A stretch of 64,000 bases of DNA, from positions 24,065,165 through 24,129,164 of the forward strand of contig JARFYF010000050.1 in NCBI GenBank assembly GCA_030265395.1. Direction: 5' to 3'. Below are positions 1 to 64,000 of this stretch, one piece after another. Within the stretch, counting starts at the first letter, position 1. The number at the start of each line of letters is the position of its first letter. Made by a program: the position numbers and the translations under genes. The stretch is from Rhina ancylostomus (lineage: Eukaryota). The notes beneath the pieces are model-generated. The model was not told the origin of the DNA. It worked only from the letters and a program-made list of their open reading frames with translations, and ran no database searches.

Positions 1-135
1 TATTGAGGGAAAGGTCAGCATGTCACTAAGCTCTCTATCTCCTTCCTGTACTCCAACTCATCGTTATTTGAGATACGGCCCTCTACAGTGGTATCATCTG
101 CAAACTTGTAGATGGAGTTAGAGCAGAATCTGGCC
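1..135 (-). mobile_element. Rex1/Babar-type LINE reverse transcriptase fragment
   Basis: The minus strand reads KFADDTTVEGRISNNDELEYRKEIESL, an RT FADD motif with Rex1-like context. Confidence 0.7.
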
Positions 136-358
136 ATTCAGTCAGAATGCTTGGTCTCTTGTCACACCCCGCTCACAGGCATCAGGTCCAGGTATTTTGT
201 TACTTTTTCTCATGTAACAGCTTCCAATCAAACTAGATTTAATGTCTAAAATAAAGACATCTTGCCCAAATTTTGTTCTTCAAATCCTTCATTGCAGTGG
301 CAATTGAATGTGTGCTCATGACCTCACATGTGTTTTTATTTCTTTCTCTCTCTTGCAG

Positions 359-533
359 AACAGTCCTTCTGCTTAATTCCTCTGAAGTACCCAGTGACTT
401 TCTATCAGTCACCCAGAAGATCAGCAGCAAGCATCAGTCCCCGGGAGATTCTCATATCACCCTGATTAAGCACATGTACCAGGCAGTTTTTGGTGCTAAG
501 TACAACTTGAATGATATTCAAAGTGCCCTTGAG
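359..533 (+). CDS. PIK3R5: PIK3R5 (p101) internal coding exon, first in window
   Basis: Acceptor tctcttgcag|A and donor GAG|gtaagg. Encodes TVLLLNSSEVPSDFLSVTQKISSKHQSPGDSHITLIKHMYQAVFGAKYNLNDIQSALE, matching recalled human p101 TVLLLNPVEVQAEFLAVANKLS...LLHAFQATFGAHCD. Phase 2 to 0. Confidence 0.93.
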
Positions 534-2100
534 GTAAGGAAGCTTCCTGTTATAGGAATGAATGTGAAATGATTCCATTATGTGATGATGGTGATTTAAG
601 AAAATAATACCCTTGAGAATAGCAGTGGAATTTTTAGTAATTTTAAATAATATGATCACAATAACTCAGTTCCGACGCTATTCAGTCAGAGAATAATGTG
701 AGACAGATGTATGTTAATGCTGAAGACTAAAAGCATGTGGATGAAATAAATCAAATATGAATATTGATATAGAGAAAGAGACCGATAACTGAATAAACCA
801 ACCTGTGTCATCCTTTGAAACTAAAATACTGCAGGTGATGAAAATTTGAAATAAGCACAGAAGCACTGGAAGTACTCAGTAGGCCAGGTGGCATGTATCA
901 ATTATCTGTTGAACATTCACTGTATAAAAGAACCACATATAACTGAACCCTGAATAAGAGCTATCCACTTCAATTAGCCAAAGATCTGGGATTTTTCCTG
1001 ATACAGCTGAGGCCTTGTTGCGTAAGATTCTGACTTACTGTCATGAATTTGTTTTACACCAAAGTGCATCACAGCCATCTGTAGTACCATAGTTGCTGCT
1101 TTACTGACCTAGAACTCAAACGTGTACTGGTGATCTAGAGATAAAAGTTCATATCTCAGAAATAAAGCAATCCCTGCAATGGTGAAATCCTCAAATAATG
1201 AAGTAAACAGTTTTTGGTTGCATGATGTAATTCAGGGAAGGAAATGTGCCATCCTTACCCAGTCTGCTATTGTCTAAACTACCCTCTGATATGGCTCAGG
1301 ATTCTCAAGGGGCAATTATCAATGGGTAATAAACAGTGCCATTGCCATCAACCCGAACAACCTGAGGATGAGCAATACTGGCTTGTTGTTGGCTCCTGAC
1401 CGTCCATGTTGAATCTACACATGTTGCATTTGAACTCTGGTAAGGCAGTTTCGTGAACTTCATTGGAATTGATGGCAAAGTGACCTGATTCTGGGAAGAA
1501 AGAGTCTGCTGCAACCATCAGTGTCAGTGGCCAAAGGTGTTGGGCAACATGTAGCCTCGTTTCAGGTGCTGGTATCTACAATGGAGCTGCTGAAACTGCT
1601 GGTCATCACAGTGACACTCCCTGACCCACAGCCAACGTCGCTACTTCCCTCTGTTGTCAGCTATGGTTTCTCACTTCATCAACACTCAATTTAATTTCCC
1701 TTTTGCCAACATCCTTAAAGCTGAGCTTTAGGTGCCCCTATGGTCCCTTGTTGGAGCCACTTCCCCTACAATTTACCCTTGGGAAAGAGGCGACCCTAAC
1801 TAAATCTGAAGAGTGATCAGTAGCATTTTGCAATCAATGTGGAAGCCAAATGGAACATGGCAGGAGCCCACAAGAAGAACCAGTTTATCCATATTAATGA
1901 TGCTAGATCCACAATAAACTTTGGTCATCTTACCAGGAGAAATCTTATGTTTCATTTTGAAAAATATCAAAGGATTTTTTGCATCCCTGTGAACAGGCAG
2001 ATGGTTACTTGTGGTAGATCTATAACTATTCCTAATTACAGTTAGTAATTAAAATCCTTAAATTCATTCTACATGAAGCTGTTTTGCCTTTTTTTTCCAG

Positions 2101-2254
2101 TCTAAAACTGCAAACGAACTCTTGGAAATTTTCTCAAACTGTTCTGATGCTATGGAAATCACAGCTGCTATGAAGGACGTTACCAAAGCCAGAGAATATT
2201 TAGTGACCAGATTAGAGGAGATTAAAGAAAGGTCTGGGCTCCTCCCAAAAACAG
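2101..2254 (+). CDS. PIK3R5: PIK3R5 coding exon (154 nt)
   Basis: ttttttccag|TCT...ACA G|gtacgt. SKTANELLEIFSNCSDAMEITAAMKDVTKAREYLVTRLEEIKERSGLLPKT resembles human [46 protein letters not shown]. Phase 0 to 1. Confidence 0.92.
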
Positions 2255-3279
2255 GTACGTAACTTATTGCCATCATCACGAAATGTTTGCGTTTCATGCT
2301 CCAAAACCTATTCCAAATAGATATCGTAAGAAACACCATGAACATAAGCATTAAAAGCACAGTAGGCCATATTGGCTTCTCAACCTTACTCCAATGTTCA
2401 ATAAAATAATTATCACCTTGCCCTTAATTATCAGATTCCAGCACTAGCAGCCTTTGCGTTCCTGCTTCTCATCCTCCAGCAGCCGTCTCCACCTCCACCC
2501 TCCCCTCACCCCACCCGGCTGCATCTTGTTTTTGTCTGCATCCATCTACCATACACCTGCCTTTGTCTCCCAGCTCTACCCCCCCTCCCCCACCCTACTT
2601 AGCTTGATCTACCCACCATNNNNNNNNNNNNNNNNNNNNNNNNNNNNNNNNNNNNNNNNNNNNNNNNNNNNNNNNNNNNNNNNNNNNNNNNNNNNNNNNN
2701 NNNNNNNNNNNNNNNNNNNNNNNNNNNNNNNNNNNNNNNNNNNNNNNNNNNNNNNNNNNNNNNNNNNNNNNNNNNNNNNNNNNNNNNNNNNNNNNNNNNN
2801 NNNNNNNNNNNNNNNNNNNNNNNNNNNNNNNNNNNNNNNNNNNNNNNNNNNNNNNNNNNNNNNNNNNNNNNNNNNNNNNNNNNNNNNNNNNNNNNNNNNN
2901 NNNNNNNNNNNNNNNNNNNNNNNNNNNNNNNNNNNNNNNNNNNNNNNNNNNNNNNNNNNNNNNNNNNNNNNNNNNNNNNNNNNNNNNNNNNNNNNNNNNN
3001 NNNNNNNNNNNNNNNNNNNNNNNNNNNNNNNNNNNNNNNNNNNNNNNNNNNNNNNNNNNNNNNNNNNNNNNNNNNNNNNNNNNNNNNNNNNNNNNNNNNN
3101 NNNNNNNNNNNNNNNNNNNNNNNNNNNNNNNNNNNNNNNNNNNNNNNNNNNNNNNNNNNNNNNNNNNNNNNNNNNNNNNNNNNNNNNNNNNNNNNNNNNN
3201 NNNNNNNNNNNNNNNNNNNNNNNNNNNNNNNNNNNNNNNNNNNNNNNNNNNNNNNNNNNNNNNNNNNNNNNNNNNNNNN

Positions 3280-3555
3280 TGGCTAACATGAGGGGACATA
3301 ATTTTAAGGTGATTGGAGGAAGGTATAAGGGGGATGTTAGGGGTAAGTTTTTTACATAGGGAGTGGTGGGTGTGTGAAACACACTGCCGGCAGAGGTTGT
3401 GGGGGCAGATACATAGGGACATTTAAGAAACTCTTAGATAGATACATGAATAATAGGAAAATAGGGCGCTATGTGGGAGGGAAGGGTTAGATAGATCTTA
3501 GAGCAGGATAAAATGTCGGCACAGCATTATGGGCTGAAGGTCCTGTACTGTGCTG
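3280..3555 (+). mobile_element. CR1 (HER1-like) LINE 3' end
   Basis: MRGHNFKVIGGRYKGDVRGKFFT is the CR1 ORF2 C-terminus, followed by tail gggctgaaggtcctgtactgtgctgt. Confidence 0.85.
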
Positions 3556-6500
3556 TCATCTTCTTTAAGCTGAGGGGTACAACTCATTCACCAAATGGCT
3601 ATTATTGCCAGATGGAAGAGCACAGGTGTTCAAGGGAGTTTTGTTCACCATTTTACAAAGCTTCTTTATATAACAAACTCCTTTCCATTGACCTATTCAA
3701 AAAGACTGTTGAACATAACTGATGTTAAGGGACCTGTATTTGAAAGACAGTCTCCAAATGCTTTCGCTCTCCTTCATTGCAATGAAATGAACTTTCATTA
3801 TGCACTAAAATAAATTAAACAAAACCCTTTGTTGTAGGGAAGATTCATTAAGTGAATGCTTGCTAACCAGGGGGATGCTGCATTGAATAATTCAGCCTGC
3901 AGAGCTCTTTGGGGTAGAGAAAAGAAATTCTTCCTTATCTCAATCATAAATAGAAAATTTATCGTTTGTTCTCAACTCCCATAAGAGTGGAAACACCTTC
4001 ACAGCATCATGTCCCCTCATAATCGCGGATCGAAAAACAAAAGCTGTTATAATTTTATAGGAGAACTGTCAGTATCTAAAAAGGGAAAAAAAACTTTGAG
4101 GAAGAGCTGAGATTTTCTGATCAGTGTTAACATTTTTATTNNNNNNNNNNNNNNNNNNNNNNNNNNNNNNNNNNNNNNNNNNNNNNNNNNNNNNNNNNNN
4201 NNNNNNNNNNNNNNNNNNNNNNNNNNNNNNNNNNNNNNNNTTGAGGAAGAGCTGAGATTTTCTGCTCAGTGTTAACATTTTTATTACAGAAAAGTGAACA
4301 ATATTAGAATAGCGCAGATTGGAATACCTAGGCTTCAATCTTTTTCCGTTCAAGTGGTGCTGCACTACTGGTATTTACTATGTAACTTTCCCAATTATTT
4401 GCTACAATGTTTCTATGATTTTACAAGTGCTATTAAATCTGTGCTGATCAGACAATGATAATGGAAACAGTTGTAAGACCATGAAATTAAGAAGTTCCTA
4501 ACTCTAAATTCCCAACAATTCTGAGAACATTCTATCTGAACAAACTGTACTGGTTTTATGCTTGAAAGGCCCTCTGATAAATTTCTTTTAATTTCTTGTA
4601 TTTTTTTTAATCATCTTGTCCTACTGCCAAATGAGAGCAACTTTTTAAATCTTCTGGTCCTTGGCCAAACGCAGGCAAATGGAGCTAGCTCAGATAGGCA
4701 ACTTGGTCGGGCTGAAGGCCCTGTTTCTGTGCTGTATAACTCCATGACTCTGTAACTCTGGTCTAATTGGTTCCTCCCGCCCTCATGTTTCATGCAGCAG
4801 TTAACAATTATGTATTGTGATTTTCATACTCACTGGACAATAATAAATTTTTTGGATCTGAAAGGATTTTACCTTTGTCAACTTTTTGCCTTGTGGGTTT
4901 TTGCCTCAACAAAAATCCTGTCGATGTTATGGGTTTAATGCCAGAGTTTAATGCCAGTATTTCTTCCACTCAAGGTAACAATTCATTCTAGTGAGATTTT
5001 ATAAAGCCCATAGTTGCTAACACAATTGGTCAATTGGTGCATATCAGGTGGTGAATGTTAAATATGAGTTCATTCAAGCTTGACCCCTTGCCTAGTGCTG
5101 GCTCTTGATAGTTGTAAAAGTTTCTTTGATTGGTTTCAGTGTTCCTGTGAATCAGGAGGGAGAGCTGGATTTTCCTCTCCAGATCACAGTCCAGTTTCAA
5201 AATGTACTCGTGTGTTTAACAGCTCAGGACAGGACCAAGTTCATCTGTCTTGCTCCACCAGTTGAATAGTTTCCTAACATTCGACTACCTGAAATCAGCC
5301 TTGAAGAATATATATTTGATTAGCGTGATGGAGGATACCAACCCCCTGTGAACCATGGTCCAGACAAAGCTTTCTCCTTCTGGGGAGAAAGAAGAGGCAG
5401 GATTCTTGTTGAAAATACAGACTATTAATTTACTGCAACTTCTGTGGTGGAGGTGGTGTTGGGTTGGGGTGGAAGGCTTGAGAAGACAAGAGGCTGTGTG
5501 TGTGCGTTGAATACATTACTGGTTAAGTACCCAGGTTGCCATGCATACATTTGAATAGTGGGCACTGTGTAAGCTAAAGGAGCACAGGGCTGACTGCATA
5601 AGTTATTGCCGCATTATTCTTCTATCTTAATCTGCGATATAGTTAACATCTTACAAGGCAGTTTTATTGCGAAACATTGAGATGCTGTTTTCCTGGCTCA
5701 CCACTTAGTGGTGACATTGATTTGTTGAACAGATATGATACTGAGAAACACCTCAATCTGGTTAGTGGGGCTTGAATTTTGCATTAACAAGCAGGATGGA
5801 GAGGAACATCAGCAAATGTACTACATTGTTTGAAAGTCTTAGTTCTATAAAACCAAATTACATCCATGGAATTAGTTCATGAGGCTTCAGCACATAAAAT
5901 TTCAACATAGTCACAAAGAAATCCTTTGTCTGCACATCAATTGTAACAGATACCACATTTATATTAAAGTAATAATATTGACAAACCCTCAGTACCAACC
6001 CTGTGTAGCCACTAGAGGCGATGAAGAACTATACACTGAGGATGCCCACTGATTTACAACTACAAAACGGTCATTTGTGTGAAGTGTTCAAAACCAATTT
6101 CAATAGGGTAAAAAGAGGACATTTCCTGAAATCAGATATAATTACAGTGGTATGCAGCAACAGAGAATCTTAGGTCCATGTCCTAAATTGGTTGCCTGGA
6201 TTAATTCCAATTAACGGGGGGTAGTGACCAGATTCCATGGTTGTCAGGCTGTAACCAATTTTGGCTGGCAAAGCATTTTGTTTTCTATATTTATATTTTC
6301 TCTATATTCTAAAGTATATTTTTCTTTGTTAGAGGTGTTATGTACTGTTGCTATTGTTGCTGTTGATTTACAATCCATTCACAGTATTAGAGGGATTGCA
6401 TGTACGAGTCTGCAGGCTGGGTGAAGTCTGCCAAGGATGTGGGCTTTTTGAAAGATTCTACTTTACTTCCAAAGTTAAAGCCTTCATGAAAAAAAGATCT

Positions 6501-7342
6501 TTATAACACTCTTATGNNNNNNNNNNNNNNNNNNNNNNNNNNNNNNNNNNNNNNNNNNNNNNNNNNNNNNNNNNNNNNNNNNNNNNNNNNNNNNNNNNNN
6601 NNNNNNNNNNNNNNNNNNNNNNNNNNNNNNNNNNNNNNNNNNNNNNNNNNNNNNNNNNNNNNNNNNNNNNNNNNNNNNNNNNNNNNNNNNNNNNNNNNNN
6701 NNNNNNNNNNNNNNNNNNNNNNNNNNNNNNNNNNNNNNNNNNNNNNNNNNNNNNNNNNNNNNNNNNNNNNNNNNNNNNNNNNNNNNNNNNNNNNNNNNNN
6801 NNNNNNNNNNNNNNNNNNNNNNNNNNNNNNNNNNNNNNNNNNNNNNNNNNNNNNNNNNNNNNNNNNNNNNNNNNNNNNNNNNNNNNNNNNNNNNNNNNNN
6901 NNNNNNNNNNNNNNNNNNNNNNNNNNNNNNNNNNNNNNNNNNNNNNNNNNNNNNNNNNNNNNNNNNNNNNNNNNNNNNNNNNNNNNNNNNNNNNNNNNNN
7001 NNNNNNNNNNNNNNNNNNNNNNNNNNNNNNNNNNNNNNNNNNNNNNNNNNNNNNNNNNNNNNNNNNNNNNNNNNNNNNNNNNNNNNNNNNNNNNNNNNNN
7101 NNNNNNNNNNNNNNNNNNNNNNNNNNNNNNNNNNNNNNNNNNNNNNNNNNNNNNNNNNNNNNNNNNNNNNNNNNNNNNNNNNNNNNNNNNNNNNNNNNNN
7201 NNNNNNNNNNNNNNNNNNNNNNNNNNNNNNNNNNCCTATGCTCTACAAGTATATATGGTTTGAAACAGAATTACTTATCTGTTTTGGTATTGAATTATCA
7301 CTATATTAAATGGTATGTCTAATCTCTTGTTGCATTCAATAG

Positions 7343-7426
7343 CCCAGAATGGGATGGCTAAGCTGCAAACAATTCCGTTGCCAGTTGCAAATTGCTACAG
7401 CTATCACTGGGACCAGGATAACTTTG
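7343..7426 (+). CDS. PIK3R5: PIK3R5 coding exon (84 nt)
   Basis: ttcaatag|CC...TTT G|gtaagc. AQNGMAKLQTIPLPVANCYSYHWDQDNF resembles human [22 protein letters not shown]. Phase 1 to 1. Confidence 0.93.
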
Positions 7427-8519
7427 GTAAGCACACAACAACGTGATAACATTCAGGCAATTCTCCATATCATGGAGTTATCAGGAGAGCTATACAATTA
7501 GTGCTAGGACTGAAAAGTAGATTGAATTCAAACACATGTAATAATCTACACCTTCATATCCTTGTTTATGTTATTCTATTAACACTGAGTTAATCCTCAA
7601 GTTGTTAACATTAGTCTCTTTGTATCATGAAGCATATTTCTAAATTTTGAAAGTATGAGATTCACTATTAATTTAGCAAATGAAATGATAGCTTAATTTT
7701 GGAATATTTATGATTGAGATGTATTAATATTGCTAGAATTTTGCAACTAAAAGCATTTCAGGTTTGACAAAAGAATCTTTAAGAAGTTTTTCACTGTACC
7801 TCAGTACAAGTGACAATAATAAACCAATACCAATATTATCTTTCACCGATTTGTGTGCAAAGACATCCAGGTCCCTCTGAACACCACCATTTTTCATCCT
7901 TTCACTATTTACAAAGTACTCTGCCTTCCTTTATTTTCTACTAAAGTGGATGACCTCACATTATGTTCTGCCATGTCCTGCCTATTCACTTTTCTTGTCT
8001 ATGTTCCCCTTGAACCTCCCTGCATCCTCCTCACAGCACACACTGCCACCACTACTGTATCATCAGCAAACTTGAATAAATTACACTATTCATTGACTTT
8101 CAAAATTGTAAAGATTCTCCGCTGCAGCAGAAAGATGAGATTAAGTAAGATCAAAAAGACATAATTAAATTATACTGCAGTGCAAAGATGTGAAGAGTCC
8201 TGTTCATTTAACTATTTTAAGGCTATTTCCCAGTAAATGACTCGTAAGCATAGGTAACAGTAATTTTTCCAATGGGTTAAGATAGGATTGGTATAGAAAT
8301 GGGTGCTTGATGGTCAACATCGCCTTGGTGGGCTGAAGGGTCTGTTTCTGTGCTGTGTCTCTCTATAATTCTGTGGCTGTACTTGAGAGATCCAGAGACT
8401 GATTTAGTGCAGCATTGAAGGTTTAGTTTGAATTATTGCAATGGCATTCTTAAATCTGTTAAAATTATGGATCAGTTTGTATGCCACAAGATAATACAAT
8501 ATCTTAATTTTTATTTTAG

Positions 8520-9213
8520 ATATTTTACAGGAAGTTCTCCTGAAAGAGTGTGAGGTTCCTGATACTGTCTTGCTTCCCAAGTACAACAAAAATAAGGAAG
8601 GGGAGGAAGAAGAGAAGGATATTGAGGAAGAGGAGGATGTAATTGAAAATGAGCGAGATTCTGTGCTCTCTACGATATCCATAACATCCAAGGACTATAT
8701 GAAATCATTTGTCTCAAATCTCTCAGATTATATGGACAGTGGTTATGCAGAAGATGGAGATGAAAGTTCACCTGAAACAACAGGGATGTCAGAGCAGAAA
8801 GAAGAGAAGCAAAATACTGTGGGAAAGAAATTAACAAAAAAATTAACGAACTTTTTCAGAACCAGAAATACCCTGACACATAAAGCGGACCCAAAATACA
8901 GTTTAAACAATTCTTATTCAAATCTATGCAAAGGGACGTCTATGTCAAGCTCCCTACCTCTTCGTCGAGCAGAAAGCTTGGGCTGCACTGAAGTGAAATC
9001 CAAGCCTCCAATGAAGTCCAGGCGCTCAAACTCGTTACCGCAGCATGCAAGCTATAATTGCCAGTTTGAACGATGTTTACAACAGAACACATGCTTCAAA
9101 CGTCGGCCATATCTCAGCTTTGAGGATGATTGTAAAACCATGACACTGCGAGTTGTTGTATTTGGTACTGACAGGATTCTAGGAAAAGTTGCAAGAGCCT
9201 ACAGCAATCTTAG
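8520..9213 (+). CDS. PIK3R5: PIK3R5 large central exon (694 nt; acidic and Ser-rich linker)
   Basis: attttag|AT...CTT AG|gtgaga. DILQEVLLKE..acidic tract..ERDSVLST..SFVSNLSDYMDSGYAED..LPLRRAESL..RSNSLPQ..TLRVVVFGTDRILGKVARAYSNLR are hallmark p101 motifs. Overlaps ORF 8570..9217. Confidence 0.97.
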
Positions 9214-10567
9214 GTGAGAAATACTTACATCTTTATTCTGTCTGTAGTTCTATGTAAAGTGAGCATCTTTCCCAGAACCAGCACTAACCACTAACTGTCA
9301 ATTTAGGGTTCTAATCTACTTCTGCGCTACTACAGTGCACCAGAGGAGAATTCAACCAATTTGGAATTGTCAAATGAATCCAGAGATGAAATTATATTTG
9401 TAGCTAGCAATCCGGTTATTTAATTACCATTTGACATAGTCCTGATGAGCAGCTCTTCTGCAACGTTATTTCTCTCCATGCAAAATGTGATCAATGGGAT
9501 TTCAGGACAGAGCTGAGTGTGCATCACCCTTCTCCCAATTGATCTTAAATCTGTTATTTTAATGGTGAAGTCTTCCAAGATGTGAAACCTCCATGCCGAC
9601 ACTGCCAGTATCCACTCCTACCGGAAGAGGTGGAGCTTCAGATTCACTGTAGTTTACCCACTTCATTCTGCTTTAGACCAGTTCTTCTCTTGATTGTGGG
9701 AGTTGGTGTGTTCCTTTGGATTTTCTTCTGCAGTCTTGCAGCAGCTTTTCCATGTAAGAACAGTACAACATGGTGAGCGGTACTACTGAGTGCAGACACA
9801 TTGTCAGTGTATGATGGTTCAGAACAATATGTTTTCACATTTAAATCATTTAACTTAAAAATGTGAACACATTAAATTGTAGTAATTTAATAATCTATCA
9901 TCTGAGGCCAATATTATGTCTGAGATGCTGAACTTCTAGCAAAAAACTGCATTATATTACATTGGAAGAGTTAAACATATCTAACAAGTATTTTTTATTT
10001 GTCCTTCAGTATGTACTATCCTACATGTAGGGGTTGAAATTAGAACTTCGAGAATCCCTGATTGTACCTTACACACACAATACACTGAAGTCCTAATAAC
10101 AAAAATGAAGGCAAGTATAAAACAAGCAACACAAATTCCATGTCACTTCTTCTTTGAGATAATGAGCAGAAAATTTGTAACAGAACGTGACAACAAATTT
10201 GGAATGTGACAACAAATCACACAGACCTTTTACTGTGTTAAAATTCTGTGGAGATCAAGGACAGTCAAATAAATTCCATGGAAATCCCAAAAGTCACCCT
10301 GATGGAAGAAGACTATAAGATACTTATGAACAGATCTAAAGAGCAAAGTATTCCAGTCAAAATGTACTTGTCCTTGTTCTGAAAATTCCTCCAAAGCTGT
10401 AAACAGGTCACATTGCCATTCTGCTCAGCAGCCCAAGACAGAAGACAACCATAACAGTAACGTTAGCTAACCTATATCCAATTTTTCCTGCTTTGAAAGG
10501 GTTAAAATCTCTTGGCTCTGTCAGAAATTTGGTGGATATCTAGGTAAGAATCTTTTTTTTCTTCCAG

Positions 10568-10712
10568 GTTGCAAGAAAGCAAAACTCCCTTTCTAACAAA
10601 GTACTTCAGGATGCAATTTTTTTATATTCCTCTGCAAAGAAATTCAATCAGCAGCCCTGTGCAGAACACAAATTCACCATCAGACAATCAACACAGAACA
10701 TCCATGCAAATG
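10568..10712 (+). CDS. PIK3R5: PIK3R5 coding exon (145 nt)
   Basis: ttcttccag|G...ATG|gtaaat. RLQESKTPFLTKYFRMQFFYIPLQRNSISSPVQNTNSPSDNQHRTSMQM resembles human [26 protein letters not shown]. Phase 2 to 0. The 3' end is set by frame compatibility with the next exon. Confidence 0.88.
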
Positions 10713-11153
10713 GTAAATAATTTGACTTTTGTTGCATAGAATAACAAGTAATATTTGGATTGATTTTAGACTCAAATATTAATGTCCAATTTTTTGGAGA
10801 CATTCATTACAATCATGATATTGCATAGGTTCTCTTGAATGCTGTTTCTCTTTTCCATACCATCAAGTGGCATTTCACTGCAGTTCGTGCTGTGTTAAGG
10901 ATAAAAATTCAACAATTTTCTCTCTCTCATAATCTCTGAAAAAAAATGTGACGTGGATGCAAATCTTTCTGTGGCATTCTTTTGTCAGTCAAAGATTAAG
11001 AAAGGTGCTTCATTAAAATTGATGCTGTACTCATAGAGTAATACTGCATGGAANNNNNNNNNNNNNNNNNNNNNNNNNNNNNNNNNNNNNNNNNNNNNNN
11101 NNNNNNNNNNNNNNNNNNNNNNNNNNNNNNNNNNNNNNNNNNNNNNNNNNNNN

Positions 11154-11830
11154 GCTGTACTCATAGAGTAATACTGCATGGAAACAGGCCATTTGGCCCA
11201 ACTTGTCTCTGCTGTCCCATTTGTCTTCATTGGCCCATGTCCCTCTAAACCTTCCCTATCCATGTATCTCTCTAACTGTTTTTTAAACATTGAAATTGTA
11301 CCACTTCCTCTGGCAGCTCATTCCATATACCCACCACCCTCTGTGTGAATAAGTTGCCCCTCAGGTCCTCTTTAAATTTTTCCCTTCTCACCTTAAATCT
11401 ATGCCCTCTAGTTTTAGACTCCGCTACTTTGGGGGAAAAACTATTCACTTTACCTATGCCCCTCATGATTTTATGTACCTCTATAACGTCACCCTTCAGC
11501 CTCGTACACTCCATGGAAAACAGAATCAGCCTATTCAGTGTTTCCTGATAACTCAAGTCCTCCAGTCCTGGTAACATCCTTGTGAACCTTTTCTGCACCC
11601 TTTCCAGCTTAATATCATCCTTCCTAAAGCTGGGTGAACAGAACTGCTCATAATACTCCAAGTGTGGCTTCACCAGTGTCTTGTACAGTTGCAACATGAT
11701 GTCCTGCACTTAATGTCCTGACTGATGAAGGCAAGTGTGCCAAATGCCTTCTTCATCACCTTGTATATCCGTGTCGCCACCTTCAGGGAACCATGTACTT
11801 GTACCCCTAGGTCTCCCTGTTTGACAATAA
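11154..11830 (-). mobile_element. CR1 LINE 3' fragment
   Basis: ORF 11272..11709 reads LYKTLVKPHLEYYEQF..LERVQKRFTRMLPGL..TRGHRFKV..FTQRVVGIWNELP, with the CR1 tail next to the gap. Confidence 0.92.
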
Positions 11831-12394
11831 AATGTGCTTTGCCTTCATGTCTGAATTTAGGACATGGTTTTGGTTCTAACTGCTGATTACCTCACTGATT
11901 AGCCTGGCCGTGCTAAAATGGATTCCCATCAGTTTTGCACTGGAGTCCTGATAAGGCACAATTTTGATGGTTTCAACATCTACTTTCACTGAAGTTGTAT
12001 AGAATACCGGCCGACTGCACAACTGTATTTAAATATTTTAAATACTCTAATTGTTTTAAATTTCTAATTGTTTACATATTGTGATCTTTATCTTTTTAAA
12101 TCGTTTGATTAATTTTTAGTAGTTTTTAAATATTTTCCAATATAATGAATATCAGATACACAGAAACTCACAGACCTATTGACAAGCGATAACCCTGCAG
12201 GTGGTGCTTAACCAGCTGGCAAACATTTCTGAGGTGATCTGTGCATTTATACCAGGACACCCCAACACTAAGCAGGGTAGTGCTGAACAGGAGGCAAATT
12301 ACCTCTGTAAGTAGGGGAGCACTGGGCACGTATGTCTATTGATCAGTGAGGAAGGGTAACTGGCCATCATTGTATTAGCAGATAACCTTGTGAA

Positions 12395-12560
12395 GCGTTA
12401 TTTATTATCTTTTTCTTGGGCAGTCCTTTGGGATTGAGGATCAGTTTTGTGAGATCTGAGGTGGCTGTTGAGGCCAGTGTGTGAACCACAGACTCTTCCA
12501 CAAATGGGTGGAGGTATTTGATGAGGCACAGTAGTTTGTGAGCTTGTGTTTTTGTGTGTA
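12395..12560 (-). mobile_element. RTE-clade LINE 3' end
   Basis: PICGRVCGSHTGLNSHLRSH resembles the C-terminal zinc-finger-like motif of RTE elements. Confidence 0.6.
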
Positions 12561-12879
12561 TGCATGGACTTAAGTCTGTTTTTATTAAATGTTTTTATTC
12601 CACTTTGACCCAACAATCCCCAGGCATTAGTGAGGTTTTAAATGATTTTTGAAAAGCTCATTTTTTAAATTAATGTTTAAATGTTTTTCAACTATTTCCA
12701 TAAGTCTCAGGTTATCAAAGACATTTTGAAACAGTGTAAATGGTAGTCCTTGGGTAGAGCCACAGTCTTGTTTAATGAGGTGTCACTGAGTTTTTAATGG
12801 TGCATTAAGTTTCAATATCCCCGGAATAATATCCCAAAGCTAAATTTATTTATTTATTTAAAATAAATTTTAGTTATTT

Positions 12880-13345
12880 AAAGCAAAAGAGGTTATGCAG
12901 AGGACATGCTCCAAGATGTTTTGGGTGGAACTTTTCAGATATGATAAGAGGCTGGATAGGCTAGGTTTGTTTTCTTTGTAATGGAGAAGGCTGATGGGAT
13001 GAATGAGGTGGGATGAGGAGCACAGGTAGGGCAGAGATAAAGAAACCTTCATCCTTAGCAGAGGTGTCTATAACCGGACAGTGTAGGTTCAAGGTAAGAG
13101 GTAGGAGAATTTGAGGGGATTTAAGGAAAATTCTTTTCACCCAGTGGTTAAAATCTGGCACCCATTGCCCGAGAGGTGTGTGGATGCATAATATCGAAGA
13201 CAGAGTTAGATGAGCACCTGAAACATTGTGGTAAAGAAGGCCTTGGGCCAACTGGTAGGAAATGGAATTGGTGTGGGTAGGTACTTGATGGCCGGCATGG
13301 ACATGGTGGGCCAAGGGCCAATTTCCATGCCACGTGACTCTGAAT
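12880..13345 (+). mobile_element. Degenerate CR1 LINE 3' end
   Basis: gagaggctggataggctaggtttgttttct..ttttcacccag..gggccaagggccaatttccatgc..gactctga match the CR1 3' consensus seen elsewhere in the window. Confidence 0.75.
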
Positions 13346-14094
13346 CTCCCTCAATAATTACTTCAAAATTCCACTGAAATGTTGAAAAAAATCTACTGTT
13401 TCAGTTTATTTACTAATATTTGAACTTCCCTCTTAATTCATGTATATGTCCTAAATCTTATTTCTCTCTCTGCAAAATATTAAAATATTTATATAAGAGA
13501 GCATTTTCTTTCCAGCTTTGCTGTTGAAACCCTTCAATCTGAATAGCAATTGATGACTTCACTACCATTGCCATGGGTTCCACTGAGGTGCCAGACTGTG
13601 GCTGGCACTGGAAAAAGAAAATCCATGCCCAAAAATGCTTTGGGGGCAGTTTCCTGAGGTCATTGGCATCTGGTTACAGTGTGGAAATTCCAGGCCAATA
13701 TTTAAGTGACAGAGATGGAAGAGACTGGAATTGTTTTCTCCAGAGAAGGGATGGTTTAAGGGAAATAATAAGATTTCTAAGCAAGTGAATAAGTTGCATT
13801 CTGATTATGTGTTTGAGGTTCTCACAAACTCAACAACATAGGCTGGGGGAAGAGCTGCTGATAGCTTACATTTCATTATTAGTAAATCCAATACACAGGT
13901 AGAGAATAGAGGGATATAACTTGGAGAGGTTTAAGGGAGTGTTGGATTTTTAAGTCAAGAACATAATTCTGGAAAAACCAAAATCAGTTTGGTTGATTTT
14001 CCATTTCCTGTGCAGGTTTAAAACAGACACCACAGATCAGCCCTCAGCCAGAGAAATCCCCAGTTTTTCATTCATAGACTCAAGGGTACAGAGT

Positions 14095-14425
14095 GGTAGA
14101 GCATGGAACAGGCCCTTTGGCCCACTAATTGATGCCAACCATCATGCATCCATTTACACTAATCCCATTTTATTCTCCCTACATTCCCTTCAACTTGCCC
14201 CAGATTCTACCTCTCACCTACTCAAGGGGCAATTTATGTTGGCCAATTAACCTACCAACCCACAAGTCTTTGGAAGGTGGGGGTGAGGAACTGGAGTATC
14301 CAGGTGAAACCTATATGGTCACAGGGAGAAGGTGCAAACTCCACACAGATAGCACTGGAGGTCAGAATCAAACCTAGGGGTTGGTGCCAAGAGTAGCAGG
14401 TCTACCAGCTGTGTCACTGTGCTAA
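14095..14425 (-). mobile_element. tRNA-derived HE1/V-type SINE with CR1-type tail
   Basis: Reverse complement shows a tRNA-like head, core tgtggagtttgcaccttctccctgtgacc..gtttc, and tail gggcctgttccatgct. Confidence 0.75.
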
Positions 14426-14688
14426 CTTTCATTGCGGCTTTGGGATCTGCTCAATGAACCAGCAAATATAACAAGCTACTGAGTGCATGTGGAAGATATA
14501 AGGGTTTTCTTTCTGAGCGTAAATGGGAATTTCCAGCATAACATGAAATTTGTTCACTTGTTTGCTTTGACTTGAATTGAATACCTAGTAATGCCAGCAG
14601 TTCTGGACAGAAGGAATAATTCAAAATGAAATGCGATTCAGTAGATATTATTCTTCAATACCTTATTGTGGGTTTACGATTACTTTAG

Positions 14689-14820
14689 GATTTCAGCTCA
14701 CTTGAACCTGCAGAAAAAGATAGCACCAATCACATTGCCCGATTCATTGGCATGTTGGATTCTTGGTATGAGCGAAATATTCTAGATTTACTGACCTTAC
14801 CAACAACTCTTCTTTGCCAG
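14689..14820 (+). CDS. PIK3R5: PIK3R5 coding exon (132 nt)
   Basis: tactttag|GAT...CAG|gtaagc. DFSSLEPAEKDSTNHIARFIGMLDSWYERNILDLLTLPTTLLCQ resembles human [33 protein letters not shown]. Confidence 0.93.
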
Positions 14821-15889
14821 GTAAGCATAAATGCACTTGCAACGTGCAGTTAACATTTTCAGAGGTTGTTTTGGTTTCTTTGTCTCTTTAAGTTTCTGTT
14901 TCTCTGTATTTGCCTTCCTTGACCATTCAACAGAATACCAATATCTTTCATAGATATTTTCTTCAGATGAGCTTGTTATTTAAAGTATTCTTCTTAATTA
15001 TTCCTTGTTGAACCTGATGGCTTTTAATGAGAAAATGAGAAAGGAATTTAGCTGCAGTGACAGGACAATAGTTCATGGAATGAACACAATACAAATGTAA
15101 CGTTATATCTGCCTCAGCAGGAAGTTACATTTGATTATTTTAATGACTACTTCATGTCTAGATGTATTTTATGAAAACCATTTGCAATACTCCAGTTGCC
15201 TTAACTTTGTCCCCTTTAAGCTGTAAATAATTTGCTGTCCCCTTCAGATACTGAGTTCAGGGTTAATGTTGGCTCTGCTTGGGTATTGGCTTCTGACACG
15301 AGAAATATCATTGCTTTTGTCTGTGCATTTCACAGGATATCAATATTGTACCTCGTTGTCAGCCTTTCCTTGGTAGTTGTATAACTAATTACCTTTGGGG
15401 AAGAGATACTGCATCCTCTGCACTCTGCGCTTCTAATGTGAACTCTTCAGCATTTATCCTGCACTAGCTAAATAGCTTGGATTTGTTAAATGATCATTCT
15501 GCAATGGTACAGTTTTCTTTTTATTCCTGTTATTGCATTACAACAAATAGTACATTTGAAAATGTGTTTTCCTACAATGTAAAGTAATTGTCAATTTTTA
15601 AAATGGGAGCAATATATTACATGATACTTCTATAAATGTTCATAAAATTTCCCTACCATTCATGCCTCAGCCATCTGCTTAGCGACAATTTGACCACAGC
15701 TTTGGTCTATGACTCATTCTCGGCCTCCGCTACCAGGCCATGGATCCCCAGGTTATGTTTTCTCATAAATGTTGTAGCAGCATAATGATGATGAAAACCA
15801 CAACTCCAGACCAGTGCAAATGAGACTCAAAGGCAGTCAGCACAGAGTCCAGGTCTATCCCAGCCCCAGGTCTGGCACTACTGACCCTC

Positions 15890-16460
15890 ATCAATTTTCA
15901 TAGATGCACCACAGAAAGCATCCTATCCAGATGCATCACAGCTTGGTATGTCAACTGCTCTGCCAAAAGCTGCAAGAAATTGAAGAGGTTTGTGAACACA
16001 GCTCAGTCTATCATGAAAACCAACTTCTCTCCATTAATTTTGCCTACATTTATTGCTGCCATGGGAAAGCAGCCAACAAAATGAAAGACCCCTCCCACCC
16101 AGGTCATTCTTTCTTCTACCCCCTTCCATTTGAGAGAAGATACAAAAGCTTGAAAATATGTACTACCAGAGTCAAGGACAGCTTCTATCCCATTGTTATA
16201 AGACTCTTGAACAGACCACTTGTGCAATAAAGGTGAACTCTTGATCTGTCAATCTACCTCATCATCCCCTTTGCACATTATTTGTCTACCTGCACTGCAC
16301 TTTCTCTGTAGCTGTAACACTATATTCTATACTGTGTTATTGTTTTTCCCTTTGTACTACCTCAATGTACTTATTATTGGAATGATCTGTCTGGATGGCA
16401 TGCAAGCAAAAGCTTTTCACTGTATCTCGATACATGTGACAATAATAAACCAATAATCAA
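15890..16460 (+). mobile_element. Rex1/Babar-type LINE 3' end
   Basis: KAANKMKDPSHPGHSFFYPLPFERRYKSLKICTTRVKDSFYPIVIRLLN, then a 3' UTR ending tttcactgtatctcgatacatgtgacaataataaaccaata. Confidence 0.8.
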
Positions 16461-17478
16461 TTACCAGTTACTGAATTCACTTAACTTCTGCTCCTAACCT
16501 TTCTTACTTTCATTTCTTTGTCCTTCAACCAACCCCTGACCTGAGAGCCCTGCCACAATAGTCCTAGCCTTTCAACTCCCATTTCTCCTCGGGTATTCAT
16601 GGAGGGATACCTGGTAAGGATACCGTCTACCACCAGATCCTTGTGAGAAGAACATTAACAAATAAGAGGCATAAAGATGGATAGAGAGTTAAAGGCAGAA
16701 TAGAAAAACAACAAAAAACAGATACTGGAAAACTGAAATAAAAGCAGAAGGTGCTGGAGAAACTCAGCAGGTCAGGCAGCATCTGTGGGAAGAGAAACAG
16801 TTAATCTTTCAGGTCTTGGACTCTTCAACGGAAATAACAAAGGGAAACAAGTTAGCTTAGATAATAGTGAAGGTGGGGATGGTGAGACAGGACAATTTCT
16901 CTAGTACAGTGAAATAATGAGGGAAGTTAAAATAAGATTAACTTTTTTTGTCTGTGTAATTTGTGTCTAATGTTATATAATCTGTGGTAAAGTGATAAGG
17001 CAGCCTTTANNNNNNNNNNNNNNACATTCCCAGTTGGAAGCTCGGCTCCCTAAACTGGAGAAACTGTACAGCACTGTTATAATGCCGGCTATCATCAGTG
17101 CATTCCACAAGACTGGTTTATCCATTGGGAACATGGGGTCACTTCTAGGAGTGTGTGATATATGAACTGAAAGAGACAAAACCCAAAGAGAAAGTAGGAA
17201 GGTGAAAGAGTGGGCTTGGTTGAAAACAAATTAAGAGCCATAAATAATAAAAAAAAGTGGAAGATTTTTTTGACACCAATATTGCAAGAGAGATGTGAGA
17301 GAGGAAGTGGGAAACAAAGGGAAACACAATAAAAGGCTGAATGAAGCATATTTTTTGAATGTCGCTGGCTATTGCCATGGAGATGTTTTCTGAATTACTA
17401 ATGAACATTGAATATTATTAACCAAGTTTTTCTCATGAATCTTACTGCTACCATGTCATTGTAATCTGTTTTCTGTAG

Positions 17479-17607
17479 GAGCCTTCCAAGCCAGACAATT
17501 ATCCAGCTGAAAGGTTACCAGAGAAACTTCCCATCATGGGTGACCTGATCCTGTACTATTGTCGAAATGCTACTCGCCCAGTGTTAATCCAGCTTTACCA
17601 AGCAGAG
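17479..17607 (+). CDS. PIK3R5: PIK3R5 coding exon (129 nt)
   Basis: ttctgtag|GAG...GAG|gtgaat. EPSKPDNYPAERLPEKLPIMGDLILYYCRNATRPVLIQLYQAE resembles human [27 protein letters not shown]. Confidence 0.95.
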
Positions 17608-18359
17608 GTGAATCTATAATCTGCATTTGTCACATTTGCACTGTTTGACCATGACTAAGTGAGCTGAATTCAGAGATCAAAGTCTGACCATAGCAAGATT
17701 ATATTTATTTCTGGAAGTGTGTAAATGGAAACAAAATATACAGTCACCTCAATCAATTTATTTGGAGTATTATTTTGTAGATATTTTTGTCCATGTGATT
17801 TGCATTATTATATTCTGTTAATGTGTTTCTTTTGGGAAATCTTTGTGTCCTTATGCAGTGTAAAGTAAGTTTTCCCTTTTTTTATTGGAACTTCCATAAG
17901 TAATCATATGAAATAACTTCTATGGTATTTCTTGAACTGCTTGCCTGAAGCAGAGTGTGAGTGCCCAAAGTGGCCCTCCATTTCATGAATCAAGAGATTT
18001 ATTCGTGGAATAAAAAAGAATAGTTCATACTTTTGTAAAGATTATGGTGTTGATCACCCAGAAGCTGCAAGTTCATATCCTGCCATCGGGAGAATAGACC
18101 TGTCAACTCTTCACAGTCAAGTCTGTATATGATTTTAGTCCAGAATATGTGGTTAACTCTTAATGCCCACTGTGAGGTATCCAGTCAGCTTGGTGAGCCA
18201 GTAATCAAAGATCCACCACTGCTTTCTTAATCTATCCAGAGGCCAAAATAAACAAAAATGTTAGTGTTGGAGACTATCTGCCTGTCCTTTGGTTCTCACC
18301 CTATCCAATGAAACCGTGTAGAGTACAGCTCTCAGAATCTAATTGCCCAAACCTTGGCT

Positions 18360-18580
18360 CAATGATTACTCCTCTTGCATGAGTCAGAAGGCAATAAACT
18401 TAAGTACCACCAGAGACTTGAGCACATGCTAACAGTTCAGGCTAAACAGTGCTGACCTAAGATTTTGAACTGAGCCCTCACTTGACTCATGAGTGGACAT
18501 TAAATATGCCATGGCAATATTCATAGTTGGGCAGAAAGTTCTCCCCATGCCTAGGCCAATATTTACTTCTCAAACAGTAT
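18360..18580 (+). mobile_element. Old Deu-domain SINE (SacSINE1/AmnSINE-like)
   Basis: gagtcagaagg..ccagagacttgagcaca..gccatggcaatatt..gttctcccc..ggccaatatttacttctcaa. Related copies at about 26925-27150 (-), 50555-50800 (-), 56470-56850 (+) and 63400-63640 (-). Confidence 0.6.
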
Positions 18581-19019
18581 TGTATCTAAAATAACATGTC
18601 TTTTGTTTCAAACGAAGTATTGCAGTCACTGAACTAATATCTAAACTCGTGTCATTACTTCCTTTTTTCCTTCTGAGAGATTGGACTTCCTAGATAAATG
18701 AATTCATAGCCAATGCAACTTCCTCATCCAAAAATGATAAATGACTAATCACTTAATTTTAGTTCATGAAATTGCTATACAACTTTGATTCAGCAGTCCC
18801 TATTATCATGCACAAATTAAGCAGCTATTCAAACCATCCACACTGTTATTCTAGGGTGCATCCATTTAAGATGTAAATTGTACATAGGCTATATTATTCA
18901 GTCTATGTCCTGACAATGTTGGTGCCCCTTGACATTTTGCAAAGGCAAGTCAAAGAAAATTGTGTTTCCAAACAGAAAATATGGAAATAATTAGGATGAA
19001 TTGCATCTTCTTTTGACAG

Positions 19020-19113
19020 TTAACTCTGGCTGGGGGAGAGAAGAGATCTGAGGTCTTTGTTTATTCTCTTGAGCTTGGACAATCAGCTGCGACAAGAGCA
19101 ATTAAAGCTTCAG
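19020..19113 (+). CDS. PIK3R5: PIK3R5 coding exon (94 nt)
   Basis: ttttgacag|TTA...TCA G|gtatgc. [31 protein letters not shown] resembles human [31 protein letters not shown]. Confidence 0.96.
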
Positions 19114-20040
19114 GTATGCTTTATTTTCTGTGATTTCAGAAGAATTGTCTCCCATATCTTTGCAGAAAGGCTGACATGTTACTCAGGAAGATGTACATTT
19201 CCAATTAGAAATTCTCTGACACCTGGATGTAGTTGCACTGGACAACATTTGAAAGTTTGAATGCACAGAGCATGTCTATGCCCAAAGACTGTCAGGGTGA
19301 CCATGACAATAATCTCATTCTGCTGCATTGGGATACACTTTTGTTTGTTTTTCAAAGTCGGTGATAACTTTTAAATGCAAATAATTATACATTTCTTCAA
19401 TTAGGTATNNNNNNNNNNNNNNNNNNNNNNNNNNNNNNNNNNNNNNNNNNNNNNNNNNNNNNNNNNNNNNNNNNNNNNNNNNNNNNNNNNNNNNNNNNNN
19501 NNNNNNNNATGAGCTGATTCAATGTCTCTAATTTATTTTATAAAAGCATGAATTCTTCCAACAAATACATTCTAAAATAGCTGGAAATTTAGAAGTTAAA
19601 TCTATTTTGAACTGTGCTGTTACATTTAGTTAACTTAGTGTTACAGTCAAGCTTCTGTTGAGCTGGACTTCTACTTGGGATTAGGCCTGATTCATTTTGT
19701 TAAAATATGCTGTCTCTGTTCGAAAGGGAGAAGTTTCTGTTGTGTTGAAACAAGTGATCAGTAATGCAGCTGGGTGTAACTGTTGAGGAGCCATGAGGTA
19801 ATACCACATAGTTATCTTATGTCTGTACCAACTTAGGTCCCTGCATTCATTCCATTATGTTGAAATACCAGCCTAGAGTGGTTCAAAGTCATACCATGGG
19901 GAGATCTGAACACTGACTAAATTTATTGTATAAACAGCATTGTTAGAGAAGTCCGAAGAACAACTGCACAGATTTGTTTTGGTGTGATTTGCTGATTCCT
20001 GTATTTAATTTGATTCTTTTTTAATTCCAAAATAATGTAG

Positions 20041-20117
20041 GTCCTGGATGTAAAAGACTTGGAATTGATGATGACAGAGAAGCAGTCCCATTAGCACTGC
20101 AGATTGCCTACTGCAAG
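20041..20117 (+). CDS. PIK3R5: PIK3R5 coding exon (77 nt)
   Basis: aatgtag|GT...AAG|gtatgc. [26 protein letters not shown] resembles human [26 protein letters not shown]. Confidence 0.96.
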
Positions 20118-20595
20118 GTATGCTGTGATACATACGTCTCAGTTAGAATTCCTGGAAAATGGTGGCATAGGTTTCGAATGACTCAAAACAAGGATGCAAT
20201 CTAATTGAGAAATGAAGTACATGGCTAACTGAGGAAGAGCGGTATGATGTCAAATTGGAAAATCAGGCACAGAACATCAAAGATTAGCAGTGAGGCTGGA
20301 AGATGGCGAACATGTTAGAAGCTAGCAAAGGATGACCAAAAAGATAGAGGGATAAATTGAGCATGAGGATAAGCAAGCAAGAAATGTAAACACAAATAGA
20401 AGATCTACAAATATATAAAAAGAAAGAACACAACCAAAGTAAATATTGGCCCCTAGGACAATGAGGCTGGGAAGTAATTATGGGAAAGAAGTAAANNNNN
20501 NNNNNNNNNNNNNNNNNNNNNNNNNNNNNNNNNNNNNNNNNNNNNNNNNNNNNNNNNNNNNNNNNNNNNNNNNNNNNNNNNNNNNNNNNNNNNNN

Positions 20596-20730
20596 AGTTG
20601 TGGGCATGCTGTGTTGGCGCTGGAAGTGTGGCGACACTTGCGGGCTGCCCCCAGAACACTCTACGCAAAAGACGTATTTCACTGTGTGTTTCAATGTACA
20701 TGTGACTAATGAAGAAATCTGATCTTATCT
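20596..20730 (+). mobile_element. SINE 3' half (Rex1-tailed family), directly after a gap
   Basis: agttgtgggcatgctgtgttggcgctggaagtgtggcgacacttgcgggctgccccc..atttcactgtgtgtttcaatgtacatgtgactaat; same family as 22060, 30018 and 46135. Confidence 0.85.
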
Positions 20731-20734
20731 TAAA

Positions 20735-21107
20735 TGTTACCTGCCTCGCCCACTATTTCAGGCAGCTCGTTCCAAATACGCACCACCCATTGTGTGAAGA
20801 AGCTGCTCCTGATGCCCCTTTTAAATCTCTGATCTTAAACCTATGCTCTTTTGTTAGCACCCCCTCCTTGGGAAACAGACTGTGAGCTTTCAGCCTGTCT
20901 ATATCCCTCATGATCTTATACACCTCGAGCAGGTCACCACTCAATCTCCTACATTCCAGGGAATAAAGTCCTAGTCTACACAACCTCTCCCTGTAACTCA
21001 GGCCCCTAAGTCCAGGCAACATCCTGGTAAATCTTTTCTGCACTCTTTCTAGTTAAATAACATCTTTCCTCTAACAGGGTGACCAGAACCGTGCACAATA
21101 CTCCTTG
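20735..21107 (-). mobile_element. CR1 LINE fragment
   Basis: ORF 20753..21043 reads QKRFTRMLPGLRGLSYRERLCRLGLYSLECRRLSGDLLEVYKIM. Confidence 0.9.
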
Positions 21108-21484
21108 TAAATGTCTCTGTGTCTTATTCGCAGGGCAGAACCTCTCTGTGCTCCAGAAGTGGGAGGGAGAGGAGGGTGGGTGTCTCCGTTGAACAGGACC
21201 AATTGCAACAGACCCTGGAAGTTTATGATTGGAGAGAGGGAGTTTGATTGGCAGTGCAATGATCCAATCCCAAACAACATAGAGCAGAGCACTCTAGTGG
21301 ACAGTATTAAGACTGCATCCATCACCAGGTGAGAAAATTTGCCTTTAATACCTATACACACCAGTGTTCAGGACTGTGAACCTTTTGTTTGGGTGAGAAC
21401 TCTGTTATTATTGTTTAAATTGAAAATTCATTGAAAACCAAATCCTATCACACACTAACCATGTGCATTTAGATAGCACCTTTA

Positions 21485-21808
21485 ACATCCTGAAGTCCCA
21501 CACCACAGGTTCAAGAACAGCTACTTCCCTTCAACCATTCGGTTCTTGAGTCAACCGGCACAACCCTAATCACTGCAGTTTAGCAACACCATGTCCACTT
21601 TGATCATTTTGCACAAAAATGGATTTTATTTTTGTTCTAATTGTGTTCTCTTGTAAAAACTGTGCATAGTTTATGTTTCATTTAAGATTTTCTTGTGAAT
21701 GCTGCTTATCTGATGCTCTGTGCCTGTGATGCTGCTGCAGGTAAGATTTTCATTGCACCTGTGCACACATGGACTTGTGCATGTGACAATAAACTGGACT
21801 TTGACTTC
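21485..21808 (+). mobile_element. Rex1-type LINE 3' end
   Basis: caccacaggttcaagaacagctacttcccttcaaccattcggttcttga (RFKNSYFPSTIRFL), with tail gcatgtgacaataaactggactttgact. Confidence 0.7.
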
Positions 21809-21867
21809 ATGTACCGTATTACCTGCCTTATGATTTTTCACATGCCAAACTCCTCCTTTGTACACAG

Positions 21868-21952
21868 TGACTGCCAGAACAACACCTCAGCGTGGAAAGC
21901 CCTAAACCTGGGCCAGAGCTTTAACCTGGATGAGTACCTGAACCTCGGCAAG
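21868..21952 (+). pseudogene. Orphan prominin-family (PROM1/CD133-like) exon nested in a PIK3R5 intron
   Basis: Acceptor ctcctttgtacacag|T and donor AAG|gtacgt. 85 nt, phase 2 to 0. (S)DCQNNTSAWKALNLGQSFNLDEYLNLGK resembles recalled human PROM1 [29 protein letters not shown]. 23 of 28 codons end in G/C. Confidence 0.72.
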
Positions 21953-22059
21953 GTACGTCCAGGGTTGTTGGAACCCTGTTCAGTCGCTCACCCAAATCAG
22001 CTTACACTTCTGGCGATTGTTCCAACCAGCAGTGAGACCATTTGAGGTTGGTCTTGAGT

Positions 22060-22318
22060 CAGCGCCAGTGACCCAGGTTCAATTCCGGCCACTGTCTGTA
22101 AGGAGTTTGTACATTCTCCCCGTGTCTGCGTGGGTTTTCTCCGGGTGCTCTGATTTCCTCCCATATTCAAAAGACATACAGATTAGGAAGTTGTGGGCAT
22201 GCTATGATGGTGCTGGAAGCGTGGTGACACTTGTGGGCTGCGCCCAGAACACTCTGTGCAAAAGATGTATTTCACTGTGTGTTTCCATGTACATGTGACT
22301 AATAAAGATATATTATTT
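22060..22318 (+). mobile_element. tRNA-derived SINE (Rex1-tailed family), 5'-truncated
   Basis: B-box ggttcaattcc, core ctgtctgtaaggagtttgtacattctccccgtgtctgcgtggg, tail tacatgtgactaataaag. Confidence 0.88.
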
Positions 22319-22393
22319 TAAGTGTATGTGGATTTTCAAAAGACAATTCAGTAAGATGCCACGTCAATCGTTACTGCACAAAGCAAGAACCCT

Positions 22394-22627
22394 TGGAGCA
22401 GCAAATAATCTGCTGGAGGAACTCAGCAGGTTGAGCAGCATCTGCGGATGGAAAGGAATTGTCGATGTTTCGGGTTGAAACGTTGCATCAGGATGCAGTC
22501 CCAATGCAGGGTTTCAACCCAAAACATTGACAATTCCTTTCCTCCCTCAGATGCTTCTTGACCCGCTGAGTTCCTCCAGCAGATTGTTTGTGGCTCCAGA
22601 TTCCAGCATCTGCAGTCTCTTGTCTCC
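22394..22627. repeat. Palindromic (inverted-repeat) interspersed element with about 100-nt arms
   Basis: tggagcagcaaataatctgctggaggaactcagc..gggttgaaac is the near reverse complement of gtttcaaccc..gctgagttcctccagcagattgtttgtggctcca. Confidence 0.88.
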
Positions 22628-24539
22628 ATAGGAACTCTTGGCCTTGGAGGTAACATATGAGCATGGAGCGGGGATTTGACCAATGAACAGTGTAGAGAAA
22701 AATGAGCAATTTCCATGTCACACCCTTAGAGTTTAGAAGAATGAGAGTGGGCTTGACAGGACAAAAGCTGAGAAGATATTTCCACTCATGGAAGAATCTA
22801 GAACTAAGGATCATAATTTAAGACAGATAAGGAAGAATTTCTCCTCTTTGGAATTCTCCACCACAGAGACCTGGTGGTCATTGAATGTGTATATGGTCAA
22901 GCTAAGTATTTGGTCTATAGATCAGTCATGGGTCATAAGGAACAGGCATGAAAATGGAGTTGGTTTCATGACAGAAGATCTTACTGGATGGTTCAGGAGG
23001 GTTGGAGGGGACGTGTAACCTTTTCCTCTTAATATTTCTTATATTCCTGAGTGATTTAATGTTACCATTTTAATAAACGAATATAGGAAGATAACCATCC
23101 AGCAGTGTAGTGTTACGTATTAATTTTATCTGATGTTAATATTTGTTATAGATTTCATAAGACAGAAGTATGAAAGTCATATTAATGATGTTTTGAACAC
23201 AATAATATTCATAAAAAATAACTTGGTCTAGAATTAAAGCAAATAGGAAGAGTTTTTAGATCCCTTTAAAAGTAGGTTTGTGGAAATAATTTCGATCACT
23301 GGGTGAGCAGACGTTGGGCCATGCCACTGCACCAGTTTAATGATGGGGCAGTGGGGTGCAGGTCAAAGTTGAAGAAAAATGGTGCTGTTGTGATTTTTTT
23401 TAATGAAATGTTTTAAAATTGAGTGATACTTGAGAATGTAATCTGGAACATATAATTTTCAATGTATAATTATTTTTAAGATATACATCTCAGAAAGAAG
23501 GAACTGGTTTCAAGGTTGAATTGTTCCTATTTTTATGCAGTCCATTTTGCAACAAGCCTTTGCTTGCACTGCAGACTCCTGTTAACTGGAAAGTTAACTG
23601 TCTGAACAGCTGAAGAGTGCTAATGGAAGTAGTTAAAGCTGTGCCAATGTTGATTTCAAAATAAAGAGAGTAACATTTACTTATAATATCATACCAGAAT
23701 TGACAAATATACTCTCTTGCCCTGATAATCAAAAGTAGAGAAAATACTACACAACATAAAATATATAATTTATAAATGTTTTCTTATGCTCTTAAAGAAG
23801 AGTAGAAATAAAAGGGACACTTTGGTTTAAAAGGGATAATCTCTGAAAATACAGAGGCTAGCAACAAATGACAGACAGCCTTAGCTTCAACCAAGTTAGA
23901 AGGGTTCAAGTTTGTCCAGAGACCTGAACACTTAAATAGAAAGAGTATACTGGAAATACTACACAGATCAGGAAAATCTGTGGAGAGACAAAGAGTGTTA
24001 ATACTTCAGACCTATGACATTTCATCAGAAATGAGAAAAGTTAGCAGTCATGTTAGCGAACATGTTTTAAGTTGCAGATAAAAGTGGAGATAACAAAGAT
24101 GAATGTCTGTAACACTTTGGAGACCAAGAGAGATTAAATGACACAGATAGTCTTGGTGCCAAGTGAAAAAGAGTGGTGAAGGCTTATTTGTTATAACTGA
24201 TCTGCATGCAGGGGATGTAAGTAGAAGAAGATGAATAAGAACAGAAGAAAAAAAAATGCTGGGATCATGGCCAATTGCAGTTGCTGGAAATCTGAAATAA
24301 AAGCAAATGCTGGAAATACCCAGCATATCAGGCAGCAAGTGTGAAGGCAGATTAAAACTGAATTACTGTTATAGTTTGATGGCATTTCCTTAGAATTTGT
24401 CAGTTTTTACACAAACCAGCAGAAAAACTATCAAAGATTATGTTGTCAATGAACACAGCAGTGAGATTAGTAACTCAGTTACTTTTAAATTTGCAAATAA
24501 ACATTTTTTTTCAATTAAATATATAATGACATGCAATAA

Positions 24540-24700
24540 GAACAGAAAATGTTGGAAACACTCAGCAGATCAAACAGCATCTATGAATAATGAAGGTTCT
24601 AGGACCTGAAACATTGACTGTTTCACTTTCCAGTGATGTTACCTGACCTGCTGAAAGTTCCCAACGTTTTCTGTTTTTATTTCAGATTTCCAGGTTCTGT
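24540..24700. repeat. Palindromic element, same family
   Basis: aacagaaaatgttggaaacactcagcagatcaaacagcatc pairs with gatgttacctgacctgctgaaagttcccaacgttttctgtt. Confidence 0.75.
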
Positions 24701-24843
24701 GTTTTCTTTTCATTTTCATATAAAGACATGCAAGTTAGTAAAATTGCAACTCTAAAAATTATTGTTTAAACATTTATTACGGAGAGGAAAATATGTCAGC
24801 AACATATTTTAATAGTTTATAATAGACATTTCTCTTCCACCAG

Positions 24844-24937
24844 GCAACAGTCAGCAGAAGAAGCCAATGGAACAATGTGGAAAAAAACTGCACATCTGTA
24901 AACCTAAGCAAGGCTTGTAAGAATTATGATGAGCTAG
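24844..24937 (+). CDS. PIK3R5: PIK3R5 coding exon (94 nt)
   Basis: ttccaccag|GCA...CTA G|gtaata. ATVSRRSQWNNVEKNCTSVNLSKACKNYDEL resembles human [31 protein letters not shown]. Confidence 0.95.
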
Positions 24938-25233
24938 GTAATATTTTTAATTGCAATCATTTTGCTTTCTTGGAATGAAAAATAGGACCTTATCTAGATT
25001 TTTGCTGATGGGAAAGTGATTGTGTTCGGTAAATAGCACATCACTCTATCGTAAAATTTGATTCATTCTATGCTCACTCATTACTTAAGAGTTTACAGGT
25101 ACAAGTACTATTATTGCCATTCAATCACATACACAATGTAACTATATATTTTAAACAGAATTCTATAGCTTACAATTTTATAAATTTTAGCCAATATAAC
25201 CAACTTCTAAAATAAATTCCTATTTTTTGTTAG

Positions 25234-25316
25234 AATTCAATACAGAATATCTTCATCTTTCCATGACTGAGGTGGTAAAGCGACAGAACTCCAAATCCAA
25301 AAAAAGTTACAATCAG
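25234..25316 (+). CDS. PIK3R5: PIK3R5 coding exon (83 nt; VVKR motif of the G-beta-gamma-binding region)
   Basis: tttgttag|AA...CAG|gtaagc. EFNTEYLHLSMTEVVKRQNSKSKKSYNQ resembles human LTLNLTEVVKRQNSKSKKGFNQ. Confidence 0.96.
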
Positions 25317-26614
25317 GTAAGCACAGGCTTATTGTGAGATTAAGAATTCAAAGAATTTGCTTTGAAGAACCATAATTGATCAGCAAGGTTTAGCCACTGC
25401 ATTGGGTAATTCAGGAAATGAAAAAAAAAATTCAAAAATGTTTTTACTTAATATTCCAGTGACCTTCAACTTAATTTTTGCACTTTGTTGTTCTGGTGGG
25501 GAGTATTGTCTACTGGAAGCACAAATTAAAAGTGGTCAGAAAATCACGTACAATACATGGTCACAATACACATGGCACAATAGTATACAATTAGTCCTTT
25601 AAATTTTTGTTTATAATGGGATTAATTAAATCTTTATTTAAAGTACAGTAAATGGCATTAACAAATTTAACTGAAGTGAAAGAGAAGGTTTTAATTGTTT
25701 TAGGTTATTGGCAGCAAGTTGGCAGAAGTACTGTGCTTTTATTTGCATCTGTTCTTTTAAAAGTTAATAGGGTGTATACAAAATGGCATAACCTGTTCTG
25801 GTAAGAATCACCCAGAAAAAAAGTGAAAAGGAGCAGGTATTAAATCACACCATTTACATATTAACAACGAAACAGAGCAAATACAGATTTTAAATTTTTG
25901 TAATTTTGTATTCACACACTCCTATGTGAATGTGTTTAACACAGACAGGACCTAAATATTTCTACAGGAAGCATGATATTATGAAACAATCTTCCAAGTA
26001 AGCGCCAGAGATGAAAGAACACATTTCACCCCAATCTATTATTATCATCTTTTTCTGTAATCTATGTATTCACCTCCATTCCTAACATTATCACTGAAGT
26101 GCAGTTCTACGGTTTGTGATCATCCTGCTGCACAAGTGGCCTTTATTTATATATTATACTTGACAATGATTGCCTTGGGCTGTCTGATAATAAAGATGTC
26201 ACGACTGGGTGGACCTCTGATATCTCCTAATCATCCCACAAGCACTTGCTGTGTGCCACAGAGGAGCAGGAAGTCTGGTTGATATTACTCTTCTAAATTT
26301 GGCACCTTATTGAGACTTAACTAACAGATAAGATGCATAACTCAGTTCAAACAAGGGAGGTAGAAAAATATTGCCTCATGCTGTAGCAGCCCAGAGGCAA
26401 AAAGTATTACCTCTGTCCCAAGGAAATAACCAGGAATTTATAAATAACCAGAATTAAAGTTTTTGATTGCTAAGAAAATGCAAGCAATTGCATTGAAAGG
26501 GAAATTAATTAATGGTGAATAGAACATTTGATAATAAGTACATCTTCCATAGAATATTTGTCTAATCCACATACCGTCAACATTATTTGAAATAATCTTT
26601 TTCTGCTATTTCAG

Positions 26615-26730
26615 CAAATAAATATAACACAAATCAAGATTGACAAAGTACAGATAATTGGAGTCAATAATACCACATTTGCAGTTTGTCTGGACCAGGA
26701 TGAGAAAAAAGTTATTCAAAGTGTAACCAG
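26615..26730 (+). CDS. PIK3R5: PIK3R5 coding exon (116 nt)
   Basis: tatttcag|CAA...ACC AG|gtaggt. [39 protein letters not shown] resembles human [38 protein letters not shown]. Confidence 0.96.
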
Positions 26731-28085
26731 GTAGGTGAATTGTTTCATCGCTTTCACCTCTTATTTTTTCAAATTTATTTCAATATATGAAACAAAGCTG
26801 TGGTCGTACTGTGATGGTTTGTTATTACTTTTGCTCATATATAATATTTCATCATAATGTAGCTACAGTTTTGTAGGCAACTGTATCCTTTTACAAATAC
26901 AGTAAGTAGCTAGTCAATCTATTTTCTGGGGTATTGACCAGAACAAGTCCCTTTCCTTCCTCAAATGTGTCATGGGATATCTAACATCCTTCTGTAAGTT
27001 AGTTTCACTCCTCCGAGAGAGGACCCCTGCAGAATTGCAATCACCTTCTCCCATAGTTCTGTTCTGGATTGCTCGGCTCATTTATATGCAGTGAGGCCTG
27101 CATCTTTTGCCTTCTAATCCAGAGACAAAAGTGCTGTCCACTGAGATGTGACCAAAATCAACCTTCAAGGCTGTAGAATTATCCCAGGCAGCTTTTCCAC
27201 TTTATTCCACAATCTTCAGTGTTTGATTTGCAAGTTGTTACACGATCTTTAACTTCATACACTGCACTTCTGTTAATCAGAATCAAGACAATATTCTTGC
27301 TTTGGCATGTGAGTGTTATTTTATTTTTGCAGCTTAAGGATGAAATGATGTTAATAAATGTTAAGATTGGCACTTGTAGGAACCCGAAACTAGAGGTCAA
27401 AAAAATAGATCAAAAAGAATTTAGGAAACTTTATTTGAGAGACTGATTGGAATCTGAANNNNNNNNNNNNNNNNNNNNACAATAAATTCGCCTTGTCATA
27501 TAAAAAATGATCATATAGTTTCAAAAAGAAGTAGTTAGAACTGCGACATGTATTTAGCTTTTTCTGCATTTATTTCATGTTATATGAAATAAATATGAAA
27601 TAAGGAGTGTTTATTGTGATCATTAAATGCCTGATCATGAGTACATTTTAACATATATAATATATAAATGTGAACTAGTTGTTGGTCTACTATTTACTCA
27701 ACATTACGTAGAATTGTTGCACTTTTGAAGGACCAACTGGTCTCTCTTAATTTCACTAAATGAGTTGGCACCCTGTATCATATTGGGACATTCACAAATA
27801 TATGAACAGTGATAGGTAGGAAAAGGCCATCTATCCCATCTAGGGTACTCTGTATATCACACATCTGTACTTTCTAGCCCACCAACAATCATGTGACAAG
27901 TTAAAATGCTGTCATACATAAGCATCTTCAAAAGAAGTTAAATGTTGCTGGAAAGTCAGAAAATCTTCAGTGAAACTGTATTGATTTGGTAGAGCAGTAA
28001 AATATGTAGCATNNNNNNNNNNCTCTTTTTCTAGTTTGGATCCTTTATTTTAAATGAAATGTTATTTTGTCTTTCTTTTGTTTAG

Positions 28086-28233
28086 ATGTGAGGTGTCTGT
28101 TTGTTATAAACCTGAAGACAGGATGCCCGAGAAACTGAGCAAACACACCTCATTCCAGAAGTGGCTGCATCCATCAAAGTCCTATTCACTTCTCTGTCTT
28201 CCAATTGTAACCTTTAGTGGAGCCTTACCATAG
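28086..28233 (+). CDS. PIK3R5: PIK3R5 terminal coding exon including TAG stop
   Basis: ttttgtttag|A TGT. CEVSVCYKPEDRMPEKLSKHTSFQKWLHPSKSYSLLCLPIVTFSGALP*, with human p101 ending CEVSPCYKPE...SLLCLPIMTFSGALP. TAG at 28231-28233. Confidence 0.97.
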
Positions 28234-30017
28234 GGATAGCAGATGATGAATCATTATCTCTACGGACTGAAAATGTGGCCAAAACAATGGAGCTGATTTT
28301 ATATTTTGGTCTGGCACTGTTACAACTATTTATTGCAATCAGTATATTTTTTTTTATTGAGCCTAAAATAGGCATCAAGTGAAATAGAAAGGCACTGCCA
28401 ATTGAAGTTGAGCTCCAGCTGGTAGAAATGGCACCACATAGACTGTTTAATCGCCATTGCTAATGAGGCTGCTTGGGAAGGGAGAGGGGAAATGGTTCCT
28501 TGATAAGTGGTGGCTACTTATTCCAGAAACTGTTTCAGAAAATGAAACCGTAAGTGTCCTGGCAGAAGCTAGCTCATACCTCAACTAAAACACAAAATGA
28601 CCCCATCCCATTTTCATATTGACACACTGAAGCAGATGGTGCATCCAGAGGTCATTAGGTTAATTGAGTAGTTTAGCTAATTTAGAATTAGATGAGGGTA
28701 AGAATTTGGTGCAGAGGGGAAAAGGTGCTTCTTTTCATCTTTAACACTTATAAGCAATTATTGTGTAAAACAAAATAATATAGAGAAAGCTTAAAGGTAA
28801 ATATTTAAAGATTTTTAAATATGTAAAGATGAAAGGTTAGGGTATCTAAACTACATTTCACAATATACAAGATTTTCCATCAGATTCCATTGAAATGAGG
28901 TAAATTTCTGGACATGGTGACACTGCAGGACAGTGGCTAGTGATTGGTTATTGAGTAAAACACATTTATCAGTCCTTTTGTGAGTAGCCATTAAGAAATT
29001 TACTTTTCATAGGTATTGATATCAAAACTGCACGTGGTACTCCAGGTGTTGCCTGACTAAAGTCCTCTACAATTGTAGCAAGTTTTTCTCACTTTTGTAT
29101 TCTAATCCTCTTGCAATAAATGCCCACACACCAGTTCCCTTCCTGAGTCACTTGCCTCTCTCCCTAAGATCTTTTACCTCAGCACCACTTTCTTGCACTA
29201 ACTGCATATCCATGATTAGGAATGGTCTACAGACCACCAAATATTGGAAAATAGATGGAGGAAGGGAAATATAAATAAATTGAGGACATGTATTAAAAAC
29301 ACTGAATAGTAATAATAATTTGAATTATCCTGAAATTAATTGTCCAGATCAAATTGTTACAGGGAGAAAGGAAATTACTTCCTACAATGTGTAGAGGACT
29401 CCTTTTGAACTCAATATTTTAATCACCAAAAAAGGGAGATTTTATTATAGGATTGAGTGAAGGGGAACTTTTCAAGAATAATTACCATAATATAATATAT
29501 TTTTGGATAATAATTCAAAGAATGTAAGTACAATGAAGACCCAATGGTTGATAGACCATGAGGACCTATTTTATTAAATTATCAAGAGACATAAAATGAT
29601 AATAAAAGTTCTGCAGCACAAAAATTTTAAATGAGTTAAGATGGGTATAAAATCAAATTGATTAGAAGGATAAATATTACAGGCAAAGATAACGAGATGA
29701 CAAATATTAAAAAGTAATTTGGGTTCAGTATTGGCCAGGAGACAGATCACATTGTCATGACATTGGAAGGCAAGATTAGAATTAATATAATTACATTTAA
29801 TATTAGAAAGAACAATAATATTAAATGAAATAATCAAAGTCAAAGTGAAAAATCCTTTGATCCAGACAGAGTGCATCTCCAAACAATCTTTTTAAAACAA
29901 TCTAGTGAAGAGTTAACAGAGACATCAAGATAATATTTGATTAAAAAGAGATGTATGCCAGAAGATTGGCAGATAGCTAACACAATATGCATATTTAAGA
30001 AGGGAGATGGAGCATGT

Positions 30018-30312
30018 GCAGGCAACTATTAGCGTAATGCTATTACAGTGCCAGTGACCCGGGTTCAATTCCGGCCGCTGTCTGTAAGGAGTTTGTACAT
30101 TCTCCCCATGTGTCTGCGTGGGTTTCCTCCAGGTGCTCTGGTTTCCTCCCACATTACAAAGACTTACTGGTTAGGAGCTGTGGGCATGCTATGTGGGTGC
30201 CGGAAGCATGGCGACACTTGCGGGCTGCCCCAGCATGCTCTCAGTAACACAAAAGAACACATTTCACTGTGTGTTTCGATGTACGTGTGACTAATAAAGA
30301 AGTATCTTACAT
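30018..30312 (+). mobile_element. tRNA-derived SINE (Rex1-tailed family)
   Basis: tagcgtaatgctattacagtgccagtgacccgggttcaattccggcc..gtttcctcccaca..atttcactgtgtgtttcgatgtacgtgtgactaataaag. Confidence 0.9.
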
Positions 30313-30399
30313 CTTATAGACCAGTAGAAGAAACATAATAGAATTCCCACTAACAGAGAAAATAGAAAGATAGTTAGAAATAGATATTCCAATACTGAA

Positions 30400-31400
30400 G
30401 AGAGAGTATGGATTTCATGAGGAAAGTCTAGTCTTATCAATCTCAATGAATTCTTCAAACAGCTGACAGATGGAGTACTTAAAGGTAGTGTAGTTAATCT
30501 CACATATGAAGATTTCCCATACGACTTCAAGCTACCTTATAATAGATTGATGTATAAGGTCAAAGCATCCATATTAGATTTTGGAATTAAAGATTTGTTA
30601 TAAAATTTATGGATGACACCATGTGTCAATAATAGCAGTGGTGGTGGATTAGTGGAGGGTAGTGTCATTTGGGGTAGTAGAAGAGAAAATGATAAATTAA
30701 AAGAGGGTATTCATAAATTTGCAGAATGGGAATATTAATTAGTGAATTAATCTAAATACAGATAATAATATGCATAAGGAGGTTACAACTCATTTGGAAA
30801 ATTGGTACTCATATAAGGTGGTGAACCATTGGGACCTGGGAGCATAAATACAAAATTCACTAAATAAAGCAATGTTGTTATTAGAATCATTAAAAATACC
30901 AAACCAGGCACTACATTTTTTGTTTCTCAATGGATATCACTGAAAGATGGAGAAGTTATGCTCAGCTTGTATTAAACCTTTGTGAGGCTTCACCTGGAGT
31001 GTTGTGCACAGTTTGGGTCTCTTCATCATGGATAAGGAAGGATAAATAAATGACAATCAAAAGTGTAAAGTTATATTGTGATAGGTCAAGCATTCCAGGT
31101 CTCTCGTCAAGTGAAAAGAGAAACCAAAAGTGGGACTCATTGGAAGTCTTTAAAACTATGTCAGATTTTGAGAGTAGATGCAGAGAGTGTTTCCACTTTA
31201 TGCAGAATCAAATAGGAAACACACTGGAAGCATCTTTAAGCAAAGAATGCTAAGCATGTGGAATTCATTTCCACACAGTGTAATTGAAGTAAACAATACA
31301 GATTTAAGGGGAGGCTAATAAGTAAATGAAAAAGAGGGTTAGAAGAGGGAGGTTATTGGGGGCATGAATCAAGCATGTTGGCATACACTGCTTCTGCATT
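30400..31400 (+). mobile_element. Highly degenerate CR1 LINE
   Basis: Remnants aaatttatggatgacacc (FADDT-like) and gcttgtattaaacctttgtgaggcttcacctggagtgttgtgcacagtttgggtct (LY..LVRPHLEYC.QFWS-like). Confidence 0.65.
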
Positions 31401-31727
31401 CTGCATTCAGGGCAATATTACATGGTGCAGATTCTAGCCTGGAATTCCTCATGTCGGCACTGTGCAGGAAGTAGACATCTTAAGCAGAGGGATGATAAAA
31501 ATGTGGCTGTGCTATTCTGTAACACTCTTATGAAACACATTGCATATGATTGCTTTGGTAATTTTGGGCAATGGCTGGAATAGTTTGACGAGAGAATGAA
31601 ATGTGAAACTATGTGAGAACAAGAGCTAAATAAAAATAATAATGAACACAAATTATTTCCCCAGTAAAGGACACCTTTCTAGTATAGTACAAATAATGCA
31701 TGATAAACATGATATTATTGTATTTAT

Positions 31728-31965
31728 CATGCACGGTAGCATAGCAGTTAGCATGATGCTATTACAGCACCAGCAATCGGGGTTCAATTCCCATCGCTGT
31801 CTGTAAGGAATTTGTATGTTCTCGTCGTGTCTGCGTGGGTTTCCTCCAGATGCTCTGGTTTCCTCCCACATTCCAAAGACGTACAGGCAGGTTAACATGG
31901 GTTTAAGTGGGTGGTGTGGACTCATTGGGTTGGATGGGCCTGTTAACGTGCTGTATAAATAAAGA
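31728..31965 (+). mobile_element. tRNA-derived SINE with CR1-type tail
   Basis: Same head and core as the 30018 copy (ggttcaattcc, ctgtctgtaagga, gtttcctcccacattccaaagac) but ends gggttggatgggcctgttaacgtgctgtataaataaa. Confidence 0.85.
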
Positions 31966-33973
31966 TTTTTTTAATTGCCCAATATTCTCATCCAATGTAA
32001 ATATATATCCACTTAATATATTGTATTAAATTTTACAGCTCCCTAAATGCATGGAATTAATTTGAGGTATACAGGAACCCAGTACAGAATCCCTTTGTAC
32101 TGATTGAGTCACAAAGTTTAAACAAAGAATGCTGCAGGTAATTTACACTGTACAATCAAACTCCCATGAAAGCCATTTTTTTTAATGAGGGTAAGATTTG
32201 ACTTTGTACAATATCAAATTTGGTGAAACAGCAACATATTTAATGTCTCTTTCATTTTCATTTATGTCCAAGTGAATTAGTCCAATAAACCAATTAGGCT
32301 TCAGTTCAATTACTGTGCTTTAAATGAACTGAGGATAATTAATACTAGTTCCTGTTTTAAAGATTTAAAATGGCCCACTGAGATGCTGATGTGGATTAGA
32401 CTGTTTGGGGAACTAATAAGGATTCAACAGTGCTGGCGAGTAAAACTGACCAGTATTCTTTCATAAGACTACTTCTTGCTTTGATAGAATTATTTGCATT
32501 ACTTTTGTACAAATATGTCACTGATGATGGGTCAAATTACTTCAATTTCCTTTACTATTTATAAATGCAAATAGAAGTTACAGCATTGAAATAACTTACT
32601 GCCTGTGTTAAAAAGTGGTACTGCACTGAGGAATTGTGCCGATTTTGTGTACTTCCCAGCACCATTATTTCTATTGTGCAAGAGAAAATCAGTTCAAGAT
32701 AAAACTGTGGTTCATTGATATGGAGCATTGAGAGGGGCTGAGGAGGCAGTGAGAGGGATAGGGAGAAACAGCCTGAAGTTAATAGAAATGGAAATGAGAG
32801 CAACAGAGTATGGGCATCAAGGGAAGAGACAAAGAAAGAAGGGATAGTGGGTGATAGGAAGTGTTGGATAAGTGATTAGACTAAGGCTCTGGCTTGGTGG
32901 GAGGGAGTGGGGTTGGGGGGGTGGTGGGAGGGTGGAGAGGGAAGTCAAGCACTCAATTGGAGGCCCAATTGATATTGGCTATGAGGGATTGGGATGGGGA
33001 TTTGAGTGAAAATGAAGTAACATTTTTTAAGGAGGACACAATAGAAAATCAATGACTCAAATTTGCTAGTTTTGGGTTAAGTAAGTCTGGTCCCCTTTAT
33101 CTGGAAAGAAACAGTCCTGAATTCTGCAGTTAAGTCATATTCCGGAGGAACTAGAATAAATATTTGAAATCATGAGAGTTGTAATTGCACATAGCAACTG
33201 AATTTTAGATTAAATTCCATTGCGTAGCACAAAAAACAACTTTGTGCCATGCAAAAGAATTTCCACCCCAACGATTTGTTTTATGTCGAGGAAAATTTCT
33301 CAGTAGCAAGATCAGGACTGCATTCTTTAGATATACAACAAGCAATCAAAATCTTCCTTCGTTGTCTCTAAAGCTTTGCACCTTCCTCCAATTAGTTTTT
33401 TTCTAATAATTTGTGTCATCATGACAACTGATTATATTAGAATTTATAAAGTTGCTCTGGTGCATATTTTGAATATGAATGTTACTCTAGAGGTCATTTA
33501 AAAAATGATCTTTATATTGTATTTTTTAACCTGGAGTTTGGAGGTTCCAAAAGACTAACCATGATGGAGCTGTGGCCAGGCTGATTGTTGTCTACTGTCA
33601 ATGCAATCAGAAAGCAGACTGGGGAAAATTCCTGACTATGTTAAACAAATCTGACCTCTTTTGGATTGACCAAATTAATCTGATGTTGAAAAGCAGAATA
33701 TTAGGAGCCAGTGGTCTGGAGCTTGAATTCCTGTCTTCTCAGACATGATATAAAATGTGCAATAATAGTACTTCTGTTCTGACTTCTTCTTGGATTTCCT
33801 CAGTAGGTGCAGAGAATGCATTGGCAGTTTATTTCTTTCCCTTATTGTAGGGCTGTACATAAAATGTTCAGTGATTCAGATGAATTGTACTGTCTTTGTG
33901 ATACCAGATTGCACACTAAACTGTAAATAATTGTATAATTGAGATACACTATACATTTCTGCAGCATTGATTT

Positions 33974-33979
33974 AATAAA
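33974..33979 (+). terminator. Candidate polyadenylation signal (AATAAA)
   Basis: AATAAA preceded by TGTA motifs (about 33922 and 33932) and followed by a GT/T-rich tract tgtgtttgattgtttttgtt (about 34009-34028). Confidence 0.45.
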
Positions 33980-34119
33980 GCTTATTAAAATTTATACAAA
34001 ACTTGCAATGTGTTTGATTGTTTTTGTTAAAATATGAGTATAAGTGATTGAACCTGATAGCTTTGGAAATGCAGGGGAAATGTTTAACTGTTGGGAATTC
34101 TGGAAATGTATTAAGATTC

Positions 34120-35935
34120 CTTGATGCCACAGTCAGTCAAATGCTGCCTTGATGTCGTGCACAGTTATTCTCATATTCTCACCATGACCTTGGAATTCAG
34201 CTCTCTTGTCCACATTTGCACTCATAAGGTTTGGAACTACAAACAATCTGATGGAGGAACTCAGTGGAGTGAGCTGCACCACCCTGGATTTGTGGCAAGT
34301 AGTGAGTCAATCAACATGGGGGATAACCTTATTTGATCTTGTCCTTGCCAGTCTACCTGTGGCAGGTGCATCTATCCATGATAGCATTTGGGTAGTACTG
34401 CCCTTGTGGATTTAATGTCCCATCTTCATACTGAAGACACCCTACATCTTGTATGGCACCACAATCATGTTTAGTGTGATAAACAGATTGGGCCACTCAA
34501 AATTGGGCATCCATGTGGTACTACTGCAGAAATGTACTCCACTTCAATCTCATGTCTCCACATATCACTCACTCTAGTATTAGAATGAGGCCAAGGGAGT
34601 GAAACTTGGTTCAATGAGTGTAGAACAGCATGCAAGAAGCTGCACCCCAAGCATATCTAAAAATGAGGTACCAGACTGGTGAAGCTACAACACCGGACTA
34701 ATGCATGCTAAACGGCAAAAACACATGTAATGGACAGAGCAAAGCAACCTCACAACCTAACAGATCAGGTCAAAGTTCTGCAGTCCTACCGCATATCATC
34801 ATGGATGGTGATGTAAATTACCAGCTAATGAGAGGAGGAGGTTCCAAAAGCATTCCTGTTCCATGTAAGAGTGAGTTCTAAAGAAAAGGCAATGCATTTG
34901 CAACTATGTTTTACAGAAGTTCTGAGTGGATGATTATCTTCGCATCCTTCTGAGATCTGTACCATTTCAGCAACTGCTCTTTAGCCAATTCTATCTGCTC
35001 CGTGTGATAGCAAGATATGCTGAGACCCTTCTCTACAACCAGCCTCCCATCATTCTGTTCCAGTATTCCAGCACAGCTACTGGACGATTTAGAAAATTAC
35101 CCAGATATGTCCTGCTTACAAAATTCAAGACAAATCCGGTCTGGCTAGTTAGTCTACTGTCCACTTAGTCTACTCTCAATCATCAGCAAAGCAATGGAAG
35201 TTATTGTCAACAGTATTATCATGTGGCACTTACTCTACAATAATCTTTTGCTGATGCCCTGTTTAAGTTTTACCAGGAATGCTTGGCCTCAGACCTCATC
35301 GTAGCCTTTGTCCAAATATAACAAACAAAGTGAATTCCAGAGGTGAGGCGAGAGTGCTCATCCTTGAGGGATCCTTTGACATCAAGGCGTCTGATAAAAG
35401 AAAAAGCACTTCAAGGCGTCTGACTAAAGAAAAAACACTTCGATCTTCAGTTCCTCCAGCAATGATGTTCTTTCCATCATTTCACAAGTGTGGATGTTCA
35501 CTGATGATTGCACACTGTTCAATTCCATTTGCAGCACCTCAGCAAATGAGGCAGTGTATACAAGGTCTCGATGGCATTCTGGCATGGACTGATCAGTGAC
35601 AGGTAATTATCAAGCCATAAAAAGTGCCAGATAATGACCATCTGCAACAAGGCATAGTCTAACCACCTGCACCTGCTATCAATGACATTGCCATCACCAA
35701 GTTTTGCACCATCAACCATCTGGAAGTCACTTTTGACCAGAGGCATAATTGGACCAGCCATATACCATCGATACTATAGCTACAGGAACAGGTCAGAAGT
35801 TGATTATCCTGCACTGAGTGATATATCTTCTGACTCACCACCAGCACCCCCCCCCCCACCACCCCCCAAAGCCTTTCCGCCATCTACAAGGTGCAAGTCA
35901 GTTGTGCAATGGAATACTATCCACTTCCTGGATAT
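34120..35935 (+). mobile_element. Ancient degenerate CR1/L2-group LINE ORF2 remnant, with a short inverted piece at the left end
   Basis: Decayed motifs ttgatcttgtccttgccagtctacctg (DLVL..LP), cttggttcaatgag (PWFNE), agtctactctcaatcatcagcaaagcaatggaa (SLLSIISKAME), ttgacatcaaggcg (DIKA) and gatgttcactgatgattgcaca (MFADDC-like). Confidence 0.7.
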
Positions 35936-35944
35936 CAATTATGG

Positions 35945-36335
35945 AGGACTTCAGGGTAGTCCAGAAGCTGCAGACACTTGACAACTGCTGCAGGTTGTTC
36001 AATGGGTTGTTTGTGGAGCAGTGTCTGAAAAGAGCTGCCTTTGTGGGGTCCTTTGATCTTGCAGCAATGCTTCTGTTGATGCCGATGTTTCAGGGACAGG
36101 TCATTCTGGGGATCAGGTAGCGGTCTGTCCAGCAGTCATCAGTGCCTGTCCTGCCTTGTGTGATGTGAACACCTTTGTGGTTTTTAGCTTGAATGATGGT
36201 ATAATCTAATAGATGCTCGTGCTTGGACTGGTGGGTATTGCATTTGCACCTTGTGCTTGTCTCTCTGCTGAAACAGGGCATTGACAAAGCCATGCTCCAT
36301 GCATTTTGTCAAGATAATGACATCATTGGAGTTGA
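35945..36335 (-). mobile_element. RTE-clade LINE endonuclease fragment
   Basis: The minus strand reads HQSKHEHLLDYTIIQAKNHKGVHITQGRTGTDDCWTDRYLI, close to the RTE APE motif HPRSKHWHLLDYVIVR..DCWTDHRLI. Confidence 0.75.
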
Positions 36336-36570
36336 CCCTTCCTACTCCTTCCTAATGCACACGAGAGCCCAGGAGGAGAAGTAGGCCAGTTAGCCCCTTG
36401 AGTCAGCACTGCCATTCAGTAAGATTGTGGGTGAGTTGTGACCTAACTCTATGTATCTGACTTTTCACAAATATTTTTTATTACATTTGGTTTGCAAAGG
36501 TCTATTTAACTCAAACCGGAATTAACAACTGACCAAACATTAATTAGAATTGCAAAAGAGAGTTCCATGT

Positions 36571-36620
36571 TTTCTTCCACACTGCCCATGTACAAATGTT
36601 CATGGGCAGTGTGGAAGAAA
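36571..36620. repeat. Perfect 20-bp inverted repeat with 10-nt spacer
   Basis: tttcttccacactgcccatg (36571-36590) and catgggcagtgtggaagaaa (36601-36620) are exact reverse complements. Confidence 0.95.
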
Positions 36621-39600
36621 CACTGAAATAACACAGAAAAGTCAAATTAAAAACAAAAATAAAGTGAGGAAAGAACATTGATAAATGACTATTTTTTAAA
36701 AAGTCACTATTTTGTGATNNNNNNNNNNNNNNNNNNNNNNNNNNNNNNNNNNNNNNNNNNNNNNNNNNNNNNNNNNNNNNNNNNNNNNNNNNNNNNNNNN
36801 NNNNNNNNNNNNNNNNNNAAAGTCACTATTTTGAGATTTATTCTTATTTATTGTAAAGGTACAGGAATATTTAGTACTTATGGAATGATTGATAAATGGT
36901 ATATCGCAAAAGTTCATCAAATTGGATTCTACACTCTCCAATGTGGTGCATCAATTACACATCACTCCTCATTACACATCCACCCAGTGGGTGCCCTGGC
37001 ATGTTTTTGTATTCATAGTGAAACAAATCAAAGGCTAGTTTGCAAAATTGGGCAAGATACAGAAGATGAGCAGTTTGTTAAATATATGCAGAATTAGGAA
37101 ATTTAGCCAACACCTTGTCAAACACCAATGAGTTTGGGAGTTACAATTTTTTCATTTTCTGTTATTTATATGCCATCCTTCAGTGGGGGCTGAGACATAT
37201 TGCTCAGATCCCTGTGCTGATTGCTGAGATATTCTTGACCCTTGAAGGTTTTGTAAGTAATAGGCATGAAACAACAGAAGTGGAAGTGCTCTGCGTAGAG
37301 TTCCTGATTCCATTTCCTCTGAATTCAATCCTATTCTGGGCCAATGCTAAATCAGTCCTACGATCGTGGGGAAATTGGTGAAGATTGGTAGGATATTGTA
37401 AAGATCTGTTATCGTACCTGAAATAGCAGCCGGAGCAATTCAAAGTCTGGAATTAGGAATAAATCTCAATGAGACTTTTAAATTAATCACCTATAAATGT
37501 ACTATCCTCTCTTTATTTTCCTTTTTAGTTTGACTTTANNNNNNNNNNNNNNNNNNNNNNNNNNNNNNNNNNNNNNNNNNNNNNNNNNNNNNNNNNNNNN
37601 NNNNNNNNNNNNNNNNNNNNNNNNNNNNNNNNNNNNNNTTATCCTTAAACTTAACTAGTTCAGGAGAAAACTTCCCATCACAGATGCTGCCTGATCTGCT
37701 GAGTTCCTCCAGCAGTTTGTTTTTTTGGACAAGTTACAATCCTTTTATAAATGTAAATGATTCAATCATATCTCTTCAGAGTTCATATTTATCCTAGTAA
37801 GAACCCCAAGCTCCCTGACCCTGTTCAGAGAACTAAGAACCCTTAATCTAGGTTTCAGTCTTATGGTTTATCTCTGAACCTTCTTCAGAGCTCTTACAGT
37901 GTTTGTCATGGGAGGGGAATGATGCTGGATGCTGTATCCAAGATGTGGGCTGACCAAGGGTTTTCTCAGGTGAGAACCATTATTGAAGCTTAGTGGAGTG
38001 AGACACTCTCTTTCTTCATGCTGGACTTTGTACTTCCCTGATCCATCAATCCAGTAGACATTGTGTTTGACTCTGCCATCTGCTCTGTTATTGGAGAGAG
38101 TGTACATAGCTCAGTTATGAATTACTGATGCATCTCTGGCATGCTTCTTCTCAATAATGGTCCACAAGATTTAGTATCTANNNNNNNNNNNNNNNNNNNN
38201 NNNNNNNNNNNNNNNNNNNNNNNNNNNNNNNNNNNNNNNNNNNNNNNNNNNNNNNNNNNNNNNNNNNNNNNNNNNNNNNNTATTTTACTTATTATCATAA
38301 GTAGTTATTAATAAAGTAGTTCTTAACACGTATACATGTCTCGGTGTGTTTCTGTTGTTGCTGGTACGTAACACCAGTCTCAGGTGGAACAATGGGAGGC
38401 CCCATCACCATTGGGTACTTATGCATATGTGAGATGTGAACATCTAGGTGAAAATATAACTAACTACCAAAGTTGACCCACTTTAGTGCAAGCAGCTGCA
38501 CTGGGGTATGGCTATAGGTCTGTGACAGTGTACAGTCAAGAGGAATGAAGACCTCTGGTTTTGGTTTATTATTATTATCACTTGTACTGAGGTACTGTGA
38601 AAATCTTGTCTTGCATGTTGATCATAAGGGCAATTCATTACACAGTGCAGTAACATTGAGTTAGTACAAAGGGCATTGATGTAGTACAGGTAGAAACGAT
38701 AACAGTACGGAGGAACTATCCTCTGAGTTCCTTAGTTCCTCTGAGGAACTATCTTCACAGATGTCATACGACACTTAAAAAATTCAGATGCTTGTAGACA
38801 AAAGAAAGGAAATATGATTTAGTTGTGCTAAAATCATAATTAGGTATTTAATTAAAATTGGCTTTCTTGCATTTTTAACCACTGTTGACATGAAGCTAGC
38901 ATATTGTATCTCCATGCTTGTCTTATTTTTCCTGTTGTTATTGAGCTCTGTCTTTTGGTCTTTGATTGAGAGGGATGCAGATGTGCCACTTATCTGTGTG
39001 GACTGTGCCGGTTGCAGTAAACCACCTTCAGTTCTGCCCCTTTATTGACATGTTGTTCCTCCTTGTCCCATTAGGAACAAAGAAACAGGCCTCTGACAGA
39101 GTAAAGGTGAGTTTTTCACATGGTGGATTCAGGGCATTCCAAGACACTGATATGAGACAGATGAATCACACTGTGTAAGGGTCGAGGTGACGGCCAATGG
39201 TAGATGGCTAAACGGCAAGATAACGAAGTGGTTCAAAGTGAACATTGGCTGCTTTTGGAAGCTGATGTGATAACATGTTCGCATGGCCAATAATCTTGTA
39301 TCAAAACACAAAAGTAGGTATTATTTGGCATCATATTTGTATGAGAAATATTACATTTGTTTAGCTATTTGTATTATAGCTTCCTCACTAAACCAGTAGA
39401 ACTTGGTTGACATATATGCAACATATCAACTACACTAAAGTTATGACCACAAAGTGCTACCAGATGTAAACGTGATGTTTCTTTAACCAATAAACTCCAT
39501 TACAGATTTAAGGTAACTCTAAGTAAAGAATTATTCCAATAATTAACAAAATCACAAGCTGGATCTGGATGCCAAAGTTTTTTTCTTGGCCATTGTAGTT

Positions 39601-40254
39601 TAGCCCTCTAAAAGACTCTGCATGGCATCTTATTCACAACATCCAATGTTTCCTTTGCCTGAACTGCTCTTTCATGCATCAAACTTCCTGATGTTTGATC
39701 TAAATATGCTCTTTCTTTCCCCTTTAAACCTGTGATCCTTGGTATTTTCACTATTAAGGTAGAATCTGCATATTGAATCTACTCAATCAGCATGTATGAC
39801 ATTCTCCAATTTCCACTTTACTACTTTGATTACACAGGGCAGCGTGCTTTTTGTTCCACTGATCGCTGATTTACAGCAACCAAATTTACTTAACACCAGT
39901 TAACTAATAACCCATTTAATTCTTGGATTCACATTACCTTACATTCATCTTCACTGAGTTCCATATGTCACTTAATGTATTTAAATTTTTTAAAATTTAA
40001 TTTCCTTAGATTCATTTTCTCCACCCTGGACTGATTCATTAGCCAATATTCCTTTAGAGCATAGATCCATCGGAATGTAAATTTTCTTATTGTTTGATAT
40101 GAAAATGTTTGTTGTAGCTCAAAAAACATTCAAATCTTGGCAAAAAAATTCAAAACATGGCCTTGAAATGGTACAAGAAGCTTTGCATAAAGTCTCAAGC
40201 TTGAGTGATACAGGAAATAAGGATGGAATTTTCACCAATTTAATTTCTCACAAA

Positions 40255-40745
40255 AACAAAAAAAAAATGAAAATACTCAATGGGTCAGGCAGCATTCGTG
40301 GAGAGAGAAACATTTCAGTTTGATGATCTTTTATGAGAATTACAAAGTCAGAAATGAAACATGCTTTAACTTGTAGGGAAAGGGAGGGGTGGGAGAACGA
40401 AGGAAATAACTATGATAGTGTGGAGACCCAGAGAGATTGATTAACACAAAAGATGGTGGTGACAGTTAAGAGGATGGTGAAATTGTTAATTGTTTTTAAG
40501 GATTATTCTGGAGTTGTGAAATTATGGAGAGCGGATGCTAATTAAAATGAGAACCAATCTTCAGGAAATAAAACCTGTTTCTGCAACTTGAAAATAATTT
40601 TGTATCTCCTTTCCAGTTCTGACCAAGGGTCTTTGATGTGAACCGTTAACCATTTCACTTTCCACAGACGCTGCCTGGCCTGCTGAGTGTTTCCAGATTT
40701 TCATTTTGTTTTCATTTCAGATTTCCAGCATCTGCAGTTTGTTTT
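40255..40745. repeat. Palindromic-family element with about 300-nt purine-rich spacer
   Basis: Left arm aaatactcaatgggtcaggcagcattcgtggagagag and right arm tccacagacgctgcctggcctgctgagtgtttccag..tttcagatttccagcatctgcag. Confidence 0.7.
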
Positions 40746-40899
40746 GGGTTTTCAGACAGATATGATTTTCTGCCTCTACCAGGCATAGATTTCTTTTTTA
40801 AGTTGACCTTAATGGACATGTGCAAATTCTGTTGATGAATTTCAGAGAAATCTGCCCTTTTGTTTTGTAACTTCGAAAGCAATTTTTGGATGTTTCCAA

Positions 40900-41720
40900 C
40901 TAAATAATCAGTTAAGGAGTGTTCGGTGAATTTCAATTTGGGATTCGGCTGCATTCTTATTCAACACCGCACTGCGACGCCCGCAGAGTGTGCAACATCT
41001 TTCATAGCCGAGGGAATCCGGGGCTGCCTGTTTAAATCCATTTGTTGTCTCTGATTTGTAAAGAACGCACTGAAGAGTGACAAAGATATTGACCAACTTT
41101 CACTCTGGCAAGCTTTCTAACTTTACTTCCTGAAACGGGTTGGACTGGCGTCCATCTGAGCCAATGAGAAGCTGCGGTTGGATTCACTGCCATCCCCAGC
41201 CTCGGCTCGTTGCAGGACTTCGCTCTGGGCAAATTGAGATGAGTCTTTGGGCTTTCGGTCCAGAATTGATTGACTCTGGAGTTCGCTTCACCAAGTGTGA
41301 CGTTCACAGCTGGAACTGGGAATCAAAGGCAACTGCAACCTGTTGGCGAGTTTCAACCAGTGAGTCCAAATTCGATTTATGTTCTGATGTGGAACTATTG
41401 ATTCTCTTTTTTGCTGGTCAGTTTGTTAATTTGAGTCGCTTTATAATTGCGTCCAGGTTGTGGTCACTGTAGGATTGTCTTGAGACAGATGACTGAATGA
41501 TACAATACAGTGAGAACGTGTAAAGATGAAGTGCACCCATACAGCTCTTTTGGCTTTGTTGTTGGCGCTGTTCAGGAGCACGGTCCCTGGTGTGCCTCCT
41601 GACAGCTGAAACTGTTTGCAGAAACCGGTGCTCAAAATGTAGTAAAGAGATTCTGTGATGATAAGCAACCGCCCAGATTTCTGGAGGCGCCGGTTGACTG
41701 TTAAACCGGCGTAATTATCA
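40900..41720 (+). promoter_or_regulatory. CpG-enriched promoter-like region with putative non-coding first exon
   Basis: Visibly more CpGs than the flanks and no recognised repeats. ETS core ACTTCCTG at 41125-41132, NF-Y-type GAGCCAATGAG (CCAAT 41161-41165), and consensus donor CA|GTGAGT at 41360. Confidence 0.55.
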
Positions 41721-42224
41721 CATTCAGTTCTCTCAGTGGGGTGGAAAGCTTAAGAGCAGCTCAAAATATCATCATCAAATGTCATCAAAATATCATCATC
41801 GTTGGTAATCTAGACAGGCATTTTACAGCTGGCTTAATTGAACGTGTTCTACTTTACTGTGGCAAAGTTTCGTTGCTTGTGCCTTTCTGTTTCTTGATTA
41901 GTGGACATGTGATAGCGATGGGAAACTGGCTTTTCCGTGGGGAAATGTCGAATGCTTTAGACGTTTATGGTGAGGTCATAAGCTCTGTGATCATAACAAT
42001 TTTCCGAATGGCTCGGGGCTCCCTACATATTAAGTAGCTGGTCTATGCAGTCCAAGAAGGTCTGAGACTTGCCTCCCTATTCAAGGTTAACTTGGATGTC
42101 AGATGCTACAGTTAGTCGCAACACTCTTGGGTGAAGAAAAGGAAGCTTTGACCAGGATTTCTACTTCTGATGTCTGCAAAGAGAAGTGTGTCTGTGTGAG
42201 AGAAAGAGAACATTAGGTGAATCC

Positions 42225-43005
42225 CATAGAGAACATTTGGAAGATTGAATTTGAAGGCAGGATACAAGGTTAATGGTTGGACTCTTAGCAGTGTGGAGGA
42301 ACAGAGGGATCTTGGGGTCCACATCCCAACCCTTCAAGGTTGCCGCACAGGTCGATAGGGTTGTTAAGAAAGCATATGGAGTGTTGGCCTTCAGTAGTTG
42401 GGGTGTTGAGTTCAAGAGCCACAAGGTGAAGTTGCAACACTATAGAACTCTGGTCAGATCACACTTGGAGTATTGTGTTCAGTTCTGGTTGACTCATTAT
42501 AGAAACAATGTGGAAGCTTTAGAGAGGGTGCAGAGGAGATTTACCAGGATGTTGCCTGGTTTGGAGAGCATGTCTTATGAGGATAGGTTGAGCGAGCTAG
42601 GCTTTTCTCTTGGAGTGAAGGAGGATGAGAGGTGACTTGATAGAGTGTTCAAGATGATAAGAGACATAGATTGAGTGGACAGTCAGAGACTTTTTCCCAG
42701 GGCGACAATGGCTAANNNNNNNNNNNNNNNNNNNNNNNNNNNNNNNNNNNNNNGCAAAAGTGACTAATACAAGGGGGCATAATTTTAAGGTGATTGGAGG
42801 AAGGTATAAGGAGGATGTCAGAGGTAAGTTGGTTTTACACAGAGTGGTGGGTGCGTGGAACACACTGCTGGCAGAGCTTGTGGAGACAGACAGAAAAACG
42901 GAGTGCTACATGGGAGGGAAGGGTTATTATAAATCTTAGAGCAGGAAAAAATGTCAACACAACATTGTGGACTGAAGGGCTGGTACTGTGCTGTAATGTT
43001 TATGA
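42225..43005 (+). mobile_element. CR1 LINE 3' region (contains a gap)
   Basis: ORF 42273..42635 reads VAAQVDRVVKKAYGVLAF..YRTLVRSHLEYCVQFW..LERVQRRFTRMLPGL, with tail gactgaagggctggtactgtgctgtaatgt. Confidence 0.92.
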
Positions 43006-43354
43006 ATCCACATAATCAGCCCACGACTCCTCAAGTGGATATTATTCAGATTTTAAAGAGTTTTATGTCCCAAGAGTAGTTACTAATAGCAGTGAAAGAC
43101 TGGTTCTTCAGAGGGTTTATTGCAGGACATTTGAAAAGAGAACTTTTGTGTTTCAAACTCGTCGATCTTCATTTCAAGCCCTGGTATTCCTCATCTATTT
43201 CTTTCAGCTCATATAGACCCTGGTTTCCTTAAGCAAAAATACTTTACATCAATTGAAATTACACTGCAGAATGGGTCAATTTTAATAACTTTAAAGGAAG
43301 CTTTATAACAATAATATGCTGAGTTTCCCAGTGAAGACAAAATATAAAAGTCAG

Positions 43355-43572
43355 AAAACTTCAGATGATGGGAATCTGAAATGAAAAGAAAATTGTTGGA
43401 AGTGCTCAGGTAGCATCTGTGGAAGGAGAAACTGACCAGAACTTGATGAGAGGACCTTTCATTGAACTGAAATGTTAACTCAAAGATCATTAACTTGAAA
43501 CATTAATTTTGCCTCTCTCTCCACAGCTGCTAGCTGACAACTGAGTATCTCTAGCATTTTCTGTTTTTATTT
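43355..43572. repeat. Palindromic element, same family
   Basis: gaaaattgttggaagtgctcaggtagcatctgtggaaggaga pairs with ctctctccacagctgctagctgacaactgagtatctctagcattttc. Confidence 0.72.
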
Positions 43573-45133
43573 AAGGCATATTTATGATCAGTGGTATGAT
43601 CATTCCAAGGTTTTAAGGGGTAACTTCATTCAATTTTGGGTCTTATTGTCACAATGTTGATCTGGAGCAAATTCACAGAGAATCCAAACACGGCACACTG
43701 ATACAAGACTGGAGTCAGGGTACTTCCTCAGGACAAACACAGGCAGTAANNNNNNNNNNNNNNNNNNNNNNNNNNNNNNNNNNNNNNNNNNNNNNNNNNN
43801 NNNNNNNNNNNNNNNNNNNNNNNNNNNNNNNNNNNNNNNNNNNNNNNNNCCAGCATGGAATCCATGTGCTGGACAACAAGGCATTAATGGAGCCAAATTG
43901 AGGGCCAGAACTCAGAACTATGACACCTATTGTTTGTTTGTGCACGTGGATTGAAATTGCTCACTACGATAGTTAATATGTGATAATATTAATACTGAAA
44001 GATTAATACTTGCATTCCAACTACAAGTTCACTGAGTGGTAATCACAACTACCAGGAAGTCTCATGTCATGTCATGTCTTGTGTATCATCTAATTATTGG
44101 CTGCAGGCTGTAATGAAATTCTTTTGCACCACTGAATTTACATGTTAAAAAACTGCCATGTATCTTTTCTTGGGTTAACTGGCAACTGTACATTACCCCC
44201 TAGTTTACAGGTAAGTGGTAGAATCTGGGGTAAGTTAATGGGAATGTGGGGAGAATAAGTAGGATCAGTGTTGGATTGGTGTAAATGGGTGCTTGATGAT
44301 TTCCCTGGACTCAGTGGGCTAGTGGGCACATTTCTGTGGTATATAATTCTATGACACAATGATTCTAATCAAATGTCAAAGCTATCCTTAACCTGAAAGA
44401 AAGACTACTGTGCCATTTTTCTGAATGTATGTAAATGAAGTAATTTCTGAACTTCTGAGAAGGTACTAATCCCACCCTCACTCATGCATAAGAATGAAAT
44501 ATAAGAGTAACTGTGTCTAACTACATATAATATTGAATCTTATTTACATGCAAAATATTACTTTATATCTTAATATTAGCCCTGTAAAATTCTCTGGTAC
44601 ATATGTAGAAACCTTGTGTTTTTAAGCTGTATTTGCATATATTTATGAGAAACGTATTAACGTAGTCTTTAGTTTTTGGCAATATACTCTTAGATTTTAG
44701 GTTTTTATTTCAGATGACCTTTCATGATAATTGAGGTAATTTGAATTTCTAAGAAACTTGAATTTTTGAATTTTCCCTGTCCTGATGAAGAGTCACTGAC
44801 CAGAAATGTTAACACTTTTTCTCTATCCACAAATGGTGCCTGATCTACTGAGGATTTCCTGAATTTTCTATTTTTAATTCAGATTTCCAGCATCTATGTT
44901 TTTTACCTTTTTGATACGTTGTCATGACCTTGCTAAACTACCGGACTTCCTACACTTTGAATTAAGTGTAATTAATATGTACGTGTGGTTGATTCTGATT
45001 ATGAAATTTTCCAGTAGAAATGAGTGAATTTACAGCAGTGATACCACATATGAGATTAGTCATTATGTTAATGGTCAGTTTAGTTGGCTTCACAAAGGAT
45101 TTAGTATTGTGTTGCATAACATGATGCTAAATT

Positions 45134-45241
45134 AAACAAGGTGGAATGCTCTGCATTCAGTTCCTTATCACTTACTGGTATGGTGAAAACAAAGTGGAAT
45201 GCTTTGCATTCAGTTCCTCATCACTCGTGGGTATGGTGAAA
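45134..45241 (+). repeat. Two-copy tandem duplication, unit about 53 nt
   Basis: aaacaaggtggaatgctctgcattcagttccttatcacttactggtatggtga followed by aaacaaagtggaatgctttgcattcagttcctcatcactcgtgggtatggtgaa. Confidence 0.9.
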
Positions 45242-46134
45242 TGCAGTCAGGCAGTCTTCTCATTATCTGCTGTTAAATGAAGTCTGGAAGTACGCTCAGG
45301 CATAAAACTAAAATCTGATCTGACAATGAATAAAACAAACCTAACCCAAGCCTGAGGGCCTATAATTTTTTTTTATACCTGAACTGTTTGCTCCTTTTTG
45401 GGTAAGGTCACATTGATCGTCCATTTTCTTGCATAGAATCTTCCCATGTGGCCGCAGTAGATTTCTGCCATGTCCCCTAATATTTTCCTTGCTACTGCAT
45501 AAAAGGGGGGAAAAAATTGTGTAAGAACTCAGTGGGTCAAGCAAAGGGACGGTTGAAGTTTCAGCTCAAGATTCTGCATCCAAACTGAGAGTGTAGAGGG
45601 AATATCGCCAATACCTAGAAGTGAGAGGGAGGGGTGAGACAGAGGCGGATAGGTCATGGCTGGAAACAGGTAGTGGGTAGGGGGGGTATGTAGGAGCCAG
45701 ATGGGGGACGGGAAGAGTTGNNNNNNNNNNNNNNNNNNNNNNNNNNNNNNNNNNNNNNNNNNNNNNNNNNNNNNNNNNNNNNNNNNNNNNNNNNNNNNNN
45801 NNNNNNNNNNNNNNNNNNNNGAGGCCTCTTAGGACTATGAACACCTACCTCAGAGTGACCTACCAATATGTTGGGGGGAATTCAATGGGGTGCTGTTGAA
45901 GAAGCAACAAAGTTGGAAAATAATTGAGTGCAGGGAAGCCTTGAATATGGGAATGTAGACATAGGAGGTAGTTCTTTTGCTCAGGGATTAGAGGCCTTGT
46001 CCTATTAACTTTGAGGTTGTGAGTTCAAGTTCACTGGAGCTGCACTGCTTTCTTGCAATAGGTTTATGGATTGTCATATTTGAGGAGGGTCGTACTTGCT
46101 TTGGAGGCTATTTACAGAAGATTTGCCAGGTTGG

Positions 46135-46420
46135 GCAGGCACGGTAGTGTAACGCTTTACAGTGCCAGTGACCCAGGTTCAATTCCGGCTGCTGTCTGTA
46201 AGGAGTTTGTACGTTTTCCATTTGACTGCATGGGTTTCCTCCAGGTGCTCCAGTTTCTTCCCACATTCCAAAGGGTTAGGAAGTTGTGGGCATGCTATGT
46301 TGGTGCTAGAAGTGTGGTGACACTTGTGGGCTGCCCCCAGAAGACTATATGCAAAAAGGTGCATTTCACTGTGTGTTTTGATGTACATGTGACCATTAAA
46401 GATATTTTAAATCTTAAAAT
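46135..46420 (+). mobile_element. tRNA-derived SINE (Rex1-tailed) inserted into an older CR1 fragment (about 46075-46870)
   Basis: ggcacggtagtgtaacgctttacagtgccagtgacccaggttcaattcc..tacatgtgaccattaaag. CR1 sequence (LALEAIYRRFARL) precedes it and resumes after it. Confidence 0.85.
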
Positions 46421-48899
46421 CTTAGGTTGAATCTTGTGATGAAGGTATTGACTTATAAGGAAAGATTGGACCGATTTGGCCTGGAGTTTAGAAAAATGAG
46501 AAGTGACCTTACCGAAATACATAAGGTTCACAGGGGACATGGCAGGATAGATGTTGAGAGATTGCAGGGTAAACTAGAATTAAGGAGCCTAATTTCTAAA
46601 TAGGAGATCATCCATGTTAGATGGAAGTAAGGAGGATTCTTTTTCTCTTAAAGTGTAGTATTTCTTTGGAATTCTCTACCTCGGAGTTGTGGAGCCTGAG
46701 TCATTGAATAAAGCTGAGATGGACACATTTTGGACTATATGGGATTTAATAGTGAACAGACAGCAAGGTCAGATTGAAGCCAAAATCAGAATGGCCATGA
46801 CCTCATTGAATAGTGGAGGAGGTTGAAGAGGGTCATGTGGCTACTCTACAGCTTTCTTCCATTTCTTATATTTTCTATCCTTTTGATAATAGGGATTCAT
46901 CCCTCTGTTTGCTGTTTCTCTTTTCAAATGTTCATTTTACGCCTAAATTAGTACTTCACATATTTCCTTGATAATTGCAGATGATATGTGGCATAGAATG
47001 ATCATTTTCAACAGTACAGATTATTCTTAACTAAATGTAGCAAAATTATCCTTAAAATATTGACATTGCTTTCAAATTGTCATGACAGTTCTTATTATAT
47101 ATATTGTCATATATAATTAAAAATATATTTTGATGAAGTAATGAAATATTAAAAGAATTACAGATGCAGGGTCTCTATCTGAAACATTGATCATTGCTTT
47201 GCCTCCACAGATACTGCTTAACCCATTAAATTCTTACAGCAATTTGGCTTTTTTGCAGAAGAATTACCAGTTTAGAAATGTAATTGCTTCATTTACCAAT
47301 TATCATTTATCAATTGCCCTAAAAGTTTTGTGATGAATTCAACCAATATATTTCATCAGGATCACATCAAATTCCAGCAATAACTGCATACGTATCTGTA
47401 CCTGCAGAGCGCACATATACTATTTTAAAATCCAATACTGGAGCACACTGTACAAGTTTACATGTGCATATTTCTGATGGTTGCTGCCTTTGGGATTTGC
47501 TGTGCTATAATTACACCGTCCCATGTTTTGATACAATTATCCTTGGCACTGACACTGACACTGACGCATCATCTAAAGATTACACTTAATTTTGAATGCC
47601 CATCTCCAACATCATGGGCAATGGAGAGGATATATTAAAATTAGTCCTACAGTTCACACTTCCTCTCCTTCTCGCACAGTTTTCTACAACATAATTATTT
47701 GTCTTTTTTTTCTAACTCCTGGCTATTTCTTCCCAAGTTGTACCTTGTTCTCTTTGCTTTGTTCTATTTCCCAAGGTGAAATGTTATTTACACAGCTAAA
47801 CCAGATTTCATACCTTTGCTGGATAATTGTATGTGATAGGGCAGGTGAAAATATCCAGCATTCCCATTTGGATAAAAAGCATATTGTTTTCATCTTTCAA
47901 ATGAACTCCTTGTGACTCCTTGGTTGGGAACAGCATTTAAAGTTTTGTGCCTCTCAATTTGTCTTGCTGCAGTTTTGTCAGCATTATTTCTAGTCCGCTC
48001 CCAGGTTTTTCACTTTGACTGAGTTGGGAACTGCATTGAAAATGTTTCTCTTTGTTTGGCTTGTGGGATGGGGACAAAGTTTTCCATTGTTTAAACTAGC
48101 TCAGGCCTGACAGTTTTGAAAAAGAAAGCAGCCAGAGGATGCTTATGGTTATTGTTGCAGTAATAAATTTCTTCCTTGGTTATTTGATACTTTCTTTGAA
48201 TGTAGATAGTTGGTTTCAGGTAAGGACTATACAGCCAAGTTTGAAAATACACACTGGTTGAGGTAATGAAAGACATAGAACATAGAATAGTACAGCACAA
48301 GAACAGGCCTTTCGGCCCATAATGTCTGCACCAACCATGAAATGCCAACTTGAACTGCACATCTGCCTGCACAGTCTATCTCCCTTCATTCCCAGCCTGT
48401 TCCTGTGTCTTACTGCCTCTTAAACTTAAATGAACAATATTAAAAGAAGAAACAGAGAAAACAGTTATAAACATAGATGATGTAGTTATGGATTGAATTG
48501 GACAGATGCTTAAGGAAAAAACAAATGGGAGACATTGGGAATTAAATTTTAGACCAGATGTTCTGTGGCACGAGTGCACTTGGGCAACAGGGGAAGGAAC
48601 AAAGAATTGGAAAAGATGGCGAGGAAAGAAAACCGGTAATTGTACATGGGAAATGTGGTANNNNNNNNNNNNNNNNNNNNNNNNNNNNNNNNNNNNNNNN
48701 NNNNNNNNNNNNNTTACTCCCATCATAAAAGAATAGTCAATGAATCTGACATGAGAAAAAAATGGCACCAAAAAGTAATCTTTAAAGTGAAGGTTGTTAA
48801 ATATCAATTTGTAAACCATAAACAACAAGTGTCTTCGAAACAGTCAATTGACCCTTGGGTGAGGCAGTGTTAATTTCCAAATTGTGTCTTTCGTGTACC

Positions 48900-49205
48900 A
48901 TGGTGGCATTGCAATCAGTGCAGCTATCTCACAGCTGCAGTGACATGGGTTCAATTCTGACCTACGGTGCTGTCTGTATGGAGTTCTTCCCGTGTTTTTC
49001 ATGGGTGCTCTGGTTTCCTTCGACAATCCAAAGAGGTACTAGTTGGTTAATTCACTGCTGTAAATTGGACCAAGTGCAGGTGGCTGGTGGGAGAAATTGG
49101 GGGAGGGGAGTTGGGGGCATGTGTGAGGGGATAGGCTGCAGGGAAATAAGTGGGGGGATGGGATTGATGGAAATATCTTGACTTAGTTTCAATAGGCAGA
49201 ATGGC
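48900..49205 (+). mobile_element. HE1/V-type SINE
   Basis: ggtggcattgcaatcagtgcagctatctcacagctgcagtgacatgggttcaattctgacct..gggtgctctggtttcc..ggttaattcactgctgtaaattg. Confidence 0.75.
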
Positions 49206-49614
49206 CTCATGTCATAAAATTATGGAAAAATATGAAATATCCTTAGTGTAGGTGGCTGGTGGGAAAACCTGGGGATTGGGGTGGCAGTGTTAATGGGCAT
49301 GTGCGAGAGAGTAAGTTATATGGAAATAAATGTGGGAATGGAATTATTTTGAAAGATAGAGTAGGGTTGATGTGGTGAATGGTCAATAATGCAAGAAAAT
49401 ACATGAAAAAAGAAATATAAATTATATTATCTCTTAACAGCAATTGAGGAACTGAGAAACAGTCTCTAAATATTCCACAAAAATCTTGGCTACTTCAACA
49501 GCACCCCTCAAACTCATTTACACCAGCACCCAGATGGACCAGGGCAGTGAGTGCATGGGAACACCAGCAGTTCCCCTCTGATTCACACCATCCTACCTTG
49601 TAAATAGGTCATGC

Positions 49615-49960
49615 CAATGTGGCATAGTGGTGCAGCAAGTAGAGCTGCTGCCTCACATCTCCAAAGATCCAGGTTCAATCCTGACCTACAGCATTCTTTG
49701 TGTGGAGTTTGCACATTCTCCCTTTGACCATGTTGGTATTTTCCAAGTGCTCTGGTTTCCTCCCACATTCCAAATACCTGTGAGTAGGTAGGCTAATTGG
49801 CTGTGTAAATCGTTCCCAGTGTTTAGGTAAGTGGTAGAATCTAGGGTTGGTTGCTGGGAATGTGGGGAGAAAAAAAGGGATTAGTGTAAATGGGAGCTTG
49901 ATGGTCAGCATGGTCTTGGTTGGCTGAAGGGCCTGCTGCTGCACTCTGACTCTATGATTC
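49615..49960 (+). mobile_element. HE1/V-type SINE with CR1-type tail
   Basis: tRNA-like head ggcatagtggtgcagcaagtagagctgctgcctcac..ggttcaatcc, core gtttcctcccacattcca, tail ggctgaagggcctg..ctctatgattct. Confidence 0.85.
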
Positions 49961-51024
49961 TCTTCTTTTGGGGATCATCTGTTATGTTTCAATAATCCTA
50001 AATTCCACGGTCCAAAAGGCAGAATAATAGGTTTTCTTCCAAGTGCCCCAGTGACAACTGTACATTCTTTTGAAAGGCATCAATGAGTAAGAGTTTCTAC
50101 TAGTTATAACACTATTGGAAGGACTGAGGAAGAATTCTAGTGCAGGCAATTAAAAGTTAAGCAGTCTGTAATGTAGAGCTCAAGTGCCTCATAATAAGGC
50201 AGCCAAGCAGAAGAAGATTGTGCAGTTAACCACATGTTGAAAGAATAGTGGAGGGTGACATTTCACTGAGGCACTGTGACCAGTTTTAGAGCAGTGTGTG
50301 GTTGTATAGAAGGGAGTTACTCTACTAACAGAATCACTGACAAGGAAACTGAAGATAAATAATAAATGCAGACTTTGGCAACACCCATATCCAAAAATGA
50401 GTTTTAAACAAAAAAAAATGTAGATGTTCCAACATTATTTCACAAGTAACTACTTTTGAAGAAATAATGCAATGAAAGAAAAGATAACCAATTTTCAAAC
50501 AGTAAATATGAAGGTCACACAAACAAAAATGCAATATATAATGAGGTAATCTGATTGAAGGGAATGAGTTTGGCCAGGACACTGGGAATAAGCCCGATCT
50601 CTGTTTTGCTTTAGATGGTGCCTTGGGATTACTTACATTGAGTTGAGATGGAAGATGTGGTCACTTAAACTTCTCTGAAATGTGGTATCACTGATAATGT
50701 TTTACTTTCTTAGTAGAGGGTTGAAATGAAAGTCTAGATGATATGCTCAAACATCTGGAGTGATGACTAAACCCTTGACTTCTGACTCATTGATGGAAAT
50801 GCTTCAGAAGTTTTGGCATATGAATGGGGTGGATTGGAGGGTCAGACTTTGGGGCATTGAAGAAACAGGTTATGAACAAGTAAAACAAGAGATTTAAATT
50901 AGCAAACACAACAAGGAATATGGAGAGAAATCTTGTAAGAGGCAGGAAAAAATTAAAGAAAGGATAGTGGAAGATAAATGAATTTTTTTTAAAAAGGGGG
51001 AAAAAGGAACCAAAGAATTTAAAT

Positions 51025-51925
51025 GACCTATATCAATGATTTGGATGTGAATGTAGAAGGCATGATTAGTAAGGTTGATGATGACACTGAAAGAGGTGGT
51101 GTCATTGACTATCAGAACTTAGAGGTATCTTGATCAACTAGGTAAATGGGCTGAAGAATTGCAAATGGAGTTTAATTTCAATAAGTGCGAGGTGTTGCAT
51201 TTCGGGAAGACAAATGAGGGTAGGACTTTCACATGAACAGTAGGGCCCTGGAGAATGCTGTGGAAGAGAGGGACCTTGAAAGTGAAGTCACGGGTAGACA
51301 GGGTGGTGAAGAAGGCTTTTGGCATGCTGGCCTTCATCAGTCAGGGCATTGAGTAGAAAAGTTGGGAGGTCATGTTGCTGTTNNNNNNNNNNNNNNNNNN
51401 NNNNNNNNNNNNNNNNNNNNNNNNNNNNNNNNNNNNNNNNNNNNNNNNNNNNNNNNNNNNNNNNNNNNNNNNNNNNNNNNNNNNNNNNNNNNNNNNNNNN
51501 NNNNNNNNNNNNNNNNNNNNNNNNNNNNNNNNNNNNNNNNNNNNNNNNNNTTGGAGCATAAGAGAATGAGGCATGATCTTATAGAGGTGTATAAAATTAT
51601 GAGGGGCATAGATAGGGTGAATGCACTTGGTCTTTTTCTCGGGGTTTGGGAATTGAGAACTAGAGAGCATAGGTTAAGTTGGGGTTTAATAGGAACCTGA
51701 AGGGCAACTTTTTCACCCAAAGGGTGGTCTGTATATGGAAAGAGCTGCCAGAGGAAGTGGTTGAGGCAGATACATTAACAACATTTAAAAGAATCTTGGA
51801 CAGGTGAAAGTTTAGAGGGATATGGGCCAAACTCGGGTAAATAGGGTGATCTTAGCTGGGAATCTTTGTCAGCATGCACCAGTTGTGCTGAAGGGCCTGT
51901 TTCTGTGCTGTGTGACTCCATGACC
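51025..51925 (+). mobile_element. CR1 LINE RT-to-3' fragment (contains a gap)
   Basis: tatatcaatgatttggatgtgaat..gatgacact (INDLD..DDT), WAEELQMEFN..KCEVLHFG, DLIEVYKIMRGIDRV, and the CR1 tail. Confidence 0.9.
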
Positions 51926-54900
51926 CTTTGGGTTGTGGTGTTAAAAGGTGACTTTGCAATGCGTTGGAAATAGGTAGGAAGTTAAAAAGAGGAATGTGTT
52001 TTTTTTTGTGTATTCAGACTCTTGTAGCTGCAGGCTATCCTAAAGTGTAACACTGATAATAAAGTATTTTTGAACTGTGACTCTATATTAATTAGAAAGA
52101 ATGGATTTTGGTAGTTGTGGGAGAATGGTAATGTTTTCAGAGAGCCCTTCTCTTACCTGCAAGTATGGAGGCTTTATTCTTCACTGATTGCTATAACTGA
52201 CCTGGGAATCCTTGAGACATAAGAGATGTAGATGCTGGAATCTGGAGCAACAAACAAGAGCATGGAGAAACTCAGCGGATCAGGTAGCGTCTGTGGAGGG
52301 AAATGGACAGTCAATGTTTCGGATCGAGACCCTTTATCTGGACTGGATGCAATAGTTAAATCCTAGCTGTTTAGCATGGAAATACTGGCATTTCCATCAA
52401 GCATGGGCCCATAGAGTAAATGATGTTGTAAATATAAAATGCATTCAATATTATATGGAACAGTACAGTACAAATAGGTCCATTGTCCTTCAATGTCTCT
52501 GCTCGCCATGATGCCAAATTAAACTAATCCCATCTGCCTGCACATAGTCGATATCCATTCCCTGTCCATTCACGTGCCTGTCTAAATGCCTCTTAAATGT
52601 TGCTGTTGTATCTGCTCCCACCACCTCCCCTGGCAGTGCATTCCAGGCACCTACCACTGGGATACTTATGAGCATTGACAGGTGCAAATCTATTGTTCCT
52701 TTTATCCTGAGGAGACTGTTATTCAATTTTGAAGGGCAGTATGTGTCTACACTTTTAGAGCAATGACCAAGATCACCAGTTGGGGATGAATGGAGATATC
52801 TGTATGGCTCACTCAGTTCATCCATCAGCACAATGCCCGAACCTTATTTATGTCAAGATTTGTCACATTCTCAACTGTCCAGTTTGAGCTGAGGCTGGCA
52901 ATGTTCTACTGTTCCCTTGTTGTCATTTTGAAGATATTGTAAATTTGCCATTCATGAGAGCAATGTGAAATATTACTTTAAAAGACCCGGAAACAGCAAC
53001 AGATACAGCTAAGGTAACCAAATATGTTCCTCAACAAGGGCTTTTTGTCCTGTTCATCATCAAACTGTGGGGGAGTAATGGCCCTTTTGATAATCTGTGA
53101 GTGTTTGCAGGGTGTGGAGAAGTTAGTAGGATCATTGGTTAAAATATTTGTGTTTTTACTTGCAGTTTGGGAACACCAATCTAAAATTGTACTTGTATTG
53201 GCGGGGAGAGGAAAGGTTTTGAGTTAAGATTGTTGAGCTTTGCATCTGAATACTGGGTGTGGTTTGGTTTGCAGGTCACTGAACAGTTGGGAATGGTAAA
53301 CTAATATTTAACTGTGGATTCAAATTACATGGAACAAGGAACCATTTTGTGGTTTAGAGCAGGAAATCCCTATTTGTGTGTATGCTGCAAGTAGTCATGG
53401 GCAACCCAGTGGTTTAAAAGGGGAGTAGTATAGTAAGCATTTCATTAAATTGGTTTACATTGAACTGAGTGGTAAATAAATGACTTAGCTGTGTTCATTG
53501 TCCATTGACAAAGATGTTGATTGTGAATCCTTGGTTACTGTAAGGGAGCTTTACCATTCAAAAATCCACCAAAAACAGATATATATTTGAAGTACATAGA
53601 GTCATTCAGCACGGAAACAGGCCCTTCAGCTCAGCTGGCACATGTTTGGCCCACATCCTTCTAAATCNNNNNNNNNNNNNNNNNNNNNNNNNNNNNNNNN
53701 NNNNNNNNNNNNNNNNNNNNNNNNNNNNNNNNNNNNNNNNNNNNNNNNNNNNNNNNNNNNNNNNNNNNNNNNNNNNNNNNNNNNNNNNNNNNNNNNNNNN
53801 NNNNNNNNNNNNNNNNNNNNNNNNNNNNNNNTGCCCTCTAGTTCTTGATCTCACATCATTGTTATATCTATATTTTTAAATATTATTTTATGAATCCTAC
53901 ATTTCGTATAAGTTCTCATGATATGAATTACTGACTAGACTACGCAGAAATGTCCCACCAAAACTTGACACTGGTTTCTCACTTACTAAACCAAGAGAAT
54001 TATTGAGTCTTCCAGTACAAAACCATTGCACAGATCCTGTGTCCCAGAAGGGACTGCCATCTTAATTCCATTCTCTTGCCTGCTGGCCGTACTTTTTTTT
54101 CAAGTTTTCCCTTTATTTAAATATTTATTCAGGTCTTTAGGTCTTTTTAAAAGCTATTATGGATATTGCTTCCAACATCATTTCTGGCATGCCTTGATAA
54201 GTCCTATCAATCATCTTCAAAACAAGCACTCCCTTGCCCTAGTGCATAGTTTATAGAACAGCAAAGACACAGCAAACTCGGGACTGAATTAAAAATTTAC
54301 ACAGAACCATTATTAATTATTGTGCCTCCCTTTTGCTACTAGGGCAGCATTACCCTAAATATCTGATCTTCTGCATTATTGAGATGTAATACTTTGCATC
54401 CCTTTGCGGTAAATTATTGTAACTATTTTGGCAAATGCAGATGAATACAGGTGCAGCGTAGAACAATCTGCTAAGATCTCCCTTTCCGTTATGTCTGCGT
54501 GGTTGAGCATAAGTGCTCTACTTCAGCCTTGCTAAAATGAGGGTGATCTCGCTGATGAGCTCTTTAGAAAGTTCACAGTGAATAGGTGTTTTAAAATTAA
54601 AAAAAATTTAAATGTTTGTTTAAATATGCTGTAACTCCTTTCAGTTAATCTTGAGGCTTAAAGGGAATATGTAGCATAGAAGTAGGCCTTCCATCCCAAC
54701 TATTTCTTGTAGTGTTTGTCCTCCATTCAACCTTCCTCCTTCCTTCCTTCTTCATTGAATTCCATCAGCATTACCCTTCTCCCTCATATGCATATGCAAC
54801 TTTCCTTTAAGGCCTTCGGTACTATTTCCCCTGGCTATTACCACATGAGTTCCACATTCCCACTGCTCTTATTGAAAAAGTTCTTTCATCATCAAAAAGT

Positions 54901-55549
54901 ACAGAGTACAAGAGAACAGTTAGCACTTGTGTTTTGGTTGTCTGCTTGGTAGATTAGTTCAGTTGTTTATACCCCATCTATATTGTTCTCCTTGCATATA
55001 GTTCTGCACTTTGTCTTAATTTATTTACTCAATTTTTTGGAATGTACAATTGGCTTCTACCACCCTTTCAGATAGCACTTTGCAAGTCATATCAACTCTC
55101 CTTCTGGTGATCACCTTTATCCTACTAATCAGTTACTGAACCTTCTGTAACTGGAAACTGTTTCCCTTACTGGCTCAATCAGCATGATCAATGATTTTGA
55201 ACACTCCTACTTAATCTCCTGTTAAACACATGACGAGAAAGAAACTGTGGTTGAAATCTTTCATCATTAGCACAGTTGCTGTAAAGTGGCTTAATTGTGT
55301 CTGTTTTATATCCATTCATCTAGTTTCATTTACATCTGAAATTAAAACAAAAGTATTTTGATGGGTGGTATCTGTGGCGAGAAAAACGAGGTAATGTTTC
55401 AGGCCAATGGCTGATCTTTAGAAATGGAACAACTTGGAAAGCAGGTGTGCTTAAACCTGCAGAGAAAGGGGAGAATGGGTGGATGGAACTGCAGAATGCC
55501 TGACTGGGATGGGGTGGAGACAGAGATGGATGACACAGGTTGGTCAGAG

Positions 55550-55885
55550 AATCATACAGTGCAGAAATAGGCCCTTTGACCCACTGAGTCCATGCTGGCC
55601 ATCGAACCCCGAATTGCATTGATCCTAATTTATTCTCTCCACATTCCCACCAATTCTCCCGAAGTTCTTCAACTTACCTACAAACCAGGGGCAATTTTAC
55701 AGTGGCCAGTTACCTTCCCAANNNNNNNNNNNNNNNNNNNNNNNNNNAAACTGGTACACCTGGCGGAAACCCACATGGTCATAGGGAGAGGATGCAACCT
55801 CCATACAGACAGCATAGGAGGTCAGGATTGAACTTGGGTCACTGAAGTGGCGAGGCAATAGCCCTGCCATCCGCACCACTGTGCA
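55550..55885 (-). mobile_element. HE1/V-type SINE
   Basis: Reverse complement has head gcacagtggtgcggatggcag..gacccaagttcaatcctgacctcc and tail gggcctatttctgcactgtatgattctct. Confidence 0.8.
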
Positions 55886-58444
55886 GCCTCACTTGACTGT
55901 GTGAGGGTGCTGAAGACTTGTTGAAGGCACCCTCCAATCTCTTTGGGTTGTGATGCACATGGTAGGAGAACAAAGAGGAGAGAAAAAAAAACCTGCTGGA
56001 ACTGTGTGATACAAAATGTAACAAGTGCTGGGAATCTGTAGTAAAGAGGAATGTCGTGACAGGCCAGCAGATCAGGTTACCAGCTTGCTATGAGATTGAT
56101 GTATTATTTAATAGTAACATCAGTGCTGGACTGAGAGTCATATTTCTTGTAGATCAGAGGGATGTTGGTATTTTGCATAAAATTATTGGCCATCTTAACC
56201 TACTCAGAAATTTCACTCAATGTACCAATACAGAGGGAGATCAAGTCCAAACCTTGCAGTTTTATAATGTCGTTATAAAGACAGTGGTGTCTGATAGCTA
56301 GCACTGTATGTCATGATCCCTATAACCTTGTGACATTTTTATCTTTTTATCCCCGGGGCCCTGGACCTGATGGGCTGAATGCCCTCCTTGTGCGTCATTG
56401 TGACGGTCACATCAGGATAAAATAAGAAAAGTTTAATAGTTGCACTGTGCCAGCTTATTTCAGCAATTGGACTGTAATTTTTGAATTGGAAGGTTGTTGG
56501 TTCAAACCAGGTGCCAGTGACTTCAGATTAGTTTAGTTTATTGTCATGTACACTAGGGTCAATGAGATTCCTTGCTGGCATGAAGCTCAGAGCAAACAGT
56601 ATACATGGTAATAATAGCTACAACAAGAAATACAGTAAGTGCAAAACAATAGAATGGTGCAAAGAAAGTAGTATATTGTCAAGAGCACTACTTGAGTGTA
56701 TTATCTAGGCAGCAGTGTTGCTTTGTCACTGATGCTGACTGCTGTCAAACCAAGGGTCTGAATGCCTTTTCCAGCCGACATAAATTATCCTGCAACACTG
56801 TTTGAAATGCCAGGCTAACACCAATGCCTCAATATACAGGTTAATTAGCCATTCTTTTTGCTATTACCAGGACCTGGTGAATAGGCTGTCCTGTTTACAT
56901 ACAAAACCACAATGCCCCCAGAAGTAATTCATTGGCATTAAAGCACTCCCTTGCCTGAGGACATGAATCCTATTTCAGTACAGACTCAGCTTCCTTTCTA
57001 AGGGGTAGCTTCATGAAGCCATAGAAGATCTGAAACTTTGACCGATATTTCAATTGAGGAATAGTAGCTGTAAGGAGTTCAGCAATGGTTCCAGGATAAC
57101 TGAAAAACACGATGATGCTGGAGGATCATGAAGAAGGGTCCTGACCCGAAACGTTGACCACCTGCTTTTCTCCACGGATGCTGCCTGGCCTGCTGAGTTC
57201 CTCATAGTGTTTTTCATCTGGATTCCAGCATCTCTAGTCCTTTTGTTTCTCTAGTTTCAGGATAATTACCCTGTTGTGTTTAAATTGTTTATTTTTTTCC
57301 CTGCATTTTCAGCTTCCTTTAATTTGTCAGATGTTTTCTCTGAAAGGAATTCAACCAGCCATAAGCAAACAAAATGAGTAGCTCTGAGTTGCAGTCTGAA
57401 TAGTTTAGGAGTGGCTCATGCTGATTCTGCGCAAGGCAACCAAGAGATATTTAAAGATATTTAGAAGCCATTTAAAGAAATTACTTAAAGATATTTAGAA
57501 GTTGCACTGCAAAATCTAGTCACTCAGCTTGTCCAGTCCCAAATGAATTTTGTCTTCCATGTGATCAAATAAGATGAAGAGGAAGATTTTTAAATTCTGA
57601 AGCTAATAAAGGTGGAATTCCTAATGGGAAGGATGATACTAGATAGGATATGTGCAAGTGAGCTTTGGACAAGTTGCAGTTCATGGGAGACACAAGAGAC
57701 TGCAGATGCTGGAATCTGGAGCAACACACAAAAAGATGGAGATACTTAGAGGGTCGAGCAGCATCTGTGGAGGGAAATGAATAGCCGGAATTTTGGGTTG
57801 AGATGCTTTATCTGGACTGAAAGATAGTGGGGAGATGGCCAGTATAAGAAGGTGGAGGGAAGGGGTGGAGCAAGATCTGGCAGGTGATTGGTGGATCCAG
57901 GTGAGGAGGGGTGATGGGCAGAAGGGGGGAGAGGAGAGGGGTAATCGCACCAGAAGCTGGGTGGATTGGTGATTGGTGGAAGTGACAAAGGGCTCAAGAT
58001 GATTCAATCTGATGGGGGGAAGGTGGAGAATATAATCAAGGGATGGGGGGGGAGGGCAGATGAGAATAGTGAAGAAAGGGAACCAGTAGGAGCAGTGTGT
58101 GGGTGATGGGTAAATAGAGAGAGTGGGCAGTATTATGGAGCCAAAAGCTAACAGTTTACATGATGCAAAGAGTTTGAAGTATGAATCCCCATTTCAGTTT
58201 TGAGCAGGTCTGATTCAGCTTGAATGAATACCCAGAGAGTTTGATGACAATAGCATTGTACAACAGCATATGACAATGACAAAACAAAGATGATATTTAC
58301 ACTTGCTCAAGGAAAGTTTCCATCCTTCATGTTTTGTAACAAAGTGCTTGTGGAATTTAAGGAAGGGCTGAAAAGATGGAGGTGTGTGTCTAATGAAGCA
58401 GTGTAAAGAGGAAACTTTGAAGGACATAACTAACAGGATAAGTA

Positions 58445-58831
58445 ATGGTGATCTTGTTGAAGCCTACAAAATCCTCATGGGGCTTGACAGAGTAGATGCA
58501 GGGTTGATGTTTCCCATGGTGAGGGGTGGGCCTAGAACCGGGGGTCACAGTCTCCAAATAAAGGAATCAGCCATTTGGGACAGATGAGAAACTTCTGTTC
58601 CAATTGTACCGTGTGTGGGTGAGGTCACACCTGGAGTACTGCGCACAATTTTGGTCTCAACTTTTAAGAAAGCATATCCTCTGATTGGAGGCAATCCAAA
58701 AAAAAATCTCTTGGCTAATTCCTGGGATGAGAGGGCTGTCCTATTATGAGCAGGTAAAGAAATTAGATCTATATTGGTTGGAGTTTCAACAAACGAGAGG
58801 TGATTGTATTGAAATGTATAGGGAGGAGGTG
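58445..58831 (+). mobile_element. CR1 LINE fragments (rearranged)
   Basis: GDLVEAYKILMGLDRVDA..PRTGGHSLQI, then gtgaggtcacacctggagtactgcgcacaattttggtct..LIPGMRGLSY. Confidence 0.8.
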
Positions 58832-60909
58832 NNNNNNNNNNNNNNNNNNNNNNNNNNNNNNNNNNNNNNNNNNNNNNNNNNNNNNNNNNNNNNNNNNNNN
58901 NNNNNNNNNNNNNNNNNNNNNNNNNNNNNNNATTCATATCCACAGTTCAATTTAAGAAAGAAATAACACTATCAAATCCCTGTGTTTTGTTAACAAATAT
59001 AGGTAAGGTCAATTGTAAAATTTTGGAGGAATGTGTTTCAATATAAGATGGTATAATGATCAGTGGAACCAGTTACAAGGATTCGTCAAACTGAAGTGGA
59101 GCAGGTGCTATGATCTCAACAGAGATTAATTTGTCATGCTTCAGTAATTTGTCATTGCAATGGAGGATTAGTCTCATCCTAACCACCTCCGAGTGATCTT
59201 GCTGAAGCGAGTTTTCTGATACATTGGGAAGTGGCACTTTGATTGCCCCAAACTGATACCATCAGTTTCATCACCGTTTACTTGGACAGTTATCTATTCC
59301 AACCAATAATCTACCTCACCATTAAAAATAAATAAGGAAACAGTTTTACTTTCTAAAATGGGTGCTCTTGATGAAACTTCTTTTCAAAAAGCTTTCTCAT
59401 CAGTGGATTGAGCCATAATTATTTTGAATCAGCAGGGTTTCCAATAAACTACATGTCTCAGATCATTTGAGTGTCTCTTTCAACAGCAGGGCATTAACAC
59501 AGAATTATCATAAATTGCAAGGTTTGTATGAATTTCTAATTTTCATAGTTGAAATTGGAAATATAAATTTAGCCACTCTATTGTCAAAATAAAATAGACA
59601 ATTAATGACTGCAATTGAATGAAGATTATTAATTGAAGTAGATCCAGTTAATGTAAATCTGAAATTAAAATTTCACAACTGTAAGCATATTAATGCCAAT
59701 TTTGAACTGTACTCAAAATGAAGAAGTCACAGGAAACATGCAATTTCACATAGAAATGAAAAACTAGCATTTATTTTTCAAATTGAAAAACAAAGGGAAA
59801 AAATAAGAATTACATAAAAACAAATGAAATGTTATTCAGCAAGGATTCCAATTTAGTTAACTTAAGAAGTAGATTAACCAGACACCAGTGATTGGGAAAA
59901 GATTTTGTGTATACATATGTAATAGGGAGGAGGTGGTGGGGGGGAGATGAGAAAAACTTGAATGAGGGGACAAGTTTGGGGGGGGCAGACATTTACAACT
60001 GAGCTATGTATGAACTTCTCACAGAAGGCGGTGAATCTGTGTAATTCTTTACCCAGGGGCTTGTGGACGCTAGATCATTAGAGGTATTTAAAGAGGTAAA
60101 TACATTTTTGAAAGATCGGGGAATTGAGGGCTATGGAGATCTGGTGCTGAAGAAGAGATGAGGTCTGGGGCTGTTCAGCCATGATCATATTGACTGGCAA
60201 GGCAGGCATTGGGGGCCAAGTGAGCCACTCCTGCTCCTCCTTTCATGTCACCCAGAGAAGGCAGTAGAGGCTCATTTCAGATGAGGTAAAACATAGAATG
60301 ATACAGTAGAGGATCTGACCCCTCGGCCCATGATGTCTGCGCCAAGTACAATGCCAAATTAAACTAAGTCTCTTGGCCTGTACATGATCTATATTCTGCC
60401 ATTCCCTGCATATTCTTGTGTCTATCTAAAAGCCTCTTAAACACCAGTATCATATCTGCTTCCAACACTACCACCAGCAGCCTATTCCAGGCACCCACCA
60501 CTCTCTGTGTAAAAAGGAATTTGTCCTGCACATCTCCGTTAAACTCCCCCCCCCAATGTTAAGCACATGTCCTCTTGTATTTGAAACTTAGATATTCGGG
60601 GAATCGTGGGATTAATGTCAATAAATGGCACAGAGGTAAAAGATCAGCCATGATTTTATAGAATGGCAGAGCAGGCACAATGGGCTGAATGGCCTTTTCC
60701 TATTCCTTGTGTGCCTATGTTCATTACATGCAGAATTGAATGATCTTAAAATTGTGAACTGAACCAGAAGATTAAGGTACTGAGAATCTGGAATCTGGTT
60801 TATTCCAACAGTTTGAGTTGGAAGGAGCTTGCAAAGGTAATAACAGTTGGCTTACGCAATGTCATTAGTTGATGGTCACATTCAAATGGCAGAATAAAGG
60901 AAAAAAAGC

Positions 60910-61535
60910 TGGTAATAAGGAAGGCAAATGCAATATTAGCATTCATTTTGAGAGGACTGGAATATGAATGCAAGCATGTAATGCTGAGGCTTTATAAGGT
61001 GTTGGGCCCCTTATCCAAGGAAGGATATGCTGGCATTGGAGAGGATCTAGAGGAGGTTTATAAGAATGATACCAGGAATGAAAGGGGTAACGTGTGAGGA
61101 GCATTTGATGGCTCTGGGCCTGTGCTTGCTAGAGTTTAGGAGGATGTGGGGGGATCTCAATGAAACCTACAGAGTATTGAAAGGTCTGGACAGAGTGAAT
61201 GTGGAAAGGATGTTTCCAGTAGTGGGAGAGTCTAGGACCAGAGGGCACAGCCTCAGAATAAAAGGCTGTTCCTTTGGAACAGAGATGAGGAGGTATTTCT
61301 TCAGCTAGAGGGTGGTGAATCTGTGGATTTCATTGCCACTGAGGGATGTGGAGGCTAAATCATTGGCTATATTTAAAGTGGGGGCTGATAGGTTCTTAAT
61401 TAGTAAGGACGTCAGAGGTTATGGAGAGAAGGCAGGAGAATGGGGTTGAGAGGGAAAGATAAATCAGCCACGATTGAATGGTGGAACAGATTTACTGGGC
61501 TGAATGACCAAATCCTGCTCCTATGTCTTATAGTC
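60910..61535 (+). mobile_element. CR1 LINE 3' fragment
   Basis: ORF 61066..61308 reads MIPGMKGVTCEEHLMALGLCLLEFRRMWGDL..SRTRGHSLRIKG..FFS, with tail gggctgaatgaccaaatcctgctcctatgtctta. Confidence 0.9.
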
Positions 61536-64000
61536 TGAATGTAACTTCATTACCATATATTTTTCGTGCATTGTTTAGAGTTATCAGGAAAGTGCCAGTG
61601 CAAAGATTTAGATATAATTTTATTCATTATGAATTCTAATGCACGCTTGTAAGATCTGTAAAATGATATATAGTTTATTGTGAGAAAAGATCTGATACTC
61701 ATTTCATTTCAAGATTTTCAGAATGCAAAAAGAAATGTGGGCAATGTTAAATCTCCTTACAATCTTAAACATTAAAATCCTTTGTTCCATAAGGTTTGTG
61801 TCTGATTGTGTTGTCATTTGATGATGGTCTTCACATTTTTTCTTCCAAATTGGTTGTGTTCTCTTGCTATTTATCTTGCATTATTTGCCATCTGTGTAGA
61901 GCATCATTTATAGAAGGGAAAAGCAGTATCCAAGATAACATCTGATTTATATTGTAATACTTCCAGCAATGTTTCAAAATACTTTTCATCTCCTACATAA
62001 ATTCCATCATATCTTTAGAGCAATCAGGGAAAAATGACTTGCCTCTTCCTAAACTATTTTTTTATAGCAGTCTAAAAAGATGACATTCCCTGTTCACTCC
62101 CACCATATATGCCAAGAGCAAAATATATCTTCATGGCTTTATTTCTCCAGTCAATTGGATTAAAGTGGCTAATATATAAAAATAAATAACACAGCAAATG
62201 TTCTGCCTGAAGATACAATTGTGGGGTCATCACCAGAGAGCATAGGCACCACTGAATGTTGATTGAAGGACAAATGAGCCCATTAATTTTTAGTCTAAGA
62301 TTCTCTGCAAAGTGGTAGTGGGTGTAGTCAACCATTCCTTTTTGCTCCCAAGTTTATTATCCCAGTTTAAAGTAATTGGAGAAAAATACACATTTAGATA
62401 TGTTTGTTGAACTTCTAACTATTTCTTTGCGAAATTCAAACCATCAAGTGATCTAATCAATATTGGGCAATATATTTTCATTTTCATTNNNNNNNNNNNN
62501 NNNNNNNNNNNNNNNNNNNNNNNNNNNNNNNNNNNNNNNNNNNNNNNNNNNNNNNNNNNNNNNNNNNNNNNNNNNNNNNNNNNNNNNNATTTCTCTGTCA
62601 GCAGGCACTGAGTGGCCCAGCGTTGTTTGTCCCAGAGTAATTGCTGCCTCATCATTGAAAAGTAATTGGTCTCTCATACCTTCTGGGACCTTTGGAAGGC
62701 CTTTGATGCAACCATTGTTTGTTGCTATCTGTAAAATTTCATGGGCAGCTCTGGGAACTCCACAGTCATACTCCTTTGACTGTGGGAGAGAGAAATGATG
62801 CCAGTCAGTGCCTCCTCAGTTCTCACTCATCACCATGTTTCACCATGATTTTCAGACCTTGTAATAATGAACCTATTCTTGCCGTTCACTCAACTTTGTG
62901 CACTCTCTGTTCCCCTGGCTCCCTTATACACAGCCCTTCAGTGTCATTAGTGAATAAACTTCATTTACATTCACTGGAAGTATCTGACCTGGTTGACTGA
63001 GCATGCAAGAGGCACAAAGACTGAGAATGTTATGGATAGGAAAATGAGGTTGACCCAATGACAAGTAGGCGGCCGAAGCATGACGTTCTCTCCCTCTGTC
63101 ACATTACACCTCCTTCATCTTTCTCACACCACATGTGAATGTATCTCCCAGGATGTTCACATGTATACTTGATCTTAAAACTGCAATATTTCAAAGCCTG
63201 TATTAGCAGACAATGTTGATGTTTGATTATAATATGCATGAACTGTGCAAATGCACAATAAAGCAAATAGTGCCCTCGATATCTTTGGGAATAATAAAGA
63301 GCGTTTAAACCATAAAAGTACCTCCTGAAGTATTGACATTGTTACAGAGACAAGCAGGGCATCAGTCCACACCAAATAATCTCAAAACTCTCAGATAGAT
63401 TTTTGCTGTTAGTTGAGGTCTGAACATAGATCATGGCACCAGGAGAATTCTCTTATTCTACTTTGAATACTGTGGAAATAATGGTGTCCGCATGAATATA
63501 CATATAAAACTTTGGCTTAATATCTAATCTGAAAGATACTATTTCTGACGATAAAGTATTGCCTCAGGACTGCACAGATGTATCAGCCCAGATAATGGTA
63601 AAAATGGTGATGAACTCACAACTTTCTGACTTGTGAGAATGCAACAATAACCAGGCAAAGCTGACGTGTCAATGTGGAATTTTTCAGTTAACACTCTGCA
63701 AAAAAAAAATGTGATTTTAGTATAATGTGATTCTCTCTAAACCTCCCCCTGCTACATCACCCAACCATCCTCTTCCCCCACTATGCTCCCACCACCCCAT
63801 CTGGACCACTTGAAAATTTTGTTTCTAATTCATTTTCCTTTTTGAATATTAATCATTACTCAACAACCTGCTAACAATTATTCATGATTAAAACATTAAT
63901 GCTCTGGTATAAATGATGGACCTGCTTGGAAGGGATTAAAATTTACATAATTCATGATCCTTGAATTTGATGGTTTATTGAAAGGAGCAAATCAGTGCTA

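Follow-up and report, generated by a model that had tools for sequence, protein, structure and literature searches.

A prominin-2 exon within a PIK3R5 intron of the Rhina ancylostomus assembly and its probable origin in a SINE-mediated contig misjoin

In a stretch of 64,000 nucleotides of the Rhina ancylostomus assembly GCA_030265395.1 (the window), an intact prominin exon was found inside an intron of PIK3R5. The exon was carried by a 1.7-kb island (20596–22320) that interrupted an old CR1 LINE of this intron, with a gap at its left edge and a SINE with mismatched flanks at its right edge. We consider the island probably to be a chimeric contig, joined computationally through the SINE in a fragmented assembly. 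This weighting and that of the three other readings rest on rough priors.

Identity and divergence of the exon

The preliminary description had reported an 85-nt segment with an acceptor and a donor, open in phase 2 to 0. This was confirmed for 21868–21952, where no other frame was open. The Pfam search that it had called for gave a match of the exon peptide to the Prominin model (PF05478, model positions 541–566, E = 0.0041); the score of 15.7 bits was below the whole-protein cut-off of 34.3 bits, as expected for 28 amino acids. Only this segment reached a Pfam E value below 0.05 among the 137 open AG..GT candidate exons outside PIK3R5. Five matches were obtained with phmmer in 1.84 billion proteins. 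Two were prominins, with a ray prominin (Mobula hypostoma, E = 4e-8) as the top match, and the others (P0122, P0124 and P0125) were repeat-rich non-prominins and were dropped as noise.

The exon peptide was aligned without gaps to prominin-2 of Pristis pectinata (XP_051883849.1), with 27 of 28 residues identical, and to XP_062927387.1 of Mobula hypostoma, with 25 of 28. Across the 14 shark and ray orthologs besides that of Pristis pectinata (15 in all), 18–25 of 28 residues were identical. The identity to the 'prominin-2-like' paralogs was 6–12 of 28, and to three non-mammalian PROM1s 10–11 of 28, again gap-free. In a midpoint-rooted tree of 25 selected proteins, the parent clustered with Xenopus and Crotalus Prominin-3 and with ray-finned prom2 (support 95/94), and PROM1 was placed apart. 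PROM1, the paralog to which the exon had first been aligned, was contradicted as the parent by both the identities and the separate clade. The residue preceding the exon had also been misassigned, as Ser; it is Arg in the ray parent protein. By its sequence, the exon is a genuine fragment of the prominin-2/prominin-3 clade and not of PROM1. Database names of prominins are misleading because one ortholog is named prominin-2, prominin-1-A-like or Prominin-3 depending on the species, and because sharks also have a separate 'prominin-2-like' paralog, which clustered with coelacanth prominin-2 in the tree.

The exon corresponds to aa 547–574 of Pristis prominin-2, located between the fourth and fifth hydrophobic segments (470–508 and 776–799), and its earlier assignment to the second large extracellular loop was therefore correct. 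The prominin homology began and ended exactly at the splice sites; a conserved genomic organisation has been described across prominins (PMC3047580). In these homology limits and in its identity to the Pristis and Mobula proteins, the exon resembles chondrichthyan prominin-2 ('prominin-1-A-like'). Unlike that gene, the window holds a single exon, with Gly for Ser at position 27, and this exon sits inside PIK3R5. With 121 prominins as queries, tblastn found no second prominin exon in the 64-kb window, in agreement with the preliminary description, and a complete five-pass, multi-exon prominin gene was absent from the locus. A processed pseudogene was rejected, as the single exon keeps both splice sites and the adjoining exons are absent. 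Searches of PDB sequences with the exon peptide and with Pristis prominin-2 gave no match, and 21868–21952 did not lie within any repeat recurring elsewhere in the window.

The exon differed from Pristis prominin-2 by one residue, compared with 0.55 expected for a native gene, and its frame and both splice sites were intact. Judged by this count, it is no more diverged than native prominin-2 should be; one replacement fits a native exon and a young copy alike. The sole difference, Ser to Gly at position 27, removes an N-glycosylation sequon. At this position, Ser was present in 114 of the 121 prominins and Gly in none. The position accounted for 2 of 49 changes among the 15 chondrichthyan orthologs, which is an average rate.

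G or C ended 23 of 28 codons of the exon and 8 of 25 in the PIK3R5 exon at 20041–20117, the counts on which a foreign composition had first been proposed. Over all 13 PIK3R5 exons in the window, the value was 285 of 702 (Fisher p = 1.6e-5), a total that includes one extra codon since one exon was begun 3 nt early (25231, with the AG at 25232–25233). The single exon used as comparator overstates the contrast, yet the contrast stands and the foreign composition holds.

The PIK3R5 host and the anatomy of the island

The features of the host gene, the host intron and the island were (window coordinates, strand in brackets):
359–28232 (+), the final 13 coding exons of PIK3R5, stop-free, with about 97% identity to aa 159–865 of the Pristis pectinata protein
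20041–20117 (+), PIK3R5 exon upstream of the host intron, ending in phase 0
20362–20495 (+), remnant of the host CR1 ending at the gap, ORF2 aa ~372–417, 0 of 200 shuffles scoring as high
20496–20595 (no strand), N run, a 100-N unsized assembly gap over the left junction
20596–20727 (+), 3' half of a SINE with which both contig and island begin, 88% to 22189–22320, same family
20733–21103 (−), 3' fragment of a younger CR1-type LINE in the island, ORF2 aa 812–938 of reference P0286
21105–21454, non-repetitive island DNA
21134–21328 (+), unexplained open AG..GT segment of 195 nt from phase 2 to phase 2, with a second possible acceptor at 21157
21455–21808 (+), 3' end of a LINE-like repeat with a tail common with the SINE, from alignment to the copy at 16116–16445
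21809–21867 (+), 3' end of the upstream prominin intron, non-repetitive, polypyrimidine tract and CAG
21868–21952 (+), coding exon of the prominin-2/prominin-3 clade, 85 nt, phase 2 to 0, by Pfam, phmmer and protein alignment
21953–22057 (+), start of the downstream prominin intron, 105 nt, non-repetitive, not CR1
22058–22320 (+), SINE-like repeat at the right junction, slightly 5'-truncated, 84–85% to two other near-full copies
22322–22394 (+), host CR1 resuming after the SINE, ORF2 aa 598–621, 0 of 200 shuffles scoring as high
22725–22840 (+), 3' piece of the host CR1, ORF2 aa ~870–908, 0 of 200 shuffles scoring as high
24844–24937 (+), PIK3R5 exon downstream of the host intron, starting in phase 0, on the same contig as the prominin exon

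PIK3R5 in the window was about 89% identical to the Mobula protein; with the higher identity to Pristis, this points to a ray of the sawfish/guitarfish type. The host intron (20118–24843) is in phase 0. Spliced into PIK3R5, the prominin exon would contribute a stop as its first codon, with four coding exons following. Premature stops ahead of later exon junctions lead to mRNA decay. The splice sites of the prominin exon scored 8.6 and 9.2 bits on the same strand, within the range of the 11 scored PIK3R5 exons, with a matrix built on approximate frequencies. Given these strong sites and the immediate stop, undecayed persistence of the exon in an intact PIK3R5 would be unexpected. No insert was present at the host-intron junction in 17 aligned PIK3R5 proteins of cartilaginous fish and coelacanth. 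Prominin-2 and PIK3R5 were located on sequences of different length in all 15 sharks and rays listing both proteins (57.8 Mb and 44.7 Mb, respectively, in Pristis), which makes a nested or adjacent gene unlikely.

Among the 137 candidate exons, Pfam recognised no other foreign coding exon in the window, with the limitation that it misses many short exons. It also recognised no coding exon in the 36 kb after PIK3R5 (28233–64000); from synteny, PIK3R6 had been expected near PIK3R5. Downstream of PIK3R5, at about 40950–42100, a GC- and CpG-richer block of non-repetitive appearance may represent a promoter or a conserved element; the three candidate exons in it had no Pfam match. At 39075–39106 (+), a short AG..GT segment has a very strong donor and might belong to the following gene as a non-coding exon. 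Rfam and ARAGORN found nothing at gathering thresholds; sub-threshold miRNA-like Rfam matches at 22439–22553 coincide with an inverted repeat pair inside the host CR1 (22394–22598; 100-nt arms, 84% complementary, 5 nt apart).

The non-repetitive DNA of the island contained 44% GC, a value reached by 2 of 69 host-intron windows of the same size. The 105 nt past the exon (21953–22057) contained 50.5%, reached by 6 of 369 windows. The alignment of 21455–21808 to its copy scored 98, and shuffled sequences reached at most 76.5; this repeat is presumably Rex1/Babar, and the family of 22058–22320 is taken by us to be a SINE. Within the assembled island, no target-site duplication of at least 7 nt was detected, the left side being hidden in the gap, and there was no run of six A. 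The view that an intron-flanked, non-retrocopied piece of a prominin gene derives from another, GC-richer locus was supported.

The 195-nt segment at 21134–21328 had the top splice score of the 137 candidates outside PIK3R5. Its homologs were absent from Pfam, the Atlas and the stored proteins. It was rejected as a second prominin exon, given that absence and the lack of an insert at this place in 44 chondrichthyan prominin-2 isoforms. Running from phase 2 to 2, it would be in frame with the prominin intron around it, and is possibly an unannotated prominin-2 cassette, or chance.

Assembly join or genomic insertion

The host CR1 pieces were mapped on a CR1-type ORF2 protein instead of the window DNA; DNA alignment to the window's old CR1 (29150–31400) failed for four of the five pieces. 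We presume the element to be CR1-type from its similarity to an endonuclease-plus-RT protein. An expected fourth piece (22627–22724) did not map to ORF2 (197 of 200 shuffles scored as high). Two such proteins, P0285 and P0286, are labelled Proteus mirabilis and Carnobacterium maltaromaticum at NCBI, lie on contigs of 1.7 and 3.0 kb and are 70% and 62% identical to the CR1 ORF2 piece of the ray; by this likeness, they are probably vertebrate DNA contaminating bacterial assemblies.

The SINE at 22058–22320 had CR1 on its right side only, and its left flank was not CR1 (52 of 200 shuffles scored as high). In contrast, ORF2 continued on both sides of the two control SINEs in CR1 (30030 and 46138), one of which showed a 6-nt duplication in the alignment. 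Since its flanks come from two loci, the SINE is the right junction. At the left edge, the island abuts the unsized gap, and ORF2 aa 418–597 of the host CR1 (about 540 nt) are missing from the window's intron. The SINE half against this gap belongs to the same family as the junction SINE and has the same orientation.

These edges suggest the following course of assembly. The true PIK3R5 intron would contain an old CR1 LINE interrupted by a SINE, and the prominin-2 locus, on another chromosome, would have the same SINE about 105 nt past this exon. Going leftward from PIK3R5, the assembler would have entered the SINE, come out along the wrong flank and continued through about 1.5 kb of prominin-2 intron, exon and intron before breaking at the next SINE. 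The PIK3R5 portion would then have determined where the contig was placed, next to a 100-N gap of unspecified size. On this reading, the exon would be the animal's native prominin-2 exon, without a role in PIK3R5, and we infer that the parent locus carries the island's flanks.

Misjoins of contigs can be induced by repeats such as SINEs. Both misassembly and contig chimerism have been documented as problems of genome assembly (PMC7757076). The arrangement resembles a repeat-induced chimeric contig in that the junction lies in a high-copy repeat, the flanks derive from two loci and the other end coincides with a contig break; it is a candidate for this class. The assembly is fragmented, with 21 gaps in the 64 kb. 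Duplicated ends were present at 3 of the 11 100-N gaps; at these false gaps (4141–4240, 11054–11153 and 36719–36818), the two sides overlap by 45, 30 and 19 nt. Both testable sized gaps matched the length of the missing repeat within 15 nt, and the gap at the left edge is unsized. Between SINE copies of 85% identity, long exact words are shared sufficiently often for such a join, with the genome-wide copy number extrapolated. A misjoin would also account for the near-native sequence of the exon with its intact frame and splice sites, and for the missing target-site duplication and poly(A). If the island were real, splicing would put a stop into the PIK3R5 mRNA, yet PIK3R5 is intact and the splice sites are not decayed.

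Several observations speak against a misjoin. A single contig without gaps (20596–27458) carries the exon together with three PIK3R5 exons, and both control SINEs were crossed correctly by the assembler. The Ser-to-Gly change is one that a copy freed from constraint might show, but this position is of average variability among the orthologs. The collinear host CR1 pieces could be coincidental separate insertions, the expected fourth piece scored no match, and a 3-nt match on either side of the SINE at 22058–22320 could be a short duplication. The same anatomy would also be expected from a real insertion mediated by SINEs.

Such an insertion, the second of the four readings, is possible, and we rate it as less likely than a misjoin. 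Through homology-directed repair, or as the patch of a double-strand break, about 1.5 kb of prominin-2 DNA between two SINEs would recently have been copied into a SINE of the PIK3R5 intron. The resulting orphan exon would either be skipped or serve as a poison exon. The two boundary SINEs, the contiguity with PIK3R5 exons, the replacement absent from 121 prominins and the host sequence lost at the site are consistent with it. In primates, an Alu was at the breakpoint of 9 of 14 analysed duplication junctions, and pre-integration sites had lost sequence (PMC7419210). The island shares with this Alu-associated duplicative transposition the SINEs at its edges, the left one a half copy against the gap, the retained introns, the interchromosomal origin and the lost acceptor sequence; the described blocks are far larger, and one junction is unassembled here. 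Templated insertions from distant loci have been described in humans (PMC5110952), in a LINE-mediated class 1 and a class 2 that patches breaks, and likewise place a piece of a distant locus inside an intron. The island does not have the target-site duplication or poly(A) given for class 1 in PMC5110952, is longer than the experimental insertions reported there (73–414 bp) and has its junction within a repeat. A real duplication must be very young, with at most one replacement, its left junction is not assembled, and damage to PIK3R5 would be anticipated from splice sites that are still intact. As a rough prior, misjoins would be several-fold commoner in a draft of such quality. The more specific version, in which a recent interchromosomal SINE-to-SINE recombination made the prominin-2 exon a poison exon that lowers the PI3K-gamma adaptor p101 through nonsense-mediated decay, is improbable.

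The third reading, an RNA-mediated copy, is improbable. Unspliced prominin-2 pre-mRNA would have been retrotransposed, primed at the 3' tail of the intronic SINE, or moved by LINE 3' transduction. This would likewise produce an intron-flanked exon ending in a SINE within CR1. All of this is on the sense strand, the host CR1 resumes directly past the SINE tail, and this tail is common with the LINE-like repeat just upstream of the exon. Against it, the SINE differed from the majority of the other copies at 21 of 245 positions (8.6%); compared half by half for chimerism of the SINE, it did so at 12 of 122 and 9 of 123 positions. A copy of that age should have accumulated about five replacements, and the probability of at most one is 0.036, which disfavours this reading. 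The island also offered neither a duplication of at least 7 nt nor a poly(A), with its left end hidden. That the exon functions in place, in a nested or relocated prominin gene with its other exons in gaps or as a coding cassette of PIK3R5, is very unlikely: its frame and splice sites are intact and N makes up 2,971 bases of the window, but the 121 prominins found no further exon, the two genes are on different sequences in 15 of 15 species, inclusion in the phase 0 intron gives an immediate stop and the 17 aligned PIK3R5 relatives have no insert at the junction.

The preliminary description held that a prominin piece had been placed in PIK3R5. Its foreign origin stands, and a real insertion is possible and rated less likely. 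Placement by the assembler, which that description did not consider, has to be weighed: both edges of the foreign block lie at points where assemblies break down, on one side a SINE whose flanks disagree and on the other a gap of unspecified size.

Implications for the assembly and for exon movement

Whether it reflects a common fault of assembly or one more case of a known type of dispersed duplication, the arrangement is ordinary. Nothing joining PIK3R5, prominin and an intron was found in a literature search, which had most subscription journals outside its scope. As an artefact, the favoured reading, the island would be a warning of repeat-mediated misjoins inside contigs of GCA_030265395.1. 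The prominin-2 model of this assembly may then miss the exon, and the loss of 85 nt would mimic a frameshift. If the island is real, it would be a dated case of an exon moved by SINEs in elasmobranchs. This would be of modest interest, and of more only if PIK3R5 transcripts include the exon as a poison exon. It would then represent exon shuffling observed at its very beginning in a cartilaginous fish.
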